Position numbers and translations under genes: made by a program. Of a stretch of 64,000 nucleotides of DNA, positions 1 to 64,000 are shown piece by piece (position 1 is the stretch's first letter; the number at the start of each line of letters is the position of its first letter). The notes under the pieces were generated by a model. That model made no database searches. It worked only from the letters and a program-made list of their open reading frames with translations, and was not told the origin of the DNA. The DNA is from Octopus sinensis. Taxonomy: Eukaryota. The stretch lies in assembly GCF_006345805.1 (NCBI RefSeq), contig NC_043005.1:61504001-61568000 (forward strand). Reading direction: 5' to 3'.

Positions 1-578
1 GATGCTATTAGCGTGTCTTCGGCTGTCAAATGCAAACATCACTTTCCTTGTTCATCCACGCTGCGCAGTAAGAATTTAAGAGATAAAAGCTACCCAAGGT
101 TAATGGGACCAACTGGTGAACCAAATTGTTCCGATAGGTTACTATTTACACTAATCGATGAGCAGATGTCTGTATAATTTAGTGTTCCTGCTACTGAAAA
201 TCACTGAGCTTAGCCCACATTCCAACTACCGGTGATCAACGATATCGAAAGCTTTCTATTGTTCAGAATATCATAAATTCAGTTCAATTTACAACCCTCA
301 CTGTGATGTTTCACATAATGTAGAGGATGTTTTCATAGGATCTTCTCGGATGCAAACTAGCAGAGACAAAATCCAAACTATTGTTTGAGCTTTAAGTAAA
401 TTCTTGATCCATGTATGTAACGGAATTATGGGTATAACATAATGTATTGTATCTCTATGGTCAGTGTCCTTCCTAAGCAACATCATGGCCTATATCAATG
501 TTCTCAGCCTGCTGCTAGCTGCGATGCACATTAACCTTGACACAGACATGGATATTTAAAAACAAAGTGAAGAGAAAT

Positions 579-1000
579 AGGTGCAGGAGTGGCTGTGTGG
601 TAAGTATATTACTTACCAACCACATGGTTCCGGGTTCATTCCCACTGTGTCGCGCCTTGGGCAAGTGTCTTCTGCTATAGTCTGGGGTGGAGCAAAGCCT
701 TGTGAGTGGATTTGGTAGACGGAAACTGAAAGAAGCCCGTCGTATATATGTATATATATATATATATGTATGTAAATGTTATGTTTGTGTGCCTGTGTTT
801 GTCCCCCACCCACCCAACATCACTTGACAACCGATGCTGGTGTGTTTACGTCCCCGTAACGTAGCGGTTCGGCAATAGAGACCGATACAATAAGTACTAG
901 GCTTCCAAAGAATAAGTCCTGGGTTCGATTTGCTCGACTAAAGGCGGTGTTCCAGCATGGCCGCAGTCAAATGACCGAAACAAGTAAAAGAGAAAAGAGA
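579..1000 (+). mobile_element. tRNA-derived SINE, family A (CORE-like domain, internal microsatellite, LINE-derived 3' tail)
   Basis: Head GGAGTGGCTGTGTGG...GGTTCATTCCC with A/B-box-like motifs, then CORE-like CCTTGGGCAAGTGTCTTCT, an internal (TA)/(TG) tract, and tail GGCGGTGTTCCAGCATGGCCGCAGTCAAATGACCGAAAC(AAGAG)n. The same sequence recurs at ~31.3, 47.8, 51.8 and 62.9 kb. Confidence 0.85.
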
Positions 1001-1114
1001 AAGAGAGATAAGGCACACAGTCGATTCCTTCGAGGATTCTGTATCAGCCTCAGATGTTTTTATTAGTATTCTTGCATTCCGTCATTTTTGGCTCATATAT
1101 ACTTTAAGGACATA

Positions 1115-1498
1115 CCTTAAATCCTCGAGTATAGTCCGCCCTTCAGTATAATACGCAGGGGATTTTTAGGGGGCAGTACCTCTGAAAAACCTAAACCTTG
1201 TGTATAATACGCACCCATTCTCTAACTTGAGTCAAGGAGGTCTATATAATGTCCTTGGTTTGTAAAAATGTATACGTTAACGTCAGTTATTATTATTGTG
1301 TATATAACAATGCAAACGTGTAGCTTTTTTGTGCATTTTGTTAGCAGAAAATAAAGAAATATTTGCCGGACAGCAATTAGAGACTCGGACATTACGTAGA
1401 AAATAATTTTCATTTTTAACCTCGTATATAGTACGCACTAGGGATTTTGACTTTTAAATTTTGGTGGGGAAATGCGGGTTATACTCGAGGATTTACGG
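1115..1498. mobile_element. Tc1/mariner-superfamily (Tc2/pogo-like) MITE
   Basis: TIRs CCTTAAATCCTCGAGTATAGTCCGC and GCGGGTTATACTCGAGGATTTACGG, flanked by TA at 1113-1114 and 1499-1500. No coding capacity. Confidence 0.8.
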
Positions 1499-2441
1499 TA
1501 CACGGCGATAAGATTACAATTGAATATCATGCACGCATTTCAGTGCATTAAGAACCTTATATCGGCTTTATTTCCCCATGTTTCTGTCAATTGAATGATT
1601 TCAATAATATGCTTTACTTATGTCTTAGACATGACTCTTAAGAATCATGTCAGGCTATATTCAGAAGTTGTGCTAGTATAACGATATCTTTCCCACACCT
1701 TCTAATCTATCAACTATCCTTCATCTTTAAATAGCTCTTAATCTATCGCTAACTAGCTTTTATATTTCAGAAAGTATTTAATATTCATAATAATCACCAC
1801 CAAGATTCATTTAGCTGGTTCTCTAGCTCGGTGGCTCGAAACCCTGATAGAACCAGCCTATGATGTAACGCACCCGAGTAGTAACCGTCTTCTGTTTTTG
1901 CATATCATATTACTATACTGTCTAATTGATCTTTCCTTTCTAATATAGTGGTGATAGTAGTGGTGGTGTGTGTGTGTGTGACACAGAGAGAGGGTGAGAG
2001 AAATTTGACTATTTCTCGAACATCGAGCGATGAGTAGAAGTTTCTTCTTTCGTTCATGATAGTTCTGCTGTTAATATTGGTAAAATTGTTACTACACCTC
2101 CTAGAACTGTTATTATCATCAATGTTTCCGTCTTCTCCGCAGTTGCCTTCTCCATCGAAGAAGGGAGTAGCGTAACAATTCCCTACATCACCTCTTTGAA
2201 AGTTTGTTTCTATCGTGGTGGCATAAACAAATAATTTACAAAATCTCTTCACAAAATGTGTTCTCTTAAATGCAGGAGATACATAGCAATTCCTATTACT
2301 TGATGGTAAAAATAAACACGATAAATCAAACTTGTGTGATAGGAAACAAATATAGTAACTCATCAAACAAGAGTATATTCAAGATACATTTTTTTTTTTC
2401 TACGGTAAAATCTAAGAACAAGAATGAAGATGATGATGATG

Positions 2442-2494
<53 letters not shown>

Positions 2495-3299
2495 TTGTTT
2501 TGCTGTAGCATAATTCATACGTGCATTTTCGTGTCTTTTTTATGGCGTTTCTTCCCTCCTTTTTACTCCATCAAATCTTCAGTTTCATATTGGCCAAATA
2601 GTTATTGCAAAGACGCCAAGTAAGTCTTGTTGGTTGGAACAGATATTTTAAAGTAGGATATTGCAGAAACGCATCAGTTCTTTGAAATGTGCTGACAAGT
2701 AGGATAGATTGCAAATGTTTCTATTAAATCAATAACGGTTTTGAAAACCTGATTTACAGACAGTAAGCAAATGTTCATCATATCTCACAATTGATCGTAT
2801 TAGTCAATACCAACATCACTATATCTTCCTTTGATATTGCCGCTCACTGCTAGAGCATAAAATATAGAAATTCAACATTGAATATTTGATGAAACGCACT
2901 ATTCGACTGATATATGTTATATTGAACTTTTAAGTGAAAGGAAAATATGTAAAATTCTATATTTGTTTTGTTTTATTGTTTTGTTGTATCAGACTAACAT
3001 TTTGTGCTGTTATAGAATATTACAGTGGGCGAAGATTGGCAGAATGGGGAAAGCATGAGATAAAATACCTTGTGATATTTAGTTACATCTCCTCATGTCC
3101 TGAGTACAAATCCAGTCGGGATCAAGGATGTCCGTCCAGGTTCGATAAAACAATAAGTCAAGTTGTTGATGTTAAAAGTTAGAAGCATTCGAGGGAACCT
3201 AAACTAATGCATATTTAGAATTGTGGATCTCGATGCAAACAAAACCATAAATAATAAATATTCGAAGGTTGCTTCAAACTGAATCCGCATCCTAAACCT

Positions 3300-3500
3300 G
3301 AGTCCCAGCGTCATTCCAGTGCTCGGTGGCTACGGCAAAGGAACTTATATGGTGAACCTGGTCGAAAGTCTGAGAACTTAGCTTGTGATCTCGCACCAGG
3401 ACCTTATCAGCTTCTTCAAATACCACCTGAAAAGGGAGGTGAAGGTAATAAGAGAAGTGCTGCACTTAGGTAACTTTAGTGTACCTAAATGGGCCAACTC
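3300..3500 (+). pseudogene. Relic of the C-terminus of an L1/Tx1-like LINE ORF2
   Basis: Manual translation from 3400 gives DLISFFKYHLKREVKVIREVLHLGNFSVPKW, preceded by VATAKELIW. This resembles the end of L1/Tx1 ORF2 proteins. Recognised by eye only. Confidence 0.45.
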
Positions 3501-3733
3501 TAAATATTCAATGATGCAGTTGTAGTAGGGGAACACGACTTGGGAGAGTCCGCTTGACATTAAAGTTTCAGTATTTTCCGTGTTAATAAGTGAATACGCA
3601 AAATTACCTTACACATTTTGCACCCATTTTCGGAATTGTTACACGTTATTTTGTTCTATAATGTGATTGCTATTGATTGGAACCTATTTCTTAATTGTGT
3701 CTTCAAAACTAATGTTGATTAACTAGCGATACT

Positions 3734-3900
3734 AAGGCAGCGAGCTGGCAGAATCGTTAGCACGCCAGGGAAAATGCTAAGCAGCATTTCGTCCAGCATT
3801 ACGTTCTGAATCCAAATTCCGCTGACGTCGACTTTGCTTTTCATCCTTTCGGCACTAGGGTGGATGTAATCGACTTAACCTCCACGCACCCCGAAATTAC
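3734..3900 (+). mobile_element. SINE family B (AAGGCGGCGAGCTGGCAGAA head), internally deleted
   Basis: Matches the head and central TTTCATCCTTTCGG...GATGTAATCGAC block shared by more than 10 copies in this window. Confidence 0.75.
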
Positions 3901-4525
3901 TTCTGTCTACCAAACAGTTTGAAACTAATATTATAATACTGTGTTGGTCGATCTAAATCCGCCACTCTTTTTTGTTTGGAGCTCATTTTTTGTATTTTTC
4001 TTTCGTATGATCCTTAAGGTCTTGGTGCTTGTGACCAATAAAAGAAAAAACATTGTCATAGAGTGCAGTAGAAGGTGATGGTGGACTTACAGAATAGCCA
4101 GAGTGTCGGGAAAATGCTTTGCACTATTTCTTTCAAGTTTTTAAATTCTCAGATCAAATCCTGCCGTGGTTAAATTTTTCCTTTTATCACCTGCCCCATA
4201 TCAATAAATCAAAGTATCAATTAAGTACAGGGGCCGATGTAACCGATTACTTTCCTGTCTACTCTACTAGGGTTGGAGACCGTATAAAAAATACTACGAG
4301 CACTTCACTTGTCTCCTCTCATTAAATCACATGCAATATCGTCTGCTAATCATATTTAAGAAGCGTGTCGTTGGCAGTCTCGGATCCGATAGGTAGTCGG
4401 GATACGCCAAGCTAAGTTTTTGTAGAAGAACTTCATAAAAGTAAAATCTTCAGTGGTTCTGTTACGCAAGTGAATACAATCGAAACAAATGCTGGAGATA
4501 TTTGGCCTTGTAATGCCGAGGAATG

Positions 4526-4786
4526 TGGAGGTGCGTGGCTTAGTGGTTAGGGTGTCAGCATTATAATCGTAAGATTGTAGTTTCGATTCCTGGACCGGGC
4601 GACGCGTTGTGTTCTTGAGCAAAACACTTCATTTCACGTTGCTCCAGTCCACTCAGCTGGCAAAAATGAGTAACGCTGCAATGGACTGGTGTCCCGTCCA
4701 GCTGGGGAGCTCATACGCCATAGAAACCGGGAAACCGGGCCCATGAGACTGGCTAGGCTTTAAAAGGGCGCATTTATTATTATTAT
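4526..4786 (+). mobile_element. tRNA-derived SINE family C (V-domain-like), full length with TSD
   Basis: A-box TGGCTTAGTGG, B-box GTTTCGATTCC, V-like motif ATGGACTGGTGTCCCGTCCAG and a (TTA)n tail. A 15-bp TSD TAATGCCGAGGAATG lies at 4511-4525 and 4787-4801. Confidence 0.85.
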
Positions 4787-5419
4787 TAATGCCGAGGAAT
4801 GGAGCAAAAAGGTTTCCTTAGAAATAATATGTTCACATGGTTCAACCACAATATGTGCCTAGTACGTATTTGATCGATTCAAGATATTAGCTCCTTAAAC
4901 AAAATTTGGTATCAAGTGAAAAAAATTAAGATTAGGCATTTTGTTATACAGTCTATCGTATACAAGGCGATATTATATATTTGTAGATATTACTATACCC
5001 AGATAATGTTAGTTAACCTTAGATGAAATCTGATCAGACACACCTATGATCAATAGATATTGCGAGCATGCGTAATCTGTTAGTTGTCTCAGATTCCGCC
5101 TCCTAGAGTCATTCTTATCTGAAATGGTAAAGTGTGATTTGGACGAGCAGTTTCGAGTGGAGGAAGTTTTATTACATGAATCCAAACCCTAAAGTAGTAC
5201 TTACTTTATCGACCGGGAAATAATTAAGGACACAGCTGACCTCGTCGGGATTTGAAGTGAGAACACGAGGAGTAGGAATTAAATAACACAAGTGAATTTT
5301 AACTAGAATCTAAATAGAATTCTAACGATTCTATCATTAAACGAAGGAGACAAGGATGAAGAGAAATGCAAAGAGGGGGGAAACATGACAATGAATACGT
5401 GAAGAAATACGCTGGAGAG

Positions 5420-5525
5420 AATGGAAGGGAGAAGAAGAAGAAGAAGAAGAAGAAGAAGAAGGAGAAGAAGAAGAAGAAGAAGAAGAACAACAACAACAAC
5501 AACAACAACAACAATAACAACAAGA
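5420..5525. repeat. Compound (GAA)n/(CAA)n microsatellite
   Basis: Directly visible; it produces the poly-K/N and poly-F/L ORFs in the track. Confidence 0.95.
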
Positions 5526-6050
5526 ATGGGAAGAGAAATATGAAGATGTAAACGGTGGAGTGAAAGGGAGAAGAGAGAAAGAGAAGAATAAATAAGGAAG
5601 GAAGAATGGGATGAAAGGGAGAGAGAAAGGAAAGGGTAAAGGGGAAATCCGAGGAAGAAAATTTTAAATAATGTGGAGTGGGAGGTAGTGTGTGTGTGGG
5701 AGGTGAGTGTGGGAGGAGAGAGGAGGAGGAAAATGACAAAGAACGTTGAAGAATATCAAATACTAAAGAATAGAATATATATCAAGTACAAAAAGTTTTA
5801 TACGTTTGGGACTTATTTGAATGTTTCCATCCAAAGAATTGTTCCAGCAAGAATATTTTACAGTTGGTTGGCTTCACTAATGGTCAATGAGTACGATGCC
5901 ATTTTACCATTATAACTTTGGTTGCTCAGAAAGCTTAATTCTTCTAATATTCAATGGACTATATTAAGAAAGGAGGCTACTATATATGCGCTCAGAATCT
6001 CTTCGCTGTGTATAGAACTGGAAAATTTATTGTTATTGTTGTTATTATTA

Positions 6051-6096
<46 letters not shown>

Positions 6097-6150
6097 TGGA
6101 ATGCTGGCATTCTTGAAAGGCATGATGAATAATGTTAAGAAACATAGTTA

Positions 6151-6370
6151 CAGTAATCCCTCGCCATATCGCGGTTCACCTATCACGGTTTATTTTTTAA
6201 GCTTACGTCGATTCCTCTGTGGTGTTGTTTTGCATTTATAATAAAATAAATATATACAAATTATAAAAATAAATTTTAAAATTATACAATACTGTTTCTA
6301 CTTCGCGGATTTTCAACTACCACGGGGGTTTTTTGGGAACGTAACACCCGCGATAGCCGAGGGATTATTG
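6151..6370. mobile_element. Tigger/pogo-like MITE
   Basis: TIRs CAGTAATCCCTCGCCATATCGCGG and CCCGCGATAGCCGAGGGATTATTG. TA precedes the left end; the right TSD has decayed to TC. Confidence 0.75.
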
Positions 6371-6907
6371 TCCGTGGTCAGTTCATATTTGAGTAGCCAA
6401 TATTATCAATATTGTCAACTTCCGTCCCACCCGGGTTATTAAGTTGAAGTGGCAATCAAGTACTAGGATCTCTAGTATTAATTAATCCATTCACCTCAAA
6501 TATGCTGGCCTTGTACCTAAATCAGAAACTATTAAAGAAAGCGAATTAACAGAATCATTACTGCATCAGACAGAATACTTAGCGGGGTTTTCTTTTTCTT
6601 TTTTGTTTTTTGCCCTTCAGTTATTTACATGCTGAGTACAAATCATGTTTACATGCTGAGTACAGAGGTCAACTTTGTCTTTTATCTTTTCAAAGTCGAG
6701 AAAATATAAGTACCAGTCAAATGTGTTACTTTCCTCGAATTTGGTGTACGTGACTGTTGCTTTGTTTTATCCACACCAGAGGGATGCAGGGCAAAGTTGA
6801 CTTTAGAGTCATTAAATATATTAAATATATAGAGTCATTAAAATATACAACATAGACACGGCTTTTATACGACATGTGACATTACCTATGGGTGTGTATG
6901 TAGATAT

Positions 6908-6964
<57 letters not shown>

Positions 6965-6971
<7 letters not shown>

Positions 6972-7355
6972 GCTCTAGGCACAAGGCCCGAAATTTTGTG
7001 GGAGGGGGCCAGTCGATTACATCGACCCGAGTACGAAACTGGTACACAATTGATCGACTCCGAAAGGATTAAAGTCAAAGTCGACCTCGGCGGGATTTGA
7101 ACTTAGAACGTAAAGACAGACGAAACACTACTAAGCATTTTGCCCGGCGAGCTAGCCAGAAAAGTTAGCACGCCGGGCAAAATGCTTAGTAGTGTTTCGT
7201 CTGTCTTTACGTTCTAAGTTCAAATCCCGCCGAGGTCGACTTTGACTTTGATCCTTTCGGAGTCGATCAATTGTGTACCAGTTTCGTACTCGGGTCGATG
7301 TAATCGACTGGCCCCCTCCCTCAAAATTTCGGGCCTTGTGCCTAGAGCAGAAAGG
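6965..7355. repeat. Head-to-head palindrome of SINE family B (185-bp arms, 21-bp loop) inside a (TA)n tract
   Basis: 6965-7149 is the reverse complement of 7171-7355 with 2 mismatches by manual alignment. Confidence 0.95.
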
Positions 7356-8958
7356 TATATATATATATATGCGTTAAACTCCATTTAATTATTTATTTAT
7401 TTATATATCATACAAAAAATTCCACGTAAACCCGAAGTTTCTAACTTTAAAATCAAGGAGTTACAACCTCTTTACTTGTGTGCTCTTGTTCTACTTATTC
7501 CATTCTGTTCTTCTATATATGCTCATATCTTTGATAAATATTTAAAAAAAACTAGAGACATTAAAAAAAGATAAAAACAGCATAGGATAAAAACAGCATA
7601 GGAAGCGAACCTATATACATACACAAAAACATACAGTAACTTTGCAGAAGGCCGCATCCATATCAACAACACGACTAACAACAATGGCAACTACCACGAT
7701 AGCACAGTGTCATTGAACATGTAAACACAGTGAGTTACAATAACAGTACAAAAAGTCGGGTTCAAGAGCACCAGCAGCAGCAACGGGGTAGGGGAAAGGG
7801 CTGCTACTAAGAACAATGACGCACACACACAAAAAAACATGCGCATATAAGGATACACAACAAAGAAGAACTGCATGGAATAAGCAGAGAAAGGGCACAC
7901 GCGAAGATGGAAAGTATCGCTTTTAAACCCGATTGCCTGACTTTGTGCGCACAGGCACGTGTGTGTGGGAGAGAGTGAGAGAGAGAGAGAGAGAGATGGA
8001 GCGAGAGAAAGAGAGATTTGTAATGTGTATTAACTGTTGGTCACCTGAATTAATTTCATGAAGTGGACTGTGTAATACAACTATTTCACAGTAGATTAGG
8101 TACAACAAGGAACTGAACATACACTATTCTTATACGATTCGTTGCAGTCAACCACCCTCTACTTTACTTCTCTGTCCAAGTATGCACAATGCATTAGGAA
8201 AGGACTTAGATAAATAAAACTACCTAAGTACGCGTTGTAACTTGTTTAGGAAACTTATCTAAATATGTTCTTTCAATATTACATTGTTGAATACATCTTG
8301 TATAGACATTATTTATTCATTTGTGAATTAGCTTTCTTATAAATTCAATTTAAAATATCATTTTCCAACACAGAACCATGCTTATATTTCCATATACTGC
8401 AAAACCATTAAATCTAAGAAGTATTATTTGATTACATTTTAAACTGAAATGTTAAACAATTGGTTGGTCATTGAAATATTCCTTTTATTTTAGTTTAATG
8501 AAGCTTAAGGAATGTTCATGTTTACATGTGTGAATGTGTATTTGTAAGCTGGTATTTCATTTGAATTCAGAATAACGTGTGGTTTTGAAGCAGAGGAAAA
8601 GGTTTCATAAAATAGTAAAATTCAATTAGAATATATTTGTATTAAGTTAGACATCGTGGCATTTAGAAAATTAATTTCATCCATTAAAACATAAGTCTGA
8701 ATGAAACCAGTAACTTGGCTTACATGTAAAAATAATACTCACATACACGATGCTTGAAGAATAACGAAAAGATGTAACTGAATGCATACTAATTAACATT
8801 GATCGCTGGTTTCTTATTAAATTAACAATGCCATTTAATAAAAAAAAATACTGGATAAATATAAATGATATGTATATGGAAAACTTTTAGTAAAAATACG
8901 GTGTATTATTATACAAACTCGTACTCTGTGGCAAATAAGGCGATAATATTATGAGTGT

Positions 8959-9300
8959 AAGACGGTGAGATGGCAGAATCGTTAGCGTGTCGCCAAAAAG
9001 GCTTCACAGTATTTTTTTCTGACTTGACGTTCCGAGTTCAAATTTCGCCGACGTCGACTTTGCCTTTCATACTTTCGAGGTCAATATAATAAGTACCAGT
9101 TAAGCACATGTAATCGACTCACCCCCAAATAGCTGGCCTTGTGCCAAACTTTGAAACCACTATTATATCTGAGCGCAAGGCGGCGAGCTGGTAGAATTTG
9201 GTAGAGTGCCGGGCAAAGTGCTTAACGTCCGTCTTTACGTTCTGAGTTCAAATTCCGGCAGAATCGACTTTTCCTTCCCCTACCTCAAAATTGGCGACCC
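8959..9300 (+). mobile_element. Two adjacent SINE family B copies (8959-~9165 and 9177-~9300)
   Basis: Both carry the family B head and the TTCTGAGTTCAAATT...CGACTTT block. Confidence 0.75.
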
Positions 9301-9614
9301 GTTACAATTTAGCAATTTGTGACATTTTGTTTGATAGCTGGTAATTAATGGGTTTTATTCTAAAGATGATCCTCTATGAAATTTGTTGAGTATTGTTTTG
9401 AAATATTTTGGGCTGTTCTAATTTTTTCGTAGTTACTTTCCTATTATTAACAAACGCACATACGTCCATATATGCATGCATACCTGCATACATACATACA
9501 TACATACATACATACATACATACATACATACATACATACATACATACATACATGCATATATATATGTATATAAGTGAGCTCAGAGATATGTATATATATA
9601 TGTATGTATATATA

Positions 9615-9798
9615 TGAAGGGGTGCTGAAAAGTTCCTGCTTTTAAGGGCATCGTGAAAGGCCATGCTGGAGGCCCAACCTTCCGAGTTCTTTAACAGGAC
9701 TTAGAAATACTGAAGAACAGCTGCAATAAGTGTGTGTATCTGAGAGGTGAATAGGTTGCATAAAATCATAGTTAACTCATCTCTCCGTAGTTTTCTTT
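9615..9798. mobile_element. Non-autonomous mariner-like element, truncated
   Basis: Starts TA|TGAAGGGGTGCTGAAAAGTTCCTG, a mariner-type TIR after a TA tract. The opposite TIR is absent. Confidence 0.55.
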
Positions 9799-10759
9799 TA
9801 TGTATGTATATATATATATATGTGTGTGTGAATACACATACATGTTTATATACGTGAGTAAATAGAGAGTAGTTTTTTCTTACTAATTTGTTGTATTAAA
9901 AACAGTGCTATTTTCAGGTTTAATCTTTTCTTAAAGAGCTCTCCTATTTTCTTAATAATCCTTTGTGTTTGGTTTGGAACATTAACGTTCTTCAGTCCAT
10001 TAGTCTCACGCTTCGAGACCTCAATAATTTCATTTCGATATTAAACTGTTCCACTAGCTCAATGACCACGCGTTCTGCTTTTATTCGCAAAGTATCCTGG
10101 TAATATATTTAGAACTATTAAAATGTTCTGTGTTGAATTTGATATTAAATAAAATTGAATGTTGGTAGATTTCATGATATACATGTTTCAAATACTGTAT
10201 ATCTCGGTGCTAAATATAGTATTATTTATTAGTAGAACTGCCATACCTATTCACCTCTTGTTGTGAAATTCTATATAAAATTCTAGTACTGTTAACTAAT
10301 GTTTTTACTATCTGAAAATAATTTTCTTGTAATAAAGGCTACCTTTTTAAAACTGTAGTTATGCTTGTAAGTATGTTTAAAAAATGCACGTCTGATCACA
10401 AATGGAGTTGCTGCACATAAATAATGTATTTCATTCAGTGTAAATATAGTGTTTTTTTTTTATCTATATATCTCTTTTTTTTTATGCATCTATCTGTGTT
10501 GATGTAGCTTTTCATGTAAATGCTTGTGTGTAGCTGTGGCCTGTTTGTACGTTTCACTGTATTTGTTGTGTATATGTGTACGAAACTATGTTTGGCGATG
10601 AAGTGCAGCGTATGAATATAAAGTGAAGTCAAGAAGTGTCTCATTGTAAACAATGTTTTTAATCCTGAATAAAGTAAACTTTGTTATTTTTTTCCGGTAA
10701 AATTACAGATTATCACCCCCACGATTTTCACTAAAAAAAAAAAAAAAAAAAAAAACTCG

Positions 10760-11415
10760 GATTTTTTGCGTGGAATCAAATACCCTGACCTCCTAATATG
10801 CTGCAAATCCCATATTTTGGTCCGGAATTCCTCCGGAAGGGGGGGGGGATTACCCCCCCCCCGGAATTTTCACAAGGAAAAAAAAAAAATCAGATTTCTA
10901 GCGTGGAATCAAGTACCCTGACCTCCTAATATGCTGCAAATCCCATATTTTGGTCCGGAATTCCTCCGGAAAGGGGGGGTATTACCCCCCCCCCCCCGGA
11001 ATTTTCACAAGGAAAAAAAAAAAATCAGATTTCTAGCGTGGAATCAAGTACCCTGACCTCCTAATATGCTGCAAATCCCATATTTTGGTCCGGAATTGCT
11101 CCGGAAAGGGGGGTAACCCCCTCCCCCGGAATTTTCACAAGGAAAAAAAAAAAAAATCAGATTTCTAGCGTGGAATCAAGTACCCTGACCTCCTAATATG
11201 CTGCAAATCCCATATTTTGGTCCGGAATTCCTCCGGAAAGGGGGGGTATTACCCCCCCCCCGGAATTTTCACAAGGAAAAAAAAAAAATCAGATTTCTAG
11301 CGTGGAATCAAGTACCCTGACCTCCTAATATGCTGCAAATCCCATATTTTGGTCCGGAATTGCTCCGGAAAGGGGGGTAACCCCCTCCCCCGGAATTTTC
11401 ACAAGGAAAAAAAAA
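10760..11415 (+). repeat. Subterminal tandem array, 5 units of ~132-135 bp, in the left arm
   Basis: Motif GCGTGGAATC at 10768, 10901, 11036, 11168 and 11300. Confidence 0.95.
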
Positions 11416-11855
11416 ATAACATATCAATAATTTAGAAAAGAAACATTTCTAGAAAATAGTAAATTGAAGTGTCAACAAATTATTGGGCAAAATTGAAGTG
11501 TGAACAAATCATTGGGCAAAAGAAGATTTGGCATACTGTCATGCTTTTAGCTGTCAGAAGTGAAAGTCGTCAACTTCGTGTATTTGCGTCAGGTTCGCTG
11601 TTAGGCTTATAAAACAATAGAAGTTCAGTTTAAAGTTTATAAATAAATACATTTCATTAAATGTTCTGTTTAAACTTTATGAATAAATATATTCTTGCAG
11701 TGTGTGTATATGTGGCTATATGTCTGACTAATGTGTGTGTCTGTATTTATTGTATGTGTGTATAAGTAGTTATATGCTTATATTATCCATTATAGTAATA
11801 TTTGTCTGTTGAAACCTGTTTTAAGGCGGTCAATAGTTTAATTAAAGATGTATCT

Positions 11856-11919
<64 letters not shown>

Positions 11920-12227
11920 GTGTATATATACATGTGTATACATATATATATATATATTATATATATATATATATATAATATATATATATACATGTGTATA
12001 CATATATATATATATACACATGTATATATAATATATATATATACACATGTATATATATATACATGTATAGACACATCTTTAATTAAACTATTGACCGCCT
12101 TAAAACGGGTTTCAACAGACAAATATTACTATAATGGATAATGTAATGGATAAAATTCAGACAAACTTACCTCTTGCTGTCAAAAAAAGTGGATTAATTC
12201 TCAGCAAAACATACTGTTATGCTAGAC

Positions 12228-12365
12228 CAGTGGTTTTCAACCAGGGTTCCGCAAGAAGTTGCAAAACTGCTAAAATCGGCAGTAATTTTTAATTCTCCTG
12301 TGCAGATATGTGTGCATAAGACTATTAAATTATTGTACAGGGGTTCCTCGAGCCAGTGGAATGTT
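12228..12365 (+). mobile_element. Truncated hAT (Charlie-like) MITE end inside the foldback element
   Basis: Begins CAGTGGTTTTCAACC after a TGCTAGAC site, the TCTAGA-like target typical of Charlie elements. No right TIR. Confidence 0.6.
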
Positions 12366-13060
12366 TGAATTACGCTGTGTGGTTTCAGTTTCTAATTTTT
12401 GCTTCTGATCTCTCTTTGCCCCCCCTCTCTCTATCTCAGTTGTTCATTCTGCTGATATTTAGAAAAGTTTTCGCGCCAAGTTTTGTTGTGGGTGGGAAAA
12501 GATGAACGATTTAAAATAAATATACCTTAATTGTAGTGTGAGAAAGTATATATATTCTGATGATAAAATATATTATCTTTCAAAATCATCCCAAGTTATA
12601 GACTATATCGTGTATGTTTAAGAAATGGTTCATGAGACATTGTTCATCTGTCTCCCCACCACACCTCCACCTACACAAAAATTAGTTTGAGATAGAGAGG
12701 GCGGCACAGAGAGAGATCAGAAGCAAAAATTAGAACCTGACACTATCACAGAGCGTAATTCAAACATTCCACTGGCTCGAGGAACCCCTGTACAATAATT
12801 TAATAGTCTTATGCACACATATCCATTACATTTTATCCATTACATTATCCATTATAGTAATATTTGTCTGTTGAAACCCGTTTTAAGGCGGTCAATAGTT
12901 TAATTAAAGATGTGTCTATACATGTATATATATATATACATGTGTATATATATATATTTATATATACATGTGTATATATATAGACATGTGTATATATATA
13001 TATATTATATATATATATATATCTATATATATATATATGTATACACATGTATATATACAC

Positions 13061-13108
<48 letters not shown>

Positions 13109-13549
13109 AGATACATCTTTAATTAAACTATTGACTGCCTTAAAACAGGTTTCAACAGACAAATATTACTATAATGGATAATATAAGCATATAACTACTT
13201 ATACACACATACAATAAATACAGACACACACATTAGTCAGACATATAGCCACATATACACACACTGCAAGAATATATTTATTTATAAAGTTTAAACAGAA
13301 CATTTAATGAAATGTATTTATTTATAAACTTTAAACTGAACTTCTATTGTTTTATAAGCCTAACAGCGAACCTGACGCAAATACACGAAGTTGACGACTT
13401 TCACTTCTGACAGCTAAAAGCATGACAGTATGCCAAATCTTCTTTTGCCCAATGATTTGTTCACACTTCAATTTTGCCCAATAATTTGTTGACACTTCAA
13501 TTTACTATTTTCTAGAAATGTTTCTTTTCTAAATTATTGATATGTTATT

Positions 13550-13925
13550 TTTTTTTCCTTGTGAAAATTCCGGGGGAGGGGGTTACCCCCCCTTTCCGGA
13601 GCAATTCCGGACCAAAATATGGGATTTGCAGCATATTAGGAGGTCAGGGTACTTGATTCCACGCAAAAAATCTGATTTTTTTTTTCTTGTGAAAATTCCG
13701 GGGGGGGGTGTTACCCCCCCTTCCGGACCAAAATATGGGATTTGCAGCATATTAGGAGGTCAGGGTACTTGATTCCACGCTAGAAATCTGATTTTTTTTT
13801 TTTTTCCTTGTGAAAATTCCGGGGGGGGGGTATTCCCCCCCCCCTTTCCGGAGGAATTCCGGACCAAAATATGGGATTTGCAGCATATTAGGAGGTCAGG
13901 GTATTTGATTCCACGCAAAAAATCC
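13550..13925 (-). repeat. Subterminal tandem array, 3 units, in the right arm
   Basis: Reverse complement of the left-arm unit, with GATTCCACGC three times. One unit has lost the segment between its two TCCGGA motifs. Confidence 0.9.
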
Positions 13926-14868
13926 AAGTTTTTTTTTTTTTTTCTTAGTGAAAATCGTGGGGGTGATAATCTGTAATTTTACCTTTTTTCCATTTGTTTA
14001 TTGCTTATACGTGATTTTTTTATGCATGTTTACGTTTGTGTGTCGATGATCTGTTTATGCCAAGTGTAGTTGTGTTTTTGGGTATATCTTATTGTATCTA
14101 TATTTTTGTGTATATTTTATCGTATTTGTTGTGAATGTGTTTAATAAAAATGAGTAGCGTCTGAATACAAAATAAGCATACGTACTTTCAAATGGAATAT
14201 TATTATTATAAGACAAAGCAAAATAGAATATACGAACATAAAAAAGGCAAAATTTAAGTTACGGTAAACGGCTCAGCCGCATATATGGCTGACTGGCTAA
14301 AAAGTTCGTTGTGCAGTCATGATGTCTTGTTGTTAAGCAACAAGACGGGTATGGGTGATTAGATGATGGTCTAGAGCTTATGGGCGGGAGACCCCTGACC
14401 TTGGAAAAAAAACTTTGGTCGTCTTGTTGTAGTCGAGGGCTCTTCGTTGACGCCCGACACCACTGGGAGGTGGCCCTCAAAGTCGCTGGAAATGGAGATC
14501 TCCAGGTCCAAATTCTTGAACGGCGATATGATGTCTTGGGCTCATTGTCAATACCTGATATCATGACTAAATACCTGTTGTCATAATAATGAGTCGATCC
14601 ATGCACGGTGATTGGAAAATGTGTTAACGACCATTCAATGGGCTGCTCCTGTAATTCAAAAATTCAGCCTATATCAAATTGAGTTACACTGATTCTACTT
14701 GTGAATTAAGTTAAGGCTACGCGTGTCAGCGGAATATAGAACCATTTACACATTCATTAAAGCCTAGGCTGCTCAGTTGATCGAACGACTGGATTCACAC
14801 ATATTCTTGATTCCACACATATTGCCGTGTTTATGTGAGTGTGTGTATATATATATGTATGTATGTAT

Positions 14869-15091
14869 AAGGCGGCGAGCTGGCAGAAACGTTAGCGCGC
14901 CGGGCGAAATGCTTAGCGGTATTTCGTCTCTCGTTACGTTCTGAGTTGAAATTCCACCGAGGTTGACATTGCCTTTTACCCTTTCGGGGTCGATAAATAA
15001 AGTATCAGCTTCGCAGTGGGGTCTATGTAATCGACTTAATCCCTTCGTCTGTTCCCTCTATGTTTAGCCCCTTGTAGGCAGTAAAGAAATA
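14869..15091 (+). mobile_element. SINE family B, full length
   Basis: Head AAGGCGGCGAGCTGGCAGAAACGTTAG through tail TTTAGCCCCTTGTAGGCAGTAAAGAAATA. Confidence 0.85.
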
Positions 15092-15259
15092 TATATGTAT
15101 GTGTGTGTGTATCTATGTATGTATGTATACATAATATATATGTATATGTGTTTGTGTGTGTGTGTGTCTGTGTGTGAGTATCTCTGCATGTATCTATACA
15201 TATAATATAAAACTTACTTGGAAAAGGATGCGTGGTGTTCGATCATATAATAACATAAA

Positions 15260-15559
15260 TCTATATATTTAAAACTGAAGTTGTGTGGTGTCTGTCTACT
15301 ACGATTTAGATTCCTAACTACTCACACATTTTTCGGTGCAGTTTAACCAAAAGCGGGTATCTTATATTCGTGATTCATATCGAGCCCTTCTGGATATTAG
15401 CGCGCGTCTACGATGAGTCTACGATTTTAAAAAAATTTACCATCATTTATTTCCATTTTTAATGCATTTTTTGCTATTATATAAGGGAAGCAACTCTCTA
15501 AAAATGCTTATATAGTTATTTCCCTTACAAATCCGAGCAACGCCGGGTGATACTGCTAG
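15260..15559 (+). mobile_element. Non-autonomous Helitron
   Basis: A|TCTATATATTTAAAACTGAAGTTG 5' end and a 3' GC-rich hairpin (CCGAGCAACGCCGGG) followed by CTAG|T. It sits between A and T with no TSD. Confidence 0.8.
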
Positions 15560-15585
15560 TAATTTATAAATATATGCATATATAC

Positions 15586-15808
15586 ATTTCGTCTGCCGTT
15601 ACGTTCTGAGTTCAAATTCCGCCGAGGTCAACTTTGCCTTTCATCCTTTCGGGGTCGATAAATTAAGCACCAGTTACGCACTAGGGTCGATGTAATCGGC
15701 TTAATCCGTTTGTCTGTCCTTGTTTGTTCCCTCTGTGTTTAGCCCCCTGTAGGTAGTAAAGAAATAGAAATAGGTATTTCGCCCGTCGCTACGTTCTGAT
15801 TTCAAATT
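15586..15808 (+). mobile_element. 5'-truncated SINE family B with re-entry into the SINE body after its tail
   Basis: The tail AAAGAAATAG is followed by GTATTTCGCCCGTCGCTACGTTCTGATTTCAAATT, a restart of the internal SINE sequence. Confidence 0.8.
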
Positions 15809-15846
15809 GTACACATCTACATCTATATATGTATGTATACATGCAA

Positions 15847-16059
15847 ATATGGGTACAGGATATCAAAACAACGTTGAAAACAATGAGAAACGAAAACATA
15901 AAGACAAAAACATGGAAACGAACTATATTTTAAACAACGAAAGAACAGAGTACCAGACACACAACACAAGGAGTATCCCCCTCTTTTAATTTTTTCTGTT
16001 TCGTCTACTCCGTGTTTCGGCATTGTGTGCAACGTTGTTTTGATGTCCTGTACCCATAT
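15847..16059. mobile_element. Small inverted-repeat element within TA/TG-rich DNA (unclassified)
   Basis: 39-bp arms at 15847-15885 (ATATGGGTACAGGATATCAAAACAACGTTGAAAACAATG) and 16021-16059, with few mismatches. A related start (TACAGGACATCA) follows the TA tract at ~34357. Confidence 0.55.
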
Positions 16060-16178
16060 ATGCATGTATATATACATATAGATATATGTATATATGCATA
16101 AATTTATATATTATTTATATTATTATACATATATTATATGTATATATGTGTGTGTGTTTGTGTGCGCGTGCATGTATT

Positions 16179-16211
<33 letters not shown>

Positions 16212-16493
16212 GCGTGAGAGTATGCAGTTATCTACATATCTTTCTTGAAATATTAGGCAGAATTAAACTGTTGAAAAGAACATTTCAATCTGTATAATGA
16301 AATTCAGAAAAACATAACTTGATAAATAAATAATAACTTGAAAAGTGTACACAAATAGATCAAATGAATATATAATCAACTCGGGCTTGGTAGATCGAAT
16401 TATGTTTGTTAATAACAACAAATATAGTAATCACTACAAGCACAACCGTAAGAACACATTAATTTTATCATTATTACTATCATCATCATCATT

Positions 16494-16524
<31 letters not shown>

Positions 16525-16532
16525 ACATCATC

Positions 16533-16570
<38 letters not shown>

Positions 16571-16573
16571 CAT

Positions 16574-16620
<47 letters not shown>

Positions 16621-16624
16621 TTTT

Positions 16625-17017
16625 AAGGCGGCGAGCTGGCAGAAACGTTAGCACGCCGGGTGAAATGCTTAGCGGTATTTCGTCTGCCGTTACGTTCTGA
16701 GTTCAAATTCTGCTGAGGTCCACTTTGCCTTTCATCCTTTCGAGGTCGATAAATTAAGTACCAGTTACACACTGGGGTCGATATAATCGATTTAATCCGT
16801 TTGTCTGTCCTTGTTTGTCCTCTCTGCGTTTAGCCCCTTGTGGTTAGTAAAGAAATAGGTAGTTCACTCGTCGCTACGTTCTGAGTTCAAATTCCGCTGA
16901 GTTTCGACTATGCCTTTCATCCTTTCGAGGTCGATAAATTAATGAAGTGCTAATGAAACGTTAGAGTCGATTTAATCGACTCATTCCCTCCTCCAAAATG
17001 GCTGCCCGTTTTGGCAA
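16625..17017 (+). mobile_element. SINE family B head-to-tail dimer between trinucleotide tracts
   Basis: A full copy (16625-~16860) is followed by a headless second copy and then (ATT)n. Confidence 0.8.
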
Positions 17018-17018
17018 A

Positions 17019-17071
<53 letters not shown>

Positions 17072-17689
17072 CATTACTATCATTATTACTGTTAGTTTTT
17101 CTGCCTTCAATTTTGTCTTTGTTTCCTGTCGACTGTCTTCTCAACACCTAGGGCAAAGAAGCTCACTTTATTATTATTATTATTATTATGATTATTATTA
17201 TTATTATTATTATTATCATCATCATCATCCTTATTACTACTACTTCTACTACAGCAACTACGTCTACTACCGCTACTACTTCTACTATACCGCTACTACT
17301 ATATCACTACTACTGCTGCAGCTGTTTTAGAAGTGAAAGTTGAAATATATGAACAAGAAAAAAGCAAATGACCTGAAAATATTTGTGATCTACATTTGTT
17401 TTTAGTTAGAGCATGAAAGATTAAAAAAAGTCAGTCATGATGTTTGTTGCAGTACACAACTGTGTCTTCGCTTGTATAGAGGGGGAGAGTGAAATAGGGA
17501 TGGACGAGATAGTGACAGGGTAAAAAGGAGAAAAGAAATCTAGAGGTTGTGAACATAAAAACAGAATGCTTTCAGTTTAGATGAGAGAATGAGGAGATAG
17601 TGTAAGGTGAAATCTTTGCATAATGAAATGTTAGTGCATGACAGTGGAGACGGTATTGAAGGAGATGTCGAGCGTAAGGGACAGTGAGA

Positions 17690-18037
17690 AAGAGAGAGAG
17701 AGAGAGAATAAGTGAGAGCAAGTGAGAGCAAGAGAGAGAGAGCAAGTGAGTGCAAGAGAAACAGAGAGAGCAAGTGAGAGCAAGAGAGAGAGAGCAAATG
17801 AGAGCAAGAGAGAGAGAGCAAGTGAGAGCAAGTGAGAGCAAGAGAGAGAGCAAGTGAGAGCAAGAGAGAGAGAGAGCAAGTGAGAGCAAGAGAGAGAGAG
17901 AAGAGAGAGAGAGAGAGCAAGAGCGAGAGAGCAAGTGAGAGCAAGAGAGTGACACAGCAAGTGAAAGCAAGAGAGAGAGCAAGAGAGCGAGAGAGCAAGA
18001 GAGCAAGATAGCGAGAGAGCAAGTAAGCGCAAGAGAC

Positions 18038-18069
<32 letters not shown>

Positions 18070-18085
18070 CAAGACAGAGAGAGAG
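17690..18085. repeat. GA-rich compound satellite, (GA)n interrupted by GAGCAAGT units
   Basis: Directly visible; source of the Leu/Ser-rich minus-strand ORFs. Confidence 0.9.
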
Positions 18086-19025
18086 GGGTTAATGTATGGA
18101 AGAGATATAGTGAGCCTGAAATATGGAAAGAAGAGTAATATAGAAAAAACACATGAAGTGTTTCGAAAAATATAGTTATATGATATTAAGCGAGATGAGG
18201 ATATGAAAAATGCTAATTAAGAGATATGGAAGCTTACACTTCATGGTATCTAAGTCTAGACTGTGCAAAAGCCAATTGAGTATGTAACGATCAGAGAAAA
18301 TAACTGAAGAATAGTTGCGAATCTGAAAGTCAGTCATCCTGAAACGAAGAATTCACTCTGTGTTGTTTGTATAGTAACATAGATGCTACAACATGAAAGA
18401 GTCAGTCTTATACTTGCAGAGAATTATTTATTTGACTATTGTTTGTTTGTTGTTGATTTTTTCTTTTGTCTGCTTGATTTTGATTGTCTTAGTGTGTTTT
18501 TGGATTTTCTTTTTACTTTGTATATATTATATTTTATTTATATAATGTCCTTTTATGATTTGTTTGGGAAAAATACATATAATGTTTGATCACTGAAATA
18601 TTTTGAGTGGAGATTACTAATGAATGGTAGAATAAACAAAAGTTTGCACCAGACAAAACTAAACTATGTTCAAATTGTATTTGTTGGGCACACATATGAT
18701 TTATCTTATTGTAATGTTAATGATACATTTAAAAGTTTATGGTAATAGGGATGGTGCTTCTGTACAGTATGAAGAATGCTCTTAGGATATATTTTTGTTT
18801 CATTTGTTCCAGGTCAGTTCTTAATCGAGCAGACTTTATAACTAGATACATTCCAACCATAACCAGCCAATCTTATAGCGTATATAGGATTACTTTATAC
18901 AGTGCAGGATTCCATAAAGTAGTCTAAGATACGCTAGAAGATGGGTTGTTCTTTATTGAGTGGGTAGGGTATAATTTGATGGCAATTTGGCCTCTATATC
19001 TTAGCCTGTGGAGTGACCGCATAGA

Positions 19026-19950
19026 CTATCTCTCTCTCCCATTTTCCCTATATAAGATACCAACAAATAAATAGAATAGACAGTTGTAAACTACCGCTGC
19101 CATTTAAAATAATGAATGTCACTTCGTGTTATCTACTCAACATAAAAGTGGAGGCACATGGCCTAGTGGTTAGAGCAGCGGACTCGCGGTCGAAGGAGCG
19201 CGGGTTCGAATCTCAGACCGGCTGACGTGTGTGTTTATGAGCGAAACACCTAAGCTCCACGCGGCTCCAACAGAAGGTAGTGGCGAACTTCTGCTGACTC
19301 TTTCACCACAACTTTCTCTCACTCTTTCCTCCTGCATCTTGCAGCTCACCTGCGCGGCGTCCCGTCTAGGTGGGGTACCTGTACGCCAAGGAAACCGGGA
19401 AACCGGTCCTTATGAGCCAGGCATGGCTCGAGAAGGAACAAACAACAAACTCAACATAAAAACAAAGCAGCGTTAGTGACATAATGCAAGGCTCTGTATT
19501 TTTGACTGCAGCAAGAAATATGTAAATAAAGAACTGGTGTATTTCCCCGCCATTTTGCGGCAGTTGTTCTTTTCTTTGGTTATTTCAGTATGGGACATGT
19601 TATACATCAATATGGAATGTGTTGTATTGAAAGCGAGGAGTGAAAGTTAACGTTTTAGGCTTTTGCCTAAAGGAAGGGGAAATCATCAACATTCTAGACG
19701 CTCCCCTTTGTTAACAACGAAACCCTCACCAATTTCTTCGGATTCTGGACGCTATCTTCTTTCTCTATCTTTTCTCCCCCTCTCCCCCCTCTTTCTCAAT
19801 ATAGGATGCCAACAAATAGAGTAGACAGTCGCAAACTACCGCTGCCATTTAAAATAATGAATGTCACTACATGTTATCTACTGAACATAAAAACAACGCA
19901 GCGTTAGCGACACAATGCAAGGTTCTGTATTTTTGACTGCAGCAAGAAAT
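19026..19950 (+). repeat. Local ~190-bp direct duplication (19026-19519, interrupted by a SINE; 19752-19950, uninterrupted)
   Basis: AAACTACCGCTGCCATTTAAAATAATGAATGTCACT and CTGTATTTTTGACTGCAGCAAGAAAT occur in both copies. Confidence 0.9.
19148..19448 (+). mobile_element. tRNA-derived SINE related to family C, full length with TSD
   Basis: A-box TGGCCTAGTGG and B-box GGTTCGAATCTC. It shares GAAACCGGGAAACCGG..ATGAG with the 4526 element and has a (CAA)n tail. TSD ACTCAACATAAAA at 19135-19147 and 19449-19461. Confidence 0.9.
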
Positions 19951-21265
19951 TTGAAATTTGTAAAATGATTGAAGGGAAATAGGAAAATTATAATTGCTTT
20001 AAATACTTGAAAAATGAGTATTTAAAAAGCATTAATTAGCTAATAATTAAATGTTACAAAATTACAAAGTGGTTAGAGTAGGAATTGTAGCATAAACAAT
20101 CAATTTACTGCATGCATGCAATCCATCATATTACTTAAATGAATGAGTGTAATATTGGGAGAGCTGAAGATGAAGGCAATTACTGTATCATTAGTTCATA
20201 TGCAATTAACCTATGCTGCTTTTTATTTTGCCTCAGCAAGGCAGGCACTTAACCGTCAAGTAGGCAAATCCACATAGAAGTAAACAGATACAAGTGGGAA
20301 CACTTCATAATTAATGAGCACTTCGTTAGCTTCTATTATTGTCTCTCGCCGAAGAAGTATCGGGGATACAACATGGCTGAATTTCTCAAGAAACGTTATT
20401 TATATAAGGAACAACTTCTTCAGTAGGGCTTCAACAATTTAATGGGTTATAGAACTCCGCCATCACACCCACTACCCTAATCATTATAATTACCATCCCA
20501 ATATGAGAACCAAGTTGATGTCTAAATAAATGTTGCTATACACTTACACACTTAAGAAGATAGTTGCTTTACAAAACGCAATTGATAATTAATATTCATA
20601 AAATAGTGGTTAAACCTTAGGTTATCTTGATACGAATCTTTCTAAAACGTGTTCGCATTTTTGTAGATTTCAAATATATGCCACTCGTACCGGACGAGCC
20701 ATAAACTACAGTAGAATAAAAATAATAAAATAGCAAATACATGTTCCTGTCTCCTACCTCTCAGCACCACACACGCGCATATCACTTGTACAATTCATGA
20801 ACTTTTGAGAATGTAAGACAGTTTATAGTACAATCATTTTGCAATATAAGCTGATGGCAAAACTAAATTGTGAAATCGCCATCTGAAATTATTTCACAAA
20901 CATTCTTGGGTAAAATGTGTATATTATCATTACATCTCAGTCCTTCACCCATCAGTTCATTAGGTATCAAAGCGGTGAAGGAGTTATTGTTATGAGAGGT
21001 TGTTTCATGTGCTAGAAGTAGCCATCAAATCTCTCCTAAATCATACCATGCGATTTAAAATAGAAAGCCAAATATTATTCTTGTGCAATAATTACGGGTT
21101 AGCAATAGATTCATCGTTTTTAATCATGTGTCTGCTCCGTCGGGGTTGACCTGGGCTATAGCAAATCATAAATCATTTAAAACCAACAATAATTTATATC
21201 AATTTTTAGAGAAGAAATTTCTGCTTTCGAATATTATTAAAATACATCACATTATATGTGTAAAG

Positions 21266-21484
21266 AAGGCGGCGAGCAAGCAGAATCGTTATCATCCCTA
21301 TCAAAATACTTAGTGGTATATCTTCCGGCTTTACTTCCTGAGTCAAAATGTTACCGAGGTCAATTTCGTCTTTTAATCCTTCAAGATCGATAGAATAAGT
21401 ACCAGTTGAGTACTGGGGTCGATGTAATCGACTAGCCCCTTCCCAAAATACGTCAGGTTTTGCGCCTAGAGTAGAAAGAATTAT
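21266..21484 (+). mobile_element. SINE family B, diverged full-length copy
   Basis: Head, central AGTACCAG..GGGGTCGATGTAATCGAC block and GCCTAGAGTAGAAAGAA tail. Confidence 0.75.
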
Positions 21485-22339
21485 TGAATATATGCACTGT
21501 ACCTGACTAGTGGTTGGAATCAAGATCATGAGGGTGTGGGTTTGATTCGGGAATGAGGTAACCAGCTGTGTTCTTGAGCTAGATGCGTCATTTGACGTAG
21601 CTCCAGTCTAGTAGTGCTATATGCAGCCCTGATCCCCACCCCTCATCTTTTAAATCTTTGATGTTTTGCTACGTCAAGTTATGGAAGAATCGAGAGGGTG
21701 TCTCTGCCTGCTCGTAACTACACAGGCAGCTAAAGCAATTAGCAAATGTGTGGTAAAAGTTAACATGTCATACACCGTTACGAGTGACGGTTATGCATGC
21801 CAGAATTAATTAATATATGAAAGCTAAATTGTATATAAACTAAGATTAATAAAGTTCTTATCACGTAGACCATAAGCCCATCTATATGCTCTAGCAGAGT
21901 CGTGCTTAATATTCTTTTATAAGATTAATTTCAAAATTTGCACAATATTACATACTGTGGAGAAAGCAAAACTGACAACGGTGACATTTGATCTTAAGAT
22001 GTAAAAAGATCCTAGCTAAATGCTATTAGATGTTCTTACCGACGCTGCTATCATTCAGTGAAGCTGCCGCGCTAGAATTATATTATAAATAATTTGTATT
22101 TAGACATTAAATAAATAATAGTTTTCACAAATATTAATGAAAGATTATCACTTGAAATATAAATTTAAATATAACATTTATATGTTTGCGATATATAAAT
22201 ATTATATTCCAATTTATAGAATCGTGAGGTACTGCTATCGTACACACAGAACGCGGACGAAATTAAAAGATTTCTGGAAAATTTAAAGTTTAGTTTGAAA
22301 GTTTACATCTTCAACTGCATCTTGCCAACTACCACTCTT

Positions 22340-22953
22340 CACTCCGAATCAACTTCATAGAAAGCATGGACTATTGGAATATAACTTTTCCACTGGCAAT
22401 GTTTCAAAATGCGATAGACGCTTGATTTTGAAATTCCTATCTCATGATTTGCTTGCCACACAAATTTTCTTGAACGCTGGCAATGTTTCACACATTGTAA
22501 TCGTAGTTGCTGTCCACCTTGTTCCGGAACGTTTCTTGTAGACATTCTGAATTGTTCCATTTGTTTCAAACTTATCCCTAATTCGAATGATGATAAGTCG
22601 CGTAGGTGGATCTGTTTGAAATTTTCTCCTAAACTCTGCAGTTCGACCGCAATTTCAAACTTCCAATGGCACTTTAATATAAATTTTCTTTGTTAACTTA
22701 GTCTAGTTCCCTTCTTTATTACTAATGGTTTCAACTACCTCAGAGATCGCCTTCGTTTTTTTATCCTTTCGGCGTCGATAAAATAATTACCAATCAAACT
22801 CTAGGGTCGTTGTAATAGACTCGTTCCGACTCCAAACTTTCAAGCCTTGTGCCTAAAGTAGAATAGAGTATTTCTAATGGATTCAATCTTAAAAGAGAAT
22901 GAAGTGTGTTATCTGCTATTAAAGTGTGTATGCATTTTGAGGGACACCCTGTA
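22340..22953 (-). pseudogene. Tc1/mariner (maT-like, DUF4817-type HTH) transposon 5' relic, interrupted by a SINE B fragment (~22742-22870)
   Basis: Minus-strand translation across frameshifts gives [34 protein letters not shown] and [40 protein letters not shown] ends at 22951-22953. Confidence 0.7.
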
Positions 22954-23647
22954 AATGTTACACAGGAAAGAGAGGTTGCCAATGCATTCTGGAATTCTGT
23001 ATATGAAATCTGAAATATAAAATCTGTATATAAAATCTGAAATCAAACAAACATTGAATCTTTCTTCTCTGTCTTTTCAGCTGATCTCACCATGACAGTC
23101 ATGCAAATTATAATGACACATTTACCTCCAGGGATACATGGAGTATTGATTATCTGCTGTTTGTTTATAACGGGTAAGGATTTATGATTATATAATAAAC
23201 ATTGAAATATTTACATTTCTTTTAACAGGTTTGAAAGAAAATTCTGTTGCATAATGATATATTTTCACAAATACAATATGATTCGTCATTATTGTCTTTA
23301 TCACTACCGTCATAATTGTCATGGATATTATAAACATTATCTTCGTTGTCGTCGTCGTGATCGTAGCCGTGGTTGTCGTCATTGCATTCGTTATCATCTT
23401 CATAGTCATCATTATTATATTTTCCCTATTGTCTAAATATTATGTACGACACGCAGATTTGCCGACGAAACGTTTCATCGTCTAGGAGCCGCTGGAAAAT
23501 GAACAAGCTTTGTCCTTCCCAACCAATTCTCTGAGAGCTGTTTGGAAGTCTGTAGGCTGATTAAGGAACGTAATATACTGGGATAAGTCCATTTACGTGA
23601 TCCTCGCCAATACATGTTGTAGTAAATAAATGATGATGGTGGTGGTA

Positions 23648-23680
<33 letters not shown>

Positions 23681-24389
23681 GTGACGACGACGACAACGAT
23701 GACGACAACGACGACGAGCGCGACGACAACGACGACGACAACGATGATAATGATGATGATATGATGATGATGTTGGTGGTGGTGGTCATCTTCTTAAGTT
23801 CGTATATAATTTGTGCTCTTTAACACGCTGTGTCTATATAAGAATTTTTCTCAAAATGGCTGCCACAGCTAACTGCGTATAATACAACACATTCATGTTA
23901 AGTTTGATGTGCAAATTAAGATTCGTTAGAATCGCAGCTTCCTTTGCCGATAGCTAATTTACCCTCAGCGCACCAGCCTTTTGCGATTAAAAAATATCGG
24001 TTTGACGAAATTTCGATTTGGCATTTGGTTGTAGACTGCTTGATGCTGCGGAAGCGCAAGTTACGCTGAAATCTCATCAGCCGGTGCTGACAAAATTTCT
24101 TCTGTTGAAATAATTTATGTTTTCTTTCAATACAGCTATACATAATATCGTGAACACTAAGCTTAATCCTTCAGCAAGAACTCTAAGAATGCATTTTCGA
24201 TTAACATATGAAAAATTGGTTGTCATATTACAAACGGTGTTTTGATATATTCACGTTAGACTTTGGATGTTTAGCATAAATGCCACTTAAGATTTGCATA
24301 TTAATTCGATCAGTAGATGAATATTTCGAATAATGTTCAGTCAACACATCATTAATATGACTTTATGGCGTATCACACAATTATATTAG

Positions 24390-25262
<873 letters not shown>

Positions 25263-25720
25263 CCGGTTCCGTTTCAGCAGAGAAAGACGTGATTGCCTTT
25301 GCTCTGTGAAAAAGTTGCATAGAACGGCGAAATAACCCACTGTAGTTGCAAAACGTAAAACTCTAAGTCATAGAGATCACTACAACACTTGGTTAAAAAT
25401 ATTTTAAAAAAATATATATAAATATATACATATACACAGTAATTTTCATTTTCGCCGAAACGCACATGGTGCAAAAATAACTGAATCAAGTTATCTCCTG
25501 CGAAAGAAAGAAAAAGAAGCATCTTCCTGAAAAAAAATCCCGTAAAAAAAAAAAAAAATAATCCAGACCACATTGTTGGATTAAGTATCAATTTATCTAT
25601 TTCATATTTTATTTATTATTCTATTTTATCTTTCTCTTAGGCCCACATCTTAGTTAAGTTGCGATCGTCATTTTGTTTGTTTACATTTTCAATAACTGTT
25701 CTCGATATAATATTTTCCAT

Positions 25721-26900
25721 TACTCTATCTTCTAATTAGCCTTAGGATTAAATTAAATAACGTTTAATATTGTTTAATTGTTATAATTATTGTTAATTTA
25801 GCCTTAAGATTAAATTAAATAACGTTTAATATTGTTTAATATTGTTAATATTTCAGATACTCTATCTTCTAATTAGCCTTAAGATTAAATTAAATAACGT
25901 TTAATATTAATAACATCTAATTAGCCTTAGGATTAAATTAAATAACGTTTAATATTGTTAATAATTATTGTAATTAGCCTTAGGATTAAATTAAATACGT
26001 TAATGTTTAATATTGTTAATAATTACTGTTAATTAGCCGTAGATTAAATTTAAATAACGTTTAATATTGTTTAATATTGTTAATAATTATTGTGTAATTA
26101 GCCTTAGGATTAAATTAAATAACGTTTATATTGTTTAATATGTTAATAATTATTGTTAATAGCTTAAGATTAAATTAAATAACGTTTAATATTGTTTTAA
26201 TATTGTTAATAATTCTTCAGATACTCATCTTCTAATTAGCCTTAAGATTAAATTAAATAACGTTTAATATTACCCACACTCTAATATAATATAACATTGC
26301 TAATAATTTCAGATACTCTATCTCCTGATTAGCCTTAAGATTAAATAACGTTTTTATCCACACTCTAATAAAATTAATATTGCTAATATTTTCAGATACT
26401 CTATCTTCTAAGCCTTAAGATTAAATTAAATAACGTTTAATATTAATAACGTCTAATTAGCCTTAAGATTAAATTAATAACGGAATATTGCTTAATATTG
26501 TATATATAATTTTTAGATACTCTGTCTTCTAATTAGCCTTAAGATTAAATTAAATAACGTTTAATATTACCCACACTCTAATATAATATTAATATTGTAT
26601 ATATATTTTCAGATACTCTATCTCCAAATTAGCCTTAAGATTAAATAAGTTTTTTACCCACACTCTAATATAATATTAATATTGCTAATATATTTCAGAT
26701 ACTCTATCTCCTAATTAGCCTTAAGATAAACAACGTTTTATCCACACTCTAATATAATATAATATTGCTAATAATTTTCAGATACTCTATCCCCTAATAG
26801 CCTTAGATTAAAACGTTTTTACCCAAAATAACGTTTTTACACAAACTTTAATATTGTTAATATTCTTTTTCAAGTACTCTATTCTAATTAGCCTTAATAT
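25721..26900 (+). repeat. AT-rich minisatellite, ~17 units of ~50-95 bp with core AATTAGCCTTAAGATTAAATTAAATAACGTTT
   Basis: The core was counted about 17 times. Distal units add TTCAGATACTCTATCT and ACCCACACTCTAATATAA. Confidence 0.9.
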
Positions 26901-26960
26901 CTTCCTGTCTTCTCTCGAACATAATTAGATAGATATAAACGGATAGACGGATTATCCAGC

Positions 26961-27875
26961 ATGTCCAGAGCATGGAGACGTGACGAGCTGGATTTATTCG
27001 TACGAGCATGGGAGTGCGCCGGCGGAGATAGCCCTAGCGAGGGTGGGTGATTGCGCTGCGCTGAAGAGCAGAGGCTACAAGGACAGCGGCTCAGATGGAG
27101 CGAAAGAGACAGGAATTCGTGCGCTCATATGCGCTTGTACGGTCGCACATTGGCGCCACTTGATGCCATCTTTGAGAACGAGCGGGGCAAAGATGGCAAG
27201 AATGGAGACGATGAAAGAAGTCACCCCCCACCTGGTGGACGCCCGGGAGGAGGTTTTGAATGAGAAACCTGCCCGGGAAGTGAACCCAGGTGCAAGTTCT
27301 CCAACCGGCAGCAAGGGCCATGGAGACGGAGAACCCGGTGAAGAGGTGAGAGGGAGGAAGAAGAACTAAAAGAAGGACTGGAAGAGCTAAAGGAAAAGAA
27401 AAAGCTCAAGCAGGACCAAAGAGTGAAACAACCAGAGGAATAGAGTGGAACCGCAAAGGATGGAACCAAACAGCGCACACGGGTGTGTATGTTCTACCTG
27501 AGAGGTTCCTGCTGGCATGGAAAGGAAGGTCCAGGCTGCCGCTTTGCACATCGGGGACCTGCCACAGAGACACGAGCAGATGGACAAACCATCAACACAA
27601 AGAAAAGGGATGGACCACGCACCACTGCCCCAAAGCGGAGGTACGCAGATGTTGTGCGCGCCACAAAACATCAACATGATGTTGTCGAAAGAGCAGCTGC
27701 TGAGCAACAATCTTTTTTGTGCATGGCACAAAAGATTGTACAGCAGCTGACCTGGCTTCATCAAACCCAAGCCCGCAGGTGGGACTACCCACTATATACC
27801 AGACCACCACAGCAAACAGACACAGGATGGACACCGCCGGCAACAACGTACACCTCACCTCGATACTCCTACTGA
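26961..27875 (+). pseudogene. LINE ORF1 (frameshifted): Myb/SANT-like N-terminus, charged linker, CCCH zinc finger
   Basis: ATG at 26961 gives MSRAWRRDELDLFVRAWE; other frames give LKSRGY and RTAAQMERKRQEFVRSY. CMFYLRGSCWHGKEGPGCRFAH starts at 27486. Stop at 27873-27875. Confidence 0.6.
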
Positions 27876-30807
27876 ACATCAGAGGACTGCAAACACTCAG
27901 TAAACAGGACAAAAGATCCCGTTCCTGAGAGACTTTGTTGCATGCAATCAAGCCTTATGCATAGCACTTACAGAAAACGCACCTGAAACCGGACATAGCA
28001 GATGCGGAGTTACACATACCACAGTATGCTGTATACGGACCGACGGAAGAAAGGAAAGGAGTCATGGAGGTGTTGCTATGTACATCCTGAGGACCTCACA
28101 CCCCAGGTCCTCTTGTCATACTCAAACTCGGTGTGTGACACACTAATTGTACATATTAGGCAACTTGATGTAGTTGTGTGTGCTACATATCGCCCTCCAG
28201 ATGCCCCAGCCATGTGGGCAAGTTTGAAGACTGCCTTATAAAAATAGAAGAAATTCTAACCACATTAGAACAACACATAGGTGTGCTTCTTATGGGAGAC
28301 TTCAATCTGCCCAATGTCAGATGGCCCGAGGGCCTTTCTCTCCCAGGAATGACAGATGTGAACGAGGACAGCGAGGTCCTCCTGAACCTCATGAACACCC
28401 TGTACATGGAGCAGGTAATACTCCAACCAACCAGGGCAGGTAACACACTGGTTCTCTGCTTCACAAATGACATGGATCTCATCCATAATGTGAAAGTGAC
28501 ACCGACACTACTCTCGGATCACAACATGATAGAGCTGACCATGTACGGGCCAAAAGAGAGCACGGACATGCAGCCTACAGAAACCTCAAATCTTTCCAGC
28601 TTGAACTACCATAAGGCAAACTGGAAACAAATTGAGAAAGAGATCCTCAAACAAAACTGGCCTAAATGTCTCTCCTCGCCAGACATCGACGTGAAACTTC
28701 AACAATTCATGTCTGTAATGCAAGCCATATGCTACAAATGTGTCCCAGAGAGAAAGGCCACTGTACACAAGAACAAAATCCCCAGAGAGAGAAAATTTTA
28801 ATGAGACGGCGTACGAAATTTTCAAATCGCCAAACAAACAGATTGAAAGCAGTGAAAAGTCCCGCCTAAAAATAAAACTGTTGGAAATCGAAAAATGTCT
28901 GCAACTCTCCCATGAAAAAGAAAGAGCAGACAAAGAAGCCTGGGCTATAGAAAACATAAAATCTAACCCCAGAGCTTTCTACAGGTATGCCAAAGAAACA
29001 GCTACGGTGCACTGTAGAATAGGGCCACTCCTCGAAAAGGATGGCACACTTACAGGAAAACCAATGAGGGTAAGTGAAATAACTGAATGAGCAATTCAAG
29101 AGTGTTTTCACTCACCCCTTGGGCATCTCCAAATCACCAATCCAAACTGACTTTTTTTACCACTGCAGATATAAAATCAGAGGCGGCGACGATAGATTAC
29201 ATCGATATAAAGGAAGACGATGTAACCAAGGCTATAATGAAATGAAAACAGACTCAGCTACTGGCCCCGATGGATTCCCGGCAATCCTCCTAAAAGCATG
29301 TAAGAGAGTCCTAGCAAGACCACTGCAGTTCCTCTTTCAGGCTTCCTTGCAGCTGCAAACTTCCAGGAAACTGAAGGAAGGTAAAATATGCCCATTCATA
29401 AAGGAGGTAGCAGAGCGGAAGCCAAGAACTATATACCTATCTCTCTGACCTCACACATCAGCAAGGTCATGGAACGAATAATCAGAAGGAAGCTGATCAC
29501 CTTCCTGAAGAGAATGACTTACTGCCCGACACCCAACATGGTTTCCGACCAGGGAGAAGCTGTTTAACTCAGCTCCTACAACACTATTGTGCTGGGTGCT
29601 GAAACGGCTGCTCAACCACTCAAATGTGGAAGTGATATATCTCGACTTTGCAAAGGCCTTTGATAAAGTCGATCATGGAATGATATGTCACAAAACTGCG
29701 TGATCTCAACATAGTTGGAAAACTGGGAGAATGGCTTCATGACTTTCTGAAGGATAGAAGTCAGGTGGTAGTAGCCAATGGGGCCACCTCCATTAACACA
29801 CAATAGTGAGCGGTGTTCCGCAGGGCACTGTTCTGGGACCACTACTGTTCATAATGGCCCTCTCAGACATGCCCTCAGCCACGCAGAGAGCCACGATCAC
29901 AAGTTATGCAGATGATACAAAAGTTTCACAGGCAATACAGAACTCTGAGGACACTAAACACCTGCAATGTGAGCTGGACGAAATATACAAGTGGGCTGAA
30001 AAGAATAGCATGCAGTTCAATGCTGGAAAGTTTCAAGCTTTATACTATCAGCATGCAAAACTGAATGCAATACCCAATGAATACACTGGACCCGGAGGGA
30101 TTGCAATCTCAGAGGCACAATCAGTGCGTGACCTGGATATTCACATGAGTGATGACGCGACCTTTCATGTACATGTTGCTAAACTGACAATGAATGTAGA
30201 CGGCTGGCTGGATGGATCTTAGAAACTTTAGAACAAGAGAACAAGAAACCATGATGGTCCTCTGGAAGACACTTGTCCTAAGCCACTTTGACTATTGCTC
30301 TCAGCTATGGTCACCATCCAGTGTCAAGTTGATCACAGAACTTGAGGCGATCCAACGAAGCTACACAAAGAAGATAGCCTCTATGCAGAATGTAAGCTAC
30401 TGGGAAAGACTCAAGAGATTAAAATTATATTCCCTGGAGCGTAGGCGGGAAAGATATGCCATAATATACATCTGGAAGATCCTGGAGGGAAGTGTCCTGA
30501 ACTTTGCATCGAGAGTTACGCAAATGCCAGAAAAAGGGCGCCACTGCGTGGTGCCTAGGACTCCAAACCTGCCATCAAGATGTAGGACAAGATCTGTGAT
30601 AGCCTGGGCTTCGAGGCCCAGCTCTTCAATATCCTCGAAGAACCTGAGAGACCTGCATGGGGTGGATACAGATGTCTTTAAAATGAAGCTGGATCTCTTC
30701 CTGTCAGGTGTCCCAGATGAACCAACTTCACGGCAGGAGGGCAGATGAGGGCAGCTGCATCGAACTCTCTCATCACCAAATAGCAGTTGCTAGAAAGCCT
30801 CCATGAA
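27827..30807 (+). pseudogene. LINE ORF2, APE endonuclease plus reverse transcriptase (many frameshifts as assembled)
   Basis: APE motifs LLNIRGL, YRPP, MGDFNLP, PTR and SDHN. RT motifs DFAKAFDKVDH, SGVPQGTVLGPLLF and YADD (29905-29916). Confidence 0.92.
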
Positions 30808-30948
30808 GTGAAACCAAGTAGCAACACCAAATGGCGGTGCCCCAGCATGGCCACAGCTCATAAGCTGAAACTAGATCAATCAATCAATCAATCAATCATA
30901 TATATATACATATATATATACACATAATATATACATATATATATACAT

Positions 30949-30996
<48 letters not shown>

Positions 30997-31258
30997 TAGA
31001 TATATATATATAGACAGATATATATACATATATATATAACATATATATATACATATATATAATATACATATATATATAACATTATATATATTACCATATA
31101 TATATATACATATATATATATCATATATATATATATATATATCATATTGAGTTTATTTCGAGATTTCTTGCTAATAGAGAAAGAGTTGGTTTCTAACCTA
31201 GATCCAAGGGTCATTGGAATTTCAACATCAGCAACAAGGTATTTTTGTATGTATGTAT

Positions 31259-31473
31259 ACTCTTTTACTCTTTTACTTGTTTCAGTCATTTGACTGTGGC
31301 CTTGCTGAAGCACCACCTTTTTTTAGTCGAGCAAATCGACCCAGGACTTATTCTTTGTAAGCCTAGTGCTTATTCTATCGGTCTCTTTTGCCGAACCGCT
31401 ACGTTACGGAGACGTAAACACACCAGCATCGGTTGTCAAGCGATGTTGGGGGGACAAACACAGACAGACAGAA

Positions 31474-31530
<57 letters not shown>

Positions 31531-31703
31531 CATATATATACGACGGGCTTCTTTCAGTTTCCGTCTACCAAATCAACTCACAAGGCTTTTGTCGGCCCGA
31601 GGCTACAGTAGAAGACAGTTGCCCAAGGTGCCACGCAGTGGGACTGAACCCGGAAACATGTGGTTCGTAAGCAAGCAACTTACCACACACCCATTCCTAC
31701 GCC
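31259..31703 (-). mobile_element. SINE family A, full length
   Basis: Reverse complement of the 579-1000 element, with an internal (CA)n/(TA)n tract. Confidence 0.9.
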
Positions 31704-32667
31704 TATGTGTATGTATGTATGTATGTACGTATGCATGTATGTATGTTTGCATGTATGTATGTATGTATGTATGCATGCATGTATGTATGTATGTATATAC
31801 GTACATGAGTATGAAATATGCAAAATGAATGTTGGTATATAAAAAAATATATGTATACCAATGATAGTATTATTTGTATGTGTGCGTGTGTGTTTGTGTG
31901 TGTCTGAATGGATGTATGCGTAGGTATGTATATTTAGATATAATTATTTCTATGTATACACCGAGTGAATGAACATATGTGTCTGTATACAGGTGCAGGC
32001 GAATAAGTCTCTTCTTGTGTGATGAGCGTATTTTGATGACTTCTTAAATGACTGTGAGGCGTATCAGTACAATTGATATTAAGCTTTACAAGTCGAGTGG
32101 CAGACAAGCTGGGATAGTAGGATGACTAAGAATCTTTTCATGAAAAACATTTACAGACAAAAGAGATAACGAATACTTCTAGTCTATATCCTAATATATC
32201 AAAACGTTAATCTATCTTCACAAGGAAAGAGATATGCTATGACAGAAGTTTAGGTTTGATTCTTATTTATATTTACACTTTCGATTTTTATTCTCATGAA
32301 CTAATTTTCGACCTTTTTATTTTTTACTGCCATTAATCTATTTGGTATTTGTTTGACTTATGCCTATTTGAGTCTGTAAGTTACTCAGAGAATGCTAAAA
32401 AATGTAATGGGAAACTGAACGTGATCAAGTTGGTTCCATCAAAGCCACGCACGTGATGACGTGCTACTACACAGTTGCTGGTGGATCATATTTAATCATG
32501 TAACTGTTTATCTATTATTTTTATATAAATAGAATGGTATAGAAAACCCAGCAACTAGCATTTGTTACCATTTCACAGAAACAATTGTTGTGATGTGCGA
32601 TCAAAGCTTGTTCATCCCATCTTCTGGTTGCATAAAGTTATATATATTTATTTATATTCATAAAGTG

Positions 32668-32710
<43 letters not shown>

Positions 32711-32784
32711 CGTGTGTTTCTAATATGGCTAACTGGTAAAATGACCATTCCGAAATACAACACTGTATATATATATATAATATC

Positions 32785-32826
<42 letters not shown>

Positions 32827-34318
32827 ATATATATATATATATATAAAGAAATAGAGCAACAGACGGCAAGGTGTACCACCATTTTAATAAAGATGCAATT
32901 TTCGTCTCGCCGTTAAAAGCAAACAATACAGTGGATACTGAACAGTTGTCTCTCTGACAACGTGACTTAATTAATGATGAATGCACCACACAGGAGGTTT
33001 GTTATAATTTGGCATGTGTGGTTCATCGTTTTAATAAGCATACAATGTTAGCATCACAGGGACGTACACAAAGTGGTTCAAATACAAGCTTTATCTTTCC
33101 GTAGGGATTTAAAATGTGATTAATCTTATGTAGGTTATACTACAAATAATCTCAATAAACGCTGTACCGTGCTCTATGAATACGTTCATCTGTTGTTTTC
33201 AGCGCAAGTGCGGTTATGCAAATTTGACGTACGCAAAATTTTCCAATGAACTAAATTTTACATAATAGATGAAAAGAAATAAACCTAGTAGCAATAATTA
33301 ACAACTGTAATTAATGACCAACGAGGTCAGATTTCAAGAAATCAAGTATCAATTTCAAAGAAAATTCAATTTTCATGCTATGAGGAATTTTTTTCATTTT
33401 TTCATTTATTTTGAATTGTCTCCGTTCATTTATATTTGGTAACCGATTGATTTGTGGCATGTTTGGTATATAATCTAAATGTGTATACAAGAAATAGTAT
33501 TTTGTGTGTAGATATGTTGTCTGTTTAAAGGAAATATTTGTGAAGAGAAAGAATTTAGGAGAGAGAACGAATGCGGAATGGGAAAAATGAGAGAAAGAAG
33601 ATTGGAAGATGAAAAATGTAGCGGAAACAGAAGACAAAGAAATAAAAAAAGTTTGCAAGTCATGATGGATGACAAGATTAGGAGAAATGTGGCGTGTAGA
33701 GAGAGAATGGGTTGTTTAAATGTACGAGTTGTTGTGTCTAAAAACTTTTCTGTACAAAATATATTTAAAAATAATACAAGAACTTTCAAAATGAAATATG
33801 TTTGAAACCTATAGGGAATGACAGCATTTATAAAGAAATCATTAAAAAAAAAAGTATTTATTGTACCTTTCTCTTTTTTCCAAAGTAGTCTGATGGAATG
33901 ACTTGTGTAAAAATACCACGGCTGATTTTGCACTAGTAATTGATATGAATACTTGTGGGACTTCCAAAGGGGATGCATTTCGTCGCTGATGTGGACGTCA
34001 AATTCCTATTGTTGATTTATGCAATACAGCGATACTGCAAAAAGCAATAACAACAAGAGGATGGAAAATGTCGGCAGAATGAATAGAATGGCGATAAAAG
34101 AATGAAATATATGTGCGTAGGTGTGTATGTTTGCGTGCATCTACATGTACATATAGATATGTATGTATGAATGTGTATTATATATATATATATATTATAT
34201 ATATATATATATGCATCAATACGTATGTATGTGATTGTATTTGGTGTATGCATATATATATAATATATATATATATATACGTTTATATATATGTGTGTAT
34301 ATTCTGTGGGTCGTGGAG

Positions 34319-34356
<38 letters not shown>

Positions 34357-34792
34357 AGTACAGGACATCAGCAACAAGTGAAAAATACGTAACCACATAG
34401 TGAGAGACAAGTACCAGACAAAATACCACATGAGGTCTAAACCCTCCTCAGTTGTCGACTGTTAATTACTCCCTATTTCGAACTTTCAACGACAATAGAA
34501 GAAAACTTCATTAAACAGCAGCATCCCACAATTTAAAAAATATAACAAAATTTCTGGAGAGTTAGAGCTTCGAACGGACAAACAACTACAGGGTGGAGGT
34601 ACAGAGTAAACAATTGACGAAGACAGCCATTAAGAGCCGTTAGGCCAAGATGCATTGTAACGGGTCACGCGTGGGATAAATTTTGAAAGGATATAGGATA
34701 AAGGCAAGAGAGGAAAAGAGTTGAAGGGGAAAAAAAGAGTGAGAGAAAAATGTCGGGAGGTGAGAAGAAATAACGTTCTGTTAAGTACGCAA

Positions 34793-34797
<5 letters not shown>

Positions 34798-34850
<53 letters not shown>

Positions 34851-34956
34851 TATGTATGTAAGTATGTATGTATATTAGACAAGAACAGATAACAAAGCCA
34901 AGGCTGTGAAGTGTTTTCAGGACATTTATAAGGAAAGAGATACAGTCTATAGATAG

Positions 34957-35006
<50 letters not shown>

Positions 35007-35043
35007 GTAGGTAGGTAGGTATGTAGGTAGGTAGGTAGGTAGG

Positions 35044-35115
<72 letters not shown>

Positions 35116-35135
35116 GATAGATAGATAGATAGATA
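34798..35135. repeat. Compound (GT)n and (AGAT)n/(AGGT)n microsatellites
   Basis: Directly visible. Confidence 0.9.
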
Positions 35136-37586
35136 AGTTTCTTTATTGGCCACACAGGGCTGCACACAGATGGGACAAGTTACAAGGTAGAGCTTTTCTT
35201 TTGGGGGATGAAAAAACAAAAAACATAAGGAAAAAAAAAAGGGGTGGCGTAGGTTTTCGATGAAGAGGGATCGTAAAAGGGAAGAAAAGAACAAAAAAAT
35301 TAAAAAATAAAAATAATAAAAAAAGAAAGAAAAGGAACAAAAGAAAAGACGAATGAAAAAAGATAGATAGATATAGATAGATAGATATAGATATATACAT
35401 ACATACATACATTCATGCATACATACTTATATATACATGTACATGATGCTTCAGGGCCTAATGGTGAGGATGTTTACCACATGACCCTACGGTCGCGGAT
35501 TCGATTGATCACGAGAGGCATTGTATCACTAAAACTAGTCATTTTATTTCCAGTTGTTAGTCGACCCTAGCCTAGTGCTTGTGCACTACATAGAACCTAA
35601 AACAAATAGCGAAAGATTGGGAGAAACTATCAGTTTGTACTCGCTTGCTAGCTAAGCTTTATATGTGTGTGCATGCGTTTATGTGTGTGCATGCAATTAT
35701 GTTTTTGTGTATGTATGTGTGTGTGCACGTTTACACATAAGTTGATGTAGATAAAGTCGGAAAAAGAATGAACGAAAACATATGCTAGCAATGATGTCGA
35801 AAAAAGCAAAGTGATAAGGTGAGGGTGAGAGGAATGAATGTGAAACATAGAATGTTAGATGGAAATAAAAAATAAAAAAAACAATGAAATAAATAAAAAA
35901 ATGAATGGTATAGGACAAGGTTTGTACATGGCAGTATGATCGAGTGTCGAAAGAGAATTGAAACAACAAAGATTGCAGATACGTTGAAGAAGATAAATAG
36001 AAGTGCGCTGTATAAAACTTCAGGCAAAATGAAAGAAGGCAAAACAAAAATTCTAAAGAACAGAGCTAGGTAATGGAAAGTCGATCAATGAACTTTTCTG
36101 GGGATGAAATAGATATCGAAGTAGCGATACAATATCTGTTTGATTATCATTTTTCAGGAGAGTTACAACATATATATTTTTTTTTTCTAATGTAAGACTG
36201 ATGTGAAACGTGCTTTTTTTATAGGTGACTTGCTGGGCGGATGGTTTCCCTTTTCTATTCCATGGCCTTTTATCCTCCAGTATGTCTATTGGCTTTACAT
36301 TTTTTTGTCTGTTCTTAACTCGCTCTACCTCGTCTTAATTCGGTGTTTCTCATAGCCAGAGAGGAGGACGTAAGGGTTTAGAGAAACGGACGGATAATTT
36401 TCCGGGTTTCATAAAACCAATATGGTTTTAAACATTTTAAGCTTGATCCAGCATCATGATGAAGAAATTTCACCAATATTTATGGTTGAGACTTGCCTTT
36501 TCGAAACCTCTGCCCTACGTCCAAAAATTCCCCAAATCATTATTATAATTAGTATTTTTATTACTATTTCCTATACAATTTTTATGAAGGGCTTCATTCG
36601 AAATTTCGTTCATACTAACTAGTCATATCTCATACGTTTTGCTTTGAGTTAATTTGATGGCTTATTAATAGAGCTTCTCATTACTTTTCAAAGTCAGCAT
36701 GAGACTACAATCATCTTAATGGAAATGCCCACTGCATCATCTTAGTTAAAAATGTGCACTACGTAGTCACGGCTAAAACGCCTTTGTTCATATATATCTT
36801 ATCAATCAAATCTAACATCGGATTCACCAATAACCACAAGTCTACTTAAAATGTTCTAATATTTATTTATTTGCGTTAGGTTTGTATTTATTTCAGCCAT
36901 CACAGCTAAATCAATGCTGGAGTGCATCCTTTATATGTGATATGTTACATAAGAAAGTTGACAAATCGAATAGAAACAATAAATATAATGAATTTGAATT
37001 TGATACTGAGCAGAAGTTAGTGGACTGGGAAATTTTAGAAGACAAAATGTTATATCTATTTTTACAAAGCATGAAGAATAATGTGTGTATGTGATTGTGT
37101 GTGAATTTAGAAAATGTTTGGAAACATTGACCCAAACTAAAATTACCACTGCTATGATATCGAATGTTCTGTGATGGGCAAGTATATACAAACTTTCTTT
37201 CCATCTGTTTCTGATTGCAACTGTTTTAGGTGGGGGTGGGGTTGTATGTATATTTTCGATAATGTTTCTACCAACATGTAAAATTGCTAGTCATTAACAT
37301 ATTTATTGTCTTCATTCCACCAGGCTATATCAAGTCAACCTCTAATGATTTCTTTTGGCCCCTTAATGTGTTTCTCATGGATTTTTTTACGTGAGAATAG
37401 CAAAGCAGGTTCTTCGCTACCTTTCTTCATGTGATTTTACAAAACTCTTGTAACTTACTCCCAATTCTGAAAGATTGAAAGCGAAGAAAGAAAACTCAAC
37501 CAACACCAGTACTTTACTGGTACTTTATTAATCCTTCGTAAGAATAAACCTCAATGTTTACATGGAATGGATTCGGTATTCTAGTG

Positions 37587-37752
37587 CAGTGCTTCCCAAC
37601 CTTTTCACTACCAAGGACCCCTTTTATTTAAATGAGTTTTCACACGGACCCCAGGATATTGAAATGTCTGTTAGCTTAACATGCTGACGAACCCCTCAGT
37701 ACTACCTTTGCGGACCACCAGGCGTCTGCAGACAACAGATTGGTAACCACTG
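37587..37752. mobile_element. hAT (Charlie-like) MITE
   Basis: TIRs CAGTGCTTCCCAACCT and AGATTGGTAACCACTG. The 8-bp TSD is TTCTAGTG (37579-37586) and TTCTAGCG (37753-37760). Confidence 0.85.
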
Positions 37753-39089
37753 TTCTAGCGTATAGAGTCGGAACACATTCCAGTTCAGATTCAGCGATGC
37801 ACTAAACGACGCTTCTATTGTGCTGTTTTATCTTAATGTGCTTGGAAAGTTTTCATGTATATTTTTGATTTTTAATATGATATTCCAAACGCTTTCCTGA
37901 ATGGCGGTATTTAGAAATCAAGAACTGAAATCAAGAAAAAATCACGCAAATTTAATTTTGTGATTTTGATTCTTAATTTCCAAGAATATCGTTCTAACGA
38001 TCACTGTTGTTTTCGTTTTCTATCTCCAGCTAAGGGGGAAATTTCAGTTCACTGAGATCTTTTTAATTTTTTATTATTATTATTATTTATATTTTTTACT
38101 CATTTATTTATTGCATATGTCATTCAGTACATCTCTACCAAACTTATTTACGTAAATTCATTTCCCTTGCCTACTTGAGTTAGCTCATTGAATGTTTTTA
38201 ATTACCTAGCCAGCTACGGCATGTGTGATTAAAAAGAATAATCAACAAAGAATGAAACAATGTTTTGTTGTACTTGATGTTCTTTTTGCTCGAGTCAGTT
38301 GTTCTATTCTTGTTGTTGCTTCTGGCTCTCGTGATGACGCTATTGTTTCTGTAAACATTAAGTATTGCAAACCTATTCATTTCTTATAAAAACCTTGATG
38401 TGAAAAGAAAACTTTTATGATCTGTTTTTTTTTTCTTTTAACACATTCGATTTTTTTTCCTTTCTATTATATAACTGAATATATCATTGTATACATGGCT
38501 TCGTTTTCTTGAAAACTGGGAAATTTCATAAGTCTGTGAGATGGAAATTTTAGAAACTTGTTTTTATAATTGTATTTCCATTTATATATTTCTGTATGCT
38601 AATTCAAAATATGAGGAAAAAGAAACTTTCTCCCATTAATTAAGATTTTCTCACAATTTAACGGTAACATATATCAGTATTTGTAGGAAAATCCAGATAT
38701 GGCAGGACAACATGAAACTAATAAAAATGCAATTGGTACTTTGTTTAGCAAAATAAAACGGCACAAATGCAACCGGAAGGGGATAAAATAGAATGGAGCA
38801 TTCCGTATTTTTAGGTTCAGTACTTTCAAATCTCTTCTTCACTCGTAAACTAAGCCTGGAGCTTTTTAGCTTGTGAGCATTTAATGGACATCCACGATGC
38901 AACATCTAGTAGTATTCGGCCATTATATTGGCATTCCATCTTCCTTGATATCTTCTTTCCATCTCCTTTATGTGCTGACGAAACTTTCCCCCCGCTCCTC
39001 ATTCACATCCATCAGAATTTCCGACAAGAAATTCAAATGGACATATAGGAAATGAATTTTACTGATCATTTTACATCATAAGTTTTCGT

Positions 39090-39560
39090 TGCTATGTCTA
39101 CCGTCTGACTCAGAAGTCAAGTGTATGTCTTCAAGTTTTCTTCGAGGTGACGGGACTGGAACATCTTGTCCATGGTCTACAGGTCACAATGCGGATGGGA
39201 GATGGGTAAACATTTTTGTTCCCCACTCTTCAAGCTGTAGCCCTGCACCTTACAAGAGCAAATGTAGCAGTCATCAATGTAATTTTTAGGTTCTTTCCAT
39301 ATCATAGGGACTCCGAAACAAGAATACATCTTTGTACATTTTGTCCATCGTCTTATCTGTTCAACATAAATTAGCAAGTTTTATGAGGAAAACGCTTCTG
39401 ATCTTGGCCTCCTGTTTTCACACCAAAATAGACATCGTAGATTTTTTTTATAAATTCGGTAATGTCTCTGACATTTCTCAGGCATGAACTTGCTACAAAT
39501 GTAACGAAGTTATCCAAGTTTGATACACGTTCTTCTAGAAGGCAACCTTGCCTCAAATGA
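39090..39560 (-). pseudogene. N-terminal relic of a Chapaev-like (CMC) transposase
   Basis: ORF track shows ITEFIKKIYDVYFGVKTGGQDQKRFPHKTC and FGVPMIWKEPKNYIDDCYICSCKVQG. This resembles the Cys-rich N-terminus of Chapaev3-type transposases; the superfamily is assigned from memory of the motif. Confidence 0.6.
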
Positions 39561-40170
39561 TGTGGATTTATTTAAGGGAAGATATATTTTAAACAACATA
39601 TATTTGATTTACCATCTAAATGTGTACACAATATAAGAGAAGCATTGAAATTTAGCGTACGATACCATAAAACAAAGTATGTAACATAATTACAATGAAA
39701 AAAAGGCACAAGTAAAACAATTACAATAAGAAAGGTACTTTAACTTAAACAAAGTAACTTCGTAAAGTGCGTCTTTCTCTCCTCGGTGCTTGAGGATGAC
39801 TTGACTGAAGCTACAGGGATACAGGCACGTCCGTGTGTAGCTGCAGCGGTCTAGACGTTACCGGGTGCTTATTTACGCCTAAAGTTATACTGTTATAGCC
39901 TATTCATATATGGTAATCAATCGTAATAATAAAAGACAATAGTAACAATAAAAACAATAGTCAAATTCAGGCTTAACGGTAAAATGCAATGACCGATTTT
40001 GTGAAGAAATTGTAGTCGAAAATGTTTGTAACTTTTGTAATTAGCAAGTTAAAATTGATAAGTTTTACCCAGTAAATACGAAACAATATTTTGGTCGCAT
40101 ATCTGTGTTATTATATTGATTATTATAGTTATTATCACCATCATCGTCATTATTATTATCATTGTTGTTA

Positions 40171-42560
40171 TAGGTTATTCTGAAAGACTCTTGGACAGTT
40201 CTTACCACTTATTTGTCACTTGAAAGCATGCAATGCCTTCTCCTCTGTCTCGAAGAGACAACACTCCCCTTAGAATGCGAGCTGTACCCAACAATGCTGT
40301 CTTCTAGATCACCACGAGCCCGACACTAGTTTCAATATTCTTAATATGTTTTTCAAAGCCCTTGGAAACAGCTCCTAATGCTCCAATTACCACCGGTATC
40401 ACCATTACTTTCCTCATGCTCCATAACTTTCCTATCTCGTCCTGCATTGCCTGGTATTTCTCAATCTTTTCTGTTTCCTTACATTTCATCCTCGAATCGC
40501 CTGGTATTGCTACATCTATTAACTTTGCTTCTTATTCATCTTTTTGGACGATCACGATATTTGGCCGTCTGGTCTCTATGACTTGGTGGCACTGTATTAA
40601 AATCCCAGAGCATTTTGTATTGTTCGCTTTCCATTACTCCTTCTGGCTTGCGTTCATACCATTGTTCGTCTATCTCGAGGTTTGCTTTACTACACAACAC
40701 AGCCAGTGGGCATATCTGACCACATTGTCATGTATCCTTTTGTATTTGCATTGTGCGAGCTTACAGCACTCACTAACAACATGGCTTATACTTTATCTCT
40801 TCTCAGAACACGTCCTACACTGTGGCGAGTCAGTGCTTTTATCACTGTGATATTTGGAGTAGTTAGTTCTGGGAGATTGTTCTTGAATGCTGCACACTAA
40901 TGCCTCAGAGGGTAGTTTTAAGTCTCCTTCCTACAGCCATTGCTAGGTTCTATTCCAATCAATCTCATCGTTATTCTTCAAGAACTGACAGTGCATTTTC
41001 TTGTCCTGCCAAATTTTCTTCATCTGCTTTTTCTAGTCTTTCTTAAATTGTGTTGGATCTACAGCTTCGTTCCACTATCCTTACGTCTACACCCCTTTTG
41101 TTCCACTGGTATTAAGTAATTCTCATTTAGGTACTTATAGATGCTGTTTGATATGATGCCCGTCATCGGTTTCCGCATCAGTGGCAAACAAGATATTAGT
41201 CGTAAATTTCCAACAGAATTCTCTTTATTCGGGTCCTTCTGCATAGTACCGTTCTTCCTTTTGTCATTCAGGCCCCTACTTGGATGTCATTACTCAGTAT
41301 TTCGTCCATCTGTCTAACAATTCTCCTGTGCAGAGCTGTCAAGTTTTTAAGCCAAAAGACCTGAACCCCATCTGGGCCAGGCGCTTTCCAGTTAAGAATT
41401 TTCCTGCACTGATCTCTAATCATCTCCTCGATTATTCTCAAATCCTCCTGCTGATACTCTCTACTCTCCTCTTTGAGTGTCTTTAACCAGTCTGCTTCAT
41501 GTTCGTTTTGTTTCTACTGAAACCACATGCTTGACCAGAATCTTTTGCTTTCTGCAGCATCCGGCACGGCTTTTTCACCTTTTTCTTTCCCATCCAGTTC
41601 CTCATAGACTCGTTTCTGATTTTGTTCGAAAAGTCTATTTAATCTGTGCTGCACAATTCTCTGTTCATATCTCTTTAGTTTATGTGCTTTAGCTTTCAAC
41701 CGCTGTTTTAATTCCTCGATCACAACATTGATTCCCTTTCTCTTCACCCTATACTTCCTCTCTAGCTCAACATATTTCTCCCGCTGAACTTCGTATTAAT
41801 ATATTTCCTGGTTTCGTTAATAGGCAGCATGATTCTCCTTTTCCGCCATGGTTCCTTCAGATTATGTTGACATTTACCTTCGGCTTCCAAACCTAACTTC
41901 TTGGCTCTAAAGATCGAGATTACATTTATCAGATTATTGGTGTTTGTGATATTGTCAGTCCTGATATCACTAGTGATAACATTTATCTTCCTGATCCATT
42001 CATTAAGTTTCTTTCTGTCTACTTTTTTAAACCCCGTATCAAAGCTCTATTCACCAGGGGTCCAAATATCAATGATTTCATTTTAAATGGATATCTGTTC
42101 CTCTGTTCTCTCATCGCTTTCCTGATCAATAATCTCAGCCTCATGCTCGTTTTCTTTCTTTAACTCTACTGCCATAGTTTCACTATCTGCATTCTCTTCC
42201 TCGTCCTTCCGTTCACCGCTGGTCTTACCACTACTAAGCACACGTCTCAATGCTTTCTAGTTCAACTGGAGATAACCATTCATTCTTTCTGATGGCTCTA
42301 GCTTGGTCACACATAATTTATTCACTTAATTCAAATAGGCCTCTCCCGCTTCATGCCCTGTGCATTTTTGTCCAATATCCCCTAGCGAGTACTTCATTGT
42401 CATTTCTCGGATTACCCAGAAAGTAGCACTCCATGCAGCCACATTCATTTCTTTCGTCCGCCTTCTTTTACCAGTTGTTTGATGACGACTGGGCTCACGC
42501 TGCTCACCCGTGGGACACCCGCGGGCGAGAAACCATCACAAGGTGTTCCAGTCTCATTCA
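40171..42560 (-). mobile_element. Degenerate R4/Dong-clade non-LTR retrotransposon (RLE type) with the RT core deleted
   Basis: N-terminal RRTKEMNVA-like motif, KENSVGNLRLISCLPL and EQKGCRR pre-RT motifs, a decayed Cys/His knuckle region, and RLE motifs (TRRPNIVIV, IDVAIPGD, EKIEKYQ, IPVVIGALG). The 3' end runs into a TAA-like tract. Confidence 0.85.
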
Positions 42561-43485
42561 CGCTGTTCTCATTTTTATTTGACGTTTCAGCACTCTTGAT
42601 GAGGATTAGTGAATTTTAGATTGCACAACCACCAGTATTTTTCCCGTGATACCATCAGTGACAGGATCTCCACCCTAGGATATGGAATTCCTACGATTTC
42701 CACACAATCTGGAAGATTCAAATATATATTATATCCTCACAATATCTGGAACCCTGTTAGAAAAAGCGTGGAGGCTTCGACTGGTACATTTTGTAGTAAT
42801 ACATACTTTAAGTGATTATAATCATTTGTGACAGCAAAACATAGACATTGAAAGACATATACGTATATGTCTCTGCTGCATTTGTCATTTACATCGACAT
42901 CGTTGTCATTGTTGTTGCTGCTGTTGTTGTTGTTTGTTGTTGTTCTTCTTTAACCCCAAGTAAACTGTAATCAAGCAGATCAATAATAAGATACCTTCCG
43001 CTCTTCATTATCCCATCATTTTTATAGAGGAAAGTGGCGAGGCCTACTAGTTTGATTTATAAATATTTAACTGCTATTTCTAGTCGTGCTAGATGACTTC
43101 TTAGAACATTCTTCACATTGACTTGTATATACAAATATTGATGAACGAAGTGAAACAGCTGTGTTGGATATGAAATGTCAAATAACAAGAAAGACAAAGA
43201 AAAGCATTGTTTTCAGTAAGTAAACATAGATCAAAAATACGTTCAAAGTTGATGACTTCGAATAAATTTGTATGCTATGTGTTTTAAGAGAGTGGAGGAA
43301 AAGAAATCTGAGGTTTCGAGTTTGACCCTTCGTTTGAGAAGGAAAAAAAATCTCTTCGACTGAAATTTCTCTCAACAAGAAACATCTCGAAAGCTCAAAA
43401 TTCTCTTCGCCACTATCTCCACCGCCTTAATAACAAAGTACAAACGATACAATTCACTGTTTTCAGCAAAAGGTATAAGTGTATT

Positions 43486-43706
43486 AAGGCGGCGAACTGG
43501 CAGAAACGTTAGCATGCCGGGCGAAATGCGTAGCCGTATTTCGTCTGCCGTTATGTTCTGAGTTCAAATTCCGGCGAGGTCAGCTTTGCCCTTCATCCTT
43601 TCGGGGTCGATTAAATAAGTACCAGTTACGCACTGGGGTCGATATAATCGACTTAATCCGTTTGTCTCGTCTGTGTTTAGCCCCTTGAGGGTAGTAAAGA
43701 AATAGG
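43486..43706 (+). mobile_element. SINE family B, full length
   Basis: Canonical head and tail. AGGTATAAGTG occurs at 43471-43481 and 43704-43714, probably the TSD. Confidence 0.88.
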
Positions 43707-44039
43707 TATAAGTGAATGTGTGCATGCGTGCGTGTGTGTGTGTGTGTGTGTGTATTATGTATTGTTACCTCCATCGGGTAGTAGTTCATTTCATTAAGAT
43801 TTTACCTATGCACGCACGACTTCTCTTTCCACGCCATCGATGTCACCCAGAATAAACACTGTTGCTTTAGTGTCGGTGCAGCTGGGTAGCAGTATCCTTT
43901 CAGATGTTATTGTCAAAACGCAAAATATTGCAAAAGATACCGTAGTGCATTTCACCCGACGCTATATAACAGTTTTACCAGCCCCACTGCTCAGGATCGT
44001 GAATCTTTATTGATTTCTGTAAGGATTAAAGGTAACGAC

Positions 44040-44320
44040 CAACCTTAAGTGTGATTTGGACTTTGAGAATCGGAAGAAATATCATAAGTTATTCTTCACA
44101 ACGCTCTCTCGTTTCTGCCAGTTGGCTGTTTTGTATTATCTGACACACACAGCAGTGAAAAAGGCGTTGGTGAATTGTTGATATCACTAAGGGTGGTGTT
44201 CTTAGACGATCACCCTTAGTGTGATTTGAACTTTGAGAATCGGAATAAATGCCATAAGTCATTCTACATAACGATCTAACGTGTCTGCCAGTTGGCAATT
44301 TTGAATTATCTGACACACAT
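44040..44320. repeat. Diverged ~175-bp-period direct duplication of old SINE-like sequence
   Basis: GTGTGATTTG.ACTTTGAGAATCGGAA and TCTGCCAGTTGGC..ATTATCTGACACACA each occur twice. Confidence 0.75.
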
Positions 44321-46497
44321 TTTGCTGGTAGTTGATGATATTGGGTTGGGGCATAATTATTGCGGCTTTTTTTTCAACAAATTTTATTCAACAAAAACAA
44401 TAACAACATATAACAAAAACATCCGGAGCATATTCACCATCTACTTCAATTACTGCCTCCCATTGCCTTGGCAGACGACCAAACCATCATTTAAAGATGT
44501 TTTTGTTAAATATTGTTATTGTCTTTGTTGAATGAGATTTGTTGAAAGAAAGCCACAATACTTATACACTAAACCCAATACTATAGTGTTTGAGACAAAG
44601 TCACAGAATGAAAATCATAAATTCAGTTAAATAAAAATTTACATTTTATTTAAATACTATCATAATTAAAGTAATAAAACAAAAATACTTCAAATCTTTT
44701 ATTAATTGACAATGCGTGACTTGTACACAATTTATATACGATGGCATTAGACATACGTGAATACAAAAACTTTTTATTTAATTTATTGAGTAAAGTAAAA
44801 CGATGAAAGAAAATTTTAAGCCAGTCATTTATTGAGAATAAATATGTACAGATTGGAATTAACTTACATAGCACGGTAGCATTACGTGTATATTCAGTAT
44901 TTTTAATGTCGATGGCTAAGATGACTATTCCAGCCGACACTACTAAGAAAATCTGCCTCGGTCTTGTGGTTCTCCAATGTATTTCCAATGCTTTTTGCTT
45001 GTGTGGATTTTTTTGTGATATTTTTCCTGTATCTTTTCCTTTGACTTTTTTCCTGGATTCGATACTATAATGTCTGTCTTGGCTATCCACGTCGGTGCTA
45101 CAAACAATGAGACAAACAAGCTAAAAGAATATTTTGCGGGGGAAATACTGTATAATACTTGCAGTATTGTTGATAGGAAAGGAAGAAAAATTTAAATATG
45201 TTTACGTAAGTCAAATTATTCATTCACAGACGTTCCTCCTCAAAATATATTTCAGTAAAATCATGCATATTAACATGCTAGGTTGGGTGGGGTGGTGAGA
45301 ACTTTGCTGCGCTGATGTTTTGCTACTGGTCGACTGTAATCGAGTAGACTCAAAATATGCAGCGGATCAATTGTGACCACCCATCCTGTATTTTGCATAG
45401 CTGGGATCACAATGTTTGTTGTGATCCCAATGTTTGTTCTGTTCTTTGTTTAATGCTGCAAAATTTCTCATCGGTATGACCTTAAACTGCATCCGCTAGC
45501 GTGGCCCTGGTTCGAGGATTCCAGGATTTTGAGCAGAGTGGAACCATATTTCAGCCTCCATTTTACCCAGGTTACATCTGACCCGGAGTAGTAGCACCTA
45601 TCAGGCTCCCAGCTATGGGTTATTTAGCGTATTATGGATTGCCTACACATGCATGTGAAGACTGGATCCGGCTGACTCTGCCGAAGAACCATCGATGAAG
45701 GCGGCTGCAGTAATACGTAGTATAATGCAGAGAGCCAGAGAAAGCAAGTTAGATACCTTGGTCGTCCTCTGCATATTTTTCCAATCCTTGTAGTTTTAAC
45801 CTGATCTTCCAGCTGGACTGAAGATGATCACCAACAAGAGTGTAAGGTTGATGGTGCACAAACCTTCATTTTTAATTAAGTCAACTCATATATCAATAGT
45901 CGTCCTTAACGATCACTACACGGTCCTCGTTGCTCTGAGAAACTAACAGGAATATAGTTTGATCTCAGAGAAGTTTAGCTGCTATTTCTAGTAACTTAGG
46001 CGACTGTGTTGTGATTCTCTTTTTACTTCATTGAAGCAGAATTAGATAACTGACCTTAGAATGTATACGTTTGTGTGAGTGTGTGGGAATGTCTGTGTGT
46101 GCATGTTTGCGTGCGCGCGCGTGAACATTCTGTGTCTATATAGATGTATGAATGTATATGTGTGTGTGTGCGTGCGAGTGATTGTCAAGTCCTTGGCAAG
46201 TGACGTTGGTTCGTTTACGTTCCCTTAACCTTGCAGTTCGACAACAGTCTGATAGAATAACAGCTTTTACTCGACTTGCTCGACTAAATCTCTGTGGTAT
46301 TCCAGCTAGGCTGCACTCAGATGTCCGGAGGAAGTAATAGATAGATAGATGGGTAGATAGATAGGTAGATAGATAGATAGTTAGATAGATAGTTAGATAC
46401 ATACATACATACATACATACATACATACATACATAGACGGATGGACGGACGGTTAGTTAGGTCGATAGGTAGGTAGATGGATGGATGAATTGATAGG

Positions 46498-46574
<77 letters not shown>

Positions 46575-47040
46575 CATTCAGGCATACATACACTCACACT
46601 ACACACGCGCGCGCATACGCACGTGCATACATACACACACACACACACACCTATGTGCGTAGATGAAAATTAATAAATCAAACGAACTCGGTCTGTTGCT
46701 GCCAACACCTCTCATGTTTTTCAACAGTTCACTAATTAACTATTAAAATAAATCTTAATGAAACAGCATTGATTCAAGGCAAAATTAATTGAAATCTAAT
46801 AAGAGATAAGATTTGGAAGCGAAATCCACAGAGCATTACGAGTAGCTGTGAAGTTTCTCATGAGAACCTATTTTACAACGAAGTGTATCTTCGTTTGTAT
46901 TTGTTCTGGTTCGATCAAATATACCTATACCGTATATCAAACGAACGTTGAAGTGAACTATGACATTTGTCTCTTTTGATTCAGTTGTCAAACTACCGCC
47001 GTCATCACAGTCCTTACTTACACACACGCACACAAACACC

Positions 47041-47138
<98 letters not shown>

Positions 47139-47794
47139 ATACGTACGTTCATAAGTCTATCTACTGCTTTTGGTGTGTCACACATAATTGTCTCTCTGTT
47201 CCACTAAGCCAGAGAGAGATACAAACATACACAGATAAAGTTAGGAAAACTAAACCAAAGCCAGAGGTAGAAGATAAACAGAGTTGACGTCACATAAATA
47301 TACCACAGCCATCACTGCTTTACCTCTTCTTGCCCACTGTTTCTTTCTCTATTCGGCAGTTGCATACTTCAAGAAGAAAAGAGAAAGATTTACAAACGTA
47401 TTCTATTTCACCACCATCACAGCAAGTTCTGGTTTGAAGTTTTGGCTGTTATTTCTCAGAATATATTCTCTGGACAATTTCTCTATAAGGCCGTGCGTGA
47501 ATACATGTATATAGTTCTCTAGCTGTTCGTTTTGAAGTTTCTGATTTCGTTATCATTACAACCATAATTATTAGAACGAATACACTTTATTCTGATAATT
47601 GTTATGGCAGAGGTAGTCGTACTTTTGTCCATTTCCTCCATTCATGTCACCTCGAACAATACAAAATGCCTCTTCTATATACAGTTGCAATAAAACATTC
47701 CCACACGCAATATTATGGCATGTGATCATATCATGATTCTTTGAACATGTACCCCAGGATATACAATACATACATAATATTATACACACATATA

Positions 47795-48201
47795 TTTTCC
47801 TTAACCTTTTACTTGTTTCTGTTATTAGATTGCGACCATGGTGAGGCACCGTTATAAAATTTTGGTCAAATGAATCGACCCCAGTACTTATTTTTAAAGC
47901 CTGGTACTTATTCTATCAGTTTCTTTTGCCAAATCGCTAGGTTACGAGGACGTAAACGCACCAATACCGATTGTCAGCTTGTGATGGGGGGACAAACACA
48001 CACACACACACACAGAGTTATATATACATATAACAATTTCGGGTTTCTTTGAGTTTCCGTCCACCAACTCCACTCACAAGACTTTGGTTGGACCGAGGTT
48101 ATTAAAAGAAGACACATGCCCAAGGTGTCGCGCAGTGGAACTGAACCACTGAACTATGTGGTTGGAAAGCAAGCTTATTACCACTCACTCACACCTGCAC
48201 C
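47795..48201 (-). mobile_element. SINE family A, diverged full-length copy
   Basis: Tail, internal (CA)n tract and head (CACACCTGCACC) in minus orientation. Confidence 0.8.
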
Positions 48202-48224
48202 TACATATATATATATATATATAT

Positions 48225-48345
48225 AATCAAAATAAGCAACAGGATGTAGTGATGTAGTACGACCGTTTCAAGCGCGCTCCATTTAATTGAATAATGCAAA
48301 CACTACCTCAGCTACACAAACAAATAAATGGAATTCTAACAAGTG
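48225..48345 (-). repeat. Dispersed repeat, copy 1 (possible Penelope-like pLTR fragment with a hammerhead-like motif)
   Basis: AATCAAAATAAGCAAC...AGTACGACCGTTTCAAGCG..CTCCATTTA.TTGAA is shared with 52381-52530. Confidence 0.55.
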
Positions 48346-48468
48346 GAACACAATAATATAATTTTTGTCAAATATTTTAACAGAGCAAGAAGATGGATGA
48401 AATTCACGTTGTCACTATTTTAGCTAAGAATAGACCACAACTTCTAAGAATCGCATGGAGCATGTATG

Positions 48469-48558
<90 letters not shown>

Positions 48559-50294
48559 GTATACATACACACATACAACGGGTTTCCGTAAAGTGTCCAC
48601 CAACCAAATTTATTCACAATGAACTAGGTGTCCCGGGGCTGAAGTACAACACATTAACCTAAGGGGCCGCAGTATGGAGCTGAATCCAGAAACCACATTG
48701 TTGCAAAAAGGGCCTCTTAACCCTACAGCCATGCCTACTCCTAATAATTTTTTTCATTGTGCATCTACCACCCACTCACGACACTAAACAGTATTGTAAT
48801 TAATAAAACGTCAGATGTTGACCAGGAATTTTGAGCAGTTGTTATAAACTTGACAAGGATTTTATGCCAAACTCTCTCCAAGATTAGTCTTTATTTAAGA
48901 TTACAAAAGCTACAGTTAGTTTTACTGACGAAGCAGCTGTGTTCATAACATGAAATGCTGTATTACTAGTGGTCTGCCATATTCCGTACTCTTTCACTGT
49001 TATGTTAAAATTGATTACTACCATTTAAGCTTAATTTAAAACCATTTGCTCTTATTCACAAAATAGCTATTATAGACATTGTAAAACTATCTTATACAAT
49101 ACATCTATTATACAAAAGATAATTACTAAACACAACTTCATAATTACTATACACAACATATAAAGATCCAAACATTAAAAATTAGCTATTTTATTAACTA
49201 TAAGGAGAATGTTCATATATATATATATATATTCATCGACTTAAAATCGTTTAAGCGTTATTAAATATATCTCCAAAATATAAATATGACTAAATTATAA
49301 CGTAGCAAGGGTGGTAGAATAAATTATCTTTATTAAAATTTTCAATTCATTTGCTATTGTATTGCAAATATTCTATGAAAATTAAACTCTCAAGTTTTGT
49401 AGTGATACAAAAGCAATCATAAAGCTCTTATATAATCTACTTGACTTTAAGTGTTGTGTTTTTCTATTAAGTTTAAAACCATAATGAACGCTACTGATCA
49501 TAACTGCTTAGTTATTAACAGTATATGCATATGTGTGTGTGTTTGTTTGTGTATGTATATATATGTGCGGGGCCGTGAGATCAATCCTATACATGGTGTC
49601 AGTATATACATATACACGCAGCCCGCCAAATGTTTTTAGTCATTAATAACAATTAAAAAAAACATAATACTACACTTGTTCTTACGAGATTCTAACACAC
49701 GAGGGAGAACTACATCTAGTAATATTACCTCATCTATTAACATTAGCTGATGAAAAATTAGCATAGTTACTTAGGAATAGATGAAAATATTTTCAACTAT
49801 GGAACTTGTAACGAAGGGCTTGTAGCCAGAAAATAGAGTAAAGAAATAGTTTTCAAACCTTTCCATATTCAATAAATGTATAGCCCCGAATGTATCAGTG
49901 TTCATAGGAACATTTACACTGCTCGACTTGAAGTTAGATGAAATTTGGGCAAATTCAAAGATAGTTACACATCAATAGTGATGTAGACCACCATTCATTG
50001 AAACGAATATTCATAAGGCCGCAATAAAGTGATTTAAGGTTGTACGCTAAATGCCTGGACAGGACCACGCGTACAGGCATTGAAGAAGACATTTCCTTTC
50101 AAGTTTACCCTTCGTCCAATACTCTTTAGAAAGTTCTTCGAGGCTGGTATGAACAAAACAAGAGCTTGGTTCAAAAATCTGCAGCACTAGCTTACGTTTA
50201 AGCGGTCGAAAAATTTAAATATTACTATGGTTTCTCGCTTCTTCGCTCACTGTTGATAGGGACAAGTGCGCAAAGAGCCTTGTTATAACTAGCA

Positions 50295-50708
50295 AGGCGG
50301 CGAGCTGGCAGAAACATTTAGCATGCCGGGCGAAATGCTTAGCAGTATTTCGTCTGCCGCTACGTTCTAAGTTCAAATTCCGCCGAGGTCGACTTTGCCT
50401 TTCATCCTTTTGGGGTCGATTAAATAAGTACCTGTTACGCACTGGGGTCGATCGTATCGACTTAATCCCTTTGTCTGTCCTTGTTCGTCCCCTTTATGTT
50501 TAGCTCTTTGTGGGCAATAAAGAAATAAGTATTTCGTGTGCCGCTACGTTCTGAGTTCAAATTCCGCTGAGGTCGACTTTGCCTTTCATCCTTTCGGGGT
50601 CGATTAAATAAGTACCAATTACGCACTGGAGTCGATGTAATCGACTTAATCCGTTTTTCTGTCCTTGTTTGTCCCCTCTGTGTGTCGCCCCTTGTGGGCA
50701 GTAAAGAA
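50295..50708 (+). mobile_element. SINE family B dimer (full copy plus headless copy) inserted as one unit
   Basis: A 15-bp TSD TTGTTATAACTAGCA at 50280-50294 and 50709-50723 encloses both monomers. Confidence 0.92.
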
Positions 50709-51442
50709 TTGTTATAACTAGCATTTGGTCTGGAGGAATAGACTATATAGCGACCGGAAAGAGCAAAAAGTCTTTCGTAAATCGGCATCTTGATTCGTAT
50801 TTCATTACGAATATAAACATTTAAGTGTGATTTTTGTGGCAATAACTGTTTTCTTTCTTTGATATTATTTAATTTATCAAATCTTATACGATATGTGTAT
50901 TTGTGTGTGTGCGCGCGCGCGTATTTGTATGTATATATGTATACTTGGAAGTTAGAAACGAACAAAAAACTTCTCAAAACATATATATATATAATAGTAA
51001 TTATCTATTTCAAAGTGAGGCGCCTTTATGTCGGATATAGGAAACCCTCCGTTTCAAGAAAATAAATACATACGCACACACATACACACACACACGTACA
51101 CATACACATACAAACATACGTTTATTGATTTTTTTTTCTGAATGTCTAGATAGTATCACATTTATTCGGTGTCTATTGTTGAAAACTGTATGTTCCTCTT
51201 AAGTTTACTTAATATGATTATTTCGTATCCCTTTATCATTGATTCAGATATTTTTAGAAGAAAAATCATTATATGATATAGAATTGAAATATACTGTGTT
51301 CAAAAATCCCCACACATATACACACATATATACTTTCACATGCACACATATATGTATACACACGCGTACACACACACGCACACATACACATGTATGCATA
51401 CATGCATCTACATATAGGCATGCACACATACATACATATATG

Positions 51443-51489
<47 letters not shown>

Positions 51490-51814
51490 GCATATATATG
51501 ATATACATCTCTCTCTGTGTATATGTGTGTGTGTGTGAGAGAGAGAGAGTGAGTGAGTGTGCGCACGAGTCGTTCTAACAGTCACCTGGAAGTTTCGGCC
51601 AGCTAAGCTATCGTCTATCCTCAGTAGTTCGACGATGGCTTAGCTGGCCTTAATTTCGAAGTCACTGTCAAGAAAAGTCTTGTATAAGATAAATAAATTT
51701 GTATTCTACAGAAGTACATAGTAATCCATCAGATTAATGTATAAAATTATTTTCGTTTATAACTGAACATAAAAAAAACAAACGTTAATATGTATATGTG
51801 TGTGTGTGTATGTT

Positions 51815-52025
51815 TATGTATGTTTGTCCCCCACCCACCCCACCGTTGCTTGACATCCGATGTTGGTGTGTTTATGTCCCCGTAACTTAGCGGTTCGGCA
51901 AAAGTATCCGACAGAATAATTTCTAGGCTTACAAAGAATCAGTCCTGGGGTTCGATTTGCTCGACTAAATGCTGTGCTCCAGCATGGCCGCAGGGAAATG
52001 ACTGAAAAAAAAATAAATAAAAGAA
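51815..52025 (+). mobile_element. SINE family A, 3' half starting at the internal microsatellite
   Basis: TTTGTCCCCC...TTAGCGGTTCGGCAAAAG...CCAGCATGGCCGCAG tail. Confidence 0.8.
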
Positions 52026-52380
52026 ATGTATGTACGTATGTATGTATGTATGTATGTATGTATGTATGTATGTATGTATGTATGTATGCATGCATATATG
52101 TATGTATGTATATATGTACGTATGTAGATATATATGTATGTGTGTATGTATATCTCGAAATAAGGAGCAGTTAGCGGTTGACAAGGGATTAGACTTCATT
52201 TGGAATTTTGTCCCGTACTTGTTTCTCATTATGTGTTTAAGTATTTTTCACTCGTTGATGATGTCCTCTACCTGATATATCATACATATACATATATTTG
52301 AGATTCAGTTGAACTAGGTACTTTAGTTGAAGTACCAAGTCAATCCGGTATTATCCGTACAGCTCGAAGTAAGGTGAATA

Positions 52381-52530
52381 AAATCAAAATAAGCAACAAA
52401 ATATGAAGTAATAATGCAGTACGACCGTTTCAAGCGACTCCATTTATTTGAACTATGCAATCATTGCATCAAATTAAATGTAATGCTATCTTCAGTTGTG
52501 CAAATAAATAAATGGACTGTTCATCGTATA
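52381..52530 (-). repeat. Dispersed repeat, copy 2 (possible Penelope-like pLTR fragment with a hammerhead-like motif)
   Basis: Homologous to 48225-48345. The minus strand reads CTGAAGA...GAAACGGTCGTA. Confidence 0.55.
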
Positions 52531-52938
52531 TTGTCAATCTAATATACCTATGTAGCAAAATTTTCATTGAACCACATAAACATTTTTCTTTCTTTTTCTT
52601 TTGTCTTTTATCCTCCCTTCTCTTTTTCTCTTAATTTCTTGGATTCTGGCACTTTCAGTTTATCTCTATTTCCAGGACATATTTTTTACTTATTTTCGTT
52701 TTTACTTCTTTTCATCATGTACCTATCTTCATGTACCTATCCATATATAATAAGTATAGATAATTCTTTTTTCATTGCATTGCACTTCTGGGAGGGACTG
52801 ATCGGCCTCAAACTAATTAATGCGTTTCCTACACACAATTATGCTGTTTTCCTTAGTAATGCCTCCCTGTATGTATATATATATATAAAGTAAATATTTA
52901 AGTGTTGTCTATGTTCCTACACACACACACACACACAC

Positions 52939-53012
<74 letters not shown>

Positions 53013-53634
53013 ATATATATACTCTGTGTGCGTGTGTGTGCGTTTGAGTCTGTATTTGCATGCTTACCGCTTGGCAACGGGTGTTGGTTTCTTTGCGTCC
53101 ACATAACTTAGCGGTTCGGCAAATGAAAGAGATAGAGTAAGTAGCAGTCTGAAAAAAATATTGCTGGTATCGATCTGTTTGACTAAAACCTTTATGTAGG
53201 TCTACCAATATACTCCTGTTCAATGAGTGAAATAAAAGATTTAAGATTTAAAATAGTTATATAACCAAATATAACAGTTCTTCTGTGTGTGTTTTAATAG
53301 TAAATGTGATTCTACTCTAACCCGGTTGTTTTTTTATCAAACAAAGCGGTGCCCCAGCATGGCCGCACTCCAATGATTGAAACAAGTTAAAGATAAAAGA
53401 TATTTAGAAATCAGAGTTAAATTTTTGATAATGTTTCATTAAACATCGAAAGAGTTAAGCAATTCTCACCAGCGCCATCTGTCTATAATATTTTTGATGT
53501 TCTTCAGTTGAATGCAGAGTAAGAGAACTTCATAGAAACACACAATTATAGTGAAATGAATAGAAAAAAAAGCGATCAAGAAAATATCTAATTTGTCTAG
53601 CGTGTTAGGAAAATGAAAAACTGCAAAGAAAAGA

Positions 53635-53728
<94 letters not shown>

Positions 53729-54393
53729 TAAAATAATGATTATAATTTGAATATACGTCTTTAATATTTGAAGTTGTGCCAGTATGTGTTACAAGTACTT
53801 CTAAACTATTTTTATTTTGTTTCGCAATTATCTTCCCTTTTAAAATCGAAAATGTTTATTGCTTAAATTCTTTTTATTTTGTTTGTTTTTTATTCTTTCT
53901 TTCTCCCTTTCTTTTCTCCTTCTTTCTTTGTTCATGATTTATGTCACATGCTGAGTATCTTTTGTATGACTAATTATTCCAGATTTGTCATTGGCCAATT
54001 CTCAACAATACTTATCATTAAACATATTCCTGTCTATTATTTGGCAATGATATGCCTTTGTATTGCCAGCCATCATCTGGATTATATCCAGTGACTTCAA
54101 GCAGCTGTTTAAAGGAATTTCTCCAAATAATATTGCATATTCGCCTATACATCTCATCCACCAATTTATATCATGTTAAATAGGGAAAGCTGCATGTAAC
54201 CATGTCATTAAAATGTCAGCATGGTAGCCGAATGGTAAATGGCTAAGGGTGAATAAACAACGGTCTTCTATTATATCCAAATCAACCACTCTCGCTTTTC
54301 AATTCCCCAGTTTATCTGCGTGTACACGGTTAACAAATTCGTTGTGAGTGTGTATCCAATATATCTCCAATACTCCTCTGTTACAAGATGTTT

Positions 54394-54444
<51 letters not shown>

Positions 54445-54445
54445 T

Positions 54446-54477
<32 letters not shown>

Positions 54478-54609
54478 TAATAGAGATATTGATATAGATA
54501 TGTATATATGTGTTTATATGTATATATACGTTGTTCAAAAAAAATAGTTCATATTCCATTACTCGTACTCCGTATTTTTTATTGCACACGTTTCGTGACG
54601 TCCTGTGCC

Positions 54610-54650
<41 letters not shown>

Positions 54651-54923
54651 GTATAGGTGAAAGTATGTACATATACGTATGTTTATGTGCATATATATTA
54701 TGTATATTATTACAATATATATATATATATTTATTTATATCGGTGCATGAATGTGGTGTGTTGGTATGTTTACGTCCAGTGACTTTGTGGTTCGGTCAAA
54801 GAAACAGATAGAATAAGTACGAGGCTAAAAATATTTATAAACAATAATACTAGGATTGATTTATTCGACTAAAATCGGAACCCCGGCATCACCGCAGTCT
54901 AATGACTGGAAAAATTAAAAAGA

Positions 54924-54954
<31 letters not shown>

Positions 54955-55517
54955 TGTATGTATGTATGTATGTATGTACGTATGCATGTATGTGTGCATA
55001 TATATGTGTGTGTGTATGATGTATGTATGTGTATGTATATATGTATGTATGCATGTATGTGTGCATACATGTGTGTTGTATATATGTGTATGTATGTGTA
55101 TATAATGTGTGTATTTATGTATATATTGACATGTAACGTGTAGTAATATATACATTAGCATAGAAATCAGGCTCAACATCCTGATATTCCATTAACATAG
55201 AAACAGTTAACCAAACCTCATCAGAGCTATTTATCAATACATTTATAATATATTTATGGATTCATTCCACCCGGATTTACTATTGTTGATGTTTTTTTTT
55301 TTTTTTACTTTACTATTGCTGACCATTAATACATTGCCAAACACCAAATTATATCAGAAATTTTATTTTGTAAACTTCCCACACTCGAATAGAGCTTCAG
55401 TACCCACACCATTATATTTGTCAGAGGTAGAGACACGAAGCATGAAACAGAGGATCTATCAAATCTAATAGGGAACAGAGCTTCCTTGGAGCGAAATGGT
55501 GAAGCCCATTTTGCTCG

Positions 55518-55692
55518 ATGATGATGATGATGAGGATGATGACGACGACGACGACGACGATGATGATGATGATGAGTGAGGAGGAGGATAGGAGGAGGAA
55601 GAGAGGAAGCAGAAGAAGAAGGAGAAGAAGAAGAAGAAGAAGAAGAAGTAGAAGAAGAAGAAGAAGAAGAAGAAGAAGAAGAAGAAGAAGAA
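55518..55692. repeat. Compound trinucleotide tract (GAT/GAC/GAG/GAA)n
   Basis: Directly visible; source of the poly-E/R/M ORFs. Confidence 0.92.
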
Positions 55693-56197
55693 AACGCATT
55701 GCTTATTATATCATATTTGATATATAATACCATGTTAAAACATATTAATAAAATATCATATTATGTTACGAGATTAAAATATCATGGTATGAAATGCAAT
55801 GCTATATTATGTCGTGATGTAACTCTTATCTCTTTGGCTGACCAAATCCAATTTACTGGTTTTCATTCAGTTTGAATTGTCTCTTATACGCCAATAATAC
55901 TTTATAGAACACAAGGGAATATGAAGCTTCGTAGTTAGAGTGCAACTTCGTCATATATAAACATGAAGTATCGTTATGGGGTTAAGAAAAAGTAAATCTT
56001 TGTTCGGGTAACAATTTCTTAAAATGAACGCAGAAATAACCGTGCAGTAAAAAAAACAAATTCTTTCGAAAATAGAATTTTCAACAAGATTTAAATGTTC
56101 TGTTGAAGTTATTGCACTACAGTTGCATCTCTTTTGCAAGCAAATGGACGTTTATTTTATCCTAGGTTTCAGGATTATCCCACGCAAAAAAAATAAT

Positions 56198-56670
56198 AAA
56201 TCAATATTTACTATGGTTAATTCTCGCAATATTAGGAAAATCGGTTAAGACGGCGAGCTGCCAGAATCGTTAGCCGCTGAGGTCAACTTTACATTTCATC
56301 CTTTCGGGGTCGATAAATTAAGTACCAATTGAACATTGGGGTCGATGTAATCGACTTAACCATTTCCCCCCGAAATTGCTGGCCTTGTACCAAAATCTGA
56401 AATCAATATTTACTGTGGTTAATTCTCACAATATTAGGAATATCAGTTAAGTCGCCGAGCAGGCAGAATCGTTAGGACGCCAGGCAAGATGCCTAGTGGC
56501 ATTTCATCCGTGTGTATGTTCTGAGTTTAAATGCCACCGAGGTCAACTTTGCCTTTCATCCTTTAGAGGGGTCAATAAATTAAGTACCAGTTAAGTACTG
56601 TGGTCGATGTAATTGATATGCTTTCTGCCCCGAAATTGCAAGCCTTGTGACATCAAAGTTTGAAATTTAT
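56198..56670 (+). mobile_element. Two tandem SINE family B copies, each preceded by the same 52-bp sequence
   Basis: Direct repeat at 56198-56249 and 56400-56451 (4 mismatches). The first SINE has an internal deletion. Confidence 0.75.
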
Positions 56671-57244
56671 ATTAGGTTTCTTCTATTATAATTCCATTTA
56701 CATACAGAATGTCTCCACGTGTATATTAAATCAGACCCATTACTTGACAGATTAACTATTTTTATCGATCCTGGAGAGATGAAAGCAAAACTGACCTCGA
56801 TTGAATTTAAATCAAAGTGATTTAAACCTGTAACAAACAATCGTATGAATTCTGTCCACGGCTTCACGGATTCTGAAATTTCACTGTTTAAATCGCCGTT
56901 GTTTTTATAATTCTTTGTTTAGTTCCTCGTAATCCGTAGGAGTTTAGAATCACCATATAAAGCTCTATCCTTGTACAATGTTTCTTGGGTAAATCAATGC
57001 AGTAGAGGACGTGTGAGCGAAACCACGCAGAATATGCGAGCTCAACATATTCGTCAAAACTGTTTGCAATAAGTACTGCTGCTTCCTTAGTTACAACATC
57101 GAGCTATATATCTACAGTTTACTAAGCTGTAAATATGTTCGCTACAGACGTCAAGCTCATGAAATGATGCTAAATACTGAAAATTTTGCAATTAACCATT
57201 ACACCTCGGCAAATCGTAGCATTAGTTCGTCTATTATATGTAAA

Positions 57245-57618
57245 CTAGCAGTATCGCCCGGCGTTGCTCGGGTTTGTTTCGACCCTTTAGAATTGGAATT
57301 TTTTCAAAATTAAAAATTTTGCATTATGTAGCTTGTTATTCTCTTTAAGTAAACATTTTTCTGGTTGAAATACACCGAAAAATGGCGACACAGCAGTAAA
57401 AAAATCATAGGAAAAAAGCACCTTTTTGATGTAAATAATTTTCGGTCTTAACATGGTCCGATTTGAATTTTTTCTTCTACGGAAGGAAGAGCAAGCCTTC
57501 TTCTATTATACTCTCAATTTTGGTAAACTTGCTCCGCAGGGTCTCGGAGGAGATAGTGTTAGTTGAAGGCTACCAAACCTGCCATGCACAGACAACTTCA
57601 GCTTTATATAGAGAGAGA
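57245..57618 (-). mobile_element. Non-autonomous Helitron with the same termini as 15260-15559
   Basis: The minus strand begins A|TCTCTCTCTATATAAAGCTGAAGTTG and ends CCCGAGCAACGCCGGGCGATACTGCTAG|T. Confidence 0.82.
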
Positions 57619-59024
57619 TTATTAAGAACGCTGTTAGTGAAATACGAAACATTGATTATTCTTGTAAAAGTCTTAACATACGTTGACGACGACGTTATCA
57701 TTTGAGTGCGCTAAAACATAACAAAATGTTAAATTCAATGGAACCAACAAGTTACACAATTACTAATTTCTAACAAAGGCACAAGACCATACGTTTAGTG
57801 GAAATGGACATGGTTGATTAAATCAACTTCAGTACTTGACTGGTAAATCATTTTATCAATATTGAAAAACTACAGACAAAGCCGACTAAAATCAGAACAT
57901 CAAGACGCATAAGAAAAAAATTGTTGTAAATCATTTCGTCGGGTATTCAATATATAGTTTCATCAGTACTACATTACTCTTGTTTTATTTATTATAACAA
58001 CTATCAAATCACAAAGTAACATTACTGTTGTTTTCCCCCAAAAGAAAACAGGAAATTGTTAAACGATAAATTCATAGATCTTAAATTAATTCTTTGAAAG
58101 AAATGCATGAAAGCATCTTTAATATTTCCATCCATAAATAATGCGGGCTTCACAAACTGTTTTATCATTAGCCTTTCATACTTAGAACCGTGATTCTTTG
58201 ATGTCAAAGAAATGAAGCAAGACTACAAATAATTTCGATCATACAAAATGACAAATGAGATCAAGGATGACCAAGTAAATAGAACACCGGATAACAAATA
58301 TTCATTATGATGTTAAAATAATCGTATCTGATTATACTTTATTATATATGTTAATAATGCAGCATAATATATCTCTTGATTGCATTATAGCCTTAAAATT
58401 GCAAACTACGTGATCAAGCTTATTCAATTCTAAGATGTGCTGTGTGATTTATAATTACGATGATATAATCAAATGAAGATTATGCTAGCGATAGTCCTTA
58501 TGATGAGGGTAATGGTAAATCTTACTCCTACTGCAGACAACGATTATGAAGACGACTATAACGATGATGGCAAAATTATATCAGTATAATATTTCTCTGA
58601 AGCATTTTTCACAAATATTGGCGTTATTTTTCACGGATATTGGCGTTAATTCCACACGTTGATTAAATACATTTTCTTTCGAATTCACTAATATTCCTAC
58701 TTTATTACAACCAAATTAAATTAAACAAATACGTTAAAACATCAATTACACCCTGAGAGATAATTTTAACTATTGCTTAGAGTAATAATGGTTTCTAATT
58801 TAGGTACAAGGTAAGCAGTTTTGTGAGAAGGAAGTAAGTCAGTACTATAGACCCCAGTACTGGTTGGGCAGTTCATTTTAACGATCCCAAAATAATGAAA
58901 GACAAAGTCATTCTCGGCAGCATTTGGTCTCCGAATGCAAAAAGGTGGAACAAATGCCGCAAGGAGATTTTTTTTTATACTCTAACAACTCTACTAGCTT
59001 ACTGGTCTTGTAGCTCGGCATAAT

Positions 59025-59240
59025 AATGATCTCAAATTTTGGTACAGGGCCTGCAATTTGGGAGGAAGGGAGTAAGTCAATTAGATCGAACACAGTGCTC
59101 AACCTATTTTATCGATTCCCCGAAAATTATGAAAGGCAAAGTTGACTTCGACGACACATGAACTTGGGACGTGAAGACGGACGAAATACCAGTGAGCATT
59201 TGCATGATACGGTAATGGTTTATTCCAATTTGCCGCTTTA
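59025..59240 (-). mobile_element. SINE family B, old copy (another older copy at ~58795-58935)
   Basis: Reverse-complement blocks ATGAAAGGCAAAGTTGAC and GACGAAATACC. Confidence 0.65.
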
Positions 59241-60329
59241 ATAGTTCGGCATAATAATAAGAAATAAAAGGTGTCATACTTGTTTTTAAATCTAAATTCT
59301 ATCTTAGGTTTAAAATTTCTGAAGACATTTTAGTGGAGAGAAATTTGATAGATAAAGATTGTGCAAAAGACTATTGGTGCCTTAGATTGTCTGCAATCCA
59401 ATGCTTGGAAATAATAAAAGAATTATTAAACATATTCGATATATTTTACTATTGTATTTTTGTAATCATGTAGCTGTGTAAAAGAGTAGGTGTCTAGCAA
59501 TTTGACAGCTAATTAGTATCAATCTCGCTATTGTATGACGTGCTGTCATACGTTTGCTGAGAGGAAATTATGCTTGGCTGTTGGTGTTGTTATTTAGCTA
59601 CTAGCTCGTATGTACCTCTAAAACTACGTCTATTCTATATTCGCCGTCAACGCAGGGGTAGAGTAGGAACTGTGGAAAATCTGGCAGCTGTTTCTAGTTG
59701 CTGCAACGACCACGCAAAAGATCATTCGTTGTCTGACATTTAGATTTACTTCGTTCTCGTTCGTTTTATCATACAATGATAAATGAGAGAATAGCGTGGT
59801 TATGGTCAAAAAAGTTTTCAGTTTAATCTCGTTAAGCTTTAACTTTTTAACTTGTATACTAATTTCCTATATTGGTTTAGAGGTAGTGTATAATCAATAG
59901 AAACGACCTCGATATATGATTTATTTTATCGACCCGAATACTAGATAATTGTTTCAAATCAATATTCATAAAGTTTTAGAAGTGCTGGAGTGGCTACATT
60001 GACGACTAAATAAACTCTACTGCCAAAGTAAGAAATGCGAAAACATTTTCGTTTTCTTCCATCCATTAAGGTGACTGTGATTGTGGCCAAGTACTTCCAG
60101 CTTTTCTTTCGCATTAACCACCTGTTCGAGTTCCTTAGAGAGAGATCTACGGAAAAACTACCTTCCTATTTAACACCTAGTGGCATATTCCTATGAAAAT
60201 ACTTGTGATAACGTTCAACTGTATAGGAAAGGAAAACTCTACATAAATGTTCGTCTATGGATGGATTTCGTGCATCTCTCATTTCCTGAATTGTAAATCT
60301 GCTGTCAAATCGCTCTGTTACTGTATTAA

Positions 60330-60760
60330 CTAATGAGGTTTTCTCTTATCGACACTGAACAAATTGTTGTTTGCAACAAAGTTATGTTGTGTCTTACATG
60401 CTGCTGCTTCAGTACGTGGACGATTAGTATCACTTCTAAGAACATTGTCTCCTGTTCCAATGATATCTTTTCTTATTTATACATAATTTTTACACATGCG
60501 ATTGATCGGAATGAAGTCGCTCACCATTACATTTCAACGCACAGTTTTCCCACTCTACTTTTTCTACCGCTACAACAGTATAATCTACTCCTCTGAACTG
60601 ACTGGTTACATACCATCTCTATCCCGGAACTTCCATTTCATTCGTCTCAACTCCTATTGTCGCCTATATTATGCTCATCACCCTAAGCTCCTACATTAAC
60701 CATTCTACCTTGTCCTTGCCACACAGAATATCAGCCTTCTTGAATTCCCTTACTGTCCCT
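60330..60760 (+). pseudogene. Old relic of a CR1/L2/Jockey-type LINE ORF2 C-terminus
   Basis: RLIG..SLT..LYFFYRY....SSELTGYIP resembles the post-RT region (RLIG..SLSHRR..LFYRYY..CSSEL) of these LINEs. Confidence 0.45.
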
Positions 60761-61420
60761 ACTTTTTTCCTGCACTATCGGCCTCACCATTCCTGAAGGG
60801 CCTGCATAAATATGATTGTTGATTATATGAAGGACGCCTTGTGTTACTCGCTCTTGATAGCTGGAATCTTAAAATCCTTTCAATCATCTCGTATCAACAA
60901 AACCATAGTTTCAAATCACTATTTTGGAAGTTATATAAGAGGTAGAATGTTGGCGAGATTGACAATTAAATACATTCTACTACCAATCTAATAAAGTGAC
61001 TGGTTCCTGTATGATGTCTCTTCCATTTCACACACTGAGTGATGTCACGACCAAATACTTCAAATTTTTCTTTTTCAGTAACCACTAGATTGGGATTCCG
61101 TAAAACTAGATCTATCAAAAACTTGTTTTCTTATTTAACACACCGTGTATTATTTTATAATCTTTCATGGTGACCTCAAATATAGAATATTGCAAAACTG
61201 TATCCGAAAGATTAAGGTCACTCTTAAGGGTCAGGGAACTATTCTAACCTTTTTAGTTCTCGGGCCTCAATACTACAGGGGTACACATTAAAGTACTACA
61301 CTTATCTAAGGGCTGCGTTACTGACCTTAAACACGACCACACACACGCACACGCACGCACACACACACAAACACACACAAACAAACAAACACACAAACAC
61401 GCTCTAGTCCGCATCTGAAA

Positions 61421-61637
61421 TAATCCTTTCTGTTATAGGCACAAGGTTTGAAATTTGGGAGAGGAGGATAGTCGATTACAGCGACCCCAGTATTCAACTG
61501 GTACTTTATTTATCGACCCCGAAAGGATGAAAGGCAAAGTCTACCCCGGGGGAATTTGAACTCAGAACATAAAGACCGACGAAATGCCTCTAAGCATTTT
61601 ACCCGGTGAACTAACGATTCTGCCAGCTCGCCACTCC
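61421..61637 (-). mobile_element. SINE family B, full length
   Basis: Reverse complement of the head (GATTCTGCCAGCTCGCC), central block and tail. Confidence 0.85.
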
Positions 61638-62930
61638 TCGTCTATAACTACTGCAAATGTTCCTGCTACTCTCAACTAGCGTATTGTATATTCCTATCTC
61701 TCAGTTCCAACACCTCTTCAGTCGGCTTATTCTTCATTTAAGACCTATACTGTATCTAACCGTTCATATCCGCAATAAACACCATAATCTCAAAAATTCT
61801 ACAATTACCTCTCCCCTCAGGTCTCCGAAGTATATTTTTATCTCTAAATATTCAATCTGATAACCACGTTTTAATCGCGCCAGTTTGGGAAAGGGGTGCA
61901 TAGTCTATTGGGGCTATATTTTCTCTTCATCTCACTAACTAATACAATAACAAAGAAAATCCAATATGGACTGAGGTGTCAAAAGTTTCACTGATGTAAG
62001 AAACGACAGACCAACAAAAAGAACGAATGTTTCGATTGCTTGTGCTACTGAGTTCAGCTATACACGCGAGAAATTTACTGCCATTGAGTGTATTTCTTTT
62101 CAGCGAATGCTAAAATACCTTTAATATTATGCAGTTCATTCATTTTTCTTTGTGTGTGTGTGTGTGTGTGTGTGTTACTTAAGCAGAAACTTTCGGTTCT
62201 GAACCAATAGCTAATAAAAAATTGCATTACATTTTAATTTTAGCCACATGGTCTTAAAGTTTAACGAATAGCTCCTCGTTAGCAGCTTTGTTCTATATCC
62301 ATAATCAAAACTACTAACCTTGAAATAACCTAGTGCAACCTTATGTACTCTAAATAACCATCAACAAATCTATAAGAAAGGGCGACTTATTCCTTCAAGC
62401 ATCTATGTTAACTACATGAATGGAGACTGTAACTTCAACATGTAGTAAAGCCGTCTTGAAATATAGATTTCTTATATAAACACAGAACTTCAGATTCTAA
62501 TGGAAGAGTATTAGTAGCTGAGTCCTACATGGATGAAAAGTAAAGTTGAAATAAGTGAGAGGCAAACTGAATATATCATGATACGTAACTTAATACCACA
62601 TGATCTTTTGCCCCACGTTCTAATGTTTCTAGAACACCAAAGTCCTGCTAAGTTAAGATATGAAAAGTTAGTGAGTCTTGTGGAAATAAGGATGGTTACG
62701 AGATTTAATTGCTCAATACAGACACGCTATCGAGTCTGTAAGTAATACAGGGTGCATCAGTGTTTTAGCGGTCATTTGTATGAATTTAGAAAAAGGCGCA
62801 AACCTCATCAGAGAAACGCTGTATTTGAAAATGAATTATTACAAATATTATTGAGAACCTTTTCGTAATTATGTTGGACTAAAATTTTTCGTTGGGTTGC
62901 CGTATGAAACAAGTGACGGATTTAATATAT

Positions 62931-63141
62931 ACTCTTTTTACTCTTTTACTTGTTTCAGATATGTGACTGTAGCCATGCTGGAGCACCGCCTTTAGTCGAG
63001 CAAATCGACCCCAGGACTTATTCTTTATAAGCCTAGTACTTATTCTATTGGTCTCTTTTGCCGAACCGCTAAGTTACGGGGACATAAACACACCAGCATC
63101 GGTTGCCAAGCGATGCTGGGGGGGGGGGACAAACAAGACAC

Positions 63142-63234
<93 letters not shown>

Positions 63235-63397
63235 CGACGGACGTCTTTCAGTTTCCGTCTACCAAATCCACTCACAAGGCTTTGGTCGGCTCGTGGCTAT
63301 AGTAGAAGACACTTGCCCAAGGTGCCATGCAGTGGGACTGAAACCGGAACCATGTGGTCCGTAAGCAAGCTACTTACCACACAGCCACTTCTACGCC
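62931..63397 (-). mobile_element. SINE family A, full length, with an expanded internal (TA)n tract
   Basis: Close match to 31259-31703; the internal TA tract is ~90 bp. Confidence 0.9.
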
Positions 63398-64000
63398 TAT
63401 ATATGTAAGTTATATGTTCAATTAATTATTTGAATTTGATGTGAATATTACAATTACAGTTAACCACATTCACATACATTATCAAGCAATTTGTAAAAGA
63501 ATTGAAAGAAGAGTTAAAACGAGTGTATTGTCTAAGAATTTGTATTGTACGTTTGTCTTTTGTGTAGTCGAAAACAAACACTAAACATATGCTTCTAAAG
63601 GAAATAAAAACCGAAAATAGAATATATTTTGAAACAATTCGAATATATTTCATCTAATTATACATAACTATATGCCGTTATATATTTTATGCAGTTATGT
63701 CTCAAAGGAGATTTTTTTAAGCAAACACATTAGAAATTCCAGAAATTTATGTATGTGTGTGTGTTTGTGCGTGTTTGTGTGTGCGTGTGTGTGCAGGTGC
63801 ACGCACAAACATCTTGTATTTTATGCATATACATACGCATATATATGTATTTTATATATATATATGCACATATAAGTATAATATTTTACATATATAATAT
63901 ATATGTGTGTGTGTGGAGATGGAATGTCGTAATTGTATGGGGGTATATGTATGTAAGTATGTATGTGCGCATGTACATGCATATATGTACATGTGTATGC

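Follow-up and report, generated by a model that had tools for sequence, protein, structure and literature searches.

A young non-autonomous transposon with foldback architecture and probable Merlin ancestry in the Octopus sinensis genome

A 3288-bp palindrome at positions 10696-13983 of a 64,000-nucleotide stretch of Octopus sinensis DNA (the window, to which all plain positions refer) is a recently mobile DNA transposon of the non-autonomous cut-and-paste type, young and with the architecture of a foldback element. The whole 3.3-kb palindrome transposes as a single piece, and its family probably has its ancestry in the Merlin superfamily. The best joint explanation, to which we assign a probability of roughly two in three, is a Merlin-derived, trans-mobilised non-autonomous family whose palindrome arose by fold-back at a central repeat.

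Results

The mobile unit and its ends

The outer ends bound the mobile unit and form a perfect 39-bp terminal inverted repeat (TIR) that starts with GGTAAAATTACAG (5'-GG). They are flanked by an exact 8-bp target site duplication (TSD), TTTTTTCC, so that the GG-starting inverted ends and the 8-bp TSD of the original prediction were both found as described (Table 1). Within the window a 28-nt terminal pattern had 2 matches, versus 0 in 100 shuffles. Genome searches with the flanking sequences (10400-10695 and 13984-14280) showed each to occur once and consequently yielded no paralogous empty site. The element contains no ORF, and tblastn matched transposases only as short remnants, in line with the predicted lack of a transposase. 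A search of window positions 1-30000 against Rfam gave no match.

The arms are reverse complements of each other, 1461 bp long on the left (10696-12156) and 1154 bp on the right (12830-13983). Their predicted near-identity (~1.46 and ~1.15 kb) held at 432 of 434 positions outside the tandem arrays (11417-11850 versus 13114-13547). The arms differ from each other in indels and in the number of 132-bp units, and the difference in length is due to the presence of five such units on the left versus three on the right. Each unit closes with a TIR-like motif consisting of a C-run, GGAATTTTCACAAGG and an A-run; read directly from the sequence, this motif resembles the inner half of the outer TIR. Across family copies the arms carry 0-5 units each. 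Folding the element as single-stranded DNA also supports the anticipated hairpin of more than 1 kb: the predicted minimum free energy is -1489 kcal/mol (one shuffle, -282), and long-range pairing between the arms takes up 69% of bases.

Table 1. Features of the palindromic element and its target site, in window coordinates.
Feature	Position	Strand	Description
Left TSD	10688..10695		8 bp, TTTTTTCC, identical to 13984-13991
Left outer TIR	10696..10734	+	perfect complement of 13945-13983
Left subterminal array	10745..11416	+	5.1 copies of 132-bp unit
Left transposase remnant	11431..11533	+	Merlin (IS1595-type) N-terminal region, about residues 75-105; tblastn
Left inner arm	11530..11860	+	Merlin-A-like terminus (GGCATACTGTCATGC...) and 5' region, then to (TA)n tract
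Left (TA)n-rich microsatellite	11851..12069		core of left inner foldback
Left inner foldback, short arm	12064..12146	-	truncated inverted copy of 11778-11860 (inverted-repeat matches 95%, 97%)
Segment without partner in this copy	12147..12304	+	partner present in sister copies
Innermost host palindrome, left	12305..12363	+	pairs with 12765-12823
Nested MITE-like interspersed repeat, ~400 bp	12364..12764		own inverted ends at about 12364-12438 / 12688-12764
Innermost host palindrome, right	12765..12823	-	pairs with 12305-12363
Right inner foldback	12830..13113		truncated arm 12840-12922 and (TA)n 12917-13113
Right inner arm	13104..13434	-	inverted copy of 11530-11860; Merlin-A-like terminus outermost
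Right transposase remnant	13431..13533	-	copy of left; 29-bp duplication at 13443-13503
Right subterminal array	13548..13939	-	3.1 units, one only 116 bp
Right outer TIR	13945..13983	-	39 bp
Right TSD	13984..13991		8 bp, TTTTTTCC

Layers of the arms and the centre

The arms had been taken for unusually long modular TIRs. They read instead as a stack of distinct elements, whose layers from the outside inwards are the outer ends with the 132-bp arrays, the transposase remnant, a Merlin-derived arm with (TA)n, and the central MITE-like repeat. The left remnant contains a 29-bp tandem duplication (11461-11518). In the inner arm, the 5' region stops just upstream of the transposase gene start of autonomous copies. 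Immediately outside the inner termini, the 8-bp flanks (GAAGATTT and AAATCTTC) are inverted rather than direct, and this pair of termini is thus without a TSD. Inner-arm copies at other genomic loci begin at the inner terminus and extend past 11699/11700. A separate MITE beginning at 11700 was considered and rejected, since unrelated loci are continuous from the inner terminus through that point.

According to the original prediction, only 12157-12304 and a ~250-bp loop are unpaired. Both are present as stated, but the missing partner is peculiar to this copy. An inverted partner of 12147-12304 sits right of the centre in at least 11 sister copies, as seen from minus-strand matches to query 1-292 beside the plus-strand match in C24, C1, C11, C2, C8691, C6 and C30, although not in C9. 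The unpaired segment is evidently a copy-private deletion in which ~158 bp of the partner were lost at 12823/12830. Further inwards lies a central inverted repeat (12305-12438 / 12688-12823). The MITE-like repeat forms the symmetry centre of the element, and its interior is the ~250-bp loop (12439-12687). This repeat also occurs by itself: among the matches listed from a search with 1142 first-look candidates, at least 25 loci align only query 218-480/527/618, at 76-92% identity, and listed loci show small inverted matches at 218-278 / 542-618.

A palindrome of this kind might be an assembly artefact laid over a simpler element, through a missed adapter in a long read or a misassembled inversion. 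False palindromes can occur in long-read assemblies, and the homopolymer-rich units invite small assembly errors. This palindrome, however, stops exactly at the transposon termini with an exact TSD, and the differences between its arms in indels and unit number are not of a kind that a read artefact would create. Independent assembly of the same architecture, down to the centre, moreover occurred at no fewer than 12 loci, which lie on different chromosomes and have different TSDs. We therefore regard an artefact as highly improbable.

A family of mobile copies

Termini of the family were found 206 times in the genome at up to 3 mismatches from the consensus end, versus 0 for a control pattern; 157 lie within 3 mismatches of this copy's own end variant. 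All listed termini but one begin with GG (the exception with GA), a boundary fixed by the TSDs. Among 25 complete end pairs, the direct repeat is exactly 8 bp in 16 and 7 or 9 bp in none, and one pair has a 10-bp repeat in a poly-A/T tract. The 16 8-bp TSDs differ in sequence from one another. The genome-wide check of the termini thus sustains the prediction of a non-autonomous foldback DNA transposon, with recurrent ends and an 8-bp TSD as a family trait.

Family copies range from MITE-size (95-464 bp) up to 5.7 kb. The MITE-size members have the same ends and 8-bp TSDs; the window copy, at 3288 bp, is above MITE size (less than about 800 bp). Its centre (12147-12829) recurs at no fewer than 12 loci with 97-99% identity and its arms recur elsewhere in the genome with 96-100% identity. 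The TSDs differ among the full-length collinear copies (L033, L035, L038, L039, L040 and L041). Palindromic structure extends to a second subfamily with outer ends (L034/L036), which has other insides and arms that are 98-100% complementary. Pfam searches of ORFs crossing the arrays and of the L034/L036 insides gave no match.

This family-wide TSD table refutes a local inverted duplication of host DNA with a chance 8-bp repeat in T-rich sequence. The TSD at this locus is indeed T-rich, but 15 other copies carry exact 8-bp repeats of unrelated sequence, and neither the count of 206 termini against a control of 0 nor the single-copy flanks agree with a local event.

Evidence for and against a Merlin origin

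The Merlin superfamily comprises eukaryotic relatives of bacterial IS1595/IS1016. Its elements are defined by a terminal 5'-GG, a TSD of 8 or 9 bp and TIRs of 24-462 bp (PMC8101967). The outer ends agree with this definition in terminal GG and TSD length, and the 39-bp perfect TIR falls inside the published range. The full inverted arms (1154-1461 bp) lie far outside it, but they are composite, with unrelated modules stacked rather than one TIR extended. The arms also hold remnants of a DDE_Tnp_IS1595-type transposase gene together with a Merlin terminus. In tblastn the remnant at 11431-11533 is 89-94% identical to the transposase query over 18 and 8 residues, and the transposase that it matches scores PF12762 at an E value of 1e-19.

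Longer remnants adjoin the arrays at the equivalent place in two sister copies, L022 and L029. The L022 remnant covers residues 23-84 of a 249-aa query (L031:2299-3048) in three tandem copies, and at the DNA level it shares 95% identity with the Merlin-A copy L064. An apparent second transposase family with 57% identity in L022 and L029 was rejected, its low score being due to array sequence translated in frame before a fragment of 85-90% identity. In four further loci (L034, L036, L045 and L046) the outer ends enclose a transposase N-terminal fragment and a Merlin-A-like 3' subterminal region in the correct order, without any GGCACTG terminus. The genome is well stocked with Merlin families, with at least 150 PF12762 matches scored of 690 first-look candidates. 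An outer terminus at C7:85,566,475-85,566,510 (-) has a same-strand PF12762 match 1.7 kb inside and is a candidate end of an autonomous member.

The suggested Merlin-like character therefore stands as far as the GG ends, the 8-bp TSD and the Merlin pieces in the arms are concerned, but a copy with these ends and its own transposase was not found. Among 47 loci around termini, none is an autonomous element combining GGTAAAATTACAG ends with its own DDE_Tnp_IS1595 transposase; between the outer ends lie only N-terminal transposase remnants and the 3' subterminal region. The sole family copy with transposase genes, the 5.7-kb L031, owes them to a nested Merlin-A element with ends GGCACTGTCATGCC... 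and its own 8-bp TSD, CCTGACAC. L031 was accordingly rejected as proof of Merlin identity, since its transposase module has termini and a TSD of its own and is common to many independent copies. The remnants are no proof of descent from Merlin either: in a palindrome, Merlin pieces could reach both arms through one capture or nested insertion with subsequent fold-back.

These observations bear on a second reading, in which the outer ends belong to a different superfamily with 8-bp TSDs, most obviously hAT, or to one not yet described, and the Merlin pieces are passengers doubled by fold-back. hAT elements likewise produce 8-bp TSDs, and the genome contains an intact, multi-copy 720-aa hAT, one copy of which lies 8 kb from a family member. 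The one family member that contains transposase genes demonstrably acquired them by nested insertion, and this nesting makes passengers plausible. The outer ends are unlike Merlin-A in sequence, and neither they nor the 132-bp unit show similarity to Merlin-A loci beyond poly-A. In hAT elements the TIRs are short and end in a CAG/TAG-type terminus, the TSDs are biased towards nTnnnnAn, and the transposase carries the hAT dimerisation domain. The 16 TSDs, however, lack this bias, with T at position 2 in 2/16 and A at position 7 in 6/16, and the ends start with 5'-GG as in Merlin (PMC8101967) rather than with a CAG/TAG-type terminus. Proximity also favours Merlin over hAT: a PF12762 match lies less than 10 kb from 7 of ~105 family loci, versus 1 for the hAT domain PF05699, in a hand tally among the matches listed that includes TE-dense small contigs. 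No hAT coding remnant was noticed among family copies. Against a passenger role, Merlin pieces directly adjoin the arrays in several subfamilies that differ in their insides, and in every case the Merlin-A terminus is absent. We judge non-Merlin ends unlikely, at a level that still deserves weight, and favour descent from Merlin.

Comparison with foldback-like transposons

Long inverted arms dominate the element and its internal tandem repeats vary in number, as in the foldback-like class. Elements of the Galileo and Drosophila Foldback/Tetris types have very long inverted arms with tandem repeats whose number varies between arms and copies, and most are non-autonomous two-arm elements (PMC3573991, PMC4079207). 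The window family shares the long arms, the tandem repeats, the variable repeat number and the predominance of non-autonomous two-arm copies. Motifs in the Galileo arms bind transposase (PMC3688188); the repeated arm motifs of the window element might have a comparable role. Galileo has a TSD of 7 bp (PMC3573991) and a THAP/P-type transposase, whereas the window family is strictly 8 bp, with IS1595-type coding remnants: 16 pairs had 8 bp and none 7 bp, and no THAP/P-type remnant was seen.

In root-knot nematodes, Tm1 (Mutator/Foldback) has composite foldback-like TIRs of variable length. Its members are MITE-like or longer, and a rare coding copy led to the inference of a single transposase lineage (PMC3169594). 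The window family resembles Tm1 in all of these structural traits. Tm1, however, has a TSD mostly of 9 bp (8-10) and a MULE transposase (PMC3169594), neither of which the window family shows. The exact 8-bp TSD in 16/25 pairs thus argues against the P/Galileo and MULE origins that had been named as alternatives.

A further comparison comes from the same genome. A 3.37-kb Merlin-A palindrome with two transposase genes occupies L031:1718-5088 and, flanked by a different 8-bp TSD, C18:28.004-28.008 Mb. Here too a whole element has been made a palindrome and transposes as a unit, and Merlin-A is a relative of two layers of the window element, the transposase remnant and the inner arms. The Merlin-A palindrome differs in its termini and consists of two 3' halves around a tiny centre with the genes kept, whereas the window element joins two 5' halves, has outer ends and arrays in addition, and lacks a gene.

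Proposed origin and mobilisation

Under the favoured explanation, the family would descend from a Merlin-superfamily transposon, with copies moved in trans by a Merlin transposase, and the array motifs would be putative extra binding sites for it. After a break beside the central repeat, the repeat's inverted ends would have folded back and served as primer for copying the left half, giving an element with two identical ends that could transpose; when single-stranded or transcribed, it may form a hairpin of more than 1 kb. Fold-back priming at the central repeat is the most likely origin of the palindrome on its anatomy alone, the symmetry centre being an independent repeat with its own inverted ends. 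Two reports (PMC7467729, PMC10622511) describe fold-back priming at inverted repeats beside breaks as an established route to inverted duplications. The palindromic L034/L036 subfamily and the Merlin-A palindromes also speak for such an origin.

Discussion

Drosophila FB and Tetris are orphan foldback-like elements. Others have been documented in the P (Galileo, PMC3573991) and Mutator (Tm1, PMC3169594) superfamilies, and confirmed Merlin ancestry would extend the architecture to a third. A full-text literature search for Merlin and foldback together returned incidental mentions only, and a recent repeat annotation of Octopus vulgaris gives two recently active Merlin families only, with palindromic forms unmentioned. 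The layers of the window family, from the ends with their arrays through the gene remnant and the inner Merlin arm to the central MITE, are clearly distinguishable. Palindromes recur in several Merlin lineages of one genome, and this makes the foldback origin testable, because priming at a nested inverted repeat predicts centre positions. At mobile perfect hairpins longer than 1 kb, replication is fragile and ectopic recombination takes place; such hairpins are also likely sources of double-stranded RNA, and they are often mishandled by repeat annotators and assemblers.

The Merlin-A family also forms head-to-head palindromes at several loci. Altogether there are at least four independent palindromic lineages: the two-gene Merlin-A, the foldback of the inner 5' end, and two subfamilies that have outer ends but differ in their insides. 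Merlin-lineage elements here might conceivably become whole-element palindromes through their own transposition or excision repair rather than by rare accidents, a proposal we hold to be doubtful. If it were true, the genome would keep acquiring mobile hairpins longer than 1 kb, and their transcripts would be long double-stranded RNAs, in an animal whose RNA editing is known to be heavy.

Structure and mobility of the palindromic element

The element is bounded by 39 bp in inverted orientation, beginning GGTAAAATTACAG, and is flanked on either side by the target site duplication (TSD) TTTTTTCC. The 64-kb window contains two matches to the terminal pattern; 100 shuffles yielded none. Both flanks of the window copy occur once in the genome. 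Outside the tandem arrays the arms agree at 432 of 434 positions, bearing out the original prediction of a palindrome with near-identical reverse-complement arms and an exact 8-bp TSD. The arms are unequal in length because the left array holds five 132-bp units and the right one three. The predicted single-strand DNA fold of the element reached -1489 kcal/mol, versus -282 for one shuffle, with arm-to-arm pairs holding 69% of the bases. As anticipated, the element lacks a transposase: positions 10696-13983 contain no ORF of note and only a short coding remnant.

Searching the 2.72-Gb animal assembly, in which the window is G000:C9:61504001-61568000, with the consensus outer end (up to 3 mismatches) returned 206 matches, 106 forward and 100 reverse, against 0 for a control pattern, so the ends are not restricted to the window; the end variant of the window copy is common to about seven copies. 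Exact 8-bp direct repeats, every one of different sequence, abut 16 of 25 complete pairs, which makes the predicted 8-bp TSD a family trait. One further pair has a 10-bp repeat in a poly-A/T tract, and no 7-bp or 9-bp repeat occurs among the 25. Copy length spans 95 bp (a pair of abutting ends) to 5.7 kb, with MITE-size forms of 230-460 bp in between. A pair of outer termini 8.3 kb apart stands at C3:17,005,820-17,014,096. The full-length 3.3-kb architecture recurs collinearly at six loci on other chromosomes (L033, L035, L038, L039, L040 and L041), the centre (12147-12829) is found at 12 or more loci with 97-99% identity, and the arms recur elsewhere in the genome at 96-100%. The outer elements form a family of transposons, and the palindrome is mobile as a whole. 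A chance TSD or a local misassembly at the window element is excluded by the family-wide TSDs, the 206 ends and the recurring architecture.

TSD length also bears on the P/Galileo and MULE origins that had been offered as alternatives. Galileo, of the P superfamily, has a 7-bp TSD (PMC3573991) and the MULE Tm1 mostly one of 9 bp (PMC3169594); since that of the outer family is strictly 8 bp, the former is excluded and the latter unlikely.

Features of the element, the window and related loci (L, numbered genomic loci; G000:C, contigs of the assembly)
Feature	Position	Strand	Description
Element	window 10696-13983		bounded by 39-bp inverted ends and TSD
Left arm	window 10696-12156		reverse complement of right arm
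Right arm	window 12830-13983		reverse complement of left arm
Layer a	outermost		39-bp end
Layer b			array of 132-bp units, each closing with C-run, GGAATTTTCACAAGG, A-run
Layer c, coding remnant	window 11431-11533, mirrored at 13431-13533		translated match to transposase N-terminal region
Layer d, inner arm	window 11530-11860		second terminus GGCATACTGTCATGC..., then ~170 bp
Layer e, central repeat	window 12364-12764		interspersed, MITE-like, own inverted ends
Layer f, unpaired segment	window 12147-12304		partner missing in window copy
(TA)n/(CATA)n microsatellite tract	window 24420-26000		long
Decayed LINE	window 27483-31828	+	ORFs match Exo_endo_phos_2 (E 1e-9) and RVT_1 (E 8e-11)
Merlin-A palindrome	L031:1718-5088 = G000:C5:62,817,221-62,820,591		3.37 kb, own ends and TSD CCTGACAC
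Second Merlin-A palindrome	G000:C18:28,004,400-28,007,700 (L051/L054)		8-bp TSD ACTTGCTT
Candidate autonomous copy, terminus	G000:C7:85,566,475-85,566,510	-	outer-family terminus
Candidate autonomous copy, domain	G000:C7:85,564,374-85,564,742	-	PF12762 match

The arms are a stack of nested modules

Long modular terminal inverted repeats (TIRs) had been predicted. Long inverted arms with tandem arrays are present, but they consist of stacked, nested modules and not of one expanded TIR. Read from the sequence, the closing motif of the 132-bp unit is similar to the TIR's inner half, which consists of C-run, CGATTTTCACTAAG and A-run; unit number varies from 0 to 5 between arms and copies. Translated, the coding remnant gives 18 + 8 residues that share 89-94% identity with a transposase in its N-terminal region; the C-terminal part of this transposase matches DDE_Tnp_IS1595 (PF12762) with E 1e-19. 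A 29-bp tandem duplication falls inside the remnant. At locus L022, transposase residues ~23-84 are retained in three tandem copies that abut the array's last 132-bp unit; L029 has a similar arrangement. At L022:1690-2160 (G000:C1:205,415,507-205,415,977) a ~206-bp piece of the gene is tandemly multiplied beside the 132-bp array; gene fragments, like non-coding units, therefore become subterminal repeats.

The inner terminus and its ~170 bp share homology with the end and 5' region of Merlin-A, a co-resident autonomous Merlin family. Because other genomic copies begin at this terminus and run through to a (TA)n tract, 11530-11860 plus (TA)n is one unit, a Merlin-derived foldback. The inner termini face outward as a proper pair. 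The 8-bp sequences flanking them on the outside form an inverted instead of a direct repeat, so the pair was doubled together with its surroundings and not inserted as a finished element.

Among 1142 first-look candidates, at least 25 of the loci listed match the central repeat at 76-92%. The inverted partner of 12147-12304 lies right of the centre in at least 11 sister copies, and the window copy, judged from these, carries a private deletion of ~158 bp at 12823/12830; since the sister copies keep the partner, the palindrome of the canonical element extends as far as the central repeat. The unpaired segment (12157-12304) and ~250-bp loop noted in the original prediction are thus both present, but the first reflects this deletion and the second is the interior of the MITE-like repeat.

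Long arms, tandem arrays and mostly gene-less copies are shared with Galileo, Tm1 and FB; the 8-bp TSD, the Merlin-type remnants and the nested-module arms are not. No description of Merlin foldback elements was found in the literature searched. The architecture is foldback-like.

Origin of the palindrome and its recurrence in Merlin-A

The element is symmetric about a repeat that has inverted ends of its own. In two studies (PMC7467729, PMC10622511), fold-back priming is described as an established route to inverted duplications, proceeding by a break, resection, intrastrand annealing at a nearby inverted repeat and synthesis back along the same arm. By analogy, we infer that the palindrome arose by fold-back priming at the central repeat. 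An asymmetric ancestor would have broken just right of this repeat, and fold-back there would have copied back the left half as far as its terminus, giving a product with two identical ends that a transposase treating both alike could move. The palindrome habit recurs in the window family, in Merlin-A and in a second outer-end subfamily (L034/L036) whose insides differ and whose arms are 98-100% complementary.

Merlin-A has ends GGCACTGTCATGCC..., measures ~1.6 kb and carries one gene of 305-332 codons (e.g. L061, L058, L059, L062). Its 3.37-kb form is almost perfectly palindromic and carries the transposase gene twice, in divergent orientation; an AT-rich, near-palindromic site lying immediately upstream of the gene marks the centre. 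There are at least two transposed copies; as the two loci have different 8-bp TSDs (CCTGACAC, ACTTGCTT), this form was transposed as a palindrome. One of them lies in L031, a 5.7-kb copy with outer-family ends and two inverted PF12762 genes. These genes were rejected as proof of the Merlin identity of the outer family, the module being a nested Merlin-A with its own ends and TSD: its edges are common to many independent copies, and its TSD sits within the central repeat of a host element like that of the window.

Further head-to-head Merlin-A gene pairs lie at C18:14.98, C4:155.06, C2:78.03 and C16:32.48 Mb. At G000:C19:28.53-28.73 Mb, at least 10 Merlin-A-like transposase fragments (~83% identity) with the same stop codons, ~7-50 kb apart and some inverted, look like one block multiplied by segmental duplication and not like separate insertions; the block contains one outer-family terminus (28,669,169).

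Superfamily of the outer ends

Merlin elements are defined by a terminal 5'-GG, a TSD of 8-9 bp and TIRs of 24-462 bp (PMC8101967). The outer family has the 5'-GG and the TSD length. In several subfamilies that differ in their insides, its ends enclose both coding and non-coding Merlin pieces, with no Merlin-A terminus. In L045 and L046 the order is N-terminal fragment, 3' subterminal region (~73% identical to Merlin-A), unique DNA, arrays and end, as expected of one gene-bearing ancestor. By hand tally of the matches listed, 7 of ~105 family loci have a PF12762 match within 10 kb, where ~0.2 would be expected at random. We give Merlin ancestry and mobilisation of the outer family a probability of about 0.7.

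Alternatively, the outer ends would belong to hAT or another superfamily and the Merlin pieces would be captured passengers, which in a palindrome a single capture event places in both arms. hAT elements also make 8-bp TSDs and an intact 720-aa family is present in the genome, but only 1 of the ~105 loci has a match to the hAT domain PF05699 within 10 kb in the hand tally of matches listed, our control for transposon clustering, against the 7 near PF12762; we consider this origin less likely.

For the Merlin assignment, the original prediction of a Merlin-like element holds as to the 5'-GG and the 8-bp TSD, and Merlin pieces lie in the arms. No autonomous copy with outer ends was seen among the loci examined around termini, and neither the outer ends nor the 132-bp unit showed similarity to Merlin-A. 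The best candidate for an autonomous partner is the C7 locus, with a PF12762 match 1.7 kb inside an outer terminus; the strand of the match fits a gene transcribed inward from that terminus.

Other features

The 720-codon hAT frame is uninterrupted at C14:18,218,472, C3:171,446,422, C4:9,500,476, C5:38,919,211, C13:17,708,868 and C28:5,405,727. As at least six loci share this frame and have the same domain scores, the family was probably active recently. Two of its copies lie 8-11 kb from outer-family members or fragments.

Within the window, the (TA)n/(CATA)n tract accounts for a drop in GC to 0.19 along the composition profile. In L035, an ORF at 3726-4118 (G000:C8691:41,631-42,023, minus strand), placed between truncated and complete outer-family copies, matches the Treslin N-terminal domain (E 6.5e-8) and is probably a host exon or gene fragment.
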